From: Vairimorpha necatrix
Lineage: Eukaryota
Length of the DNA: 64,000 nucleotides
Reading direction: 5' to 3'
Assembly: GCA_036630325.1 (NCBI GenBank)
Contig: CP142731.1
Location: 1,054,001-1,118,000, forward strand
In this document: one piece after another, positions 1 through 64,000 of the stretch
Layout: each line of letters opens with the position of its first letter
How positions within the stretch are numbered: the first letter of the stretch is position 1
Notes under the pieces: model-generated
Databases searched by the model: none
Seen by the model: only the letters and a program-made list of their open reading frames with translations
What the model was told of the DNA's origin: nothing
Position numbers and translations under genes: made by a program

Positions 1-4
1 AGAG

Positions 5-2962
5 TTGGATGGAGTAGATGAGTCTCTATGGAAGGCAAGAATTTATGAAATGGGTTCGGAAGAAGTAAAGAACTTTATGGTAGAAAGAATTAAAAAAGAA
101 GATAGTTGGTCCTTAATTATTGAAGAAATGGAAAAGGAGGTTAGAAAAGACGAATTAAAAAAGAAGGAAGAAGAAGACAAAAGTAAGATGATGGAAATAA
201 TTGCAGAGTCGGTTAGAGGAACAGTTCGAGAGGAGCTGGCAAATAGAGGAGCATTAGGAAAAATAAGGGAAGAAACTTCGGGAGTAAGAAGTAGAGATTG
301 TTTTTACTGTGGTAGATTTAGGCACATGGCAAGAGATTGCTTCGTAAGGAAGAGGAAAGAAGAAGATAATAAAAATAAACATTTTAACAAGTATTTAATT
401 GTTCATGAAGAGAGTGGATCTACAAGCACAGAACTTAGCGCACAAGAATATAGGAAATGCGGAGAAGCAAAACGTAAACAAAATTCAAAAAGGAGAGGAA
501 TGAGAGAGGATAGAATAGAAGAGGGCCTTGTCATTGAAGATATAAAAGCGAAGTTTAGAGAAATTTTTGACTTGCAGCAGGAAGAGATCGTACACTGTAA
601 GATAGAGAAATGTAAAATTGAGACGCCACCAGGGAAAAAAGTAGTTAAAAGAGGACAAACTATCCCACAGGCGTTGATGGAAAAAACTGAAAAATATATA
701 AAAAGTTTGGAAGAAAGAAAGATTATAAGAAGATCAACATCCGAGTGGAGGAACCCAATTAGAGCTATAGTAAAACCTAACGGAGGAGTAAGGCTTGTAA
801 GTAATCTAATGAGTTTAAATGACTTAGTTGAAAAAGATCCGTATGAGTTGTCAAATATTAGGGACATCGTTAGAGCCACACAGGGGTCTAAATGGTTTAC
901 CGTTATAGATCTGAAGGAAGGCTTTTACCACGTAGAGATTGAAGAAGAGGATAAGCACAAAACGGCCTTTGAATTTAACAGAAAGGTATATGAATGGAAC
1001 AGTATGGTAATGGGATATAAAAATTCCCCGCAGATTTTACAACGAATAATGAACCAAATATTTGAAGATTTACAAGGAGAAGGAGTGGAGGTATATATGG
1101 ACGACATCGTTATACACGCTAGAACTAAAAGAAGGCATGACAAGCTAGTTATAGAAGCATTGGAAAGATTAAAAAGACATAAAATGAGATTGAATATTGA
1201 GAAGATACAGTTTAGCCAACAGTTAGTTAAGCTCTTAGGAGTCACATTGAATGGTACAGATATTGAAGCGAATGAAATAAAGAAGAACGAGGCGTTGGAA
1301 TTCCCGCAGCCGACAAGTGTAAGTGAAACACGAAGATTCCTAGGAATGACAGGATGGTTTAGGAACTTTATAAAGAATTACGCGGGATTAACTATTCATC
1401 TGACAGATAGCTTGAGAGGTAAAGATAAGAAGTGGGAATGGACGGTTGAAATGAATAGAGAGTTTTTAGAGCTGAAAGAAGTTTTGAGAGCGATGGGGAA
1501 ACTTAGATTGCCTGATTATAGGAAGGAATTTATATTGAGAACGGACGCGAGCAATGTAGGGATAGGAGCCGTGTTACTTCAGAAGAACGATAAAGATGAA
1601 TGGGTAGCAATCCAATGGAGTTCAAAAAAGTTAACACCTACAGAGACCAGATATACTATATCGGAGAAAGAAATGTACGCGGTATTTTGGGGGATAAAAA
1701 GATTTGAATACGAGTTGCGCGGTAGGAAGTTTAAAATCGAGACGGACCATAAAGCCTTGGTTGAGATTAGAAATAAACCGTGTTTTAATAACAATAGAAT
1801 AAATAGATGGATTGAAAAGATCCAGGAATTTGACTTCACCATAGAATATAAGAAACCAGAAGAAATGGTGGTGGCTGACGCGTTAAGCAGGATACATATG
1901 GAAGACGATGAAAAGAAAAAGAAAATCAGAGAAAGGACCGCCAAGCAGATAGAGGGTAAATGGAAAGCGCACGTCGATGACGCAGAAGGAAAAAAATATT
2001 GGAGATTTGATTCAGGACGGAAAGTCGAGATACCACCAGAAGAGTCGAGGGAAAGTTTGATGCAGGAATACCACGAAAAAGTTGGACATAGATGTATGAC
2101 AAGTGTATATTACGCGATGCGGGAAAGATTTTATTGGCCCGGAATAAAGAAAGACATAAATGAGACAATACGAAAGTGTGTACAATGTCAAATATATAAT
2201 AGAAAAAGACTCGGTGGATGTGAGTTTGTAGATACTACACGTTATTTAGAAAAGGTTGCTTTGGATCTCATTGATTTTAGAGACGCAGGTAAATACGTAT
2301 TGGTTGCGATAGATTATTACACTCGAAGAGTATGGGGCACGGTAATGGAGAACAAGACTGGAAAGAATGTGACAGAATTTTTAAGTAAGTTGTGTGAACA
2401 AGGAAAAAAGCCCGAAGAGATTATAACGGATAATGGGCGAGAATTTATCAATGAGGGGTTTAGAGAGTTGTGTAACAGACTAGAAATTAAACATAGGAAA
2501 GTAAGTGTCGAATCACACAGGAGTAATGGCAGAGTCGAGAGGGTTATAGGTACGCTGCGAGAGAGCATTCTGAAGACTAAAGAAGGTACATTTGCAGAGA
2601 AGGTCATGGGAAGCATTGAAAAATATAATATGAGTTACCACACGGCACTAAAATGTACACCAATAGAAGCGACAGAGGATAAAACTGGACATGTAATGAT
2701 TGAAAATAGCCCACAGGGGAAATATGGAAAACTGTTTAACAGGGGGAAACGGGAAAAATTTAAAGTAGGTGAGTACGTGAGAGTAGCTAAGAAGGAAAAC
2801 TTGAAAGGTGCGGATAAATATTCGAAAGGTAGGTTTTTAGAGAGTGGGAAAATTATAGAGAGATGTGGCAATGATTCTTATATAGTTAAGTTAGTAAATG
2901 GAAGATATGTAAAGAAAAGGCACTATGATCTAAAAAGTCTGCTTGGGTTAAGGATAAAGTGA
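5..2962 (+). CDS. Gag-Pol polyprotein, 5'-partial (zinc knuckle, RT, RNase H, integrase)
   Basis: CFYCGRFRHMARDC knuckle; RT motifs IDLKEGFYH and YMDD; RNase H TDAS...EKE...TDH...ADALSR; integrase HHCC (HEKVGH...CVQC) and DDE (LDLID, TDNGREF, NGRVER). RT-RH-IN order is Ty3/gypsy type. Confidence 0.96.
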   Translation: MDGVDESLWKARIYEMGSEEVKNFMVERIKKEDSWSLIIEEMEKEVRKDELKKKEEEDKSKMMEIIAESVRGTVREELANRGALGKIREETSGVRSRDCFYCGRFRHMARDCFVRKRKEEDNKNKHFNKYLIVHEESGSTSTELSAQEYRKCGEAKRKQNSKRRGMREDRIEEGLVIEDIKAKFREIFDLQQEEIVHCKIEKCKIETPPGKKVVKRGQTIPQALMEKTEKYIKSLEERKIIRRSTSEWRNPIRAIVKPNGGVRLVSNLMSLNDLVEKDPYELSNIRDIVRATQGSKWFTVIDLKEGFYHVEIEEEDKHKTAFEFNRKVYEWNSMVMGYKNSPQILQRIMNQIFEDLQGEGVEVYMDDIVIHARTKRRHDKLVIEALERLKRHKMRLNIEKIQFSQQLVKLLGVTLNGTDIEANEIKKNEALEFPQPTSVSETRRFLGMTGWFRNFIKNYAGLTIHLTDSLRGKDKKWEWTVEMNREFLELKEVLRAMGKLRLPDYRKEFILRTDASNVGIGAVLLQKNDKDEWVAIQWSSKKLTPTETRYTISEKEMYAVFWGIKRFEYELRGRKFKIETDHKALVEIRNKPCFNNNRINRWIEKIQEFDFTIEYKKPEEMVVADALSRIHMEDDEKKKKIRERTAKQIEGKWKAHVDDAEGKKYWRFDSGRKVEIPPEESRESLMQEYHEKVGHRCMTSVYYAMRERFYWPGIKKDINETIRKCVQCQIYNRKRLGGCEFVDTTRYLEKVALDLIDFRDAGKYVLVAIDYYTRRVWGTVMENKTGKNVTEFLSKLCEQGKKPEEIITDNGREFINEGFRELCNRLEIKHRKVSVESHRSNGRVERVIGTLRESILKTKEGTFAEKVMGSIEKYNMSYHTALKCTPIEATEDKTGHVMIENSPQGKYGKLFNRGKREKFKVGEYVRVAKKENLKGADKYSKGRFLESGKIIERCGNDSYIVKLVNGRYVKKRHYDLKSLLGLRIK

Positions 2963-2985
2963 GACTAACCGTCTTGGAGGGGGGA

Positions 2986-3033
2986 TGTTATATATTTTGA
3001 TAATTTTTACCCCCATTATGATAAATAAATACA
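2986..3033 (+). repeat. 3' LTR (48 bp)
   Basis: TGTTATATATTTTGATAATTTTTACCCCCATTATGATAAATAAATACA, directly after the PPT. Confidence 0.95.
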
Positions 3034-3217
3034 TAAAATAATTTTTGGGGGTTTTATAGAAAAAATCTCTTTTTTTTTCAAATACCAAGATTTTTTAATA
3101 TTAATTTTTATTGGAATATTTTTTATACGATTTTAACAGTAGAACCTTTTTAAGTAAACTTGTAAAAAATCTGTTCTAGATACATTTAATCTATAAAGCT
3201 AAAAAAATTTTTGTTTG

Positions 3218-4174
3218 CTAATTCAACTTTATTCCATATTGATTTCTAAGTATTTGAAGATCCGATATGATTGCCGAACAATAATAGCCAATTCTTTTCA
3301 ATCTCCCAAATATAAATTTCAATCTCTTTCTTATTAGTCTTAACGCATATGTTTCATCAAAAGCTAATTTATATCCACATCCTCTTTTAAAATTCAATGC
3401 GAAAATATCAAACTTCGTGATTATTTTGTATTGTTTATCTAAAATTTCAAGTCTTTCATATAATTTGACGTATATTGACATTAATATATGACTCGTGTAT
3501 TTGTAACGTTGTTGGTTAGGCAACATATCATTTATATAATCAATACAAAGTTTAAAAAGATTAAATTGCACACATAACGATTTCTTAGACTTTCTTTTAT
3601 CAGGAAAATTATTTATGACATTATTAATTTTATCCAAGTTTACAAACAATTCATATTTAAACCGGAAAAAAATGTCAGTAATCACATGTCGATTTTTAAG
3701 ATATCTTTTTAGTATTTTTGATGAACCATCGCAAATTAGTTTCATGACATGCAATTTAATTTGTTTATCTTCTAAATCCCAGTTACCAATTTGAACCTGA
3801 AGTTTCTCCAATACAGATTCCCATTCTGTTTTTATTGTCTCTTTTTTTTTAATATTTTTGTCATGATTTGATTTCTCATTCTGTATTTTCGTATTCTCAC
3901 ATACGCGTTTAGGGCTAGTGATAGAATAATCTTTTGTATGAGCAATTACAGATTTCAAACGACAACTCTGTGTTGATGCCGACACATTATTAGAATTTGG
4001 TATATTACAAGATAATTTTCTTTTTTTAAAAGGAAGTGTTTGTTCATCTGGATTTGCAATAGGTATTGTTTGTTTTTTGTTAAATTGTAATGACAGATCA
4101 ACTTGTAATGGATTTGATTCATATGATTTATTTATAATTTCAGCGCATGTTACTAAAAAAAGGTATACAAGCAT
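3218..4174 (-). CDS. Putative secreted protein, family A paralog 1 (318 aa)
   Basis: Short hydrophobic N-terminus, LPFKKRK at residue 47, shared W...I..W..ED and FKLCIDYI...YERL blocks; AACCCTATT before the ATG. Confidence 0.88.
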   Translation of the reverse strand: MLVYLFLVTCAEIINKSYESNPLQVDLSLQFNKKQTIPIANPDEQTLPFKKRKLSCNIPNSNNVSASTQSCRLKSVIAHTKDYSITSPKRVCENTKIQNEKSNHDKNIKKKETIKTEWESVLEKLQVQIGNWDLEDKQIKLHVMKLICDGSSKILKRYLKNRHVITDIFFRFKYELFVNLDKINNVINNFPDKRKSKKSLCVQFNLFKLCIDYINDMLPNQQRYKYTSHILMSIYVKLYERLEILDKQYKIITKFDIFALNFKRGCGYKLAFDETYALRLIRKRLKFIFGRLKRIGYYCSAIISDLQILRNQYGIKLN

Positions 4175-4729
4175 AATAGGGTTAATAATATTTTATATAT
4201 TAAAAATAATGAATATGTTTAATTATATTATAAAATTAAATAACATCTTTTCAAAAAGTCAAAATATACATGGTCGATTTTTTTTTGAATGTCAAAACAT
4301 AGAACTCTAAAACTAACTTTTTAGAATCTGTCCTTTACCATATGTATTTAGTAAGGGAATTGGATAAATTCAGCCCTCATTGAAATTTTATACGTCGATT
4401 TAAGGCAAACACAATTTAAAATGTGCAATTTATACATATTGCACTATAAAATTTATTTAGAACTATATTTAATATTCTTATATTAAAACACATTTATTTC
4501 TTTACGTAAATCATTATTCCATCTTAAGTTAAAATTACAATTTAAACACGTATCCCTTCATGTACATTCTTTTTGATTGTTAGTAAAATAATTTTTTAAA
4601 CTTTATATAGTAAAAATAAAATAATTAAATACTTATACAAGTACAATCGTTCTATTTTCATATGTTTTGATATTTATTTAAAACTCACAAATACAATTAA
4701 ACTATTGAAACTATTATCGGAGTTATTTC

Positions 4730-5800
4730 CTTCAATTTATCTCCACTGCCTCGAACTCGAGCTGGTCACATTACCTTCGCGCTAACTCTACTATCTTTTT
4801 GGTTAGATCCTACCTCGGCGAGTCCCTGCCGGTGTACAAGGATATCTTTTCTGTCTTCTTTATAATTCTCATTTGGATGTAAGCTTCAGTACTAGACGAC
4901 AGGCTTATGGCATTGACACAATTGCTGTGGTATTTTTTCATAATTCCGTCCTATGTCACGATTTATGGTATTATTTAACCATTGCTTTGTACATTAGGCC
5001 TAATTCAATGCTAAGATATCGTACTTTCTGTAAATTATATTGGAAAGTTTTCCTATTCGATTAGTGTTATTTTTTTCTTGCCAGTACATAAATATCAGCT
5101 TATTAAATTGTATCTTTTTATCAGTGTTGATCCTTGTGCCTACTAGAATTTCTGCGTTATCATTAGCTATTATTTATTGCACGCTGTGGTTTCGTATTTT
5201 CTTAGATGATTTTAGTCCATACTTTTTAGACATAGTTGGATGAGAATGCATCTAACTGCTTCATTATGCCTTATAGTATAATTATATTATAGCATATGAT
5301 CACATCTTGTTGGTAGGTTATCTACCGTCTTTCCCTTTTTACAATAACAATTCAATGATTCTCCAAGAAGAATATTTCTGTCTTTCACAAAGCATAAAGC
5401 CCCCTCTTCTGTTGCTCTAGTATTTCCTCTTCTTAACCATAGAGAACTTTCCTTTAAAAACACATTAAGATTTAAATTTTCAATTAATCTCTTATGGTAT
5501 ATTTCGTTTTCATTATCGTCATTCTGTCTGCTTTTTTGGTTTTCGTATAACATTTTCGCATCGATTACTTGGTCTTTTAATTCCACTTTTCCTTAAGATA
5601 GGGCAGCCATTTTATATAATGATTTATTTATTTTACTTTATAGAAAACATTTTTGGTATTGTTTTGTTACATTATTTTCTGCATCTTTTTTAAAATATAA
5701 TTAATCTACTAAAAAAATTTGAACGATGAGATTAATTTTTTCTGAACATTTGAACATAGCATAATCTCGATACTTCGATCATATGATTTCTGCAACCTTC
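4730..5800 (-). mobile_element. Decayed 3' fragment of an RLE-type non-LTR retrotransposon
   Basis: Broken frames give WLRRGN...DRNI...C.C...TVD...CDHML, RKYDILA and IIP..T.DG, matching the other non-LTR pieces. Boundaries approximate. Confidence 0.8.
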
Positions 5801-6631
5801 CTTACTAACTGTAAAAAATTTAAATTTCACTGGGTTATTGATCTAAGTATATTTACTAAAAATACTGTAAAATTGAAATATATTACATTTATAAACTTAA
5901 TTATGTTCTAAGTTACACTCATAGCGTCTTTAAAATCTTATAGTCTATACATAAAGACTTCATAATCTTCTTATCCTCGGGTTCATCAGACGTTCAAAAT
6001 ATCCATTTTTCTCACTAAGATATCAATTTTAAAATATTCTTGTTTCTTTTGATTCATAAATTTTTTTTCAAAAAATTATTTAACTTTTATAGCAAATATT
6101 TTGTACTGTAAATTTTGTAAAAAATCGCGGAAAACACAAGCGAAGACAAATCTAGAAAACTAGATTATCATCGTGAAACAGCTTTAACATCTTTTAATTT
6201 TAATTATATCCCATGAAATCGACTTTGTTTTCCGAACATTTTTTTGATATAAAAAAATACTATATGATTATAAATTAAAAGACAGTTCTAAAAATTTTAA
6301 ATTCCCCGAATTTGCCATATATACTTCATTATTTGTGTTATTTATTTGTCAAATGATACAATTAGTTACAACCGTCATAGTTATTCATTTATATGCACAT
6401 TGTCATCATTAATATTATTATATATAAGTACGCACTATAATTAAAAATAAATTTTTACGAAAATAGAGAAACCCCTTACATTAATTTACTTTGTTTTTTA
6501 ACATCTAAATGAGCAATATTTCGTCTCTTTTTAGACCCTATTTTAAATTTAATTATAAAATAGTTACTAATCGGAAAAGTTAATTTGAGGCATGACTTTG
6601 CTCTTCAATGCTCCAATTTAAAAACAATACT

Positions 6632-8414
6632 TGTCGCAGTTAGTAGAGGGAACCCTAAAAAAGAGCTCTGTGGGGATCGAACCCAGGACCTCTCGAAGAA
6701 AAACAAAATTTACTAAAAAAGGAAAAAAAATATTATTAAGAAAATACAGTAACATTATCCTTCAATTTTTAGTAAATAATTTTTTGTTTTGTGGGGTTAT
6801 GAGAATAAAAATGGACAATGATAAAAGACAAGAAGTTTATAATTTTTTATTATATGATCAGCTGCCACCAACGTTGTTGGACAAAGTTGATCGTAAAAAT
6901 TTTAAAAGAAAAGCTAAACGTTTCATGTTGTTTGAAGAAAACAACAATGGAAGTTTTGAACTAACTGTGAGGTTTAAAGTAGATCAATATAGATCATTGA
7001 GATTCTTTACAACCAATGAGCAGCGTTTCAAACTGGATTTCATCAAACTGATTCATGTTTCTAATGGACATCCTGGGCGTGACAGATTGTATCCATTGTT
7101 ACAATCAAAAGTATACGACGTTACTCAAAACGAAGTACTGAGAGTTTTGAAAAGTTGTGATATTTGTCAAGCAAGAAGAAACCTAATAACTAGGCCAGTT
7201 ATTAGACCAATCATTTCAAAATATCCTAGAGAAAGGTATATTGCTGATTTGATTGACCTTCGATTGTATCACGAACTCAATGATGGGTATAAATGGTTAC
7301 TTAACGTAGTGGATTCATTTACCAAGTTCTGTTGGACGGTTCCATTGCGTGACAAAACTGGCATTAGTGTGCGTGATGCCTTTGAAACACTATTCAATAC
7401 GTTTGGATCTTGTTTTATACTTCATACCGACAACGGTAGAGAATTTGTTAATCAATATATCGTGAATTTATGTGAAAAGTATGAAATAAGACATGTAAGA
7501 GGATGAGCTAGATGTCCTTGGATACAAGGACAGATAGAACGATGCAATCAAACAATAAAATGGATGATTGCATCTACTCTGAGGTCGAAGAATATCTTAG
7601 GGCAATGGTCCATAGTACGCCAAGAAGTTACCTTCGCATATAACAACTTAAGGCATTCAACAACTAAACAAACTCCATTCAGTTTAATGTTTGGTAAGCC
7701 CATTAAAGACATAATGCAAGAATCTAGAATCACTGATATAATAGATTCGGTTGCAAATAACAACGAAGTTGAAAATGAGGAAGAAGAACGAAGAGAAGAA
7801 TTTGTTTTTGAAGAAAATAACGTCGTAAATTACGAAGAACTATATGCTTTAAACAATGAAAATCTTTTTTTAAATGAAATTTACCACGAATCTGCACGGT
7901 TTAATACTCAAAATGCTGCTAATAGAATGATTGAAAGAAGTATGTGGAGAAATGACTTTTATGAATATAAATTGGGAGATAGGGTTCTTATAAGACCATA
8001 TTTAGACAATAATCAAAGTACTAGAAGGCTTCCTCTATACGAACATTTGGATGTCGATGTATATATTGTAATGGATATACTTCAATTTAATAAAGTAAAG
8101 TTATCTAAAGAAGCTGATCCATTGGTTATTATAGAAGAAATTTACACTAGAGATCTAAGATTGCTTGATAACGAATAAATTTTTTAAAAAAGTTGATTAT
8201 TTTATTTTTTAATTTCTTTTCCCTCCAAATTTATATAAAATTACTCGAAATATACCCCATATTATAATTAGGACAAATTTAGAACCGTCTCAAAAAAGTC
8301 GTTCATTGTGATTGTATTCCTTCGAGAAGTCCCAAGTTCGATTCCCACGGGGTCTTTTTTATAAATTTTTTTAGGGCTCCCTCTACTAACTGGTTCCACC
8401 AACTAACTGTGACA
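6632..8414 (+). mobile_element. Ginger/KRBA2-like integrase DNA transposon
   Basis: TGTC...GACA termini, imperfect TIRs of about 70-100 bp, 5-bp TSD ATACT (6627-6631 and 8415-8419), single integrase gene and no RT. Confidence 0.9.
6799..8178 (+). pseudogene. Gypsy-like DDE integrase/transposase with one in-frame TGA (7504-7506)
   Basis: ORFs 6631-7506 and 7564-8178 are in the same frame. HVSNGHPG...CDIC, ADLID, HTDNGREF, HVRG*ARCPWIQGQIER. Likely start is ATG 6799 after GGGGTT. Confidence 0.88.
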
Positions 8415-9511
8415 ATACTTTCTATAGATTAAAATTTTAAATTTAAAGTAAATGGGTTCTAGCTATAAATTTTTTTAGAAAATAGTGAATTGCATCAAAT
8501 ACAACAAAAATACCTTCAACTATATCAAATACAATGTTTCTTTGGTGCATATCCTTTGGAACTTGCATTGGGAAAATGAACGCGCAATGAAAATAAAAAA
8601 GGGAAAAATGAATTTTTTTAAAAAAAAGAGACTTAAGAATTTAATTTGAATAAAAAAAGAAGATAATTTATACGTCGATTTTTTTTGGTATTGTTAAGAC
8701 CAGAGGAAATGTAAAAGGCACTTATAGAGTTCGTCCTGGTTTTTTATTGTTTATACCAAATATCTCTCTTGGAAAGAAACTATAATCTTACAATTTGTTT
8801 GGTATTGTGTCTCTAAATCGTTAAAGTCTACGAAATTGAATGAGTGATTAACAATCCTGTGCTTCATCCCTGCGATTTATCTATACGTAATCACATGCTC
8901 TTCTAGGTCAGTAATGCAATAGAACTATCTAATACATTATCTTGTATTACCCCATGAAGTATATCCGCATTTCTACTATCCACAGGACAAGTAAGCCACA
9001 CGCTATTCTGCATGAGTAAATATTTTTGTTACCAAAGGAGAGCTGGTTATTGAAGAAGGCTTTTTATTAGAAGAAGAACTATATTTATTTGGCATATTTC
9101 TTATATAGTTTTAGTTTCGGATCTGAAACAAGTATGTTTCAGATCATTATCATTTGTTTCATCTTTCAGTTTTAGTCTAATTATTGGTGAGTGAAACACG
9201 GCCGGTAACAAATTTTAAAATAAAATTTAATTTTATTTTCATATTCAAAAAAATTGTTCTTGATAATTTTGTCGTTTTTATATAAAGGGTCTTTTCAAAT
9301 TTTCATTACGGGTTACAAACAGCCATGCATCTTCTCTTTGTAAAATAGAGATTGACAAGGATATACCCTATCTTTAATTGCTGTATACAAAAATAGGGTA
9401 TAAGTGGGTAAAAATACTTACGTTTAAAAAAACACAAGCAGATAAAAAAACTAAAGACATATATCGTATTATTTTAAATATAATTTTCTAATATGGTAAC
9501 TTGAATACTAT

Positions 9512-10468
9512 TTATTTTGACCAATAATGATTTTTTTCATTTTCTGTTCTTACATCTTCAAGATTTGACACGATTATTTTACAATCTTTTCTGAGTTTCT
9601 TCAAATACCGATATAAACTTTTTATTTTTATTTCTATCTTTCTTAATGGCTTTATTTCATGATTTTGCGATGAGTTAATACATCTCATTTGCAATATATT
9701 ATTCAAAATTCCAATCTTTTTGATTAAATTAAATTCTGTATATAAGAAGTCGAGTCGTTCATACATTTTTCCGTAAATTGAAATTAAAAATGAAGTATGA
9801 TATAGGTATTGTACTTTGGTAGATGACGCCATATTTGATATGTAGTCAATGCAAAGTTTAAAAAAATGAATTTGGTCGTATAACAATTTTTCTTCTTTTT
9901 TTATATTTTGTTGGTTTTCTATAAAATTCTTGATTTCAATGTATTCATCCTCTGATTTAATATTAAATTTATGAAAATACCCTGCAATTTTTATTCTGGT
10001 TGATTTATAAATAGCTAGTTCCTTTGGTACAGTGGCATTAACAATTTTAAAATTGTCCCTTTTTACCTTTCCGTCTTCATCATTCCATTCTTTAATTTTT
10101 CTTTCTAATGTCTGAACTAACAATTTCCAATCATCACCAGTCCTCGGATTTTTTTCATTATCATTATTTATATTTTGACTTGTGTCTTTACACTTTACTT
10201 TTATATTCTCACAATCTCTTTCGGAAAAATTATCTTTAGTGTCATTATTTTCTAAAAATATTGGTTTTGAATGACAACTTTCTGTTGTCTTCCAGAAAAC
10301 ATATAATCCCTTTCTTTTTTTAAATGGTAGATTTTTATCATCCATTAATGTGTATGTTGACGTTCTCTTTTGATTATATTGTGCCAAACTATCTGATTGC
10401 GCAATTTGTGATTCGTCTGTTTGATTAAAAGATTTGGTACATATCGTTAAAAAGATATATTGAAACAT
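9512..10468 (-). CDS. Putative secreted protein, family A paralog 2 (318 aa)
   Basis: Signal-like MFQYIFLTIC, LPFKKRK at residue 47, AAATTTGCACCCCTAAT before the ATG, AATAAA overlapping the stop. Confidence 0.9.
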   Translation of the reverse strand: MFQYIFLTICTKSFNQTDESQIAQSDSLAQYNQKRTSTYTLMDDKNLPFKKRKGLYVFWKTTESCHSKPIFLENNDTKDNFSERDCENIKVKCKDTSQNINNDNEKNPRTGDDWKLLVQTLERKIKEWNDEDGKVKRDNFKIVNATVPKELAIYKSTRIKIAGYFHKFNIKSEDEYIEIKNFIENQQNIKKEEKLLYDQIHFFKLCIDYISNMASSTKVQYLYHTSFLISIYGKMYERLDFLYTEFNLIKKIGILNNILQMRCINSSQNHEIKPLRKIEIKIKSLYRYLKKLRKDCKIIVSNLEDVRTENEKNHYWSK

Positions 10469-10598
10469 ATTAGGGGTGCAAATTTTTTATATAGTATTTA
10501 TCAAAAGAATTTTTTGAAAAGCAAAAATTTTACAAAACTGCTTTTATGTTAAATATACGTGTTTGAATAACAACTATAAAAATTAAAAAACGTCCATA

Positions 10599-10759
10599 TG
10601 TCAAATCTCAAACAATGTATGTCAAATATCTCACACAATGTATGTCAAATCTCGTGCAAATCAGGCCAAATATCTTGTTCGCGCATGTCAATATCAAGTG
10701 CGCTCGTGTCAAATCTAGGCTTACAAAGTAACAAAAGAATATTTATAAGTATGTCAAGT
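10599..10759. promoter_or_regulatory. Phased TGTCAAAT motif array upstream of paralog 2
   Basis: Sites at 10599, 10620, 10643, 10664 (GGCCAAAT), 10686, 10707 and 10752; spacing 21-23 bp, last gap 45 bp. Confidence 0.6.
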
Positions 10760-11699
10760 ATTAAGATAGTATCATTTGAAAAAATTATTGTTATATATTC
10801 CGATTTTATATATATAAAAATAAACTTGTAAAAGGTGAAGGGAAACATAAGATGAAAGAAGAAACACCATTGAAAGTCAGTGTAAAGGCCAACAATAAAT
10901 ATTAAAATAACGCTAAAACATTAATTTAGTAGAAATTTTTATTTCAAGAATAGCAACTCCAACGATACAGGACATTATGTTTGTAAATTATCGATAAATT
11001 TTTAATATAACCCTTAAAAAATTTTAAATCGCATACTATCTAAAGCTTTAGTGGGTTTAATGAAAAAAACTCATTGTATGCAATGGTTTTATTTTTTGAT
11101 CCTCCTTTTTTAAATAAAGTAAAAGGAGAAAGTACTTTTTTTACCAAATACAGAACAATTTTTTATAAATGATAAGACTCAACGCTCTCAGCCCTTACCT
11201 TCCCTATTTTTTTGTGTACTAAATCTGGTCTCAGACCGTAAAGTGGGGAAATGTTTTTACGAAGCATATACCCAGAAGTCAGAATTTTAAAAATTTCTTT
11301 TAAATCCATCAAAATTGTTTTGGTTTTTAGATGATTTTTTACAAAAACTTGCATCCTTATGGTATACTTTGACTGATCGACAATAGGTCAAAAATTCAGG
11401 AACCCTATGAGGTAATATATTGGCTAGTGAGCGAAGCTTAAAAAAACGATAGAATTACTAATTATCTCCCTACAATATTATTGACACGAGACAATTCGTT
11501 CAAGGTTGGCACGGGGGGAGTTTGGAAAAAAGACGGGGTATGGAACATCAACTGGGCTTTTAAAACTTTATTTTCTGATCCCGAATACATATGCATAATA
11601 TTTTGTATGTTCTACATTCATTGACTTTATAATAATCAGCACTAAATTTAACCAAAAATTTCTGACCAGCCTCCATCTCTCAGGACTAAAAAAAAATTT

Positions 11700-12250
11700 A
11701 TCAAGCCATGAAAAAAAATTCTCAAACACCAAAAAATAGGGGGTTGAAAGAAGCGACACAGACGACTAAACTTTTATAGTAAAAAGAAAATTTATCAAAT
11801 CTTCATCGGAAAGACATGGCACAGATTAAAATACAAGGTTGGTAAGGACAATTGATTAGCAAGTATAGAATTTTATAGTACCTGATCTGAATATATAAGA
11901 CGAACAAACTTTGTAAAATATATAAAAAACGAAACGATTGTTATAACTTATAACCATTATTCCTTATCACAAAGCAGTCGAATTAAACCAACACGAACAT
12001 CGAGTTGTATTTCATAATGTAGACCTAAAAAAGAAGCAAAGAGACCAAAAATTATATAAAAGGAGTTTGGTCACATCTAAAAAGTTTTATAAAAACTAGA
12101 AAGGTATATGCTGATGTGGAGAATTCGGATTTTCGGAAAAATATTAGCGGTAAAGAAGATGCGAATTAAATAAAACATTAAGAGTTACAAAGAACCATTG
12201 ATGAATTTATTAAGTTCTCAAAGAATAAAATGCTAACATGATTTATGTTT
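11700..12250 (+). pseudogene. Highly decayed Merlin-like transposase relic
   Basis: Fragments HRVVFHNVD and GVWSHLKSF resemble the VNH...IEG.W end of ISXO2-like transposases; duplicated at ~21150-22810. Confidence 0.4.
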
Positions 12251-12689
12251 TTTTCGTTTCTCTCTAAGAGCCATCCTTTAAAGAAAAAAAAGGTCCAGCT
12301 CAGATCGTTGCCCAAAATATAAATTTAACTTTTGAAATTTTAAAATTACATAGACGCCCATTTAAGCAACATTATTTACAATCCTAGAAGCTTATTTTCG
12401 TCCCGCGAAAGAAAATCATATAAATTATTCTTTATAGTTAATCAGATGATTTTACATGTTTACCTTAAGACTATTGTTGCATATAATCGTATCTGCAAAA
12501 AAAAATATTTAAGTTCGGAAAATTTGTGAGTTTCTTCTATATTTATCTAAAAATTTTTTTAGATAAAATGGAATATAATAAAAAAGATAACCTTTTTTTT
12601 AATTAATCCACATAGTACTACAAGACGAAATAACTCACAATAAATCAAAATCATTTTTTTTCATGTATTAATAGATATATGATCTTATA

Positions 12690-14750
12690 TATAAGTAACC
12701 TGCAAGTAAAGACTATACCTACCTAGATCTAAAATTGGAGAGGCCTCATAAGCACTGAAGATAGAAACGAAAGTATGCTTCTAAATATATGTAAAAAATT
12801 ATATTGGTCTAAAAATAGCATATTAAGACGTGCAACGATACTTAAAGTAGAAGCGGAGAGTAAAGCAGCTCGTTTACAAGCAACGAGTATCTATGGATTA
12901 GGTATAGCTTAGTAGGAGAAATGGTCCAGAAGATACTAATAAAATTCTAGAAAGAAGATTTTACGTCAAATAAGGACAAACCATGGAAAGTATTTAAAGC
13001 TGAGAATAGTTATTTAGTAAGCATTGGGGACTCTTTTACCTGGCTGGTCAGAGGAAACAATCAGGCAGATTCGAAGCAGTTTATTGCTTCTTACAGGATA
13101 AAAATATTTTCTCTGGATAAAAAAGTTAATGCTATCAATGTTGATCACATAAGTGCCGTGAATCATCTAGTTCCCAAGTGTGGTCGAATGTTGAGTTTAT
13201 ATTATATGAAAAACAAGGCTAATTTTCACTTTATCCCCCCTTACCAATATAAATTAAGAATTTTTAAAAAATATCCCTTTTTTCAAAAGTCAAAGTGTCC
13301 AGAGCGGAAAGGAACAAAGAAAAATTTACATAAGTAAAAAAATGGTCTTAGAAATATCTAATTTGAACATAGTTTATAAAAAATATATTATTTAAACCAA
13401 TTTAATAATGTTTTCTAAAAAAATATGAGTTAAATAGAAGTCTAGAATTGTAAAAATATGTTTTAACCTATTGCTTTTATTTGTCATTACAATTAATTTT
13501 TGCCATTGATAAACTTGTTTATACTTCAGTTTATGTTGTTTAAAACAAATTTTAGGTTTGGTTATTCTTAGTTTGGTAGTATATTTATTAGTCTTGTTTT
13601 TTAGGTTTTCATTGGTTTTTCTAGACAAACAGAGAAAAAATAATATTATATTTATGCTCTTTAAAAAATTATTGAATCGTATATAATGTCAGTTTAATAA
13701 GAAATGTTATATTTTAGCTCCAAAAGTAATTTATCACATGCTTGGAAAATTCTTTAATTCTTAAAAAATATTCATTTATAACAGCAAATGAACCTTATAT
13801 AATATTGTTTATGTCGTAGCCCATCAAAAACTAGCCAATCATCTTTCGACAAATGTAAGTATTTGATTGGCCACTAAAACTATTTAAAAACATTTCCAAA
13901 AGAGGGGATGGAAAATTATAATAAACAGTTTGACAGTTTATATAAAGATTTTCGTTGTTATACATTGCAATGTACAATAAAGATAAATCTTGATCAATAA
14001 GTGGAAGAAGGAAATTTTTAAAAAATTGAAAAAAAAACGAAAAAACAATTGTTTTATTTTTGGTAAATATGCTATTTTATTACAACTTTATTTTTTTGAC
14101 TTTTGCTCCTTCACATTTTTTCCGCTTCGAATTTCGAAAAAAAGGGATATTTTTTAAAAATTCTTAATTTATATTGGTAAGGGGGGGAAAAAATAAAAAA
14201 GCTCCAAAAACAGACGAGATAATTAGACGCGGCCATCTCTTACTATGTAAAAGTATGGATTCAAGAAGGGCAAGAAAAATAAGTGACACTCACTACAGAG
14301 ATCACGGAAAATGTTTGCGCGGAAAAAAGAATAGAACGAGGGTTATCACTAAACAAAAGAATGAACCATAATAAGTTGACATTGTTTTGACAAGAAAAAA
14401 GAAATTTGCAAGTTAAAGTTGGTATAGCTAACCAGGTCCGACTCACTATAGTAAATATAGATAAACTAAGAATATGATTTCCTTGCAAATGAAATGGGAC
14501 TAATACATAAATTCCGCACATAAACAGTTCAAATGTAATGACATGGTTTGGAATGGTGAAAGAACACACAGAAACTATATTAGGGAGTAGAAATTCAATT
14601 CTACCTTGAAGCGTACATCCAGTTCTCTGTGCTTAATAAGACTCTAGAGCTTTTCTCTTTGTAACGACGACGAGAATATGAACGAGAAGATGTCAGTTAG
14701 GGATGTAAATTCATTAACAAATATTACGTCTGTTACAGAAGTAGCGGACT
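12690..14750 (+). mobile_element. Decayed RLE-type non-LTR fragment split by a MITE
   Basis: RLYLPRS.IG.GL, WLVRGNN and YYMK lie before 13217 and DEIIRR.HLLLC resumes after 14205; similar to 19690-20700. Confidence 0.8.
13217..14205. mobile_element. Merlin-family non-autonomous element
   Basis: Ends GGCTAATTTTCACTTTATCCCCCC...GCTCC, ~90-bp TIRs related to the element at 23921, near-TSD AAAAACAA/AAAAACAG. Confidence 0.85.
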
Positions 14751-14879
14751 AAAATTCCACTTGTGGCGGTTTGTACTATAAATATTTTATTAAAAAACAC
14801 CTTTTTTGAAAAGTCAAAACGACAAAAAGGAAGAAAAAATAAATCTTTATTATTTGTAAATAAATCACTTTGAAGTTTA

Positions 14880-15650
14880 TCTTAACGCGATTCTTATCAA
14901 TATATCAATAACCATGTTCTTGTTCTGGGCCTTGCTGAAGTGTCATTTTAACTTTACGCCAATTTCTCTTAATGTTTAGTTTGGCAGTTATTGGAATTTT
15001 TTACAAATTCTAGTAAATGATTAACAGTCATATGTTCAGCAAAATAGTGTTTTAATTTAATGTAAAACTTAAAGCAGTTACTGTGTTTTATTTATCAATA
15101 GTAAACAAAATTTTTTAGTTCTTCTAGAGTGTTAGCTTTTTTTAGTATCGAATAAAATAATTGCTATCTTTCTTTTGGCGTTTAAAAACCATTTCAAACA
15201 AATCATTAAACACGAAAAGGCGCATTCTGTGGAATTTAACTTCATAAAATTTGTTTTTATCAATGTCTACTATATTTCCTGTTCTTGCTATTTTAATAAT
15301 AAATTATGAACTTTGTTTACACTTAGAAATTTTTTTTACTATATGTCTAAAAGAAATGAACAATATTAAGACATTCAATTATGGCAATATGTTTAACTTT
15401 CCAAGACCACGCTTTTACACTGATAAATTATTTAAAATACTTGTGTTTTTTATGTTAAAGTGGGGGTGTCTTTGGATAATCCCACTTTGATACTACAAGC
15501 TTACAAAGTATATGGCGGTAAATTTATTTTTTGTAGTTGTTTTACAATTAGCATCGCATCTTAAACACTTACAGTCTTATTTTTGATTGCTGTTGTAAAA
15601 AAAAATTTATAAATCCTCTTCTTTTCTTTCCGTTTTTTAGTAATAAGATG
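14880..15650 (-). pseudogene. Decayed Merlin (ISXO2-like) transposase relic
   Basis: Broken frames KIARTGNIVDIDKNKF...FHR, HMTVNHLLEFV and RNWRKVK. Confidence 0.65.
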
Positions 15651-15879
15651 ACAAATTTGTTTCTATAATATTTTTTGAACACATGGTAGAAAGCTCCGAG
15701 GTGGCGTCTTTAAGGAGATGAACCTGAAAATTAGGAGTTGAAAAACAAAAAATAAACTTTGCAGAAACTATAGTATGTAAAGGCCGAATTCATCAACGAT
15801 GCCGAACAAGCTGTGCCTCATACATCTAAACAAAAAAATCGACATGATTAATTATATGTTTTTGTTTAGATGAAAATTT

Positions 15880-16735
15880 GAAGCTTTCCCACTTTAGTCC
15901 CCCCCCTTACATATATAAATACAAATTTTCAAAAAATATCCCTGATTTTTGAAAATCGAAACGGACAGAACGGGAAGGAGAAAAATACAAAAAAAAATCT
16001 AATAAAACAACATAATAACCAAAAATAAACAAATTATTTTTTTTATTTTTTCAATTTCCTTAATATTTCATTATAGTTCTGACTTGATCAAATCCTCTAC
16101 TTATTATACATAAATTTGTATAATAAAAAGATATATTATTGAATATGTATAATAAATAATAACATAACTATGTTATAATGTAATAATAAAAAATCAATAA
16201 GAATTTTTTTTCTATATTAATAAATTAAATTAATCTTATAGCAGTTTATCTTTAAAATTCATAATTTTAATCTTATATAATATATATGAATGATTAAAAA
16301 TACATAAATATGAAAATTTTCCTCTTCATTTGTTTATAAAAAACAATCAATTACCTAAAATACTAATATTTTATATAAATATTTAAAATAATAAGAACCA
16401 AACCTAAAATCTGTATTAAACATCATAAATGGATGAAAAACATAAGTTTTAACACGGAAATATGATAATAATGACAGAAGAAAATAATTTTCTTTTTATG
16501 TAATTAGACATCTATTTAATCATAATTTTGATAAAATAATTATAATAATTGTTTTATTATTATGTTTTACATGGAATATGATCAAAATAGAACTTATTAT
16601 AACTATTATATACTACTTTATAAATTTTATATTTTCTCCTTCCCGTTCTGTCCGTTTCGATTTTCAAAAATCAGGGATATTTTTTGAAAATTTGTATTTA
16701 TATATGTAAGGGGGGGACTAAAGTGGTTTTTGGCC
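15880..16735. mobile_element. Merlin-family MITE
   Basis: Near-perfect ~95-bp inverted repeats (15889-15985 vs 16631-16726), AT-rich interior, flanking duplication TGAAAATTT at 15871-15879 and 16736-16744. Confidence 0.92.
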
Positions 16736-17019
16736 TGAAAATTTTTAATTTTTCAAATAAAATCATCCATTATAAAATAGCTATACAAAATAGGGACTCA
16801 TAAAATATGTAATATATGCCTTTAAATTATAATGACAATTTTCTCTGTATATATAGTGTTTTACAAGGTCATTTCATATCTTTAACTACTGTACACAGAA
16901 ACAGTGGTCAAGTGGTAAAAATATTTACATTTAAAAAGCACAAGCAATTAAAATAAACTAAAGGAATAAACTAATTTTTTAGTGAAATTAAGCAATATTG
17001 AAACCTTTATACTATTTAT

Positions 17020-17970
17020 TTAGTCAACTAATTTTTTTTCTTTTTTTGTTCTCATTACTTCAAGATTTGACACAATTCGCTTACAATCTTCTTCGAGTCT
17101 TTCCAAATACCGATATAAAGAATTTAATTTTTTTTCTATCTTTCTTAATGGCTTTATTTCATGATTTAGCGATACATTCAGACATCTCATTTGCAATAAT
17201 TTGTTCAAAATTTCAATCTTTTCAATTAGATTAAATTCTTTATATAAGAAGTCGAGTCGTTCATACATTTTCCCGTAAACTGAAATTAAAAATGAAGTAT
17301 TGTGGCGGTATTTTACTTGGGTTGATGACGCCATATTGATTATGTAGTCAATGCAAAGTTTAAAAAAAAGAATTTGGTCGTATAACAATTTTTTTTTCAT
17401 TTTCATGTTTTGATAGTTTTTTATGAATTTCTTGATTTCAATGTATTCATTGTTTAAATTTTTATAAAATTTATAAAAATAGTTATAAATTGATTTTTTG
17501 GTTGATTTATAAATAGCAAGTTCCTTTGGTGCACTTGCATTCACTTTTATAAAATTGTTATCTTTTACCTTATTGTCTTCGTCATTCCATTCTTTAATTT
17601 TTCTTTCTAGTGTCTGAACTAACAATTTCCAATCATCCCCAGAGTTATGAATTTTTTCATTATTATTATTATTAATTTGACTTGTGTCTTTAGACTTTAT
17701 TCTTTTATTCCCAGAATCTACTTCGGGAAGATTATCTTTAGTGTCATTGGATTCTAAGAATACTGGTTTTAAATGACAACTTTGTGTTGCCTTACATAAA
17801 ACATATAATTTCTTTCTTTTTTTAAATGGTAAATTTTTATCATCCATTAATGTGTATGTTGACGTTTTGTTTTGATTATATTGTGCCAAACTATCTGATT
17901 GCGCAATTTGTGATTCGTCTGTCTGATTAAAAGATCTAGTACATATCGTTAAAAAAATATATTGAAACAT
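17020..17970 (-). CDS. Putative secreted protein, family A paralog 3 (316 aa)
   Basis: Close paralog of 9512-10468; LPFKKRK at residue 47; CCCC motif before the ATG. Confidence 0.9.
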   Translation of the reverse strand: MFQYIFLTICTRSFNQTDESQIAQSDSLAQYNQNKTSTYTLMDDKNLPFKKRKKLYVLCKATQSCHLKPVFLESNDTKDNLPEVDSGNKRIKSKDTSQINNNNNEKIHNSGDDWKLLVQTLERKIKEWNDEDNKVKDNNFIKVNASAPKELAIYKSTKKSIYNYFYKFYKNLNNEYIEIKKFIKNYQNMKMKKKLLYDQILFFKLCIDYIINMASSTQVKYRHNTSFLISVYGKMYERLDFLYKEFNLIEKIEILNKLLQMRCLNVSLNHEIKPLRKIEKKLNSLYRYLERLEEDCKRIVSNLEVMRTKKEKKLVD

Positions 17971-18097
17971 ATTAGGGGTGCAAATTTTTTAATAATATAT
18001 CAAAAGAATTTTTTGAAAATCAAAAAAATTACAAAACTGCTTTTATGTTAAATATACGTGTTGGCATCACAACTATAAAAATTAAAAAACGTCCATA

Positions 18098-18213
18098 TGT
18101 CAAATCTCAAACAAAGCATGTCAAATATCACATACAATGTATGTCAAATCTCGTGCAAATCAGGTCAAACATCTTGTTCGCGCTGTCAACTATCAAGTGC
18201 GCTCGTGTCAAAT
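18098..18213. promoter_or_regulatory. Phased TGTCAAAT motif array upstream of paralog 3
   Basis: Sites at 18098, 18119, 18142, 18163, 18184 and 18206. Confidence 0.6.
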
Positions 18214-19068
18214 CTCAACTAAAAAGGAAAAAAAAGAATATTTATAAATATGTTCCAAGTATAAAGATACTATCATTTGAAAAAATTATTGTTATATAGT
18301 CCAATTTTATAAAATATAAAAATAAACTTGTAAAAGGAGAAGGGAAACATAGGATGAAAGAAGAAACACCATTGAAAGGCAGTGTAGAGGCCATCAGTAA
18401 CAATTAAAATAAAAATTAATTTTAACATAGCAGCCCTAAAGATACAGGACATTATGTTTGTAAATTATTGATAAGTTGTTAATTTCGATATTAGTAACCC
18501 TTAAAAAAAAATTTAAATCGCATATTATATAAAGATTTCAGGTTTTTAATTGCAAAACCTATTGTAGCCAATGGTTATATTTATTTAATCCGACTTTTTA
18601 AATAAGTATAAGGTAAAAGTAACTATTTTTACCAATATAAAACAATTTTTTATAAATGATTTAGGCTTAACGCTCTCAGCCCGTACTTTCCCTATTTTTT
18701 TTGCGCACTAAATCTGGGCTCAGACAGTAAAGTGGGGAAATGTTTTTACGAATCATATACCCAGAAGTCGAAATTTTAAAAATTTCACTTTTAAATTATA
18801 AATTTGAATAGTTTTCTAAGATCTTTACAAAAACGTGCACCCTTATGGTATATTTTGACTGATCGACAATAATTCATAAATTCAGAGAACCATATGAGGT
18901 AATATATTGGCTAGTGAGCGAATCTAGAAAAAAACGATATAATTACTGAATTATTTTAGTACAATTTTATTGACACGAGACGACCAGTGCAAGGTTGACA
19001 CGGGTTGAGTTTGGAAAAAGACGAGGTATCGAACATCAATTTAAGGTTTTGATCTTCCATACATATAT

Positions 19069-19425
19069 AATTTATTTGGGTATAATATTCGGCTTATTCA
19101 TTACTTTTCACAAGATACGCTTACAGTCTCGTCTGGCAGTTCCAGGACTTCCTTCTGAGATTCACTCATTGGGCTCTCGAAGACCCTTCCTGATCTGTAT
19201 CAAGCCCATGCCTGGCTGACATAGTTAGGCTTTCTAAAGTCATTTTAAGGACTCTTGACTGCATATATGCTTCCGTTCTGGGTTCTTATATGAGCACTTT
19301 GATATGCGTAGAGTGAAAATTAGTTACTATTCCATCCCACGTCATCACATAAGGAATAATTTTCGGCTTGTATTTGTAGAGAGAAGCCACATGATTTGCG
19401 AGCAAGTCGTATTTATGTTTCTTTT
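19069..19425 (-). mobile_element. 3' end of an RLE-type non-LTR retrotransposon (subfamily 2)
   Basis: KHKYDLLANHVASLYKYKPKIIPYVMTWDGIVT...EAYMQSRVLKMTLES; highly similar to 41380-41630. Confidence 0.85.
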
Positions 19426-19479
19426 CTGTTTTACTTATATACATATATATATAATTATGTATGTATTTTGTATTTTTTT

Positions 19480-20890
19480 AAGAGAGACTTTTGAAAAAGT
19501 AAGAAATGAGATCTACAGAGAGTTGAAAAACTGTGCAAGACTCAATTAAATGTAAGAATATATTTCGAGCTATAAACTTGCATGCAATATCAGTAATACT
19601 TCTTGTAGGACTATTATAATTAGAACCAATAGATTTCAAAGTCTCGATTTTGATATCCGACAGGTGCTTATCAAGTACCAGGTTCATCTACAGCCAGCCT
19701 GCAAAGAAATACTATACCTACCTAAATCATAAATTGGTAGAGGCCTTATAAGCATCGAAGATAGAAGTGAAAGTATGCTTCTGAATAGTATAAAACATTA
19801 GATGAGTCAAAAATGGCTCACTAAGGCGGGCAAAGATACTTAAAGTAGATGCAGAGAGCAAATCAACTTGTTTACGATTAACGAGTATCTGAGAATTAGG
19901 TATAGCTTTGTAGGAGAGATAACCCAGAAGATGCTAATAGAATTCCAAAAAAAAATTGAAATAAGAACAAACCATGGAAAGTTGTTTAAAGATAGAGACA
20001 ATGATTTAGTAACCATCAGAGCCTCTTCTACCTGGCTAGTTAAAGGGAATAATCAGGCTAGAACCAAAGCAATTTACTGCTATCTACGGGATAGAAATAT
20101 TTTCTGTGGACAAGAGGGACAATGTCCCCATTGTGGATCTCATAGGATGACCGTGGATCATTTAGCTACCAAGTGTGATCGAATGTTGGGTTTTGATTAT
20201 ATGAAAAGACAAAACGAGGTAGTAAGATGCATTCATCTCTTACTATGTATTAAATAAGGGATAATGAAGACAAAGAAAATACGTGGACACTCAGTACAAG
20301 AGATCATGGAAAATGATCGTACAGAAATAAGAGTAGATATGAGAATATCCACAAATATAAAGAGGACCCATAATAAGCCTAATATTCTTGTGTTTGACAA
20401 GAAGAAGAAAGAAATTTTAATAGTTGAAGTTGGTATAACCAATCATTATCGACTTACTATAGTCGAGAACGAAAAACTAAGAAAATATGACCTTAGCAAA
20501 TTAACTGGGACTAATACATAAATCTCGGACAAGAACAGTTCCTTTTGTAAGACATGGGATGGAGTGGTGACCAAATATCATAGAAAGTGGATCAGGAAGC
20601 TGGAAATCTAACTCTACCTGGAAGCATACATCCAGTATGTTGTGATGAAGAAGACTCTAGAGTTCATCTAGTTGGAACGACGACGAGGATACGATCAGGA
20701 GGATGCAGAAGAAGAAGTGGCTAGAGCTGTATGCGCACTAGAGAATATGGTGACTGTATAAGAAGTGGTGTTGGCAAAGGGGAATGAAGCAAAAAAGTGA
20801 AGTTGGAAAATATTAATAATCTCGCAGAAACCAAAGTTTGTGAAGAGCTGAATCCCATGAGCAATACCAGGGGAAGATGTGCTATGAATA
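19480..20890 (+). mobile_element. 5'-truncated, frameshifted RLE-type non-LTR retrotransposon (R4/Dong-like)
   Basis: RT-thumb region (LYLPK...GRGL), CPHC...TVDHLATKC zinc motif, KRQNEVVRCIH, NKPNILVFD...IVEVG...KLRKYD restriction-like endonuclease. Clade name is an inference. Confidence 0.88.
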
Positions 20891-21008
20891 TCTAAGCTCA
20901 ATGATAAATTAGCTCAATTAATCTTTTGATTTTTTATAACTAGTATTATATTTTATGGGCCAAAAAAACATTTTAGACTAAAATTGGCCTCTTAGAAAAG
21001 CATAAATT

Positions 21009-21011
<3 letters not shown>

Positions 21012-21039
<28 letters not shown>
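21012..21039. repeat. (AT)14 microsatellite
   Basis: Read directly from the sequence. Confidence 0.95.
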
Positions 21040-21043
<4 letters not shown>

Positions 21044-21538
21044 GATCATATTTCTCTTACTTTATTCTAAAGAATAATTTTGATTTATTGTTAGTTTTGA
21101 GAATATATATATTCAATAAATTTAACCCTTAACTTACATGTATCATTAACATGTGGAGAGTAAAAAAAATTTTTAAACACCAAAAAAATAGGGGGTTTAA
21201 AGAAACGACACAGAAGACGAAATGGTTATAGTAAAAAGGAAATTTATCAAATCTTCGTCGGAAAAATGTGGCACAGTTTTTAATACAAGGTTGGTGGGGA
21301 CAATGGACGAGCAAGCATAGAATTATATTGATAAAGTACCTGATCTGAATATTTATATACTAAGACAATTTTTTTTAAATATATAAAAAACAAACGACTG
21401 TTATAACTTATAACCATAATTTCTTTCACAAAGCAGTCGAATTTATCAACGACGAACATTGAGTTGTATTTCATAATGTAGACCTAAAAACGAAGCAAAG
21501 ATACAAAAATTTAATATAAAGAGTGCAGTCACATCTGT

Positions 21539-22646
21539 GGTTAAGTTTAGATGGTACCCCCCCCCCCACTTTAAAAAATAAAAAAAAAAAGACAAAACAT
21601 AAATTTATTCAATTAATTCAAAATCAAATTTAGGCGCTAAATCGCAATTTAAAAATGTATGTTATTAATTTCAAAAAAGCTTAACATTTTTTCAAGCAGT
21701 TATTCTCTATAAATTAACTTAAAACGAGCTATATAAAGTTTTCATAGTAGATTAATTAAAAACCATGGCAAGTTCGATCTTTGCGCAATTCCCTTAATAT
21801 AACAGACCACATTCCCTCAATTGTTTGGGCGTGGGCGTCTGTTGTTGAATTTATAAAATTTTGGCTATGATTTACAGTTACATGCAAATAGTTATAATCC
21901 GGACATAGTTCCGAAAACCCTTCATAACCCCGCCAACAATCAGTAATAATTGCAGAACCGGGTGCAATTTTTCGTTTTATTAAATCGACAAGAGTATTTC
22001 TTGATCGATTTTCAACAAATTCGAAAAAAAAGAATTGCTGTCTCCACTTACTACTCCACCAACAGCCCAAACTTGGTATTGAAGGATTATACCGTTATGT
22101 TTTTTACTTATAACAAGCAATGTCTCGTCTATTTCAAATACGCAATTTAAACCACCTAGGGTTTTGTTTTTTATGTAGTTGAAATAGGATAAGAATACAG
22201 CGTTATTAAAACGCGTAAACCAGCGAGATACGGTACTACTATCTATATCCAATTCGATAGTATCCGAAACATTGCTTACACCTTTAACCTATTCACACAG
22301 CAAAATTAAAAGATCTTCGATATCTAATCTAGAACTCTTAAAAATGCTTTGTTTGTAAATGTTACCTTCGTTTGAACATTTTCACCCATTTCGTCGTAAG
22401 TAACAATGATATTTGTCCAAATTATTTTTAATTTTGGTCATGGGTTTCATGCACTTGCTGCACGTCGGTACCTTTATTATATTTCTTTCAAGAAGAAAAA
22501 AAAATAATTCCTCTTTTTTATATATTAATTTTCTAAAATTCTTGATGTTCATTTTAGGGGTATAATTTTATTTCTTTTTATTTTTTTCCCTTTTTTTTAT
22601 TTTTTTAGGGGTTGGGGTTGGGGGGGGGGGGTAACATTGCAACTTA
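21539..22646 (-). mobile_element. Merlin DNA transposon with frameshifted ISXO2-like transposase
   Basis: EIDET, WAVGGV, IITDCWRGY, VNHSQNF, TIEGMW; ATG 22552 after CCCC. Short TIRs with poly-C/poly-G, TSD ACATCTGT (21531-21538 and 22647-22654), empty site near 12073. Confidence 0.92.
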
Positions 22647-22998
22647 ACATCTGTAAAGTTATATAATATCTAGAAAGGAATTAATATGAGGCGATTATGG
22701 ATTTTCGGAATAATATAAACAAAAAAAGAGTCGAATTAATAAAAACATCAAGAGTTACAAAGCACCCTTGATGAATTACAAAGTTCTCAAAGAATAAAAT
22801 GCCAACATGATTTTTTTTTATGTTTCATTCTAAGAGCCATTCTGAAAAGAAAAAAGAAAGTCCAGGCAGAACCGTTGCCCAAAATATACATTATACTTGA
22901 AAAATTTTAAAATTACATGGTGACCATTTATGTAACATTATTTGCAATCCTAGAATCTTATTTCCAGTCAAAGAAGAAACTCATATATATATATATTC

Positions 22999-23790
22999 TT
23001 TTTTTTTTTCTATGCAATTAAGAGTCAAGGGGAAACCTTACATAGGGACCAGAGCGATTTGAGAGTGATCTTCATATTTGATACTGTCAAATTCTAACTC
23101 ACCAAAACTCCTCCATACAACTTGCCGGTGCAGCAAGCTCCGCCGTATCCATTGACATTGGCTCCAGGAGAACACTTTTCATTTATACCTCAAATCGCGT
23201 CCAGAGTGACCTCACGGCGGATATACTTAACGAGCATAGTTATCGTTAACCCGAGGAGAGACATCATCGTACTGACTCAAAGGTCATTACAATCATCTGT
23301 ATTGCACACACGGCTCTTTACACGACCACATTTTAGCCCGCCGGTTTTATTGGGCTGCGTTGACCACCATTCTCCCACTAGTTTCGGCCACCGTGTTACA
23401 GAATCATGTAGGATAGGGTCCACGAGACCTTTTATTACCCCACTTCGTCTAGTCTCTTAGTTAGCTCTAGGATCCCACTCTAGAGTGCACCAGCCATGGG
23501 CTCCAACTATGCCGTACCCATTAGATACTTTTATGTATCATTATATCACCACAAGGGTGATACTGCTTTTTTTGGCTTTGAGGTGCGTTTCTACATTAGA
23601 TGCTAATCTCTTTGTGGCTGGACACACACAAGTTTCATTGAATCAATTTAATGATTATCGTGGACATTTTCATCATCTGAGTTGTTCCAACTGCATAATA
23701 TTAAGTAGAAACCATTTTTGTGCCCCTGGGAATCGAACACAGCATTTGCTCAATTGAAGCATTGCCTTCTACCACTGGGCTAAGGGCACC
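22999..23790 (-). mobile_element. tRNA-headed SINE-like element (~790 bp)
   Basis: tRNA-like head with A and B boxes, GC-richer hairpin-rich body, A11 tail (T11 at 22999-23009 on +). No clear TSD. Confidence 0.7.
23720..23790 (-). ncRNA. tRNA-like Pol III promoter head (not a canonical tRNA)
   Basis: GTGCCC...GGGCAC stem, A box TAGCCCAGTGG, B box GTTCGATTCC; anticodon arm is non-canonical. Confidence 0.75.
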
Positions 23791-23920
23791 TTGTGTAATC
23801 ATTTTGATTAGTCAAAACATATCACAAAAATAGAGATGAACACTTGAAGAATATTAAATTATGATTAGTTACAGATTTTTAAAAAAAAATAAGAGTAAAT
23901 TCTAAAGGATTTGTAAATAA

Positions 23921-35309: not shown

Positions 35310-37984
35310 TATCAAATTTAAACCATGCAATTGGTATCTTATTGTCATTATACATAACCTACTACTGTACTTTGCCTATTTTTTCGATTCCATTGTATTT
35401 TTTTTCAATATACAGCCCACCTTTTGCATTTGTTTACGTTCGTATTTCTAGTTAATTTCTAGATCTATTTATCTATTCTAAACTAAGTATAGACTTCTTT
35501 TCAGCTGACTTTTATTAACTCACTTTGATGATTCGGTAATATGTAACCGCAATCATTTAACCACATACGGATTTAATTTAGACTTGTTGTAATATATATA
35601 TATATAAGCTGTATGTTACAATGTTGTACCTAATTATGATTCTTTTGTGCTTCTATATTCATAGTATCTAATACGAAAATCACAACCCTAACTATGATTA
35701 TTATAACATTAATTTTCTTATACATTTAGGTATAAGATTTTTGTTGGATTATATTAAACTTATTTATAATAGTATTTTTTTAATTGCTATAAAAATTTTT
35801 TGATTTTATTTTTTTAATTTCTTTTTTTGTAAGTATAAATACAAAAAAAAGAATGAATTTTCGCAAAATAAAAATAAAAAATAATAAACAAACACTAATA
35901 GCAAGTTAATGTTTTATGTTAATTTCGTGATTTGTGAAATTTTTTTCTAATTTTTTTCGCGATTTTCACAACAGATTAAATGTCTATAAACAGTTTGACA
36001 CTTTTGTATTGCTTATTAATTTTTTTTTGCAGGTATTTCTTTTAGGTTTTTGAAATAAATCTTATCGCTCGGTTAAATTAATCTAGATTCAAAAATCAAT
36101 CATATAGCAATGCTTGGTTTAATAGCAGGTTTCATATTTGGAGTACTATTAGTAAGAATCTCACATAATAAGACTTTAATTTTTGACGTCTTGAGTCTCG
36201 TTGATACACACGTAATGAGTATACTTTCTCGTTCCAAGATTAAAAAAATGGTTTGCTTGTAAAAAGATTTTACCTTATTAAGCCGTTTATTATATCAACA
36301 TTTTTATAAATTTTATAATATTGAGAGTTATGGAAGTCTGAAACAGGTAAAGCTATTATAAGAAAAGTATGAAGCTAAATAAAATTGTTTTCTTGAAATA
36401 TATACAAAAATGACCTTAAAATAAATAATAAAGAGGGGAATTTGTGAGTTACAATTAAAAAGTGTTGCTTAAATTTAGCTAATATTTATTTTTTCGCGTT
36501 GATTTTAAAAACTATAGATCATCGTTTATGTTATTCAAAATAATCTGCGCAATATCAATACTTGAAATTGGCAAATATATTTTTTATATAAAAAAAATTT
36601 ATATGTCATCCTTGTTATTGGCGTGTGACATCTTTTTTATATGTACTATAGAACTTAACACTCTCATATTAAGCATTTGTTTTAGAATCATAAATTCGTT
36701 AACATGATATTTTGAACATACTAACTTCTTCCGAAATCTAATATACCACCTGTTGCGAATATTTTCCTGGATAAATTTTTTTTTTTAAGATAAATAAACT
36801 TGCTTCACAAGATATAAATCATTGCACTTTGATAGAGTTTTTTTTGATTCCGAGATTAAAGAATTTGAGAAAATTTGTTTTATATGGTTCCTTGTGTGAA
36901 TTTATAATAATTTTTTAAATTTTATTTTTTGGATTCATTATTGGTTCTTTGTCTGTCAATTTGTCTTTCTTCCAGTTATACTTATATGTAATAAAATACT
37001 ATATAATTCTAAAATTTTTATATGTATAATAATTTCTAAACATTCATACTTGGTATAATATAAATATAAAGATCAAAATGATGATTTCAAACTCCCCCAA
37101 CAATGTTTTGAAATTAAAATCCTATTAGGTTACCTTTACAAATTTATTTGCTCATAAATAATGTAATATCAAAACAAATTACACTTTAGGACTTATTCGA
37201 CTTCTGTTATAGTCAATTATATCGTCATTATCTATAGTTGATACATAATAGCATTTAAAATTTTATTTGTTTGTAGTATCACTTCAATGTTCCTAGAGTC
37301 ATCTTACACTCAAAGATATTAAATGCTCAGATTTTTCTAAAATACTAAGTTAACTGATAAAAAAAATAAGAAATTGACAACAAGTTTAATACTTTAATAA
37401 AATAAGTAATATAAAGTTTGTATATTGTTTTTCTGGCAAGTATTACAATGTATTAATTTCATGAATTATTAAGTAATTTTGTAAAACAAACCGAAAACAC
37501 ATATAATTGCTATAAATAATTAAATCAAATCGAAATAAAATGATAGTATTTTATTATTGTAAATTAATATTTTTTGTTGCATAGACATTAATCCTTTTTT
37601 TAATTTTTTATGAATATTTGACATGCAAAACATGCTTAATATCAATATAATTATGACGTTTTTAGAAATTTGACAGCCGCTTTTAATGTACTATATACTA
37701 TCTGTTGGAAAAAAAAGTTAATCAAATTTAACTTGAATATGTCAATTAATAAGTTGGAGTATTAGATGATAGAACAAGACATCATATTTTATTTGAAATT
37801 TTCCGTTTGGACAAATATTAGAAAAACCATATTAAAGTCAAATATATCATTGAGGAAGAATAGTTCGTTTATACATAAATTGCACCAAGATCAGCAATTT
37901 TTTTTCTTGATTGATTTATTAATTTAAATTAAGAAATTTTTAAAATTTAAAATTATGTATAAAAATAAATGAATAACGGTCCCC

Positions 37985-38566
37985 ATGATTTTTCCTTTGA
38001 TGAATTTGTTAGGAATTTTTTGTAGTGATTATATTTTTATTGATCCAAAAGACGATCAACATTCTAATGTCTACATATCGTTAAACAATCTTGAAATTGT
38101 AGCGAATCTAGAAATATATATTATTAGCAAACATCATAATAAAATTGAAAAGAAAACTGGAGAATTTTTTTATTATTATACACCGCTAATTGAAAAAGAA
38201 CAACATGGTCTTATAACATCGTTGGAAGACTTTGATTTTAGAAACGATGAAGATTTAGAAATGATAAAAAATTTTTATGATAATGAATATATGTTTAAAA
38301 CAACTTACGATCGGAATGAGGATAATATAAACTGCATTGAAGGATTGTTTATTAGTAAAGATCCAACAAAATATTTTTATAAAACAAGTCCTATTGATAC
38401 ATTAAATGATGAAAGAAATATACAAGAATTAGATTTTAGGTTTCTTTGTAACAGCAATAGTCAAGGGTGTGCGTTAAAGATTAATGTATTGGATCTTGGC
38501 AATTATTTTACGCCCGAAGAATTTAAATGGAAAGGGAATAAGCGACAATTGGCTTTCAATCAATAA
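37985..38566 (+). CDS. Family B paralog 1, C-terminally truncated (193 aa); decayed tail to ~38965
   Basis: Highly similar to 43453-44454; frameshift near 38550, downstream homologous tail has several indels and stops; GGTCCCC before the ATG. Confidence 0.75.
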   Translation: MIFPLMNLLGIFCSDYIFIDPKDDQHSNVYISLNNLEIVANLEIYIISKHHNKIEKKTGEFFYYYTPLIEKEQHGLITSLEDFDFRNDEDLEMIKNFYDNEYMFKTTYDRNEDNINCIEGLFISKDPTKYFYKTSPIDTLNDERNIQELDFRFLCNSNSQGCALKINVLDLGNYFTPEEFKWKGNKRQLAFNQ

Positions 38567-39899
38567 ATAATGAGCACTAAATGCTAGGAATACTTAAAAT
38601 GCCTAAAATGATACATAATAGTCCGTAATAATGATAAAGAGGGTGATAAACCTAATAATATATATCCAGAGGATATAATTCGAATTGAATAGCACAGAAG
38701 AAAGTTTTTACCAATGATGCTGATGAATTTATTACCAATAAATCCAAACTAGCAAAGAGTAATCGAATTCAACAAATATTAAAGATCAAGACAAAACTCA
38801 AAGTTTCTCAACAAATAATAATAACCTACCATAAAAAAGGCAAAAATAAAGAAGATGAGAAAAAACGCAAATCCCGGGCAGGATGACTTCGAAAATAACT
38901 CTAATTTCTTTCGTAACTTTTAACGTATACAATTATCGGTATTTTAATATTTAGCATTTTTATAATAAAATATTTGATTTGAATGGACAAAATATTTTTT
39001 AGCAATATTATTTATCACTTTTTCGCCTTAAATAATAGTTATAATTATGTATTTTCGTTCATTAATGATATTTATAAGCCATAGTCAGTTTTATATAATA
39101 TTTTCAATATAAATGTTTTTTTTATTACCAATGTTAAAAATTGAATTTTAAGAAAAAAATTTAAAACCATTAAAACCATTCTTAAATGGAGTGTACCTTT
39201 TCTACATAATAAAAATTTGTTTTTTTTGATTTATACGTTAAAATTTAAAAAAAGGGTTTGATTTTTTTATGTTATAATATTTAATAAAAAATATTTTTTT
39301 CACTGTTTTTCTTTGGTGTTGGATACAATAATATACATTCGAGTCGTCTCTATAGGATCTAATATGTTATATTTTTATACTGTAGAACTATTTACGTTTT
39401 CTTTTACGTCGTCGACCAATTTATTAGACTATAAATTATTTTGCTGGACAATAAATGAACGTTGGAGCGTAAAATGTTGAATAATAGTTTATAAGTGTTT
39501 TTAGGATGTTTTATCCCATCTACATATTATAGTATCATATATCGCCCTTTTGCGTCCGGTATCTTGTTCTGATTACAATAATTTTATTTTCGTAACTTTT
39601 TCTTATCGCAATTTAGGTGCATACTAGTAGGTAAGTGCAACTTCCGATACGAATATAACTCTTTTAATATTTCAAAAAAACATCAACCATAAAATGGTTA
39701 TTTTTTTTGAACCTTCGGATGCCTACCAATATTAAAGTTCGATCATTTCCACAATCTCTGTACTAAGTGATTACGTATCATTTTAAGATTTTTAGAAACA
39801 TATTTACTTGGTTTTAAATTTCTATATTCCCATGTTTGTATTTAATAGTGCCATAAAATTTGAAAAATAAAATAAAAAGATTATCGAATAAAATCTTCT

Positions 39900-40135
39900 C
39901 TCACTTTTACCATCTAACCCGGCTACCATATTTCTGTAAAACCAGGACACTCACAGCTAAAATCATAATCTAATAAAAATCAAGACTTGCTCCAATTGGA
40001 CTTTTTGCAGGATAATAAGATAAAAATCTTGCCTTGAGAATCGAAAAAAATTCTTCGATGGTATTTTATTGTGGAGAATAAGAAATCAGAAACATGATAG
40101 GCAGGTTAGAAGAGGCAATATTGATAGAAGACTTT
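39900..40135 (-). pseudogene. Tc1/IS630-like transposase relic
   Basis: FLISYSPQ*NTIEEFFSILKAR resembles the YSP.LNPIE motif. Confidence 0.6.
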
Positions 40136-40191
40136 ATTTAATAAACTTTTTCTATATTTAAAAATCTCAAATTTTAAAAATAAAGAAATTT

Positions 40192-40312
40192 AAACATGGG
40201 AATATAGAATTTTAAACATGGAAATTTAGAAATCAAACATGGGAAAATAGAAATTCAAACATGGGAATATAATTCAAACAGGGCACTATAGAAATCTAAA
40301 CAGAGCACTATA
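40192..40312. repeat. ~21-bp tandem repeat (AAACATGGGAATATAGAAATT-like, about 6 copies)
   Basis: Degenerate copies read directly; one inverted copy at 39813-39838. Confidence 0.85.
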
Positions 40313-41270
40313 ACATTTTATCCCCCATAGTACATAATAAAAGCTGAATATACCTAACTAATTAATTGTCATTTATGTAATAAAAACTAAACATTGCATT
40401 TCTCTTTTTATCCAAATAAATGCAGTAACAATATCCACATTTTTTACTATATACTTAAATAAATTTATGCCTTATTGTTTCGGATATATCTGTTGTATAA
40501 TTGAACTTTATTGTAATTTATAAGAATCTTCAATGCTTTCTGTTTTCTTTTTTAAAATTTAAACGACTTTCATTTTTCTTTCTTGCTTATAATTGAAGTA
40601 AAGTCCGTCGTTTAGGCTTTTACTAGCCTTCTAACAGGTGCAGAATACATTAATATAATTATTAAATTGTGACTTGTCTTCAAAAAACCTGTCTAGTTAT
40701 ATTTATCATAAAAATACCGTTGCTATAGTTCCAGAAGACTCGGGTAAAAATGATAATTGTAATATATCGAAAGATTGTGTTGATGCATAAAGAATGCGAT
40801 TTCACCCCTGGCTAGCTATAAAAATTTTATTATTAGTGTGTATAGATTTTATTGATGTTAAAATATTCATAAGCTAATAGTTAGTAAAATTTATAATTTT
40901 TTTCATCGTCCATACACGCAGATATTTACAGTTTAGGGGGATACAACGTTATTCCCTAAGACATAAAATATGAATACAAGATTAACATGATTGTACATAA
41001 ATTACTATAAGATTTTAAATTTTAGTTTACTAAGCACCATTGGATGCGTTTCTTCGCGCTAAATTATGGTGCTTCAAGTAATAGAACAATTTTCATCGAT
41101 CTTATCATACAGTATTTTCTAAAAGTGCACAGAACATGTGAAAGAATATTAATTAACGTAGCGTAGCATACTAAGTGGTGGATTAAGATGTTCTTTTAAA
41201 GCATATGACTTTAAGCTGATGCCTCTAAGTGAGCCGATGTAATATTAAAATTATAATATGAAAAAAAATG

Positions 41271-42990
41271 AAATTTATTTGAGTATAATGTAATTATATA
41301 TCTTGCTAATTACTTTTCACAAAAAAAATTTACAATATTTTGGACAACACCAAGAGTACTTTCCAAAATACACATATACGGCTCTCGAATACCCCTTCCT
41401 GCACAGTATCAAGCCCATGTCTTATTGACATAGTTAGGCTTTCTAAAGTCATTTTAAAACTCTTGTCTGTATATATGCTTCCGTTCTGGGTTCTAATTTG
41501 AGCTCTTTGATATGCGATCGGTGGGAATTAGTTATTATTCTTACTTCAAGTCATCACATGACGAATAATTTTCGGCTTATATTTATAAAGAGAAGCCACA
41601 CGATTGCAAGCAAGTCGTAATAATGTTTATTTTTCTACAACATGAACGTTGTTAAAGCTTGTGATTCTAACTCCAACGACGATCACTATTTCTCAACTTG
41701 CCCACAATTAGTATATCAGGCTTGTTATTTATATTTTAATACTTGAATGTATCCTAGTGTCAACTCGTATCTCAAAAAATTGGCTACACATTCCTGGACT
41801 ATATAGTTTCTAATTCTTTTAGCAGGGATAATCTATACGTCTTACATAACTGAAGAGGTATGCATCGCAGAGCCCCTTGTGCCGTCTTATGTAATCATGT
41901 AAAAGCATACGATCATATAAAGTGGTCATATAATCTACCGTCTTTTGCATTTTCGTGACAGTGTGGGCATTTTATCTGTTATTCTAAGAAAATATTTCAG
42001 TTCTTTAATGCACATTAATTACTTTCATAGCTTGGGTCTAAATCCCCCTTTGTAAGCCACTTAGTAGTTTGTTTTATAAAAATAAGTGGATTGTCTCGGG
42101 ATATAAATGGCTTTATATGGTTTATTTGTTTCTATATCGCAATAAAAGTTTCGTTTTATGTCTCTATTAATGTTTTAACTGTGACATTTTCCTTAAGTTT
42201 ATATTTCTCTTTTGTATATCCTTCTGTGGTTGACTGTATGTGTAGCCAGTTTTCCTCGGAGTTGAACATTGCTTTGCGTCTTAGAACAGATTCTGTCGTG
42301 CTTTCAAATTCTTTGGCTAATCTAAAAGTATTTTATACTTGTATGTTTTTGTATTTGAAGCAACTTTTAACTTCAGCTCTAGAGAGATAACATCTTTCCT
42401 TAGTTGCAGGCTGTTAGTGGGCGTTAATTTGGTAAATAATTTTCTAATGTTGTCGTCTATGATCTTGTATTCTTCCGGCTCAGCATCTATCCCTATGGGA
42501 CGTAAATTAAAGTTATTCCATTTATAATTGTTTTGAACAATAGTTTCGCATTCGGCTTAGTATTACATAACTTTTAATATTTATAAGATGGCTCCCATAT
42601 TTTTTTTTTGTTTTCTTCATTAGCTTACCTTCGTAACTTTCTGTGATGCCTAGATATCTATACCCTCATGCTCTTTTAGCAGCTTACCTTTCCTTTTAAC
42701 ATCATACTAGTTGTAGCCGATTTTCTGCATTGGTTTATAAACTTACTTAATAAAGTTTGTGTTTTAACTTCATATCTTTCAATATTTTTCCATTCCTGCA
42801 AGTAAGTTTAAATCAAAATAAACAACAGATGGTTAGTTAAAAATGCTTGTTATACAGAGAGATGCTTACCTTTGGATAAATATCGCTCAATTCCGAACAA
42901 GCGGGTCCTTACATTGAACAAACAAAAGCGGGGACAGATTATCTCCGTGTAATACTTCTCTTCTAGCATTTTTCTTCATGATCTTCTCAT
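41271..42990 (-). mobile_element. Decayed RLE-type non-LTR retrotransposon (subfamily 2) with RT remnant
   Basis: LHGDNLS.LLF and TNHLLFI RT motifs, YLGI, WLTKG, CPHC, NKPDILI; 3' end shared with the 19069 fragment. Confidence 0.85.
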
Positions 42991-43452
42991 AAATAATTTT
43001 ATTTAAATATTTTTTATTGTTAAGTGGATATGGACTAATATATCAACATTATTCCTATTTTCAAGTTTTTATAAAAATTTGACATGTAAAATATGCTAAA
43101 TATTAATATAATTATGACGCCCTTGAAATTTACGACAGCATTTTTTAATGTATAATCCACAAATGTTGATCTAAAAACAATCAAACTAATCTTAGATATG
43201 ACAAATCCAACTTTGGCATATATACGGTAGAACAAGACATAATAGCATTATTTGAAATTTTCCGTTTGGACATTTTTAGAAAAAACCATCTTAAAAATAC
43301 TCAATGTCAAATATATCTTTGATACAAAACAGTAGGTTATATCATAATTCGAATCATGAATAACAATTTTTTTCTTGATTGATTTATTAATTTAAATTAA
43401 GAAATTTTTAAAATTTAAAATTATATATAAAAATAAATTAATAACGGTCCCT

Positions 43453-44454
43453 ATGATTTTTCCTTTGATTAATTTGTTAGGAATATTTTGCGGTGATTAT
43501 GCTTTTATTGATCCAAAAGATGATAAATATTCTAATGTCTACATGTCGTTAAATAATCTGGAAACTGTAGAGAATCTTGAAATAACTATCATTAGCAAAC
43601 GTTATAATAAAAAAGAAATTGAAGGAATTATTTATTACTTTGAGACATTAAATATTAAAGAACAAGAAGACCTTATAACATCGTTGGAAGAATTTGATTT
43701 TAGAAACGATGAAGAATTAGAAATGATAAAAAATTTTTATGATAATAAATTTATATTAAAAACAACAGTAGATCGTAAAAAAGAAAATGTAAATCGGGTT
43801 AGGGGATTGTTTATTAGTATCGATCCAAAGAAATCTTTTTATAAAACAAGTCCTATTTATATGTTTAATGATGAAAAAAATATACAAGAATTAGATTTTA
43901 GGTTTCTTTGTAACAGCAATAGTCAAGACTGCGAGGAAAAAATTACAACATTGGCTCTCGACAATCTGTTTACAGTCGAAGATTTCAAATGGAAGGTCAA
44001 AAAGCAACCTCTAGTGTTTCAACCAATAAAGAACGAGTCAATAAATGCAAGGAATGATGAGCCTATACAAAAAAAAGCCATAATGGTCCGTGATTATGAT
44101 AAAGAAGATAAAATAAATGATAATTTGTTGTCAGAGAATATAACTGGGAATAAACAAGTACAGAAGAAAATTTTAAAAAAAGATATTAATAATAAAAATC
44201 CCAATAAATCTGAACTAGCAAAAAATAATCCGAATTCAACAAATAATGGAGATCAAGACAAAGACCAAAGTTTTACTTCGAACAATAATAAACCTAAATC
44301 TAAGAAAGACGAAAATAATGAAAATGCAAAAAAATCAAATCCCGAACATGATGATTCCGATTGTAACACTAATTTTTTACAGTCACTGTTGTTGTATACG
44401 ATTATGTTTATTTTTATTATTATCTTGATCTTATATTTAGCATTAAAGAAATAA
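43453..44454 (+). CDS. Family B paralog 2, putative type-I membrane/surface protein (333 aa)
   Basis: Signal-like MIFPLINLLGIFC, N/K/D-rich stalk, C-terminal hydrophobic helix LLLYTIMFIFIIILILYLAL; GGTCCCT before the ATG. Confidence 0.9.
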   Translation: MIFPLINLLGIFCGDYAFIDPKDDKYSNVYMSLNNLETVENLEITIISKRYNKKEIEGIIYYFETLNIKEQEDLITSLEEFDFRNDEELEMIKNFYDNKFILKTTVDRKKENVNRVRGLFISIDPKKSFYKTSPIYMFNDEKNIQELDFRFLCNSNSQDCEEKITTLALDNLFTVEDFKWKVKKQPLVFQPIKNESINARNDEPIQKKAIMVRDYDKEDKINDNLLSENITGNKQVQKKILKKDINNKNPNKSELAKNNPNSTNNGDQDKDQSFTSNNNKPKSKKDENNENAKKSNPEHDDSDCNTNFLQSLLLYTIMFIFIIILILYLALKK

Positions 44455-47400
44455 ATTATTTACTTTTAAGAAGTCAAAAAAAAAAATTCCTAATTGTTTC
44501 TTAGTTTTACTTCTCTTGTAAAATATCAAGTTTCTATGCGTTTTCATAAAATTTTTTTCAAAAACTACCTAAATAAGACATCAAGGTTCTATAAATAAAT
44601 TTTGACTTTCTAATGAGAATTGTGGAGGTTTTATTTTGAAAAGTTGAAATTGTTACATCTTAAAAATATTTGAAAAGGAAGTGTAACTTTCCAATATGTA
44701 TTTTGTTTTAATTTTGAGGTATTTTATTTAAAAAACAGCGATTTATCTGGGATAATGTTAGGTTAAAATATTTAAATAACTTTTTTTTATATTTTTTTAA
44801 TTTAATATTAAGTACCAACAGAACACATTTTCGGGGGCTCGTCAAAGGAACGGCAATAACAGACTTTGCGTACTGTAATACTATTTGTATTTTCAAATCT
44901 AGATGTGTAAGAAATTCTCACTTCAACAGACATAATTATAGTGTTTTTCGGATGATGAACTTTTATCTCTATCTATTTCTTCTTCTCGGTCATCTTCTTG
45001 ACAATCTTCGTCGTCGAATGACAAAAAAAGACTCTAATTATTCTTCGTTACAATAACTGAACATATCTTATTGAAAGATTAAGATTATAGCTCTTAACAA
45101 AGTTTCTTGCAATGTTTCGTCAAAACTACGCGTTATAATATCATATATTAATTTTTTGTCCGATTTATTGATATATTTGCAAGAAAAATATTCCCATAAA
45201 TTTCTTCTCATCTTGTTTAGGCTGGTCGGTTATGGCTCTGATATTAATATTTTTTTTATTTAGTTTAAAAAAAAATTTAGCGTCTTAACTTGTTTCATTT
45301 ACTATTTTAAATCATTAAACGCCCACTCTTATTCTAGCTCCTTAATATTTCATAATCTCTGTAATGTGTCCACAATAATTTGAGACTATTAAAAACATAT
45401 TTAAAAAAGATAAAAGGTCAATACATATAAATAACGCGTTGTCTTTTCATATAATCCATAACTTTTTTTACATCACACTTACCATCTAAGCGAACCACAC
45501 TATTCAATGAGATCTCTTAAACACATATCTTTCTTGTCCAGAAATATCTCTTTCCTATAGATGCAAAAAATTGCTTAAATTTATGGCTTATTGTCCACAT
45601 TGACCAATTCTGTAGTATAAAAAATTGATGCTTGATCTCATATTGAACTATAAACGACATTCGTATTTTTATAATAACTAATTTGCTGTAGAAATTCCTT
45701 TTTAGCATCTAAATATAGCTAATACATACATATAGTTGTTTAAAATTGTGTTTTTCCATTAGAAAATATGTTTGAGCAAATTTACCATTAAAAATTATTG
45801 TTGAGTTTTAGGGGACTTGACGTACAAAACATAGTTATAGCTAAACGAAAATATTGTGTTGATCCAAAAAGAAATGTTGTTTGATTAATATCGAGAACAA
45901 CAAAATTTTTTTTACTAGCATGTATTAGATTTTTTGTACTGATATATTTTAGCGGTAATAGTTCTTTAAAAAAAATTATCATCCAAAGACGACGATATTT
46001 ACATATATTGGATAATAAAACCTATAACAAAGTCAAAAGAAATAAATTTTTAAAACATTAACGTAATTAAAATTCTTTAATATTATAAAAGCTTCATTAC
46101 TGCTATTTTCTGGTACTTTGAATGTTATATATATGAGACTAAGAGAATAGTGCGAGGTTTCTATGTATCTAATTATAAATTCTATAATAGTAGACAGAAC
46201 ATGAGCAAGACAAGTGATTAAAGCAAACTTAAAAAACAAGGTTGATGAAATGTTGATGTAAAGAGTTTGCGAAGAGCAGATTCTTGTAAGTTCTCATGTA
46301 TTATTAAAGCGATATTATTTTTTTAAATCATAACATGTAAACATATTTTTATTTTGAATAGCAAATTGCGAACAAGAAAAGACCACAACGGTAAACGATT
46401 CTCATAAACAAAAATCAAAAATACGTCAGAGTTTATTATGCATTCAAGTTTTATAGTAAATTTGATGAAAAATTGTTTACAAGCCCAGTAAGATTATATA
46501 ATTTCTTTTATGAGTCCGTTTGATTTTAATTTGAATTTTTCGGTTTCGTAATTAGAAAAAAAAATTATTTTTTATCGATTATTTTTCTTAAAATTATCCG
46601 GACCGATGACAACGTTTCTATATTTAATGATAATATTCAGGTTTTTTGACTCTCTATTTATTATCTTTAATTTTTTTTGTCTCTTTTACGAGTTATTTTC
46701 TTTAATCTATAAATTTTTGCAATATCAACGCTACACAATATAGAGGCTTCGCTTGATTAAACATAAGAACTAACTACCCATATATATTTTTTACACGGGA
46801 CTACAAATTGCCTTTGTGGTGATATATCAGAGTTCTGAATTGTATATTGAATTGAAGTGTTTACATTGTTAATTTTTAAAATACACCTCTATAAAGGACA
46901 CGCAAATGCTTTACCCCACGCAAATTATGGATAACATGAACTAAAATCCCTTATAAGTCTGGAAAAAATACAGCTCCTAATCGACGCCTAATAGATTTCG
47001 ATACGACTCAACTATGAAATTTTTTTGCCGATCATAATGTCTAATCTAACAATTTTAACATTTTAGTGTGGTGTTAGCACCAGGGAGGCGGCCTGTTTGT
47101 AAATAGCACTCTATGGTGCTCCTCCCTGCAATATAACGTTGATTGTTATTATAATTATTTTTATTGTTTGGTTTAATTGACTCCTTGTTTTCTCTTCTCA
47201 GTTTCATCCTTATGTGTATTGGGTAAAATAAAAGGAAAATATTTATAGTAAAATATTTTCTAGAAAATTCATTTGGAGGGAAAAATAAAATATTAAAATA
47301 ATGTGGTAAATAATACCACATTTAGATTTTTCCGTTTGATTTTTAAACGCTTACTCACGTTTACAGACCCAACATTCTTGACAAATATTCTCAGCTTTTG

Positions 47401-48101
47401 TAAAATATGCTTTGATAGAAGATTAAAATTAAATTATAACGAACGATTAATACGATTTTAACCCAATGCTACTTTTATGTAAATTTTTTTAGATGCTAAA
47501 AAAATCATGTCAATCGGCTTTAGAAGCTTGACACGTTAACTTAAGTCAGCATGCTTTAAAATAAATCATGTAAGTCTACAATAAAATACAGGTTTTATTC
47601 ACATCAAAAGTTTCCGCCGAAAATTTTATAGGTATATACCCTGATAGGTTTTAAGTACAGATACTTTTCTTATAGCAAATTAATAATTTACTTGCAATTC
47701 AAAAATTTTTTATCAAAATTTAAAAATATTTAAAATTTAGATTCTTATCGTTGGCTATATACACACGATATTTTTTTACTTAAATTGCATTTATTTTTTA
47801 AAGTTATCAAATCTTTATAATAATCAGTAGATCTCTTTATTCTTTTACACACTTTTAAATCAATGTTTTTAACTAGGTAAAAATTATATTTAACTATATT
47901 TTTCTATAAAAATATTATTGTGTATAGTTTAAAACTATTTTTGAAATTTTCATTAATTTTTATTACAATGTGTAATCTTTTTTTTTTTACCCTACCTATT
48001 TTAATAAATGTCAAATATATCATAAAACGTTCATTATCTCAATGCATTTTACTATCAAATTTATCTTTTTATTCTACAAAAATCAATTTTAAACTCACCC
48101 C

Positions 48102-48674
48102 ATGATTTTTCCTTCTTTAAATTTGTTTACAGCCTTTTGTTCAGATTACCTTTTAATAATCCCATCCACCAGTACTGATTTCAATATCTACTTATCTCTA
48201 AACAACTTAGATAATATATCTTATTTATCGATATTAATCGCCGAATGTCATCCTTTAGAACATTACAACGAGATTACAAATATTTTTTCCAGTAATTCTC
48301 ATAAATCATTGTATAGATTTAACCCTATAACTTCAAATGAACTCAATGATTTATTAAAATTCAAAATTTATGAAGATTTAGAAATGATAAATTTATTTTA
48401 CAATAATAAATTTATATTAAAAACGACATTGTCACTTGTAAGAAATAGGTCTTATTATATCACAGGAATGTTTTTTTACAATAATAATAATAGTAATTGT
48501 TTCTATAAAACAAGCAAGAGGAATATATTTTTTAGCAATAAAATGTTACAAGAAATTAAATGGGGATTTTGTGGGTATAGTGAGATTAATAAAGAGAGAG
48601 TTGATGTTTCTAAGTTGTGTGAAGAAGAATATTTCAAGCCTGAAGATTTTACTGACACTATAAACAGTCTCTAG
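48102..48674 (+). CDS. Family B paralog 3, divergent and truncated (190 aa)
   Basis: MIFP start, YLSLNNL, EDLEMI..FYNNKFILKTT, FYKTS, F..EDF; CACCCC before the ATG. Confidence 0.8.
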   Translation: MIFPSLNLFTAFCSDYLLIIPSTSTDFNIYLSLNNLDNISYLSILIAECHPLEHYNEITNIFSSNSHKSLYRFNPITSNELNDLLKFKIYEDLEMINLFYNNKFILKTTLSLVRNRSYYITGMFFYNNNNSNCFYKTSKRNIFFSNKMLQEIKWGFCGYSEINKERVDVSKLCEEEYFKPEDFTDTINSL

Positions 48675-49474
48675 TGTTTACAAGAATAAAAAGCAATAAT
48701 ATAAGCTTATACTCGAAAAAAAAGATAAAACGAGGACGAAAATGGGTAACTTAAGAATAATAATCAAGCTTTACTTAGTAAGCAATAATTAATTATTGAC
48801 TGATTTTTCAAGAATATAATCTTAAAAGAATAATGAATATGTGAATAAATCATTAATTAATGACCTACCTAAATGTTTTTATCTATGTATAAAATATTCT
48901 TTTTAAATAATAAAGGCCGTAAAAAGCCATAATTATATGAATCATTTTTTTTAGATTTATATCGTATCTTTCTCACCAGTTCCTAAAAAAAATAACCTCT
49001 TTAGCATTTACTTCAAGACTTGCAATTAACCATAGAAATCTCTGTTTTTTCCTGCCCAATTAGAAAAATTTCATATCTGTAAGATAGCTTTTTCAATTTT
49101 ATAAAAATTTTATTTTTTATCAATATGACTTATATAGTTTCTAAAGTTCTACCTCATATTATATTTGTTTAATAATGTAGTTTTGTGTTTCTTCTGTCTT
49201 TAAACTTAAACCTTTATTTATATTTTTTCAATATATATTAATAAAAAACAAATATACTAAATTTAATTTGATTTATTTGCATTTTGTTTGTTTTAAATAT
49301 GTTCTTAAAATTTACTCATAGTATAATAAATTTTTTTTAATCTCATACATATTATATTTAAAATGTCGTGTTAAGATATGTCTTAATTCTAGTATAAGAC
49401 ACAATAATGGTAAAATATAAAATGTTGTTTTTTTCATATCATTTTATTTTCCTTTATAAATGTTACATACCATT

Positions 49475-52288
49475 TTAATTATCAATCCTCTCTAGTTTTT
49501 CTCTCTTATATTTATACCAGAATTCCATATCTTCCATACTTGTTATATTATTGTCTACTATCCTGCTTATAAATAATTCTATATCTTCTATCTTGTCATA
49601 CTGACACTCACAGCACAGTGGAAGTCCCGAGACTACTTTCTTCAGTCTACTAATAAATATCTTTATTATACTTATTTTCATAGAGCTCTTCTTTAATATG
49701 TTTATATTTCTATTAAAGAAGTCTATGAATATTGGTATACTCGTAGAGAGTAGATTTATAATCCACAGAGAGTAGTTTACTACTTCTTTATTGTTTAGTT
49801 CTTCGCTCTTTAAAATTAAATATATTAGTCTATTGTCTAAGTTGGAGACAGTGACTAAGTCACTGTCTCTTAGACATTTACCAGTAGAAATATGCCTTTT
49901 TATGACTGCCTGGTTTAGAATGAATTTTGAGGATGAGTAGAAATGGAATAATTTAGTAGTGTCATTTATAGAATATTTCTCAATATAATGAACTTTATAG
50001 TCCTTAATATTTAACACGTTATTATCTGATGCATTATTTCTTGATACATTTTTCTTTTTTTCATCATCTTTGCTATCTGTTAGATTATTCGTATTTATAT
50101 TTAACTTATCTAAATCTTCTTCAATTTTATCTAATCCAATTTCAATTTCATCTGATTTTGTTTCGGTTTTGTTTATTTGTACTGTATAATTAAACATATC
50201 TTCTTCTTTCTGTATACTTATCATCGTATAGAATGAGTCTTCACTCCTGTCATCTATCTCTTTAAATAAGTCTATTACTTCTCTATTTATATATCTCGGG
50301 TTTGTTCCTAATACTTCTCTTAATATCTTGATTTTATATTGACTCTTTCTCAATAATCCTATATTAATCTTCTTACTCATCAAATATACTTGTCTTTCAT
50401 ATTCTAAATTATTAATACTACTAATATTCTCTATATTATTCTCTATCATCTGAAATATTACGTCATTCTTATCTTCGGGGTACAGTACTTGTAGTATCTC
50501 CAGATTCTCTGTACTTAATTTCTTCTTTATAATCTCATTCAGAATATTCTTATATTTCTTAGTCTTCATATTTAGGAATATTCTGTATATTTCTATGTCT
50601 CCCTTATGTGATAAATAATATCTGAAGATATTTAAGAATCTGTAAGAATCAGACTTGTTATATTTGAGATATAGAGGGAGATAATCAAATGAGGAATATC
50701 TACACAAGTCTAAGAACTTCTCATGAGAGATATTCAATAAAGAATCTGAAGATACTAGAGATTTATCCATAAGATAAATATTAATATTATTATTACTAGT
50801 CTGTATTTCTAATTTATCTTCTTGATTTATAAGGGTCAATATCTTAGTGTAAATCTCATAATTAAAAAGAGATGTCTCATTTTTCTCTGGGAATTTGATC
50901 TTACTTGATTTTATACTATTGTAAAGATCTTGCATTTTTATATCTTCTGGTATTTCTGACACATCGAAATCTGACAAATATTCCTCAAAAGAGGGTTTAC
51001 TTTTAATATGCGGATTATACATTTTAGTATTCAGGAGAAGAAGAGAGAAACAGAGATTTAAGATAAATTTGGGCTCATAAGAAGAAAATGAGACAAAATG
51101 AGCAGTGAATATCTCCAGTACCCTGTGGACTATCTGGGACTCGCCTACTAAATAAAAGCCACTTAGGTATAGTCGAAGGGCCACGAGAACATTCATATTT
51201 GTGAAATCGAAAGTGGAAGTGAATTCTTTAAGAAAATCAATGTTTTTGAGACTACAGAGAAATTCGCCCAAAATTCTGAGATTTGTAAGGGGGTGGTATC
51301 TTAAAATTAGCCAGGATGTCTTCCCGTATATTTTATATAACCCAGATATGTCTCGTGTGTCATTAAATAATTCCACATAAGAAATATCTAATTTATAATC
51401 TTTTTCTTTAATATTTTCTAGGCTATTTGATTTTTCTATTTCTTTTTTGGATTTGTAATATTGAATTTTACAATTCTCATCCATGTAAATATTGGATCTG
51501 TAGTTTATATTAGACTTATAATCTAGGTTGGAGTCTGTGTTAGAGTCATCTTTGATTTTATTCTGGTTCTTCTTAAATTCTGATATTATCTCTGAGTAAT
51601 TCAACTCACTGAAATATTTAAAACACAAGTCACTGTAAATCTCGTCTCTATCAAAATTATAATACAAAAATCCCAATATATTCTCATCTAAACTTCTAAT
51701 ATACCACTTAGGGATCTCATCATAAAACCCTTGTAACAAATACTTACTCTTACTATTCTCTAATAACAAACATGACACATCTTTAATCATAAACACATAT
51801 TTAACATTACACTCATCTAAAACAAGTCTATATTTCATATTATCATCTTTCAAATTATAAATCGCCCTATCAAGAAACTCAGGATAGAAAACTAAGAATT
51901 TCTGGAAATATTTGAATATTTCATTACTAATGGCATAAGAAAACATAGAACTATTCAGAAGAATAATAAATCTCTCAAAAAGTGGATAACTAATATCTGG
52001 ATAAGTACTTTTTGTAAGTACTTGGAAATATTTGAGAATGACTTGGTCTGTGTCTTTTTCCCCTGGGAAGAACTTCAAGTTGACTATTAAGTGCAATATG
52101 TCCAGATCTTCGTGTTCTGACAATTCGTAAATTGACAGAAAATTGAACATGTCTGTGTTTGTGTATGCGTTTATGCTGAAAATTTGTTTAAATAGTTTTT
52201 TTTCTGAGTTTGTTTGTTTGTATAAAATATCAAGAAATTCCTTATTTTGGGATTTTAGATCGTGTAATAAGATTTTAAGTTTGTTCAT
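49475..52288 (-). CDS. Sec7-domain ARF guanine-nucleotide exchange factor
   Basis: LGEFL...FDFTNMNVLVALRLYLSGFYLVGESQIVHRVLEIF...FSLLLLNTKMYNP is a Sec7 domain with the catalytic Glu. True start is likely ATG 52288 after TTTTTACCCC. Confidence 0.92.
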   Translation of the reverse strand: MNKLKILLHDLKSQNKEFLDILYKQTNSEKKLFKQIFSINAYTNTDMFNFLSIYELSEHEDLDILHLIVNLKFFPGEKDTDQVILKYFQVLTKSTYPDISYPLFERFIILLNSSMFSYAISNEIFKYFQKFLVFYPEFLDRAIYNLKDDNMKYRLVLDECNVKYVFMIKDVSCLLLENSKSKYLLQGFYDEIPKWYIRSLDENILGFLYYNFDRDEIYSDLCFKYFSELNYSEIISEFKKNQNKIKDDSNTDSNLDYKSNINYRSNIYMDENCKIQYYKSKKEIEKSNSLENIKEKDYKLDISYVELFNDTRDISGLYKIYGKTSWLILRYHPLTNLRILGEFLCSLKNIDFLKEFTSTFDFTNMNVLVALRLYLSGFYLVGESQIVHRVLEIFTAHFVSFSSYEPKFILNLCFSLLLLNTKMYNPHIKSKPSFEEYLSDFDVSEIPEDIKMQDLYNSIKSSKIKFPEKNETSLFNYEIYTKILTLINQEDKLEIQTSNNNINIYLMDKSLVSSDSLLNISHEKFLDLCRYSSFDYLPLYLKYNKSDSYRFLNIFRYYLSHKGDIEIYRIFLNMKTKKYKNILNEIIKKKLSTENLEILQVLYPEDKNDVIFQMIENNIENISSINNLEYERQVYLMSKKINIGLLRKSQYKIKILREVLGTNPRYINREVIDLFKEIDDRSEDSFYTMISIQKEEDMFNYTVQINKTETKSDEIEIGLDKIEEDLDKLNINTNNLTDSKDDEKKKNVSRNNASDNNVLNIKDYKVHYIEKYSINDTTKLFHFYSSSKFILNQAVIKRHISTGKCLRDSDLVTVSNLDNRLIYLILKSEELNNKEVVNYSLWIINLLSTSIPIFIDFFNRNINILKKSSMKISIIKIFISRLKKVVSGLPLCCECQYDKIEDIELFISRIVDNNITSMEDMEFWYKYKREKLERIDN

Positions 52289-52390
52289 GGGGTAAAAATC
52301 CAAAAAAAATATAAATAATAATATCTAATGTCTTAATAATATTAAGTATGTATAAAGTAATTTGCTGTTGTAATTTTTATACTAGTGTTA

Positions 52391-52612
52391 TTTTTTATTT
52401 TTTTAAATTTGCTAAATTTAGCCAATCTTTGTTTTTTAAAATTTTGCTTTTTTTTATTTTTTTAAATTTGCTAAATTTAGCCAATCTTTGTTTTTTAAAA
52501 TTTTGCTTTTTTATTATTTTTTTAAATTTGCTAAATTTAGCCAGTCTTTGTTTTTATAGAATTTTGCTTTTTTTTAGTTTTTTTAAATTTTGCTTTTTTT
52601 TCTAAATTTTGC
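52391..52612. repeat. ~53-bp tandem repeat (3 copies plus a partial)
   Basis: TTTTTTAAATTTGCTAAATTTAGCCAATCTTTGTTTTTTAAAATTTTGC units. Confidence 0.92.
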
Positions 52613-52622
52613 GCAATGTCCA

Positions 52623-52672
52623 TACAAGTAATATTTGCTTACAAGTAATATTTGCTTACAAATAATGTGCTT
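52623..52672. repeat. 17-bp tandem repeat TACAAGTAATATTTGCT (2 copies plus a degenerate third)
   Basis: Read directly from the sequence. Confidence 0.85.
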
Positions 52673-52708
52673 CTTTTTAGTTAATTAATTTATTTTTTAT
52701 CCCTCTAA

Positions 52709-53125
52709 ATGTCCTTTATAAATAAATTAACTAACATCACTTCAAAATATCACTCATCAGTCATGGATCACTTTAATAATCCCAGAAATATAGGCTCTCT
52801 AGACAAGAAAGACTCTTCTGTCGGCACTGGGATAGTAGGAGCCCCTGCTTGTGGAGATGTCATGAAATTACAAATAAAAGTCAATAAAGACAATGTCATA
52901 GAAGATGCTAAGTTTAAGACATTTGGCTGTGGGTCGGCCATAGCCTCAAGTAGCTTGGCCACTGAGTGGATCAAAGGGAAATCTATTGACGAGTCATTGA
53001 AGATTACAAACAGGGAGATAGCTAGTAAACTGAATCTGCCTCCTATAAAACTGCATTGTTCAATGTTAGCAGAAGAAGCGATAAAAGGCGCTATAAAGGA
53101 TTATCATGAGAAAAATAAAAGATGA
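52709..53125 (+). CDS. ISU1: Fe-S cluster scaffold protein Isu1/IscU (mitosomal)
   Basis: YH..VMDHFNNPRNIG, GAPACGDVMKLQI, FKTFGCGSAIASSS, LPPIKLHCSMLAE. Confidence 0.98.
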   Translation: MSFINKLTNITSKYHSSVMDHFNNPRNIGSLDKKDSSVGTGIVGAPACGDVMKLQIKVNKDNVIEDAKFKTFGCGSAIASSSLATEWIKGKSIDESLKITNREIASKLNLPPIKLHCSMLAEEAIKGAIKDYHEKNKR

Positions 53126-53329
53126 ATAAATAATAACATTACTTGGAATGAATAAATATTTTCTATTAGTTTATAATTTTTATTTTGAATTTGTTTATTA
53201 AAATACAAATTACAAAACAATACATATCTAAGTTACCTACGAGCTTATTACACTAAGAGCCCATTATATTATTAAAAACTCATAGTAAACATTTTTTTAA
53301 AAATCATAATTTTTTTATATCCCTTTGTA

Positions 53330-53827
53330 ATGGACAATATCTTCTATGTAGACCATATTTTTATTTCTAATCATCAACTCACTCCTCAAAACATCATCAC
53401 CTATTTCTCTACATCGCCATTTTACGATAAATCGTCAATTAACGAAATATTAAAAATGCAAAACCAATACAGAGGAATAGATATTTCAAACGAAGAAGTA
53501 ACAAAATATAAGGGAATGTATTACATTCTGGAATCTAATACGCCTGATAACACATTATTTGTAATAAAACAAGCACTAAACGAAAAAGATCAAAATATTA
53601 ATTTGTCTTTTTACTACGTGATACACGGGTTTATTTATAAAGCGCCTAGTAATCATAAAATTTATAATACGAGAATAAACGATATATATTTCTATTTAAA
53701 TGAAATTATGGATTTTTACTTTAAAAAACTGTTTATAGAAGAAAAATGTGAAGAAAAACGGGATGAAAAGGATAATGATGAAGTAAATCGAGATGTTATT
53801 ATAAAATTTAATAAAATGTATGAATGA
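53330..53827 (+). CDS. MED6: Mediator complex subunit 6
   Basis: NIITYFSTSPFYDKSSINEILKMQ, LFVIKQ and YYVIHGFIYKAP match Med6 signature blocks. Confidence 0.88.
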   Translation: MDNIFYVDHIFISNHQLTPQNIITYFSTSPFYDKSSINEILKMQNQYRGIDISNEEVTKYKGMYYILESNTPDNTLFVIKQALNEKDQNINLSFYYVIHGFIYKAPSNHKIYNTRINDIYFYLNEIMDFYFKKLFIEEKCEEKRDEKDNDEVNRDVIIKFNKMYE

Positions 53828-54930
53828 TAAAAAAAATTTAGAAATTTTTTAACAACACTTTTTTTAGACTAATAATGAGATTAAAATTTTTATTATTTAA
53901 AAAATTAAAAAAACATTTAAAAATATCTATTTAAGTTTTAATAATATTTTTAGACCAGGCGCATTAGATTTTAGGACTTGTATTTAAATTATTATTTGCT
54001 TGATCTTCATTTAAGTTTTTTTTCTAAAAGATTTGCTATATTCTTAATTATGAGCTAATATTCAGCTGTATATTCAAACTTTGCCTTTTGGTTTAATAAT
54101 TTAAAAATAGACATTTTTTAATATAAAATTTGTTATAAAAAAGCAAATGAAACTTGAAAATAAAACTTATAGTCAGCTATTTGCAAATCCTAAAGCTGAT
54201 TCTTGAATAATTGCTAAAATAACTTACTATTTGCAAGTACTCTTTTTATCTATCGCGTCATCATAAGTATTTTCCTTTATAAATATTCATCTAAAAAAAC
54301 GTATCATATTCATAAAACCCCAAATATTTGTTTTTATTTAAATCAAAGTATTATTGTTTTTTTATAATTTTTGATCATAGAATAAATATCAAAAATCAGT
54401 CTAAAGGTCGCTTTATTACTTTTTTTCCTGGGGTTTTAGTTAAAAATCTAAATTAATTTCTGTAGCTAAATTATTTTTTATGTTTAAGGAAAAATGTTTT
54501 TATAAAAATTATTATAGATGCGTACAACAAGACATATGGTTATTAGATACAGACCAGTGGTTATTTGAAGCTCTTTTTTAAAAATTGTTAATTAATTTTA
54601 TCGAAATCTTCGTTATTAAGGCAAGTTATTGAATTTTATTGAGAATTCGTATTTGGATATTTTTTGCTCAATTCATTTATAAATTTTTGTGAAATTTATT
54701 ATTCTATGTATTTAGTTTGAATGATGCAGCCAAATATAGCATAGTTACAAGATAATTCAAGAAAAATATAATATGGGAAGAGTTTTTTTATACATTAAAA
54801 GGTTGCAAAAAAGTACTTTATTTCTCAATTATTTTGAATGAGATTAAAACAATAAAGAATGTATTTATTTATCATAATGGGGGTAAAAATTATCAAAATA
54901 TATAACATCCCCCCTCCAAGACGGTTAGTC

Positions 54931-57900
54931 TCACTTTATCCTTAACCCAAGCAGACTTTTTAGATCATAGTGCCTTTTCTTTACATATCTTCCATTTACT
55001 AACTTAACTATATAAGAATCATTGCCACATCTCTCTATAATTTTCCCACTCTCTAAAAACCTACCTTTCGAATATTTATCCGCACCTTTCAAGTTTTCCT
55101 TCTTAGCTACTCTCACATACTCACCTACTTTAAATTTTTCCCGTTTCCCCCTGTTAAACAGTTTTCCATATTTCCCTTGTGGGCTATTTTCAATCATTAC
55201 ATGTCCAGTTTTATCCTCTGTCGCTTCTATTGGTGTACATTTTAGTGCCGTGTGGTAACTCATATTATATTTTTCAATGCTTCCCATGACCTTCTCTGCA
55301 AATGTACCTTCTTTAGTCTTCAGAATGCTCTCTCGCAGCGTACCTATAACCCTCTCGACTCTGCCATTACTCCTGTGTGATTCGACACTTACTTTCCTAT
55401 GTTTAATTTCTAGTCTGTTACACAACTCTCTAAACCCCTCATTGATAAATTCTCGCCCATTATCCGTTATAATCTCTTCGGGCTTTTTTCCTTGTTCACA
55501 CAACTTACTTAAAAATTCTGTCACATTCTTTCCAGTCTTGTTCTCCATTACCGTGCCCCATACTCTTCGAGTGTAATAATCTATCGCAACCAATACGTAT
55601 TTACCTGCGTCTCTAAAATCAATGAGATCCAAAGCAACCTTTTCTAAATAACGTGTAGTATCTACAAACTCACATCCACCGAGTCTTTTTCTATTATATA
55701 TTTGACATTGTACACACTTTCGAATTGTCTCATTTATGTCCTTCTTTATTCCGGGCCAATAAAATCTTTCCCGCATCGCGTAATATACACTTGTCATACA
55801 TCTATGTCCAACTTTTTCGTGGTATTCCTGCATCAAACTTTCCCTTGACCCTTCTGGTGGTATCTCGACTTTCCGTCCTGAATCAAATCTCCAATATTTT
55901 TTTCCTTCTGCGTCATCGACGTGCGCTTTCCATTTACCCTCTATCTGCTTGGCGGTCCTTTCTCTGATTTTCTTTTTCTTTTCATCGTCTTCCATATGTA
56001 TCCTGCTTAACGCGTCAGCCACCACCATTTCTTCTGGTTTCTTATATTCTATGGTGAAGTCAAATTCCTGGATCTTTTCAATCCATCTATTTATTCTATT
56101 GTTATTAAAACACGGTTTATTTCTAATCTCAACCAAGGCTTTATGGTCCGTCTCGATTTTAAACTTCCTACCGCGCAACTCGTATTCAAATCTTTTTATC
56201 CCCCAAAATACCGCGTACATTTCTTTCTCCGATATAGTATATCTGGTCTCTGTAGGTGTTAACTTTTTTGAACTCCATTGGATTGCTACCCATTCATCTT
56301 TATCGTTCTTCTGAAGTAACACGGCTCCTATCCCTACATTGCTCGCGTCCGTTCTCAATATAAATTCCTTCCTATAATCAGGCAATCTAAGTTTCCCCAT
56401 CGCTCTCAAAACTTCTTTCAGCTCTAAAAACTCTCTATTCATTTCAACCGTCCATTCCCACCTCTTATCTTTACCTCTCAAGCTATCTGTCAGATGAATA
56501 GTTAATCCCGCGTAATTCTTTATAAAGTTCCTAAACCATCCTGTCATTCCTAGGAATCTTCGTGTTTCACTTACACTTGTCGGCTGCGGGAATTCCAACG
56601 CCTCGTTCTTCTTTATTTCATTCGCTTCAATATCTGTACCATTCAATGTGACTCCTAAGAGCTTAACTAACTGTTGGCTAAACTGTATCTTCTCAATATT
56701 CAATCTCATTTTATGTCTTTTTAATCTTTCCAATGCTTCTATAACTAGCTTGTCATGCCTTCTTTTAGTTCTAGCGTGTATAACGATGTCGTCCATATAT
56801 ACCTCCACTCCTTCTCCTTGTAAATCTTCAAATATTTGGTTCATTATTCGTTGTAAAATCTGCGGGGAATTTTCATATCCCATTACCATACTGTTCCATT
56901 CATATACCTTTCTGTTAAATTCAAAGGCCGTTTTGTGCTTATCCTCTTCTTCAATCTCTACGTGGTAAAAGCCTTCCTTCAGATCTATAACGGTAAACCA
57001 TTTAGACCCCTGTGTGGCTCTAACAATGTCCCTAATATTTGACAACTCATACGGATCTTTTTCAACTAAGTCATTTAAACTCATTAGATTACTTACAAGC
57101 CTTACTCCTCCGTTAGGTTTTACTATAGCTCTAATTGGGTTCCTCCACTCGGATGTTGATCTTCTTATAATCTTTCTTTCTTCCAAACTTTTTATATATT
57201 TTTCAGTTTTTTTCATCAACGCCTGTGGGATAGTTTGTCCTCTTTTAACTACTTTTTTCCCTGGTGGCGTCTCAATTTTACATTTCTCTATCTTACAGTG
57301 TACGATCTCTTCCTGCTGTAAGTCGAAAATTTCTCTAAACTTCGCTTTTATATCTTCAATGACAAGGCCCTCTTCTATTCTATCCTCTCTCATTCCTCTC
57401 CTTTTTGAATTTTGTTTACGTTTTGCTTCTCCGCATTTCCTATATTCTTGTGCGCTAAGTTCTGTGCTTGTAGATCCACTCTCTTCATAAACAATTCTAT
57501 ACTTGTTAAAATGTTTATTTTTATTATCTTCTTCTTTCCTCTTCCTTACGAAGCAATCTCTTGCCATGTGCCCAAATCTACCACAGTAAAAACAATCTCT
57601 ACTTCTTACTCTCGTAGTTTCTTCCCTTATTTTTCCTAATGCTCCTCTATTTGCCAGCTCCTCTCGAACTGTTCCTCTAACCGACTCTGCAATTATTTCC
57701 ATCATCTTACTTTTGTCTTCTTCTTCCTTCTTTTTTAATTCGTCCTTTCTAACCTCCTTTTCCATTTCTTCAATAATTAAGGACCAACTATCTTCTTTTT
57801 TAATTCTTTCTACAATAAAGTTCTTTACTTCTTCCGAACCCATTTCATAAATTCTTGCCTTCCATAGAGACTCATCTACTCCATCCAACTCTAGCTTATA

Positions 57901-58002
57901 AACTATTCTTTTAATTTCTTGTAACATTATTCTGGCCTCTTGACCACAGCCATCACTTGTTGACTCTCGATTTGGTATCGCCCCCATGTATTTATTTATC
58001 AT
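54931..58002 (-). CDS. Gag-Pol polyprotein, single intact ORF (1023 aa from ATG 58002)
   Basis: Same domains as copy 1. First ATG lies inside the LTR after CCCCC; a second in-frame ATG at 57987. Confidence 0.95.
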   Translation of the reverse strand: MINKYMGAIPNRESTSDGCGQEARIMLQEIKRIVYKLELDGVDESLWKARIYEMGSEEVKNFIVERIKKEDSWSLIIEEMEKEVRKDELKKKEEEDKSKMMEIIAESVRGTVREELANRGALGKIREETTRVRSRDCFYCGRFGHMARDCFVRKRKEEDNKNKHFNKYRIVYEESGSTSTELSAQEYRKCGEAKRKQNSKRRGMREDRIEEGLVIEDIKAKFREIFDLQQEEIVHCKIEKCKIETPPGKKVVKRGQTIPQALMKKTEKYIKSLEERKIIRRSTSEWRNPIRAIVKPNGGVRLVSNLMSLNDLVEKDPYELSNIRDIVRATQGSKWFTVIDLKEGFYHVEIEEEDKHKTAFEFNRKVYEWNSMVMGYENSPQILQRIMNQIFEDLQGEGVEVYMDDIVIHARTKRRHDKLVIEALERLKRHKMRLNIEKIQFSQQLVKLLGVTLNGTDIEANEIKKNEALEFPQPTSVSETRRFLGMTGWFRNFIKNYAGLTIHLTDSLRGKDKRWEWTVEMNREFLELKEVLRAMGKLRLPDYRKEFILRTDASNVGIGAVLLQKNDKDEWVAIQWSSKKLTPTETRYTISEKEMYAVFWGIKRFEYELRGRKFKIETDHKALVEIRNKPCFNNNRINRWIEKIQEFDFTIEYKKPEEMVVADALSRIHMEDDEKKKKIRERTAKQIEGKWKAHVDDAEGKKYWRFDSGRKVEIPPEGSRESLMQEYHEKVGHRCMTSVYYAMRERFYWPGIKKDINETIRKCVQCQIYNRKRLGGCEFVDTTRYLEKVALDLIDFRDAGKYVLVAIDYYTRRVWGTVMENKTGKNVTEFLSKLCEQGKKPEEIITDNGREFINEGFRELCNRLEIKHRKVSVESHRSNGRVERVIGTLRESILKTKEGTFAEKVMGSIEKYNMSYHTALKCTPIEATEDKTGHVMIENSPQGKYGKLFNRGKREKFKVGEYVRVAKKENLKGADKYSKGRFLESGKIIERCGNDSYIVKLVNGRYVKKRHYDLKSLLGLRIK
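57971..57986 (-). promoter_or_regulatory. Primer-binding site, probably tRNA-Pro
   Basis: TGGGGGC start is as in tRNA-Pro-type PBSs; the host tRNA was not checked. Confidence 0.6.
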
Positions 58003-60368
58003 AATGGGGGTAAAAATTATCAAAATATATAACAAAGAATATATTCTAGTATGTCATGTTTTTGGAATGTTTTTTTGGCAAATTAAAATAAAATTTCAGT
58101 GTGGAAAAAAATAGTTAATTAAATAATTTTTAGAGTTTTAAAATGTTAAAAACATGTAACAAAAAAAAAGAATACGAAACATAACAAAAAGCTATCGGAT
58201 TGTAATGAACCTAATATTTAACTTGTAAGGTAATTGATAAACATTTGTCAATCGTTGTATTGACGTTTAGATATCTAAATCTATATTTATAATGGTGTAA
58301 AAATTTTCGAAATAGAATTATACAACAGCGGCTTGTTTATTTTCATATAGATTTTTGATCTTAGGTTATAAATTAAGTTTGGACGAAAGGATTTCGAAAA
58401 AAATTGGAAATTCTTTGCTTCTTTTTTTCTGCGATGCTACGTGTTAAAAAGTACTACACTAAATATGCATGCGTAATGTAATTGATTGGCTAAAATGATA
58501 AGTACAATTTTTTACAAGCACAGAACTAATGTGAATTGTTATTTTTTTATTAAACCTGAAATATATATATCTTTAAAGTGTTAAAAATTAACTATAAAAA
58601 AACTATTTATCTGCTTCTTGGGCTATAATATTTTTTTTACTTAATTACTTTTTTCTGCATAATTGAAACGACTATAATTTGTGCTATTGCTAGTGCACAT
58701 CATCCTGATCCTTCTATTTCCGATAAAATCATGCTGTCAAGAATTTTCTTACGAATGAGAATTTAATCTACTCAGTATAAATAATAGTATATTTCTATAT
58801 TTTTTTGTGGAACCTTAGATTAACTAAAAAAACCTATGAAAATATATATAGTACAGCACAGATGATATTATTTTCTGTTTTAAAGTTACTTTTAATCATA
58901 CACTTTCAGATTTTTGTGTAAAACTCCTATTCGTAAGCAATCTGTTTATTGTATACAACATAATATGAAGTGGTACTTCCTCGAATAAAAAAAAAGCTTT
59001 GCTGTAAGTTATGAAACTTAATATTACTTACAATATGGTACTAGTAGAAAATTTTTATTTTATCTCTGAAATCTAAAAAAAAAACAATTAGTATTAAATT
59101 TACAACATATAAAAGGTCTTAATAGTATGTGTAATTTCGGTATGGTGATTACATAGACACCCCTTTTGGAATCTTTTATTTTTTAATATTCAAAATTAAA
59201 TTTCAGAATGGGAGAACAAGAATAAGACGATCATTATAGAGCACTTGTATTATTAAAAATCTAATCGGAACTTTTAATCATGTCATGTAACTAAATAATA
59301 GCACATGCACTTATTTGACCTGATATTATAAATTTTTTGTCGACTCAAACAATTTGTAAATGTGAAGTATATGTATAACTCTTCTACTTAAGACCGTATT
59401 CTTTTAAAATTTTCTTTAAATTAAAAATGCATTATTAGCAAAAAAAAAACCATAAATAATGGAAAAAATTAGATCAATAAAGCCATAGGCCATGTATTTA
59501 ATAAGAGTCTCGACATGGGCCATAAGTGACTGTATTCTATAGTAATCATATGATAAAAACTTAGTTGGTAATTCTCATCCCACCTTGCGTCCAATTTTTA
59601 CAACTTTAATTTTTAGATTACAAAAAAATAAACATCTCCACAATTGTTTATTAGCATCCCTACCCTTGGAAAACTTTATAAGAGTACGATAGTAGGTAAT
59701 TTAATACTAACAAAATTTATGTTTGTTTATATATATCTTTTGGCGTGTAAATTGCGCCGATTCCGTTCATATTTGTAACGTTTTAAAAACACCATTGAGT
59801 GAAATTAAGTATTCGAATAAAATGCCGCTTTTATTATAGGTTTGTTTCAATATTTATTCAGCTGTGCTTGTGTGTATCAACTTTGTAAATTTAATTTTAA
59901 TTAAAACTAAGTATTTTTAAATAAAATGCTGTTTTTATCTTACCAAGAACATAGCATTTCTTCCCTCGATGTAATATTAACTGTTGCGGTCTATGATAAG
60001 CAATCACTTTGAAATTATTAATATTCTTCTTAAATTCAACATTTTCAATTTTACTACTATCATATGTTAATATTAGACTACAAAAAGCACTTTTGTTACT
60101 TTTTGCATAATTTTTTAGCATCAACAATGTTAATTGCGTTTATTGTGTATTTTAATACTATTTTCTGCATGGACGTGGCAGAAGTTTTATGACGATTGTC
60201 TTTAATTGTATAATATTATGAACATCCGCAATAACATAATTGCGTCTGTTAAAATACTTTTCGATCACAAAATTAACATTAGATTCAACCGTTTTTTTAC
60301 AAACCGTTTAAAGATCTAGGTAACGTTTCAAAAAATACTCATATAAACTTTAAAATTTATTAAAAACT

Positions 60369-64000: not shown

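Follow-up and report, generated by a model that had tools for sequence, protein, structure and literature searches.

Outward-facing tRNA-type boxes at the ends of a Ginger-superfamily DNA transposon of Vairimorpha necatrix and of related families in its genome

The DNA analyzed here, called the window, is a stretch of 64,000 nucleotides from the genome of Vairimorpha necatrix (assembly GCA_036630325.1, contig CP142731.1, positions 1,054,001 to 1,118,000 of the forward strand). It contains a DNA transposon of the Ginger superfamily, here assigned to family A (Table 1). An earlier note on this DNA had described TGT..ACA ends, a 5-bp target site duplication (TSD) and a single nonsense codon for the element, and the coordinates of all three agree with the sequence. 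We identified the Pfam domains rve and Integrase_H2C2 in the transposase, which is encoded by a single open reading frame (ORF) with neither reverse transcriptase nor RNase H. In the transposase alignment, H86, H91, C123, D150, D211 and E247 are invariant and C120 is nearly so. The element has the terminal inverted repeats (TIRs), TGT termini and TSD of the Ginger superfamily, and is a cut-and-paste transposon of this group.

Table 1. Features of the family A element and its flanks (positions in the window)
Feature	Position	Strand	Remarks
Ginger-superfamily DNA transposon, family A	6632..8414	+	1783 bp; 12 copies known
Left 5-bp TSD	6627..6631	+	same 5 bases as 8415-8419
Right 5-bp TSD	8415..8419	+	same 5 bases as 6627-6631
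Left outer TIR	6632..6662	+	TGT end, one 17-nt unit, A6 run
Right outer TIR	8367..8414	+	two 17-nt units, ACA end
tRNA-Ala(AGC)-like 23 nt (variable loop + T arm)	6671..6693	-	22/23 match to host gene
Left B box, outward	6673..6683	-	21.0 bits; first ATG 116 nt away
AT-rich interval between B box and ATG	6694..6798	.	putative Pol II promoter of the transposase
Transposase gene (H2C2 zinc finger, rve core)	6799..8178	+	459 codons, one TGA
Right B box, outward	8335..8345	+	18.1 bits; T-stem not kept
T6 run beyond right B box	8355..8360	+	

The outer 26-nt arm of the TIRs is 96% complementary and the inner 49-nt arm, which holds both B boxes, 76%. The 17-nt unit is doubled in the left outer TIR of several family A copies, and is probably the unit bound by the transposase. 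A GGG signal stands directly before the ATG in the interval between the left box and the gene. The ORF of the window copy is interrupted by a TGA at 7504-7506, and the open 459-codon frame is present in some other copies. A public sequencing run has a different letter at 7504, the first base of this TGA. Contigs of public run X1 contain family A, may not be independent data, and include no empty-site joint for the family. The copies of family A, one of them split by an insertion, are 94-100% identical. The genome searched comprises 15.0 Mb on 12 contigs, and all copy counts are lower bounds, drawn from searches and individually retrieved stretches. A match to microsporidian SSU rRNA lies in L127, and the closest of the named transposase homologues are microsporidian. 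Elsewhere in the window, two near-identical gypsy pol genes (50-2962 and 54931-58002) lie 52 kb apart in opposite orientation and surround clusters of lineage-specific signal-peptide-like paralogues.

The earlier note had reported an outward B box near each end of the element, and both strings that it quoted were located in the window. Each box is kept throughout the family copies collected (left, 12/12; right, 12/12). A- and B-box matrices were derived from the tRNAs of this genome (50 distinct sequences, 63 genes). On the B-box matrix, each of the 12 left ends scores 13.5 bits or more and each of the 12 right ends 18.1 bits. The left box of the window copy fits the B-box pattern exactly and the right box with one mismatch. 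The score of the left box was reached by none of 1000 shuffles, and no position of the window outside the element scores 17 bits or more on the B-box matrix. The note saw no A box in the element, and family A has none: its best A-box matrix scores are below 0.

The proposal that the TIRs are derived from tRNA holds at the left end, where 22 of 23 nt agree with tRNA-Ala (AGC) and where a match this good to the tRNA set was found in none of 200 shuffles that kept the box. The right end shares only the box with tRNA. There the match was equalled by 112 of 200 such shuffles, and the description of this end as a tRNA 3' half is not supported, as no likeness to tRNA beyond the box exceeds the control. 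Pairing in the T-stem is 4/5 at the left and 1/5 at the right. A genome-wide search with the left 22-mer returned 16 sites, which are 11 family A copies and tRNA-type sequences; the control returned none. Rfam gave no tRNA match in the element and 16 related loci, and ARAGORN called no tRNA at the element ends; its calls at a lowered threshold with introns allowed were spurious and were discarded. A gapped pattern search missed known minus-strand sites and served as a lead only. The left B box of family A is a tRNA-derived site that stands head to head with the transposase gene.

Two further expectations were not borne out. The T-run beyond each box, read before as a Pol III-type terminator, is not conserved, the left one being T5 in several older copies. 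Nor are the boxes measurably better kept than other non-coding sites within family A, whose copies are too alike for a difference to show: we counted 2 and 0 changes per 121 box sites and 53/1903 and 43/2497 elsewhere.

The ORF of the sister family B has about 80% DNA identity to that of family A. The TIR units of the two families differ, and family B has a B box at its right end only, at the same place as the right box of family A. This box has its full form in 9 loci and has lost its invariant A in 6, five of which form subfamily B2 (5 copies, 95.5% mean identity). The right box occurs in both families and is therefore older than the split between them; the left box of family A was either gained later or lost in family B. 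Only one of 37 family B loci has a left B box, and it lies within an inserted SINE. In this old copy (L290) the SINE entered the left end in outward orientation, and its B box now stands at 97 nt from the ATG; heads may have been gained in this way. Family D (L111-L118) is an animal-type, KRBA2/SCAND3-like Ginger. Its copies measure about 2.75 kb, have long TIRs and are 99% identical, and none of the 8 loci has a box of any kind. This family clusters with metagenome rows, apart from the other families, and was possibly gained by horizontal transfer from an animal host.

Protein searches identified further families with TGT ends and 5-bp TSDs. The transposases of families C, E, F, G and H are about 27-35% identical to that of family A, and the left ends of these elements have an outward A box and B box 41-52 nt apart. 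We called B boxes at 10 bits or more and A boxes at 9 or more, with the B box 100-140 nt from the inferred ATG, and tallied 56 loci after 7 rows had been dropped (5 duplicates and 2 gypsy-like hits). Both boxes are present in 33 loci, B only in 5, A only in 5 and neither in 13. Inspected by eye, the 13 boxless loci are truncated, interrupted or decayed copies plus one probably domesticated gene. In nine lineages the observed box scores were reached by 0-2 of 1000 shuffles. In several copies of family F the invariant C of the B box is changed alike, and two copies of family C have a weakened box in common; such copies can putatively be moved in trans.

In three family G loci (L128, L135 and L276) the left ends have been swapped for other sequence at the same point, beside a short palindrome. 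The probably domesticated gene (L306:920-1846; G000:C5, about 817720-818650) is a single-copy, Ginger-derived open frame with altered catalytic motifs; it has neither TIRs nor tRNA boxes, and GC-rich tandem repeats lie upstream of it. Decayed B boxes (L130, L133, L267, L268, L279, L280 and L285) often differ at the core CG, which suggests a C-to-T bias at CG sites.

The distance from B box to ATG is 107-136 nt in the second clade and 114-117 nt in family A, and that from B box to element end varies from 52 to 391 nt. The fixed reference point of the boxes is the start codon of the transposase rather than the TIR. The chance for the 41-nt distance band is about 0.002. These distances bear on the thought that the boxes are a motif, bound by the transposase or otherwise sub-terminal, that resembles a B box by chance. 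A loose B-box pattern is indeed common (9 matches in the window against 8.46 expected, not above chance), and the boxes of family A lie in the inner TIR and are half palindromic. Nevertheless, a position tied to the ATG and not to the element end, the match to 23 nt of host tRNA, and the A boxes at tRNA spacing in other families make this the least credible of the explanations weighed here.

Exact matches to the B box number 181 in the genome, compared with 6 for the control, and among 40 that we sampled many belong to SINEs. The source of many of them is a tRNA-headed, A-tailed SINE family of about 790 bp with some target duplications (L142-L145, L147, L158, L165, L167-L169, L172, L173, L175, L177 and L179). 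A repeat of more than 4 kb (L141, L171, L174 and L176) has an internal tRNA-like head with A and B boxes and is mostly non-coding DNA. Boxes in other element classes were rejected as cases of convergence: in L146, L148 and L156 the box is part of a SINE-related piece, in L170 it lies inside decayed protein-coding sequence, and in L153-L155 it is the primer-binding site, for tRNA-Ala, of a small TRIM-like element. This element (about 1940-2730) has terminal repeats of about 55 bp, and its primer-binding site is unusually long; in L154 and L155 the site is complementary to tRNA-Ala including the CCA and reaches into the T arm.

We placed the families in a quick maximum-likelihood tree of 33 rows with SH-aLRT support only, made up of 16 of about 130 loci from this genome, 5 of 85 outside loci, 11 of 27 homologues and one gypsy integrase. 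Homologues named from Dictyocoela, Nosema granulosis and Octopus scaffolds fall together with families A and B, which are joined to the KRBA2-like family D at only 87 SH-aLRT. Families C, E, F, G and H form a separate clade together with the probably domesticated gene (support 98). L181 and L182, the closest outside relatives of this clade, have no box. Among the 85 outside loci, many of them on contigs too short to reach the element ends, a head with A and B boxes was found in one element only (L185/L186), where it is SINE-like and lies 240 nt from the ATG. The box arrangement probably arose at least twice, as full A and B boxes in C, E, F, G and H and as a B box only in family A, given that A and the second clade are separate in the tree and that the sister family B lacks the left box.

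Repeated gain in a genome so rich in SINE heads could have a neutral explanation, in which tRNA pieces or SINE heads fell into the AT-rich left ends of the founders and have been carried without function. L290 shows that a SINE can insert outward in a left end, families B and D thrive without a left box, and the near-perfect match of the left piece to its tRNA suggests recent capture. We consider this explanation unlikely, however, as the heads align neither with the SINE head nor with one another beyond the boxes, both boxes keep close to the consensus in young families with only about 45-50% transposase identity, and orientation and spacing are the same in the two clades.

What is kept in the heads also indicates how they might act. 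Between lineage groups the A box is 0.70 and the B box 0.77 identical, compared with 0.24-0.29 for spacer and stems, a comparison with some circularity, since its alignment was anchored on the boxes. Alignments made without this anchor give a mixed picture. Group G puts the B box at rank 2 among 189 windows and the A box at rank 11. For group E (nine lineages, mostly decayed copies) the A box is at rank 10 among 199 windows and the B box at rank 136, and for F/H the A box comes at rank 144 and the B box at rank 71 among 189. A cloverleaf is not kept in the heads, whose acceptor stems pair at 0-5 of 7 positions. A run of four or more T is present within 25 nt in 62 of 63 host tRNA genes; the heads of E, E2 and G lack such a run, the nearest in H is at least 193 nt away, and C has a run of T5. 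The boxes are thus kept without cloverleaf, terminator or other alignment across families, which points to conservation of a DNA binding site for a protein, with its spacing, rather than of a tRNA-shaped RNA.

The same evidence bears on the notion that the heads are small Pol III genes with an active RNA, such as a guide, a decoy or a source of small RNA. It is favored by the 42-52 nt that separate the A box from the B box in C, E, F and G, and by the T5 run of C. Without common structure or terminator, with poorly pairing acceptor stems, no Rfam tRNA match, no A box in family A, and a transcript that would run away from the ORF with no overlap with its mRNA, the notion comes close to implausible.

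The boxes could instead aid transposition, either because TFIIIC joins the two ends or because the boxes steer insertions to Pol III sites. Boxes at both ends in inverted orientation, as in family A, would fit the former, but the other families are boxed at one end only. Targeting to tRNA genes, which had been suggested for this element, was not found: none of the 12 family A copies lies within 5 kb of a known tRNA gene, and their median distance to one is 138 kb compared with 91 kb for random places. No family is closer to tRNA genes than random, in a test that used 66 tRNA genes, an incomplete set to which one further Ala-type gene can be added. The insertion target is instead a simple AT-rich palindrome: of 37 insertions, 36 have an A before the TSD and all 37 have a T after it. 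A role in transposition is accordingly very unlikely.

Tau95, a subunit of TFIIIC, is encoded in the genome. For the subunit that binds the B block, the Pfam model had no match in the genome and no candidate passed a first look. Of 32 host tRNA genes with long flanks, three face an ORF head to head across 71-82 nt. Among them, a tRNA-Asn gene (L036:1501-1644) is at 71 nt from a gene for the second-largest subunit of an RNA polymerase, probably Pol III. For comparison, the +1 predicted for the element heads is 59-84 nt from the ATG. The head-to-head geometry is compatible with Pol II expression, and may be merely the smallest possible spacing. The same geometry at 60-85 nt may also serve some host genes.

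The genome further encodes an Argonaute, an EZH-like SET protein and a small chromodomain protein. Thus, repressive chromatin from which an element would have to be shielded may exist. The SET protein (L307:1459-2922) is the sole SET-domain match in the genome and is closest to EZH1/2 of PRC2, and the chromodomain protein (L308:946-1683) is HP1-like; neither was expected in a reduced parasite.

TFIIIC is known to bind B boxes and to load TFIIIB on AT-rich DNA upstream, and in yeast and human the TFIIIC-only sites lie between divergent promoters and act as boundaries (PMC3395662). Microsporidia have canonical boxes in their tRNA genes and CCC/GGG signals in their transcripts (PMC5499648). From the arrangement of boxes and genes, we give about an even chance to the reading that the left boxes are a TFIIIC site, gained twice, that is head to head with the transposase promoter and aids transposase expression. 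Host TFIIIC would bind the left B box. In families with an A box, and perhaps in family A as well, it would then place TFIIIB/TBP on the AT-rich interval, which would double as the Pol II promoter of the transposase. The bound complex could hold the short promoter open and shield it from repressive chromatin at any landing site. A second boundary would come from the right-end box, which family B has as well. More tentatively, and with some doubt, DNA transposons may twice have taken up tRNA boxes as a portable enhancer-blocker, with TFIIIB/TBP on the shared interval driving or licensing divergent transcription by Pol II, and so carry their own open chromatin to wherever they insert.

The main evidence against a role in expression is that families B and D have spread without a left box, which is not needed for success. 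Subfamily B2, in which the only box has lost its invariant A, and the changed or weakened boxes shared by copies of F and C also count against it. So do the low ranks of the B box in group E and of both boxes in F/H, the lack of measurably better conservation within family A, the boxless relatives L181 and L182, and the missing match to the B-block subunit.

Yeast tRNA genes can dampen nearby Pol II promoters. The opposite effect on the transposase was also considered, namely that a bound Pol III complex dampens its promoter and so limits harm to the host. The geometry supports such self-restraint as well as it does an aid to expression, and TFIIIC-only sites have a marginal link with weakly expressed genes (PMC3395662). 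Self-restraint appears distinctly unlikely, given that a true tRNA gene stands in this geometry to the RNA polymerase second-subunit gene, and that the youngest of four sets compared, family C at 99.6% identity, has the complete module.

The feature is real and extends beyond the window copy; the mechanism is putative. If an aid to expression is its function, a DNA transposon secures its expression and escapes silencing via the binding site of a housekeeping Pol III factor. The families would be a natural, repeated experiment on the effect of TFIIIC and TFIIIB on a neighboring Pol II promoter, and as boxed and boxless families occur side by side in this genome, the controls would be built in. 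The module of about 150 bp would also be a candidate insulated promoter. Pol III signals outside tRNA genes are unexplained in this lineage (PMC5499648).

Ginger elements have been recorded in microsporidia before (PMC5751038). The elements described here resemble Ginger2/TDD (Bao, Kapitonov and Jurka 2010, PMC2836005) in their TGT ends, TIRs and one integrase-like transposase with H2C2 and DDE motifs, and also in AT-rich targets, a 5-bp TSD of the type of TDD-4/5 and the absence of OTU/Ulp1. Other Ginger2/TDD elements have a TSD of 4 bp. Family A is shorter, at 1.8 kb compared with 2.7-6.7 kb for Ginger2/TDD (PMC2836005). The 4-bp CCGG/CCGT TSD of Ginger1 is absent; TSDs are AT-rich in the 37 elements with a 5-bp call. 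Of the other traits of Ginger1, OTU and Ulp1 gave no Pfam match, and no GPY/F was seen by eye in the alignment. By eye, an aromatic-P-aromatic-aromatic pattern is present upstream of the finger, most clearly in P0013; the N-terminus may thus be YPYY-like, which would be a trait of Ginger1 (PMC2836005), and the likeness to Ginger2/TDD is a tentative guide to the subgroup. Boxes derived from tRNA have no mention for Ginger in the available sections of PMC2836005. No earlier account of tRNA-type boxes in the ends of DNA transposons was found in titles and the openings of abstracts of openly accessible papers.

The TRIM retrotransposons Cassandra and Ajax have LTRs that contain a 5S promoter for Pol III (PMC10946416). 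Like the elements described here, they are mobile and keep an internal promoter of a host Pol III gene near their ends, and they are non-autonomous retroelements in which the 5S promoter is thought to drive their own RNA (PMC10946416). In contrast, the Gingers are autonomous DNA transposons with tRNA-type boxes that point away from the coding sequence. TRE5-A of Dictyostelium (PMC3159450) and the Dada DNA transposons (PMC3706591) are likewise mobile and linked to Pol III genes, but through their insertion sites, which are in or close to tRNA or snRNA genes of the host (PMC3159450, PMC3706591). The Gingers carry the boxes themselves and show no such targeting.

The ETC sites of yeast and human and the B-box IR/COC boundaries of fission yeast share with family A a B box without a tRNA and a position adjoining a divergent Pol II promoter, with a boundary role that is putative here (PMC3395662). 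Those sites are fixed in the host and TFIIIC binding to them has been shown (PMC3395662); ours are mobile and putative. The ends of family A have a B-box consensus without a tRNA gene, as do ETC sites. A and B boxes at tRNA spacing, as in a tRNA or other type-2 Pol III gene, are found in families C, E, F and G and not in family A. In trypanosomes, a tRNA or tRNA-like gene that lies upstream of an snRNA gene in divergent orientation supplies the A and B boxes that drive the latter. This is the same design of a head-to-head, tRNA-like module that serves a neighboring promoter. The neighbor in trypanosomes is a Pol III gene, whereas here it is a protein-coding gene, which we assign to Pol II because of its internal T-runs.

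Follow-up and report, generated by a model that had tools for sequence, protein, structure and literature searches.

Vairimorpha necatrix is a microsporidian parasite of insects. The window analysed here is a stretch of 64,000 nucleotides of its genome, and at positions 23790–22999 it holds a copy of a ~780-nt, tRNA-headed, poly(A)-tailed, non-coding SINE. A preliminary description of this DNA had given the element this span and an A11 tail, and we confirm its coordinates and strand: the element lies on the minus strand, with its first base at 23790 and the A11 tail at 23009–22999. From 5′ to 3′, the copy has a 73-nt head, ~545 nt of body, ~160 nt of tail, and the A11 run. See Table 1 for the coordinates of all parts. 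The G+C content of the copy is 44%, compared with mostly 20–30% elsewhere in the window. It is an ordinary, old, decayed insertion and is probably no longer a good template.

Table 1. Parts of the window SINE copy and its candidate terminator
Feature	Position	Strand	Remarks
Whole SINE copy	22999..23790	-	781 nt + A11; 91.8% identity to family majority sequence; without target-site duplication
tRNA-derived head, 73 nt	23718..23790	-	Nearest tRNA compared is tRNA-Ala(TGC)
Pol III A box	23772..23782	-	From sequence; consensus presumed
Pol III B box core	23729..23738	-	From sequence; consensus presumed
Non-coding body, ~545 nt	23172..23717	-	55–72% per 80-column block to the second, low-copy family
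Remnant of last ~15 codons of LINE-C ORF2	23127..23171	-	By sequence comparison
RNA module 1, hairpin with internal loop over ORF2 end	23142..23162	-	Damaged in window copy by a 1-nt deletion
RNA module 2: T4, 5-bp stem, 7-nt T-loop-like loop	23080..23107	-	One pair broken in window copy
Distal tail	23010..23079	-	Sequence unlike LINE-C; in young copies, predicted to complete the four-way junction of LINE-C
A11 tail	22999..23009	-	
First T5 run downstream, candidate Pol III terminator	22900..22904	-	Putative

We looked for a target-site duplication at the window copy and did not find one, and among the repeats listed for the window there are no LTRs, terminal inverted repeats, or other terminal repeats bounding the SINE. 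The preliminary description had the element begin where homology to a paralogous segment near position 12430 ends. The paralogy is real (12073–12433 matches 22647–23001), but it adjoins the A-tail end of the SINE and not the head. We considered this paralogue as a possible empty site and rejected it, because the sequence past the head does not continue the paralogue; the segment has four genomic matches, none of which continues into the flank beyond the head. Contigs from four sequencing runs cover the SINE, with little or no coverage of its flanks. Elements with terminal inverted repeats lie on both sides of the SINE region, at 21540–22648 and 23939–25204, and the second contains a decayed frame with a motif that we take to be that of Merlin/IS1595-type transposases. 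The window also contains two Ty3-type LTR retrotransposon pol regions (1–3034 and 54859–57892) that are 99.3% identical and inverted relative to each other, as well as dispersed predicted proteins of ~325 aa with similar N-termini (3218–4192, 9512–10486, 17020–17988, 26993–27970, and 32995–34011). The one member of this protein family that was scanned had no Pfam match.

The genome set searched comprises 15.0 Mb in 12 contigs, and a LINE protein encoded in it is 100% identical to a Vairimorpha necatrix record. All of the 40 best-scored of 323 candidate SINE copies match over nearly the full length at 88–100% identity, and the 3′ 20-mer, allowing up to two mismatches, occurs at least 137 times over all 12 contigs, compared with 0 for the control. 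We analysed 90 copies, namely the 30 most similar to the window copy and a further 60 among the first 100 places listed; 79 are full length and 11 are 5′-truncated. Target-site duplications of at least 8 bp were found at 52 of the 90 copies, compared with 23 of 2000 mismatched flank pairs. They are 8–21 bp long with a mode of 14 bp. Besides the window copy, the 38 copies without a duplication include a few whose tails are interrupted and some that are segmental duplicates, as judged from their shared flanks. The SINE reading of the preliminary description, which had left copy number and duplications to be checked, is therefore borne out by the number of copies, the duplications, the A tails, and the 5′-truncated copies.

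Identity to the family majority sequence ranges from 77 to 100%, and the family tree is star-like and shows no conserved founder locus. A young subfamily with 16 members (L016, L018–L020, L023, L025, L027, L029, L030, L228–L231, L239, L245, and L249) has long A tails and a mean difference of 1.0%, and two of its copies at different sites are identical. Of the 26 alignment differences diagnostic of this subfamily, 14 fall in the 73-nt head, and one of these is an A-box variant resembling the A box of V. necatrix Leu and Ser tRNAs; head exchange or promoter selection are possible explanations. The target sites have no consensus beyond base composition, and an apparent lack of A at position −1 is an artefact of how the duplications were extended. 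There is also no targeting near tRNA genes, as 3 of 99 copies lie within 3 kb of one compared with 2.2 expected (one of the 100 listed places was excluded). A second SINE family, low in copy number and with a tRNA-like head distinct from that of the first, is present at L099:6030–6800 and at four other places. Judged from the L099 copy and partial copies, it shares body and 3′ end with the first family at roughly 55–75% per block. Still older SINE relics were seen at L017, L039, L041, L054, L057, and L149.

The head was described as tRNA-like with intact A and B boxes. The A box and the B box core are indeed present, but young copies have a different base just ahead of the B box core. Against the Rfam tRNA model, the window head scores 23.7 bits (E 0.05) and the head of young copy L002 scores 26.6 bits, both below the cut-off of 29. 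ARAGORN makes no tRNA call at the window copy but does so at the heads of 58 of the 79 full-length copies, and 52 of the 79 are called tRNA-Met(CAT). We compared the head with 48 distinct tRNA calls of V. necatrix, a set without His, Tyr, and Val, and found no close counterpart in it; the best true match is Ala(TGC) with a score of 22.5, against a median of 9. “Ile(TAT)” was discarded as a source tRNA, since this top match was itself a SINE head. The head is also the fastest-changing part of the SINE, at 0.088 compared with 0.042 for the body.

The A and B boxes suggest that Pol III would transcribe the element from its head. The preliminary description had counted one T4 run against eight runs of A4 or longer in the presumed transcript, a pattern that it would expect if Pol III terminators were avoided. 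The count is correct for the window copy, but the depletion of T runs is within chance (P 0.22), and the A-minus-T run difference has a P of 0.014 in the window copy and 0.075 in L002. The sole internal T4 run of the window copy sits in module 2 of the tail. T4 is the first T run at 16 of the 54 V. necatrix tRNA loci that have a nearby T run (nine further tRNA calls, including at least six SINE heads, have none and fall outside the 54). An internal T4 could therefore stop Pol III, and the polymerase would have to read through this one to reach the 3′ end.

Four hairpins had been listed in support of a structured RNA, and all four exist. However, of the 79 full-length copies only the window copy has the perfect TATCACC/GGTGATA stem; the remaining three hairpins are found in 54, 47, and 39 of these copies. 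The whole window copy folds like its shuffles (z −0.62), contrary to the description of a structured body. In 120-nt windows, the z score is −0.6 to +1.5 across the body, −1.8 in the head, and −3.0 in the tail. The body has no match among 120 LINE proteins, and the SINE match to them is limited to a 15–16-residue ORF2 remnant. The longest ATG frames in two young copies are 37–48 aa. An Rfam scan of the window returned nothing at gathering score and only tRNA-like matches below the cut-off. We tried the body as an RNase P RNA and as a piece of LSU rRNA, and rejected both. It scores 22.5 against the V. necatrix RNase P RNA (shuffle mean 23.3), and it is within shuffles against the stretch directly before a LINE-A array in L210 that we take to be the 3′ part of an LSU rRNA gene. 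The nuclear RNase P RNA gene of V. necatrix itself was located at L358:1501–1740 (G000:C1:842821–843060, minus strand) with 76 bits.

These data bear on the alternative, also raised in the preliminary description, of a novel stand-alone Pol III ncRNA. In its fullest form, a domesticated, structured RNA would serve a host function and the dispersed copies would be its retro-pseudogenes. The heads of young copies still fold as tRNA according to ARAGORN, a young copy has a z score of −2.0 overall and −2.35 for the first half of the body, and the body is kept in the second family at 55–72% per block. Such an RNA nonetheless fits poorly with a star-like tree that has no founder locus, with a head that changes faster than the body, and with a tail that is LINE-derived. 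The better-than-shuffle fold is confined to the first body half of family 1 (z −2.35 and −1.86); the second body half, the whole window copy, and family 2 all fold like shuffles, and there is no likeness to the RNase P RNA of this genome or to Rfam models beyond the sub-cut-off tRNA matches. We therefore consider a domesticated ncRNA very unlikely.

The LINE fragments in the window presumably belong to an R4/Dong-like family, a clade name that we assign from familiar motifs. The preliminary description saw no match between the 3′ end of the SINE and local LINE ends, and our comparison agrees, as the scores of the R4-like ends (30 and 31) stay below the highest shuffle scores (36 and 38). The R4/Dong-like window elements and a second R4-like family, with their T- or TA-rich tails, were therefore rejected as partners. 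LINE-A, an abundant APE-type family with 11 open frames of 1242 aa, was likewise rejected on sequence, since its 3′ end scores 21 against the SINE tail, within shuffles.

A search with LINE-A ORF2 brought up, at 28% identity, a third and rare APE-type family, LINE-C, and the SINE tail matches the end of this family. SINE positions 618–712 align with the LINE-C end at 78.8% over 99 nt (E 1.6e-15). This ~95-nt part of the SINE tail has a local score of 105.5 against LINE-C (101.5 for the window copy), while 300 shuffles reach at most 39. The match covers the last ~15 codons of ORF2 and the 3′ UTR, and in the family sequence the ORF2 remnant is identical to LINE-C at 12 of 15 residues and to its V. 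ceranae relative at 13 of 16. The matching LINE-C lies ~350 kb from the window SINE on the same contig. The G+C contents are also close, at 47.6% for the SINE and 45.5% for LINE-C. Among the best-scored candidates, we found four LINE-C copies, each ending in an A run, and no complete one in the assembly. One copy is open over 1092 aa; its first residue corresponds to residue 231 of a full-length relative, so that the first endonuclease motifs are missing. Its A18 tail and frame without a stop codon suggest a recently active LINE-C source. Of the other three, one is a decayed piece of 2 kb and two are stubs of ~350 bp; the C4 stub is flanked by a ~13-bp duplication with one mismatch.

The nearest labelled relatives of LINE-C are in V. 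ceranae (79%), V. bombi, and Smittium. In a tree that excludes two V. bombi proteins without an anchor, the Vairimorpha pair joins the Smittium elements with moderate support (89/88). It is most improbable that the SINE is an insect-host element that arrived by contamination or recent horizontal transfer. Its G+C content, far above that of the surrounding DNA, and the want of a close V. necatrix tRNA match for its head would suit such an origin. Against this, copies inserted with duplications occur on all 12 contigs and range from 77 to 100% in identity, the tail matches a LINE whose closest kin are those of V. ceranae, V. bombi, and Smittium, and the lepidopteran SINEs described in the relevant part of PMC8010984 are only 252–339 bp long.

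The likeness between the SINE and LINE-C extends beyond the alignable sequence. Folding predictions give the same four-way junction for the final ~105–115 nt of both LINE-C and the young SINE copies, although the last ~70 nt resemble each other only in predicted fold and not in sequence; in the window copy, the junction is lost. A compensatory change in module 1 separates the SINE from LINE-C. As an independent test set, we used 80 metagenome loci with LINE-C relatives at 25–44% protein identity, of which 63 were eligible by having at least 250 nt behind the match. The module 2 pattern, defined by its flanking letters only, occurs at 21 of the 63. At 20 of the 63, its 7-nt loop is closed by five of five pairs, compared with 0 of 17 control matches. 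The loops fit what we take to be the T-loop pattern. For covariation, we aligned 17 of the 20 loci (three near-duplicates were dropped) with one SINE copy and LINE-C. All 95 of 95 cells pair, four of the five pairs show two-sided changes, and the covariation is 0.59, compared with 0.20 when shuffled and at most 0.20 when slid. Module 1 pairs at six of six positions in 13 of the 20 module 2 loci, compared with 9 of 1000 shuffles. The 42 further eligible loci have no strict module 2 match, and several of them appear by eye to carry longer-looped variants. Neither module has a family in Rfam. Within the SINE family, the modules decay at 0.029 and 0.042, compared with 0.042 for the body, about the body rate and as expected for dead copies. 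In one of the metagenome relatives of LINE-C, L278, positions 18–96 give a weak HDV-like ribozyme match (E 0.4, below the cut-off) ~1.4 kb upstream of the matched ORF.

Since the SINE tail derives from a LINE-C end and carries two folded signals common to distant relatives, the LINE-C lineage is the likely copying partner. Overall, we think it probable that this tRNA-derived SINE is a parasite of APE-type non-LTR retrotransposons of the LINE-C lineage. Target-primed reverse transcription is established for LINE/SINE pairs, and the cycle may be pictured accordingly in this species. Directed by the internal A and B boxes, Pol III would start at the head, pass through the body, the internal T4, and the A tail, and presumably end at a downstream T run. 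The SINE RNA would then fold the two 3′ modules that were captured together with the LINE-C ORF2 end and 3′ UTR, for which the homology and covariation above are the evidence. An ORF2 protein of LINE-C type would bind these modules, nick DNA with little sequence preference, and reverse-transcribe from the A tail. The products observed are dispersed copies with A tails and duplications mostly of 11–17 bp.

The enzyme that moves the SINE today would, by this scheme, be of LINE-C type. It is unlikely, although worth weighing, that a tail of LINE-C lineage is now recognised in a relaxed way by LINE-A, which would move the SINE in trans through module 1 or the A tail. LINE-A has its 11 open ORF2 frames while no complete LINE-C was found, and the SINE has near-identical young copies to be accounted for. 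Furthermore, a 14-bp duplication was seen in the one LINE-A case checked, and the LINE-A 3′ UTR contains a module-1-like hairpin with five of six pairs. On the other hand, all 12 LINE-A ends displayed have a T-rich tail, and LINE-A has neither a sequence match to the SINE nor a match to module 2. The open LINE-C copy with its A18 tail also suggests a recently active source of the proper lineage. V. necatrix is described as tetraploid in the part of PMC10759460 concerned, so such a source copy may lie outside the 15-Mb set.

A wider reading is that a deep LINE lineage in fungi, microsporidia, and environmental eukaryotes has a clade-wide, so far undescribed signal for RNA recognition, made up of both modules. 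The signal would consist of a hairpin over the ORF2 stop and a T-loop-bearing junction that mimics the tRNA elbow. The SINE, with a tRNA fold at both ends, would still be spreading in a genome set without a complete partner, supplied by a source on another haplotype or having switched to LINE-A. We put this forward tentatively and with some doubt.

Stringent SINE/LINE pairs, in which tRNA-derived SINEs carry a LINE-derived 3′ tail, are treated in the relevant section of PMC5786205, and PxSE5 with PxLINE1.1 is given as such a pair in that of PMC8010984. As these sources describe them, the pairs resemble ours in having a small-RNA head with Pol III boxes, a body of unknown origin, and a LINE-homologous tail. 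The fold of that tail is thought to be recognised by the LINE protein, and the V. necatrix SINE shares the tail homology. Unlike the pairs described there, our SINE is ~780 nt long, resides in a microsporidian host, and has a tail that includes the last ORF2 codons; its partner is also nearly absent, with at least 137 SINE copies but only four incomplete LINE-C copies found. Long SINEs are known from fungi, and the section of PMC5063351 on them lists MgSINE (472 bp), mgsr1 (800 bp), Egr1 (700 bp), EGH24 (900 bp), and Foxy (~160 copies). Compared by description, these fall in a similar length range, reach tens to ~160 copies, and in several cases have tRNA-derived heads. In contrast to them, as far as that section goes, the LINE lineage that partners the SINE here is closest to elements of Smittium. 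The word microsporidia does not occur in PMC5063351.

For the microsporidia themselves, the repeat table for Nosema bombycis in the main text of PMC3614468 includes a “SINE” entry at 0.18% of the genome. SINE-class repeats have thus been counted in a nosematid genome, but as a single table row, without sequence, anatomy, or partner in that main text. The term “SINE” is absent from the main texts of PMC10759460, PMC12449221, PMC13174016, PMC8206274, and PMC4202319, and the main text of PMC13702014 names it only as a repeat category. In the literature covered, which included few subscription journals and no repeat databases, we found no described microsporidian SINE, SINE/LINE pair, or tail modules, nor any report of the module 2 motif. 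Supplements of the genome papers may contain repeat libraries that include the V. necatrix SINE family.

Two things stand out, namely that a microsporidian has a SINE/LINE pair and that the tail signal, in its two parts, is conserved; the kind of element is otherwise ordinary. LINE-C and the SINE may be the first defined SINE/LINE pair in microsporidia, and they indicate that Pol III retroposons are able to flourish in parasites as reduced as these. With its covarying modules, the tail offers a small, precise target for studying how APE-type ORF2 proteins choose their template. There are also practical sides, as the ARAGORN calls of tRNA-Met(CAT) at SINE heads, young copies among them, can inflate tRNA counts, and the young subfamily may supply insertion markers for strains.

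Several features of the other LINEs were seen along the way. In LINE-A and the two R4-like families (L091–L103 and L124–L164), an AATAAA-like signal is followed on the coding strand by a T- or TA-rich tail and not by poly(A). T-tailed LINE-A copies form a tandem array in L210 (G000:C6:690700–700699), as also seen with L096, L097, and L165, and the open LINE-C copy is located within the L210 array. Finally, a recurrent non-coding unit, made of a distinct ~150-nt 5′ piece and a copy of the LINE-A 3′ UTR, follows LINE-A tails at L091:5600–5960 and in L165 and L098, and is possibly a non-autonomous LINE-A derivative.

Follow-up and report, generated by a model that had tools for sequence, protein, structure and literature searches.

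LTRs normally run to hundreds of bases, because a promoter, a strand-transfer repeat, and a 3' end signal must all fit into them. The window analyzed here (the whole 64,000-nucleotide stretch of Vairimorpha necatrix DNA) contains a retrotransposon whose LTRs measure 48 bp, and a working element of this kind would show how tightly such functions can be packed where host promoters are tiny. Our reading, to which we assign a probability of roughly 65%, is that this is an intact, recently active element of the Ty3/gypsy lineage in a host of the Nosema/Vairimorpha clade, one of a family of compact single-ORF elements that lack a protease and whose entire LTR spans 47–49 bp, and relying on a host-type promoter, tRNA priming, and a short strand transfer.

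The element occupies positions 54860–58034 of the window on the reverse strand and is a complete LTR retrotransposon of 3175 bp, in which every structural part claimed in the earlier note (target-site duplication, primer-binding site [PBS], polypurine tract [PPT], and identical 48-bp LTRs) was found again. Its features, in element orientation, and the second copy are as follows.

58035..58039, reverse strand: target-site duplication, upstream copy (TTCTT in element orientation; AAGAA on the forward strand)
57987..58034, reverse strand: 5' LTR, 48 bp, TG..CA, with (LTR positions) a TATA-like box at 4-10, AATTTTT at 17-23, CCCCC at 25-29, ATG at 33-35, and AATAAA at 39-44
57969..57986, reverse strand: PBS, TGGGGGCGATACCAAATC, inside the ORF, encoding (M)GAIPN
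54931..58002, reverse strand: single ORF, 1023 aa, coordinates with stop codon
54919..54932, reverse strand: conserved motif, GAGACTAACCGTCT, immediately 5' of the PPT and overlapping the stop codon
54908..54917, reverse strand: PPT, GGAGGGGGGA, G-rich, adjoining the 3' LTR
54860..54907, reverse strand: 3' LTR, 48 bp, same sequence as the 5' LTR
54855..54859, reverse strand: target-site duplication, downstream copy, 5 bp (AAGAA on the forward strand)
1..3033, forward strand: second copy of the element, its first 142 bp lost at the window edge, with its 3' LTR at 2986-3033

Both element LTRs are identical over 48 bp and have TG..CA termini. The PBS, which begins TGGGGGCGATACC..., adjoins the 3' side of the 5' LTR, and at least its first 12–13 nt look, judged by sequence, as if they could pair with the 3' end of a tRNA. 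The ORF starts at LTR position 33, ends 23 nt short of the 3' LTR, and covers 97% of the element, in which no further sense-strand ORF reaches 60 aa. A second in-frame ATG is composed of the final LTR base and the TG of the PBS; the ORF start in the LTR and the coding PBS, as originally proposed, are present here and are conserved across relatives. RNA folds of the 3' region and the pre-PPT motif, computed for three elements, were no better than those of shuffles (z −0.2 to −0.5) and were mutually unlike.

The 48-nt LTR string occurs exactly three times in the window, at 2986-3033 (forward), 54860-54907 (reverse), and 57987-58034 (reverse), as compared with 0 of 100 shuffles, and allowing up to 14 mismatches in 48 revealed no further or diverged copies there. 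The third LTR had been reported from the sequence alone as an identical string, which it is; however, window positions 1–3034 are a second, edge-cut copy of the element, and the LTR at 2986-3033 is therefore the 3' LTR of that copy rather than a solo LTR. The second copy, in opposite orientation, differs from the intact element at 20 positions in 3034 nt (99.3% identity), 9 of them synonymous and 11 nonsynonymous, which at n = 20 is weak evidence of selection. The ORFs of both copies are open, that of the second over the portion present. A DNA run yielded a 3101-bp contig of the internal region with a word depth of 20, versus 1–4 for the flanks, contig depth not being equal to copy number; among the contigs of this run, which leave the near flanks without cover, there was no joint that would point to an unoccupied insertion site or to a solo LTR.

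Scans for relatives gave six loci, four from metagenomes and two from genome contigs, none of which holds both ends of one element. In a related metagenomic family, the 3' LTR of locus L003 matches the 5' LTR (reverse) of L002 over exactly 49 bp, and the match is bounded by a PPT on one end and by a TGG PBS on the other. L006 carries a candidate 47-bp LTR (TGTT..CA, followed by TGG), its left edge being drawn from one end only, as is the right edge of the LTR in L005. A TGG-initiated PBS adjoins the LTR in the window element, L002, and L006, while a G-rich PPT is also found in L003 and L005. Going by these sequence boundaries, a short LTR of 47–49 bp is a family trait. The start codon at the LTR/PBS junction (last LTR base plus TG), read as Met-Ala or Met-Gly, is present in 21 of 34 near-full-length relatives, 15 of which have an extra in-frame Met 3–6 codons upstream; the junction peptides are of the MGA, MANT, MAP, and MAS types. 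The closest named proteins are from Vairimorpha necatrix, Nosema granulosis, Enteropsectra breve, and Nematocida minor, and many close relatives, from several microsporidian genera, keep open frames of ∼1000 aa. A scan of viral contigs returned no relatives, and a search of a representative library returned mostly long multi-copy polyproteins, with no gain on N-termini. A repeat search for an LTR pair in L001–L003 found none; separately, L001 and L002 form a rearranged or nested array.

The single ORF encodes a Gag-like helical region followed by the domains below, with the Pfam order RVT_1, RT_RNaseH, Integrase_H2C2, rve placing the integrase downstream of RT-RNase H.

57553..57594, reverse strand: CCHC zinc knuckle, aa 137-150 (PF00098, E 9.4e-5)
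56644..57123, reverse strand: reverse transcriptase, aa 294-453 (PF00078, E 2.2e-32)
56062..56454, reverse strand: RNase H, aa 517-647 (PF17919, PF17917)
55396..55857, reverse strand: integrase H2C2 zinc-binding domain and catalytic core, aa 716-869 (PF17921, PF00665)

In the element, RT, RNase H, and integrase all retain intact catalytic residues, and across 16 aligned family members the YMDD Asp pair and the RNase H, HHCC, and DDE residues are invariant, as are the knuckle residues C137, C140, H145, and C150 in the family alignment. Among solved structures in the PDB, Ty3 Gag-Pol matches best (7q5b, E 8.2e-67), with Ty3 RT (4ol8) at E 1.4e-56; membership in the Ty3/gypsy lineage is thus assigned from sequence similarity of RT/RNase H to solved Ty3 structures. 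In a predicted model of aa 1–260 (mean pLDDT 68), residues ∼20–89 align to the Arc C-lobe (Z 6.2, rmsd 2.6, 64 aa) and to the C-terminal domain of RSV CA (Z 5.5), scores equal to those of unrelated helical proteins, and Foldseek returned no match for this model at E up to 0.001.

A hidden protease was considered and ruled out: Pfam finds none in aa 1–290 with the E threshold relaxed to 10, a D[ST]G motif is missing from the sequence before RT, and no other ORF on the sense strand reaches 60 aa. Since RT, RNase H, and integrase nevertheless fit, the element is placed in the Ty3/gypsy lineage with a departure from its canonical architecture. Without a protease, the family is possibly unable to process its own polyprotein; a literature search for protease-less LTR retrotransposons returned nothing relevant. 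The same absence favors the strongest alternative, namely that the element is non-autonomous and needs a protease-encoding relative, or that it is a non-mobile, domesticated, or decaying copy whose short LTR is a degenerate state, and Nosema bombycis elements are reported as Gag-PR-RT-RH-IN (PMC2474625, citing Xu et al. 2006). We nevertheless consider this alternative unlikely. The window holds two near-identical intact copies, with identical LTRs and an intact target-site duplication, and a retropepsin Pfam family is likewise unlisted for all 54 of the nearest relatives in the database (E up to 3.1e-100), as compared with 20 of 63 weaker matches carrying one. Moreover, protease-less relatives with ∼1000-aa open frames occur in several microsporidian genera, which favors a long-lived, self-sustaining lineage.

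Upstream of its ATG, the LTR carries a TATA-like box at −29, a T-run, and CCC at −8 to −6. Eight host ORFs in the window are 250 aa or longer; CCC starts at −10 to −3 of the ATG in all eight (background 0.05), and TATA[AT]A[AT] starts at −31 to −23 in four (background 0.036). The LTR carries both signals. The resemblance to host genes in the T-run, CCC, and ATG layout, first noticed in a Sec7-domain gene (Pfam E 8.6e-26) with TTTTTACCCC immediately before its ATG, therefore extends to every host ORF in this set as regards CCC, and to a TATA-like box besides. In two degenerate relatives, CCC is weakened to TCC (L002) or ACC (L006). Published work describes a similar arrangement in Nosema ceranae, where a T-run and CCC motif lies at most 15 bp from the ATG and TATA signals peak near −27 (PMC2685015), and, in Encephalitozoon cuniculi, 5' UTRs of <7 nt, AAATTT-like and CCC-like signals, and AAUAAA use (PMC2803860). 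AATAAA itself is present in four of four independent LTRs (chance 0.12 each). A gap of 4 nt between this signal and the end of the LTR holds for the window element, where AATAAA starts at position 39; in relatives it starts at 15–24, and because its position varies, this placement is not a family feature.

These motifs could still be incidental, with the 48-bp repeat supplying only integrase ends and strand-transfer homology while transcription comes from flanking promoters or from the pervasive read-through known in microsporidia. AT-rich sequence easily yields TATA-like and AATAAA strings, and E. cuniculi is documented to show both transcription overrun and polycistronic transcripts (PMC2803860). 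However, if the RNA began before the LTR, the strong-stop DNA would terminate in flanking sequence unable to pair at the 3' end, and a promoter could not come from every different insertion site. Given also that CCC precedes the ATG as in 8/8 host genes and that the start codon in the LTR is conserved among relatives, we regard transcription from outside as a little less probable still than non-autonomy.

In the mechanism that we favor, the first ∼30 nt of the LTR would constitute U3 and act as a host-type minimal Pol II promoter (TATA-like box at −29, AAATTT-like T-run, CCC at −8 to −6). Transcription would start a few nucleotides before the ATG, by analogy with other microsporidian genes, leaving ∼17–22 nt for R and U5 together. 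The minus strand would be primed by a tRNA pairing with TGGGGGCGATAC through its 3' end, and the very short strong-stop DNA would transfer to the matching ∼20 nt of the 3' LTR, perhaps aided by the CCHC nucleocapsid-like knuckle. The AATAAA would direct 3' end formation at or just past the LTR end, the PPT would prime the plus strand, and integrase would generate the 5-bp duplication. The earlier note had strand transfer run on very little homology, with ∼15–20 nt for R and U5; the point was overstated, since such a length has a precedent in retroviral R regions, which go down to the 16 nt that mouse mammary tumor virus (MMTV) uses in its first strand transfer (PMC6088434). Neither the window nor five of the relatives' loci contain a tRNA gene according to ARAGORN, and an Rfam search of the window found nothing.

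Self-priming of the Tf1 type, in which the RNA 5' end CCCCCAU folds onto the AUGGGGG that spans LTR and PBS and, once cut, serves as primer without any tRNA, would suit a family that has a single ORF like Tf1, and an RNA starting at LTR position 24 is predicted to pair its C-run with the first PBS bases (MFE −23.6 kcal/mol, z −2.1; 4/200 shuffles as good). It is nonetheless the least credible of the alternatives and quite improbable, because the complementarity is only 7 nt, every family PBS begins with TGG, the complement of the tRNA CCA end, with varying bases after it, the L002 LTR shows by eye no complement to its own PBS, and by analogy with host genes (PMC2803860) the C-run would lie upstream of the transcription start and hence outside the RNA.

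Since its 48-bp LTRs seem to accommodate an entire host-style promoter along with the beginning of the ORF, the element may mark the lower size limit for LTR retrotransposons. We suggest tentatively, at slightly less than even odds, that the 47–49 bp family is the shortest functional LTR design known, with U3, R, and U5 collapsed into 48 bp together with a start codon, the PBS translated, the ORF ending inside the 3' LTR in some relatives, and the protease lost; on this suggestion, the collapse follows from microsporidian Pol II promoters of ∼30 bp and 5' UTRs of a few nucleotides. The family would then show how small an LTR retrotransposon can be and still propagate itself, would let first-strand transfer on ∼20 nt be studied in a natural setting, and would tie selfish-element evolution to the economy of microsporidian gene expression, while the missing protease raises the question of a Gag-RT-RH-IN fusion that works without processing. 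LTR finders use a 100-bp minimum LTR as default and, if the suggestion is true, systematically miss such elements in microsporidian genomes. Because short-LTR elements evade both structure-based annotation and LTR-divergence dating, LTR retrotransposon structure is probably under-annotated in these parasites.

Among known systems, the element resembles Ty3 (Saccharomyces cerevisiae, Metaviridae) in the order and homology of RT, RNase H, and integrase, the CCHC knuckle, TG..CA LTRs, 5-bp duplication, TGG-type PBS, and PPT. Ty3 has LTRs of a few hundred base pairs, two overlapping ORFs, and a protease, and targets Pol III genes, whereas here there is a 48-bp LTR, one ORF, no protease, and no tRNA gene within 64 kb; RT starts at residue ∼240, versus ∼585 in Ty3 Gag-Pol. 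As in Tf1/Tf2 of Schizosaccharomyces pombe, one ORF runs from Gag through integrase, and the automatic name of one relative in the database is 'Transposon Tf2-9 polyprotein'. Tf1, however, has a protease, LTRs of several hundred base pairs, and self-priming, whereas the PBS here is of the tRNA (TGG) type. The 16-nt R of MMTV belongs to a long LTR whose U3 is large, whereas the entire LTR of the window element measures 48 bp, with R and U5 probably at ∼17–22 nt.

Closer in host are the microsporidian Ty3/gypsy elements, Nbr1-8 of Nosema bombycis and the 'retro' families of Anncaliia algerae, in which, as PMC4202319 describes, a single polyprotein likewise replaces separate gag and pol. A. algerae Consensus_retroA, however, has terminal repeats of ∼190 bp by eye (PMC4202319 file S1), and a protease is reported for the Nbr elements (PMC2474625), in contrast to the window element. 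The passages searched in PMC3614468, PMC5012567, PMC10759460, PMC12449221, and PMC11592040 give no LTR lengths, and a literature search for the shortest LTRs, in which those of Nbr elements lay outside the comparison, returned nothing below 76–90 bp. That range belongs to FRetro64 and FRetro129 (SMART) of grasses, described in PMC3281118 as the "smallest LTR retrotransposon" in 2012, which share unusually short TG..CA LTRs and a 5-bp duplication with the window element; of the two, FRetro64 is a Ty1/copia element of 5.2 kb and FRetro129 encodes no protein, whereas here a 48-bp LTR bounds a coding element of the Ty3/gypsy lineage.

The element spans 54860-58034 on the minus strand (3175 bp) and is complete, as the earlier note had claimed, with a target-site duplication (TSD), a primer-binding site (PBS), and a polypurine tract (PPT). 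Its two 48-bp LTRs are identical and, in element orientation, start with TG and end with CA; TGGGGGCGATACC directly follows the 5' LTR, GGAGGGGGGA directly precedes the 3' LTR, and the intact 5-bp TSD, TTCTT in element orientation, reads AAGAA on the plus strand at 54855-54859 and 58035-58039. In the whole window, the 48-nt LTR string has exactly three occurrences, at 2986-3033 on the plus strand and at 54860-54907 and 57987-58034 on the minus strand (0 of 100 shuffles matched), and no further or diverged LTR copy was found elsewhere in the window at up to 14 mismatches in 48. The LTR at 2986-3033 is indeed identical to the other two, but it is not a solo LTR: window 1-3034 is a second copy of the element (copy 2), which runs the opposite way, is truncated where the window begins, and differs at 20 of 3034 nt, and the supposed third LTR is therefore the 3' LTR of that copy. 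The G+C content is 27.7% in the window and 36.9% in the element.

A single ORF of 1023 aa, from 58002 to 54931 on the minus strand, takes up 3072 of the element's 3175 nt and stops 23 nt upstream of the 3' LTR; the sense strand has no second ORF that reaches 60 aa. Its start codon comprises LTR positions 33-35, and a second in-frame ATG is formed by the last LTR base and the first two PBS bases, both as previously described, so that the PBS is protein-coding (residues 6-12, MGAIPNR).

Pfam domains of the polyprotein encoded by the minus-strand ORF
Residues 137-150, CCHC knuckle
Residues 294-453, RVT_1
Residues 517-647, RT-type RNase H
Residues 716-771, integrase zinc-binding domain
Residues 791-869, integrase core (rve)

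The best solved-structure relatives of the polyprotein are Ty3 Gag-Pol (7q5b, E 8.2e-67) and Ty3 RT (4ol8). Across 16 aligned family members, the RT catalytic Asp pair, the RNase H acidic residues, and the integrase HHCC and DDE residues are invariant. Residues 1-290 gave no Pfam protease match, even at E up to 10, and the sole D[ST]G motif of the polyprotein, at residue 707, lies within the integrase. A retropepsin Pfam family is listed for 20 of 63 weaker database matches but for none of the 54 nearest relatives (E up to 3.1e-100). Residues 1-260 were modeled with AlphaFold on an alignment of 16 rows (mean pLDDT 68); the model contains confident helices at 16-131, followed by the CCHC knuckle. 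Foldseek returned no match to this model at E up to 0.001, and VIA-align superposed residues ~20-89 on (i) the Arc C-lobe (Z 6.2, rmsd 2.6, 64 aa), (ii) the Arc C-terminal domain (Z 6.3), and (iii) the RSV capsid C-terminal domain (Z 5.5), with scores no better than those of unrelated helical proteins; the Gag region may contain a single capsid-like lobe. The element also contains an antisense ORF (57026-57490, plus strand, 154 aa) rich in Ser, Leu, and Phe, which is probably a by-product of sense-strand composition.

The resemblance between the LTR and the upstream regions of host genes, suggested in the earlier note, was borne out by a survey of the window's ORFs of 250 aa or longer (eight host ORFs and the element). 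A CCC starts at -10 to -3 of the ATG in 8/8 host ORFs (background 0.05), and TATA[AT]A[AT] starts at -31 to -23 in four of the eight (background 0.036). Upstream of its ATG, the LTR carries TATATAT at -29, AATTTTT, and CCCCC at -8 to -6, which is the layout described for Nosema ceranae, where the 15 bp next to the start codon hold a T homopolymer and a C triplet, and TATA peaks near -27 (PMC2685015). By analogy, transcription would start at about LTR positions 27-32, and the RNA 5' end would thus carry 17-22 nt of LTR.

At the 3' end, AATAAA does end 4 nt from the end of the window LTR, but this place is not fixed. The hexamer is present in all four independent LTRs, at position 39 in the window and at positions 15, 16, and 24 in related elements from metagenome and genome-contig scans (loci L003/L002, L006, and L005, respectively); given a chance of 0.12 in a 48-mer of this composition, the hexamer is probably selected, although its place varies. 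With the hexamer so close to the end of the window LTR, cleavage would fall in the flank; all of the 3' LTR would in that case be present in the element RNA, and the repeat available for transfer would extend from the transcription start to the LTR end. The predicted repeat (~20 nt) would indeed offer strand transfer very little homology, as the earlier note proposed, but such a length has precedents: among retroviruses, R is as short as 16 nt in MMTV and as long as 247 nt (PMC6088434).

We also considered Tf1-like self-priming of the element. The LTR sequence CCCCCAU is complementary to AUGGGGG at the LTR/PBS junction, and a fold predicted for RNA starting at LTR position 24 contains the corresponding hairpin (-23.6 kcal/mol, z -2.1); however, the complement is only 7 nt long, a complement to the PBS is absent in L002, and self-priming would need a transcribed C-run. 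All PBSs start with TGG, which would pair with the CCA end of a tRNA. For the window PBS, the candidate primer would be a tRNA ending in ..GGTATCGCCCCCA, whose discriminator C and first three acceptor pairs would resemble those of tRNA-Pro.

Related elements show the short LTR to be characteristic of the family. At the end of a degenerate relative in metagenome locus L003, a G-rich tract leads into a TGTT..CACA segment of 49 bp (3222-3270); in L002 (1055-1103, reverse), a ~90% identical 49-bp segment forms the 5' end of another copy and is followed by TGGCACCCGATG, the similarity between the two loci being limited exactly to these 49 bp at both edges. In L006, TGTT..CACA followed by TGGCAACACCG spans 47 bp, with its left edge inferred from TGTT only, and in L005, the PPT is followed by TGTT, where the right LTR edge cannot be set. 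Among named proteins, the best match is a "reverse transcriptase" of V. necatrix (93% identical across 61% of the query), followed by proteins from Nosema granulosis, Enteropsectra breve, and Nematocida minor; the host is probably a microsporidian of the Nosema/Vairimorpha clade. We surveyed the N-termini of 34 of 117 protein matches, namely the members of P0001-P0051 that are 930 aa or longer. Met-Ala or Met-Gly, the in-frame signature of ..CA|TGG.., occurs at position 1 or 4-11 in 21 of the 34, and in 15 of these the LTR supplies another in-frame Met, 3-6 codons before the junction; the 13 lacking this signature include several that are more distant or have a truncated N-terminus. The residues past the junction fall into types MGA, MANT, MAP, and MAS, which implies different primer tRNAs. 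At the C-terminus, 11/34 read ..GG(D/M)(V/L).. (PPT plus LTR TGTT), so that their ORF ends inside the 3' LTR.

A 14-nt motif, GAGACTA(A/C)CCGTCT, shortly precedes the PPT both in the window (54919-54932, minus strand) and in L005 (~2699-2712), with a slightly changed form in L003 (~3197-3210), and is visible as ET(T/P)(R/S)L..GG in the C-termini of relatives. Since its reading frame in the window differs from that in the relatives, it is conserved as nucleic acid; folds of the region were neither significant nor alike. Another type of element in the metagenomes (L001 3139-3200 and L003 4923-4970, reverse) has a different end, in which GTTTGTTATCTG(A/C)CC flanks the purine tract on both sides and an A-run follows. 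In L001/L002, an RNase H fragment is fused in frame to a Gag start, as in a rearranged or nested copy. The L005 and L006 contigs, with microsporidian-type retrotransposons, come from records titled as Clostridium/Turicibacter MAGs, and one such protein (P0023) carries a bacterial name in the public database; bin contamination is the likely source.

The element and copy 2 both have open frames, and all 20 differences between them fall within the ORF (9 synonymous, 11 nonsynonymous), a mild synonymous excess in a small sample (n=20). In the one public DNA run that covers the stretch (X1), a 3101-bp contig covers 54903-58003 at a word depth of 20.4, against 1.1-3.95 on the covered flanks, and 13 of its 18 differing letters are at sites where copy 2 differs too. 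Word depth of run contigs is not copy number, and the value of 20.4 is therefore read as no more than an indication that the organism of that run has the element in repeated form. At loose ends in X1 (54900-54901), two contigs agree through the internal 3' end but diverge after the first ~8 LTR nt; there may thus be a sister subfamily whose LTR body is different.

Other repeats are also present in the window. Four ORFs of 316-322 aa are paralogs that share the N-terminus MFQY (9512-10468, 17020-17970, 26993-27961, and 32995-33960, all minus strand) and sit in 6-7.5-kb tandemly repeated units (repeat families D1-D5 and D7-D19); the two members examined had no Pfam match. A perfect 85-nt inverted repeat (15900-15984/16632-16716, 647 nt apart) and related ~99-nt copies ending in a G-run, in both orientations near 13223, 14089, 16619, 23939, and 25097, look like a small TIR or MITE-like element family. 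At 52388-52582, a ~60-nt AT-rich unit is repeated three times in tandem, ~100 nt upstream of the Sec7-domain gene.

The V. necatrix genome is reported to have 28.3% G+C, ~50% repeats, and 109 annotated retroelement genes, and the passages covered do not mention LTRs (PMC10759460). In the published passages searched, the shortest LTRs were those of FRetro64 and FRetro129, at 76-90 bp (PMC3281118). We put at near one half the probability that an LTR design of 47-49 bp works in this family and has not been described before. Single-ORF Ty3/gypsy elements are already known in microsporidia, according to the sections of PMC4202319 covered. The Nosema bombycis elements are reported with a protease (PMC2474625), whereas none was found in the element here. 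An Anncaliia algerae consensus has terminal repeats of ~190 bp, as read by eye in supplementary file S1 of PMC4202319, compared with 48 bp here.
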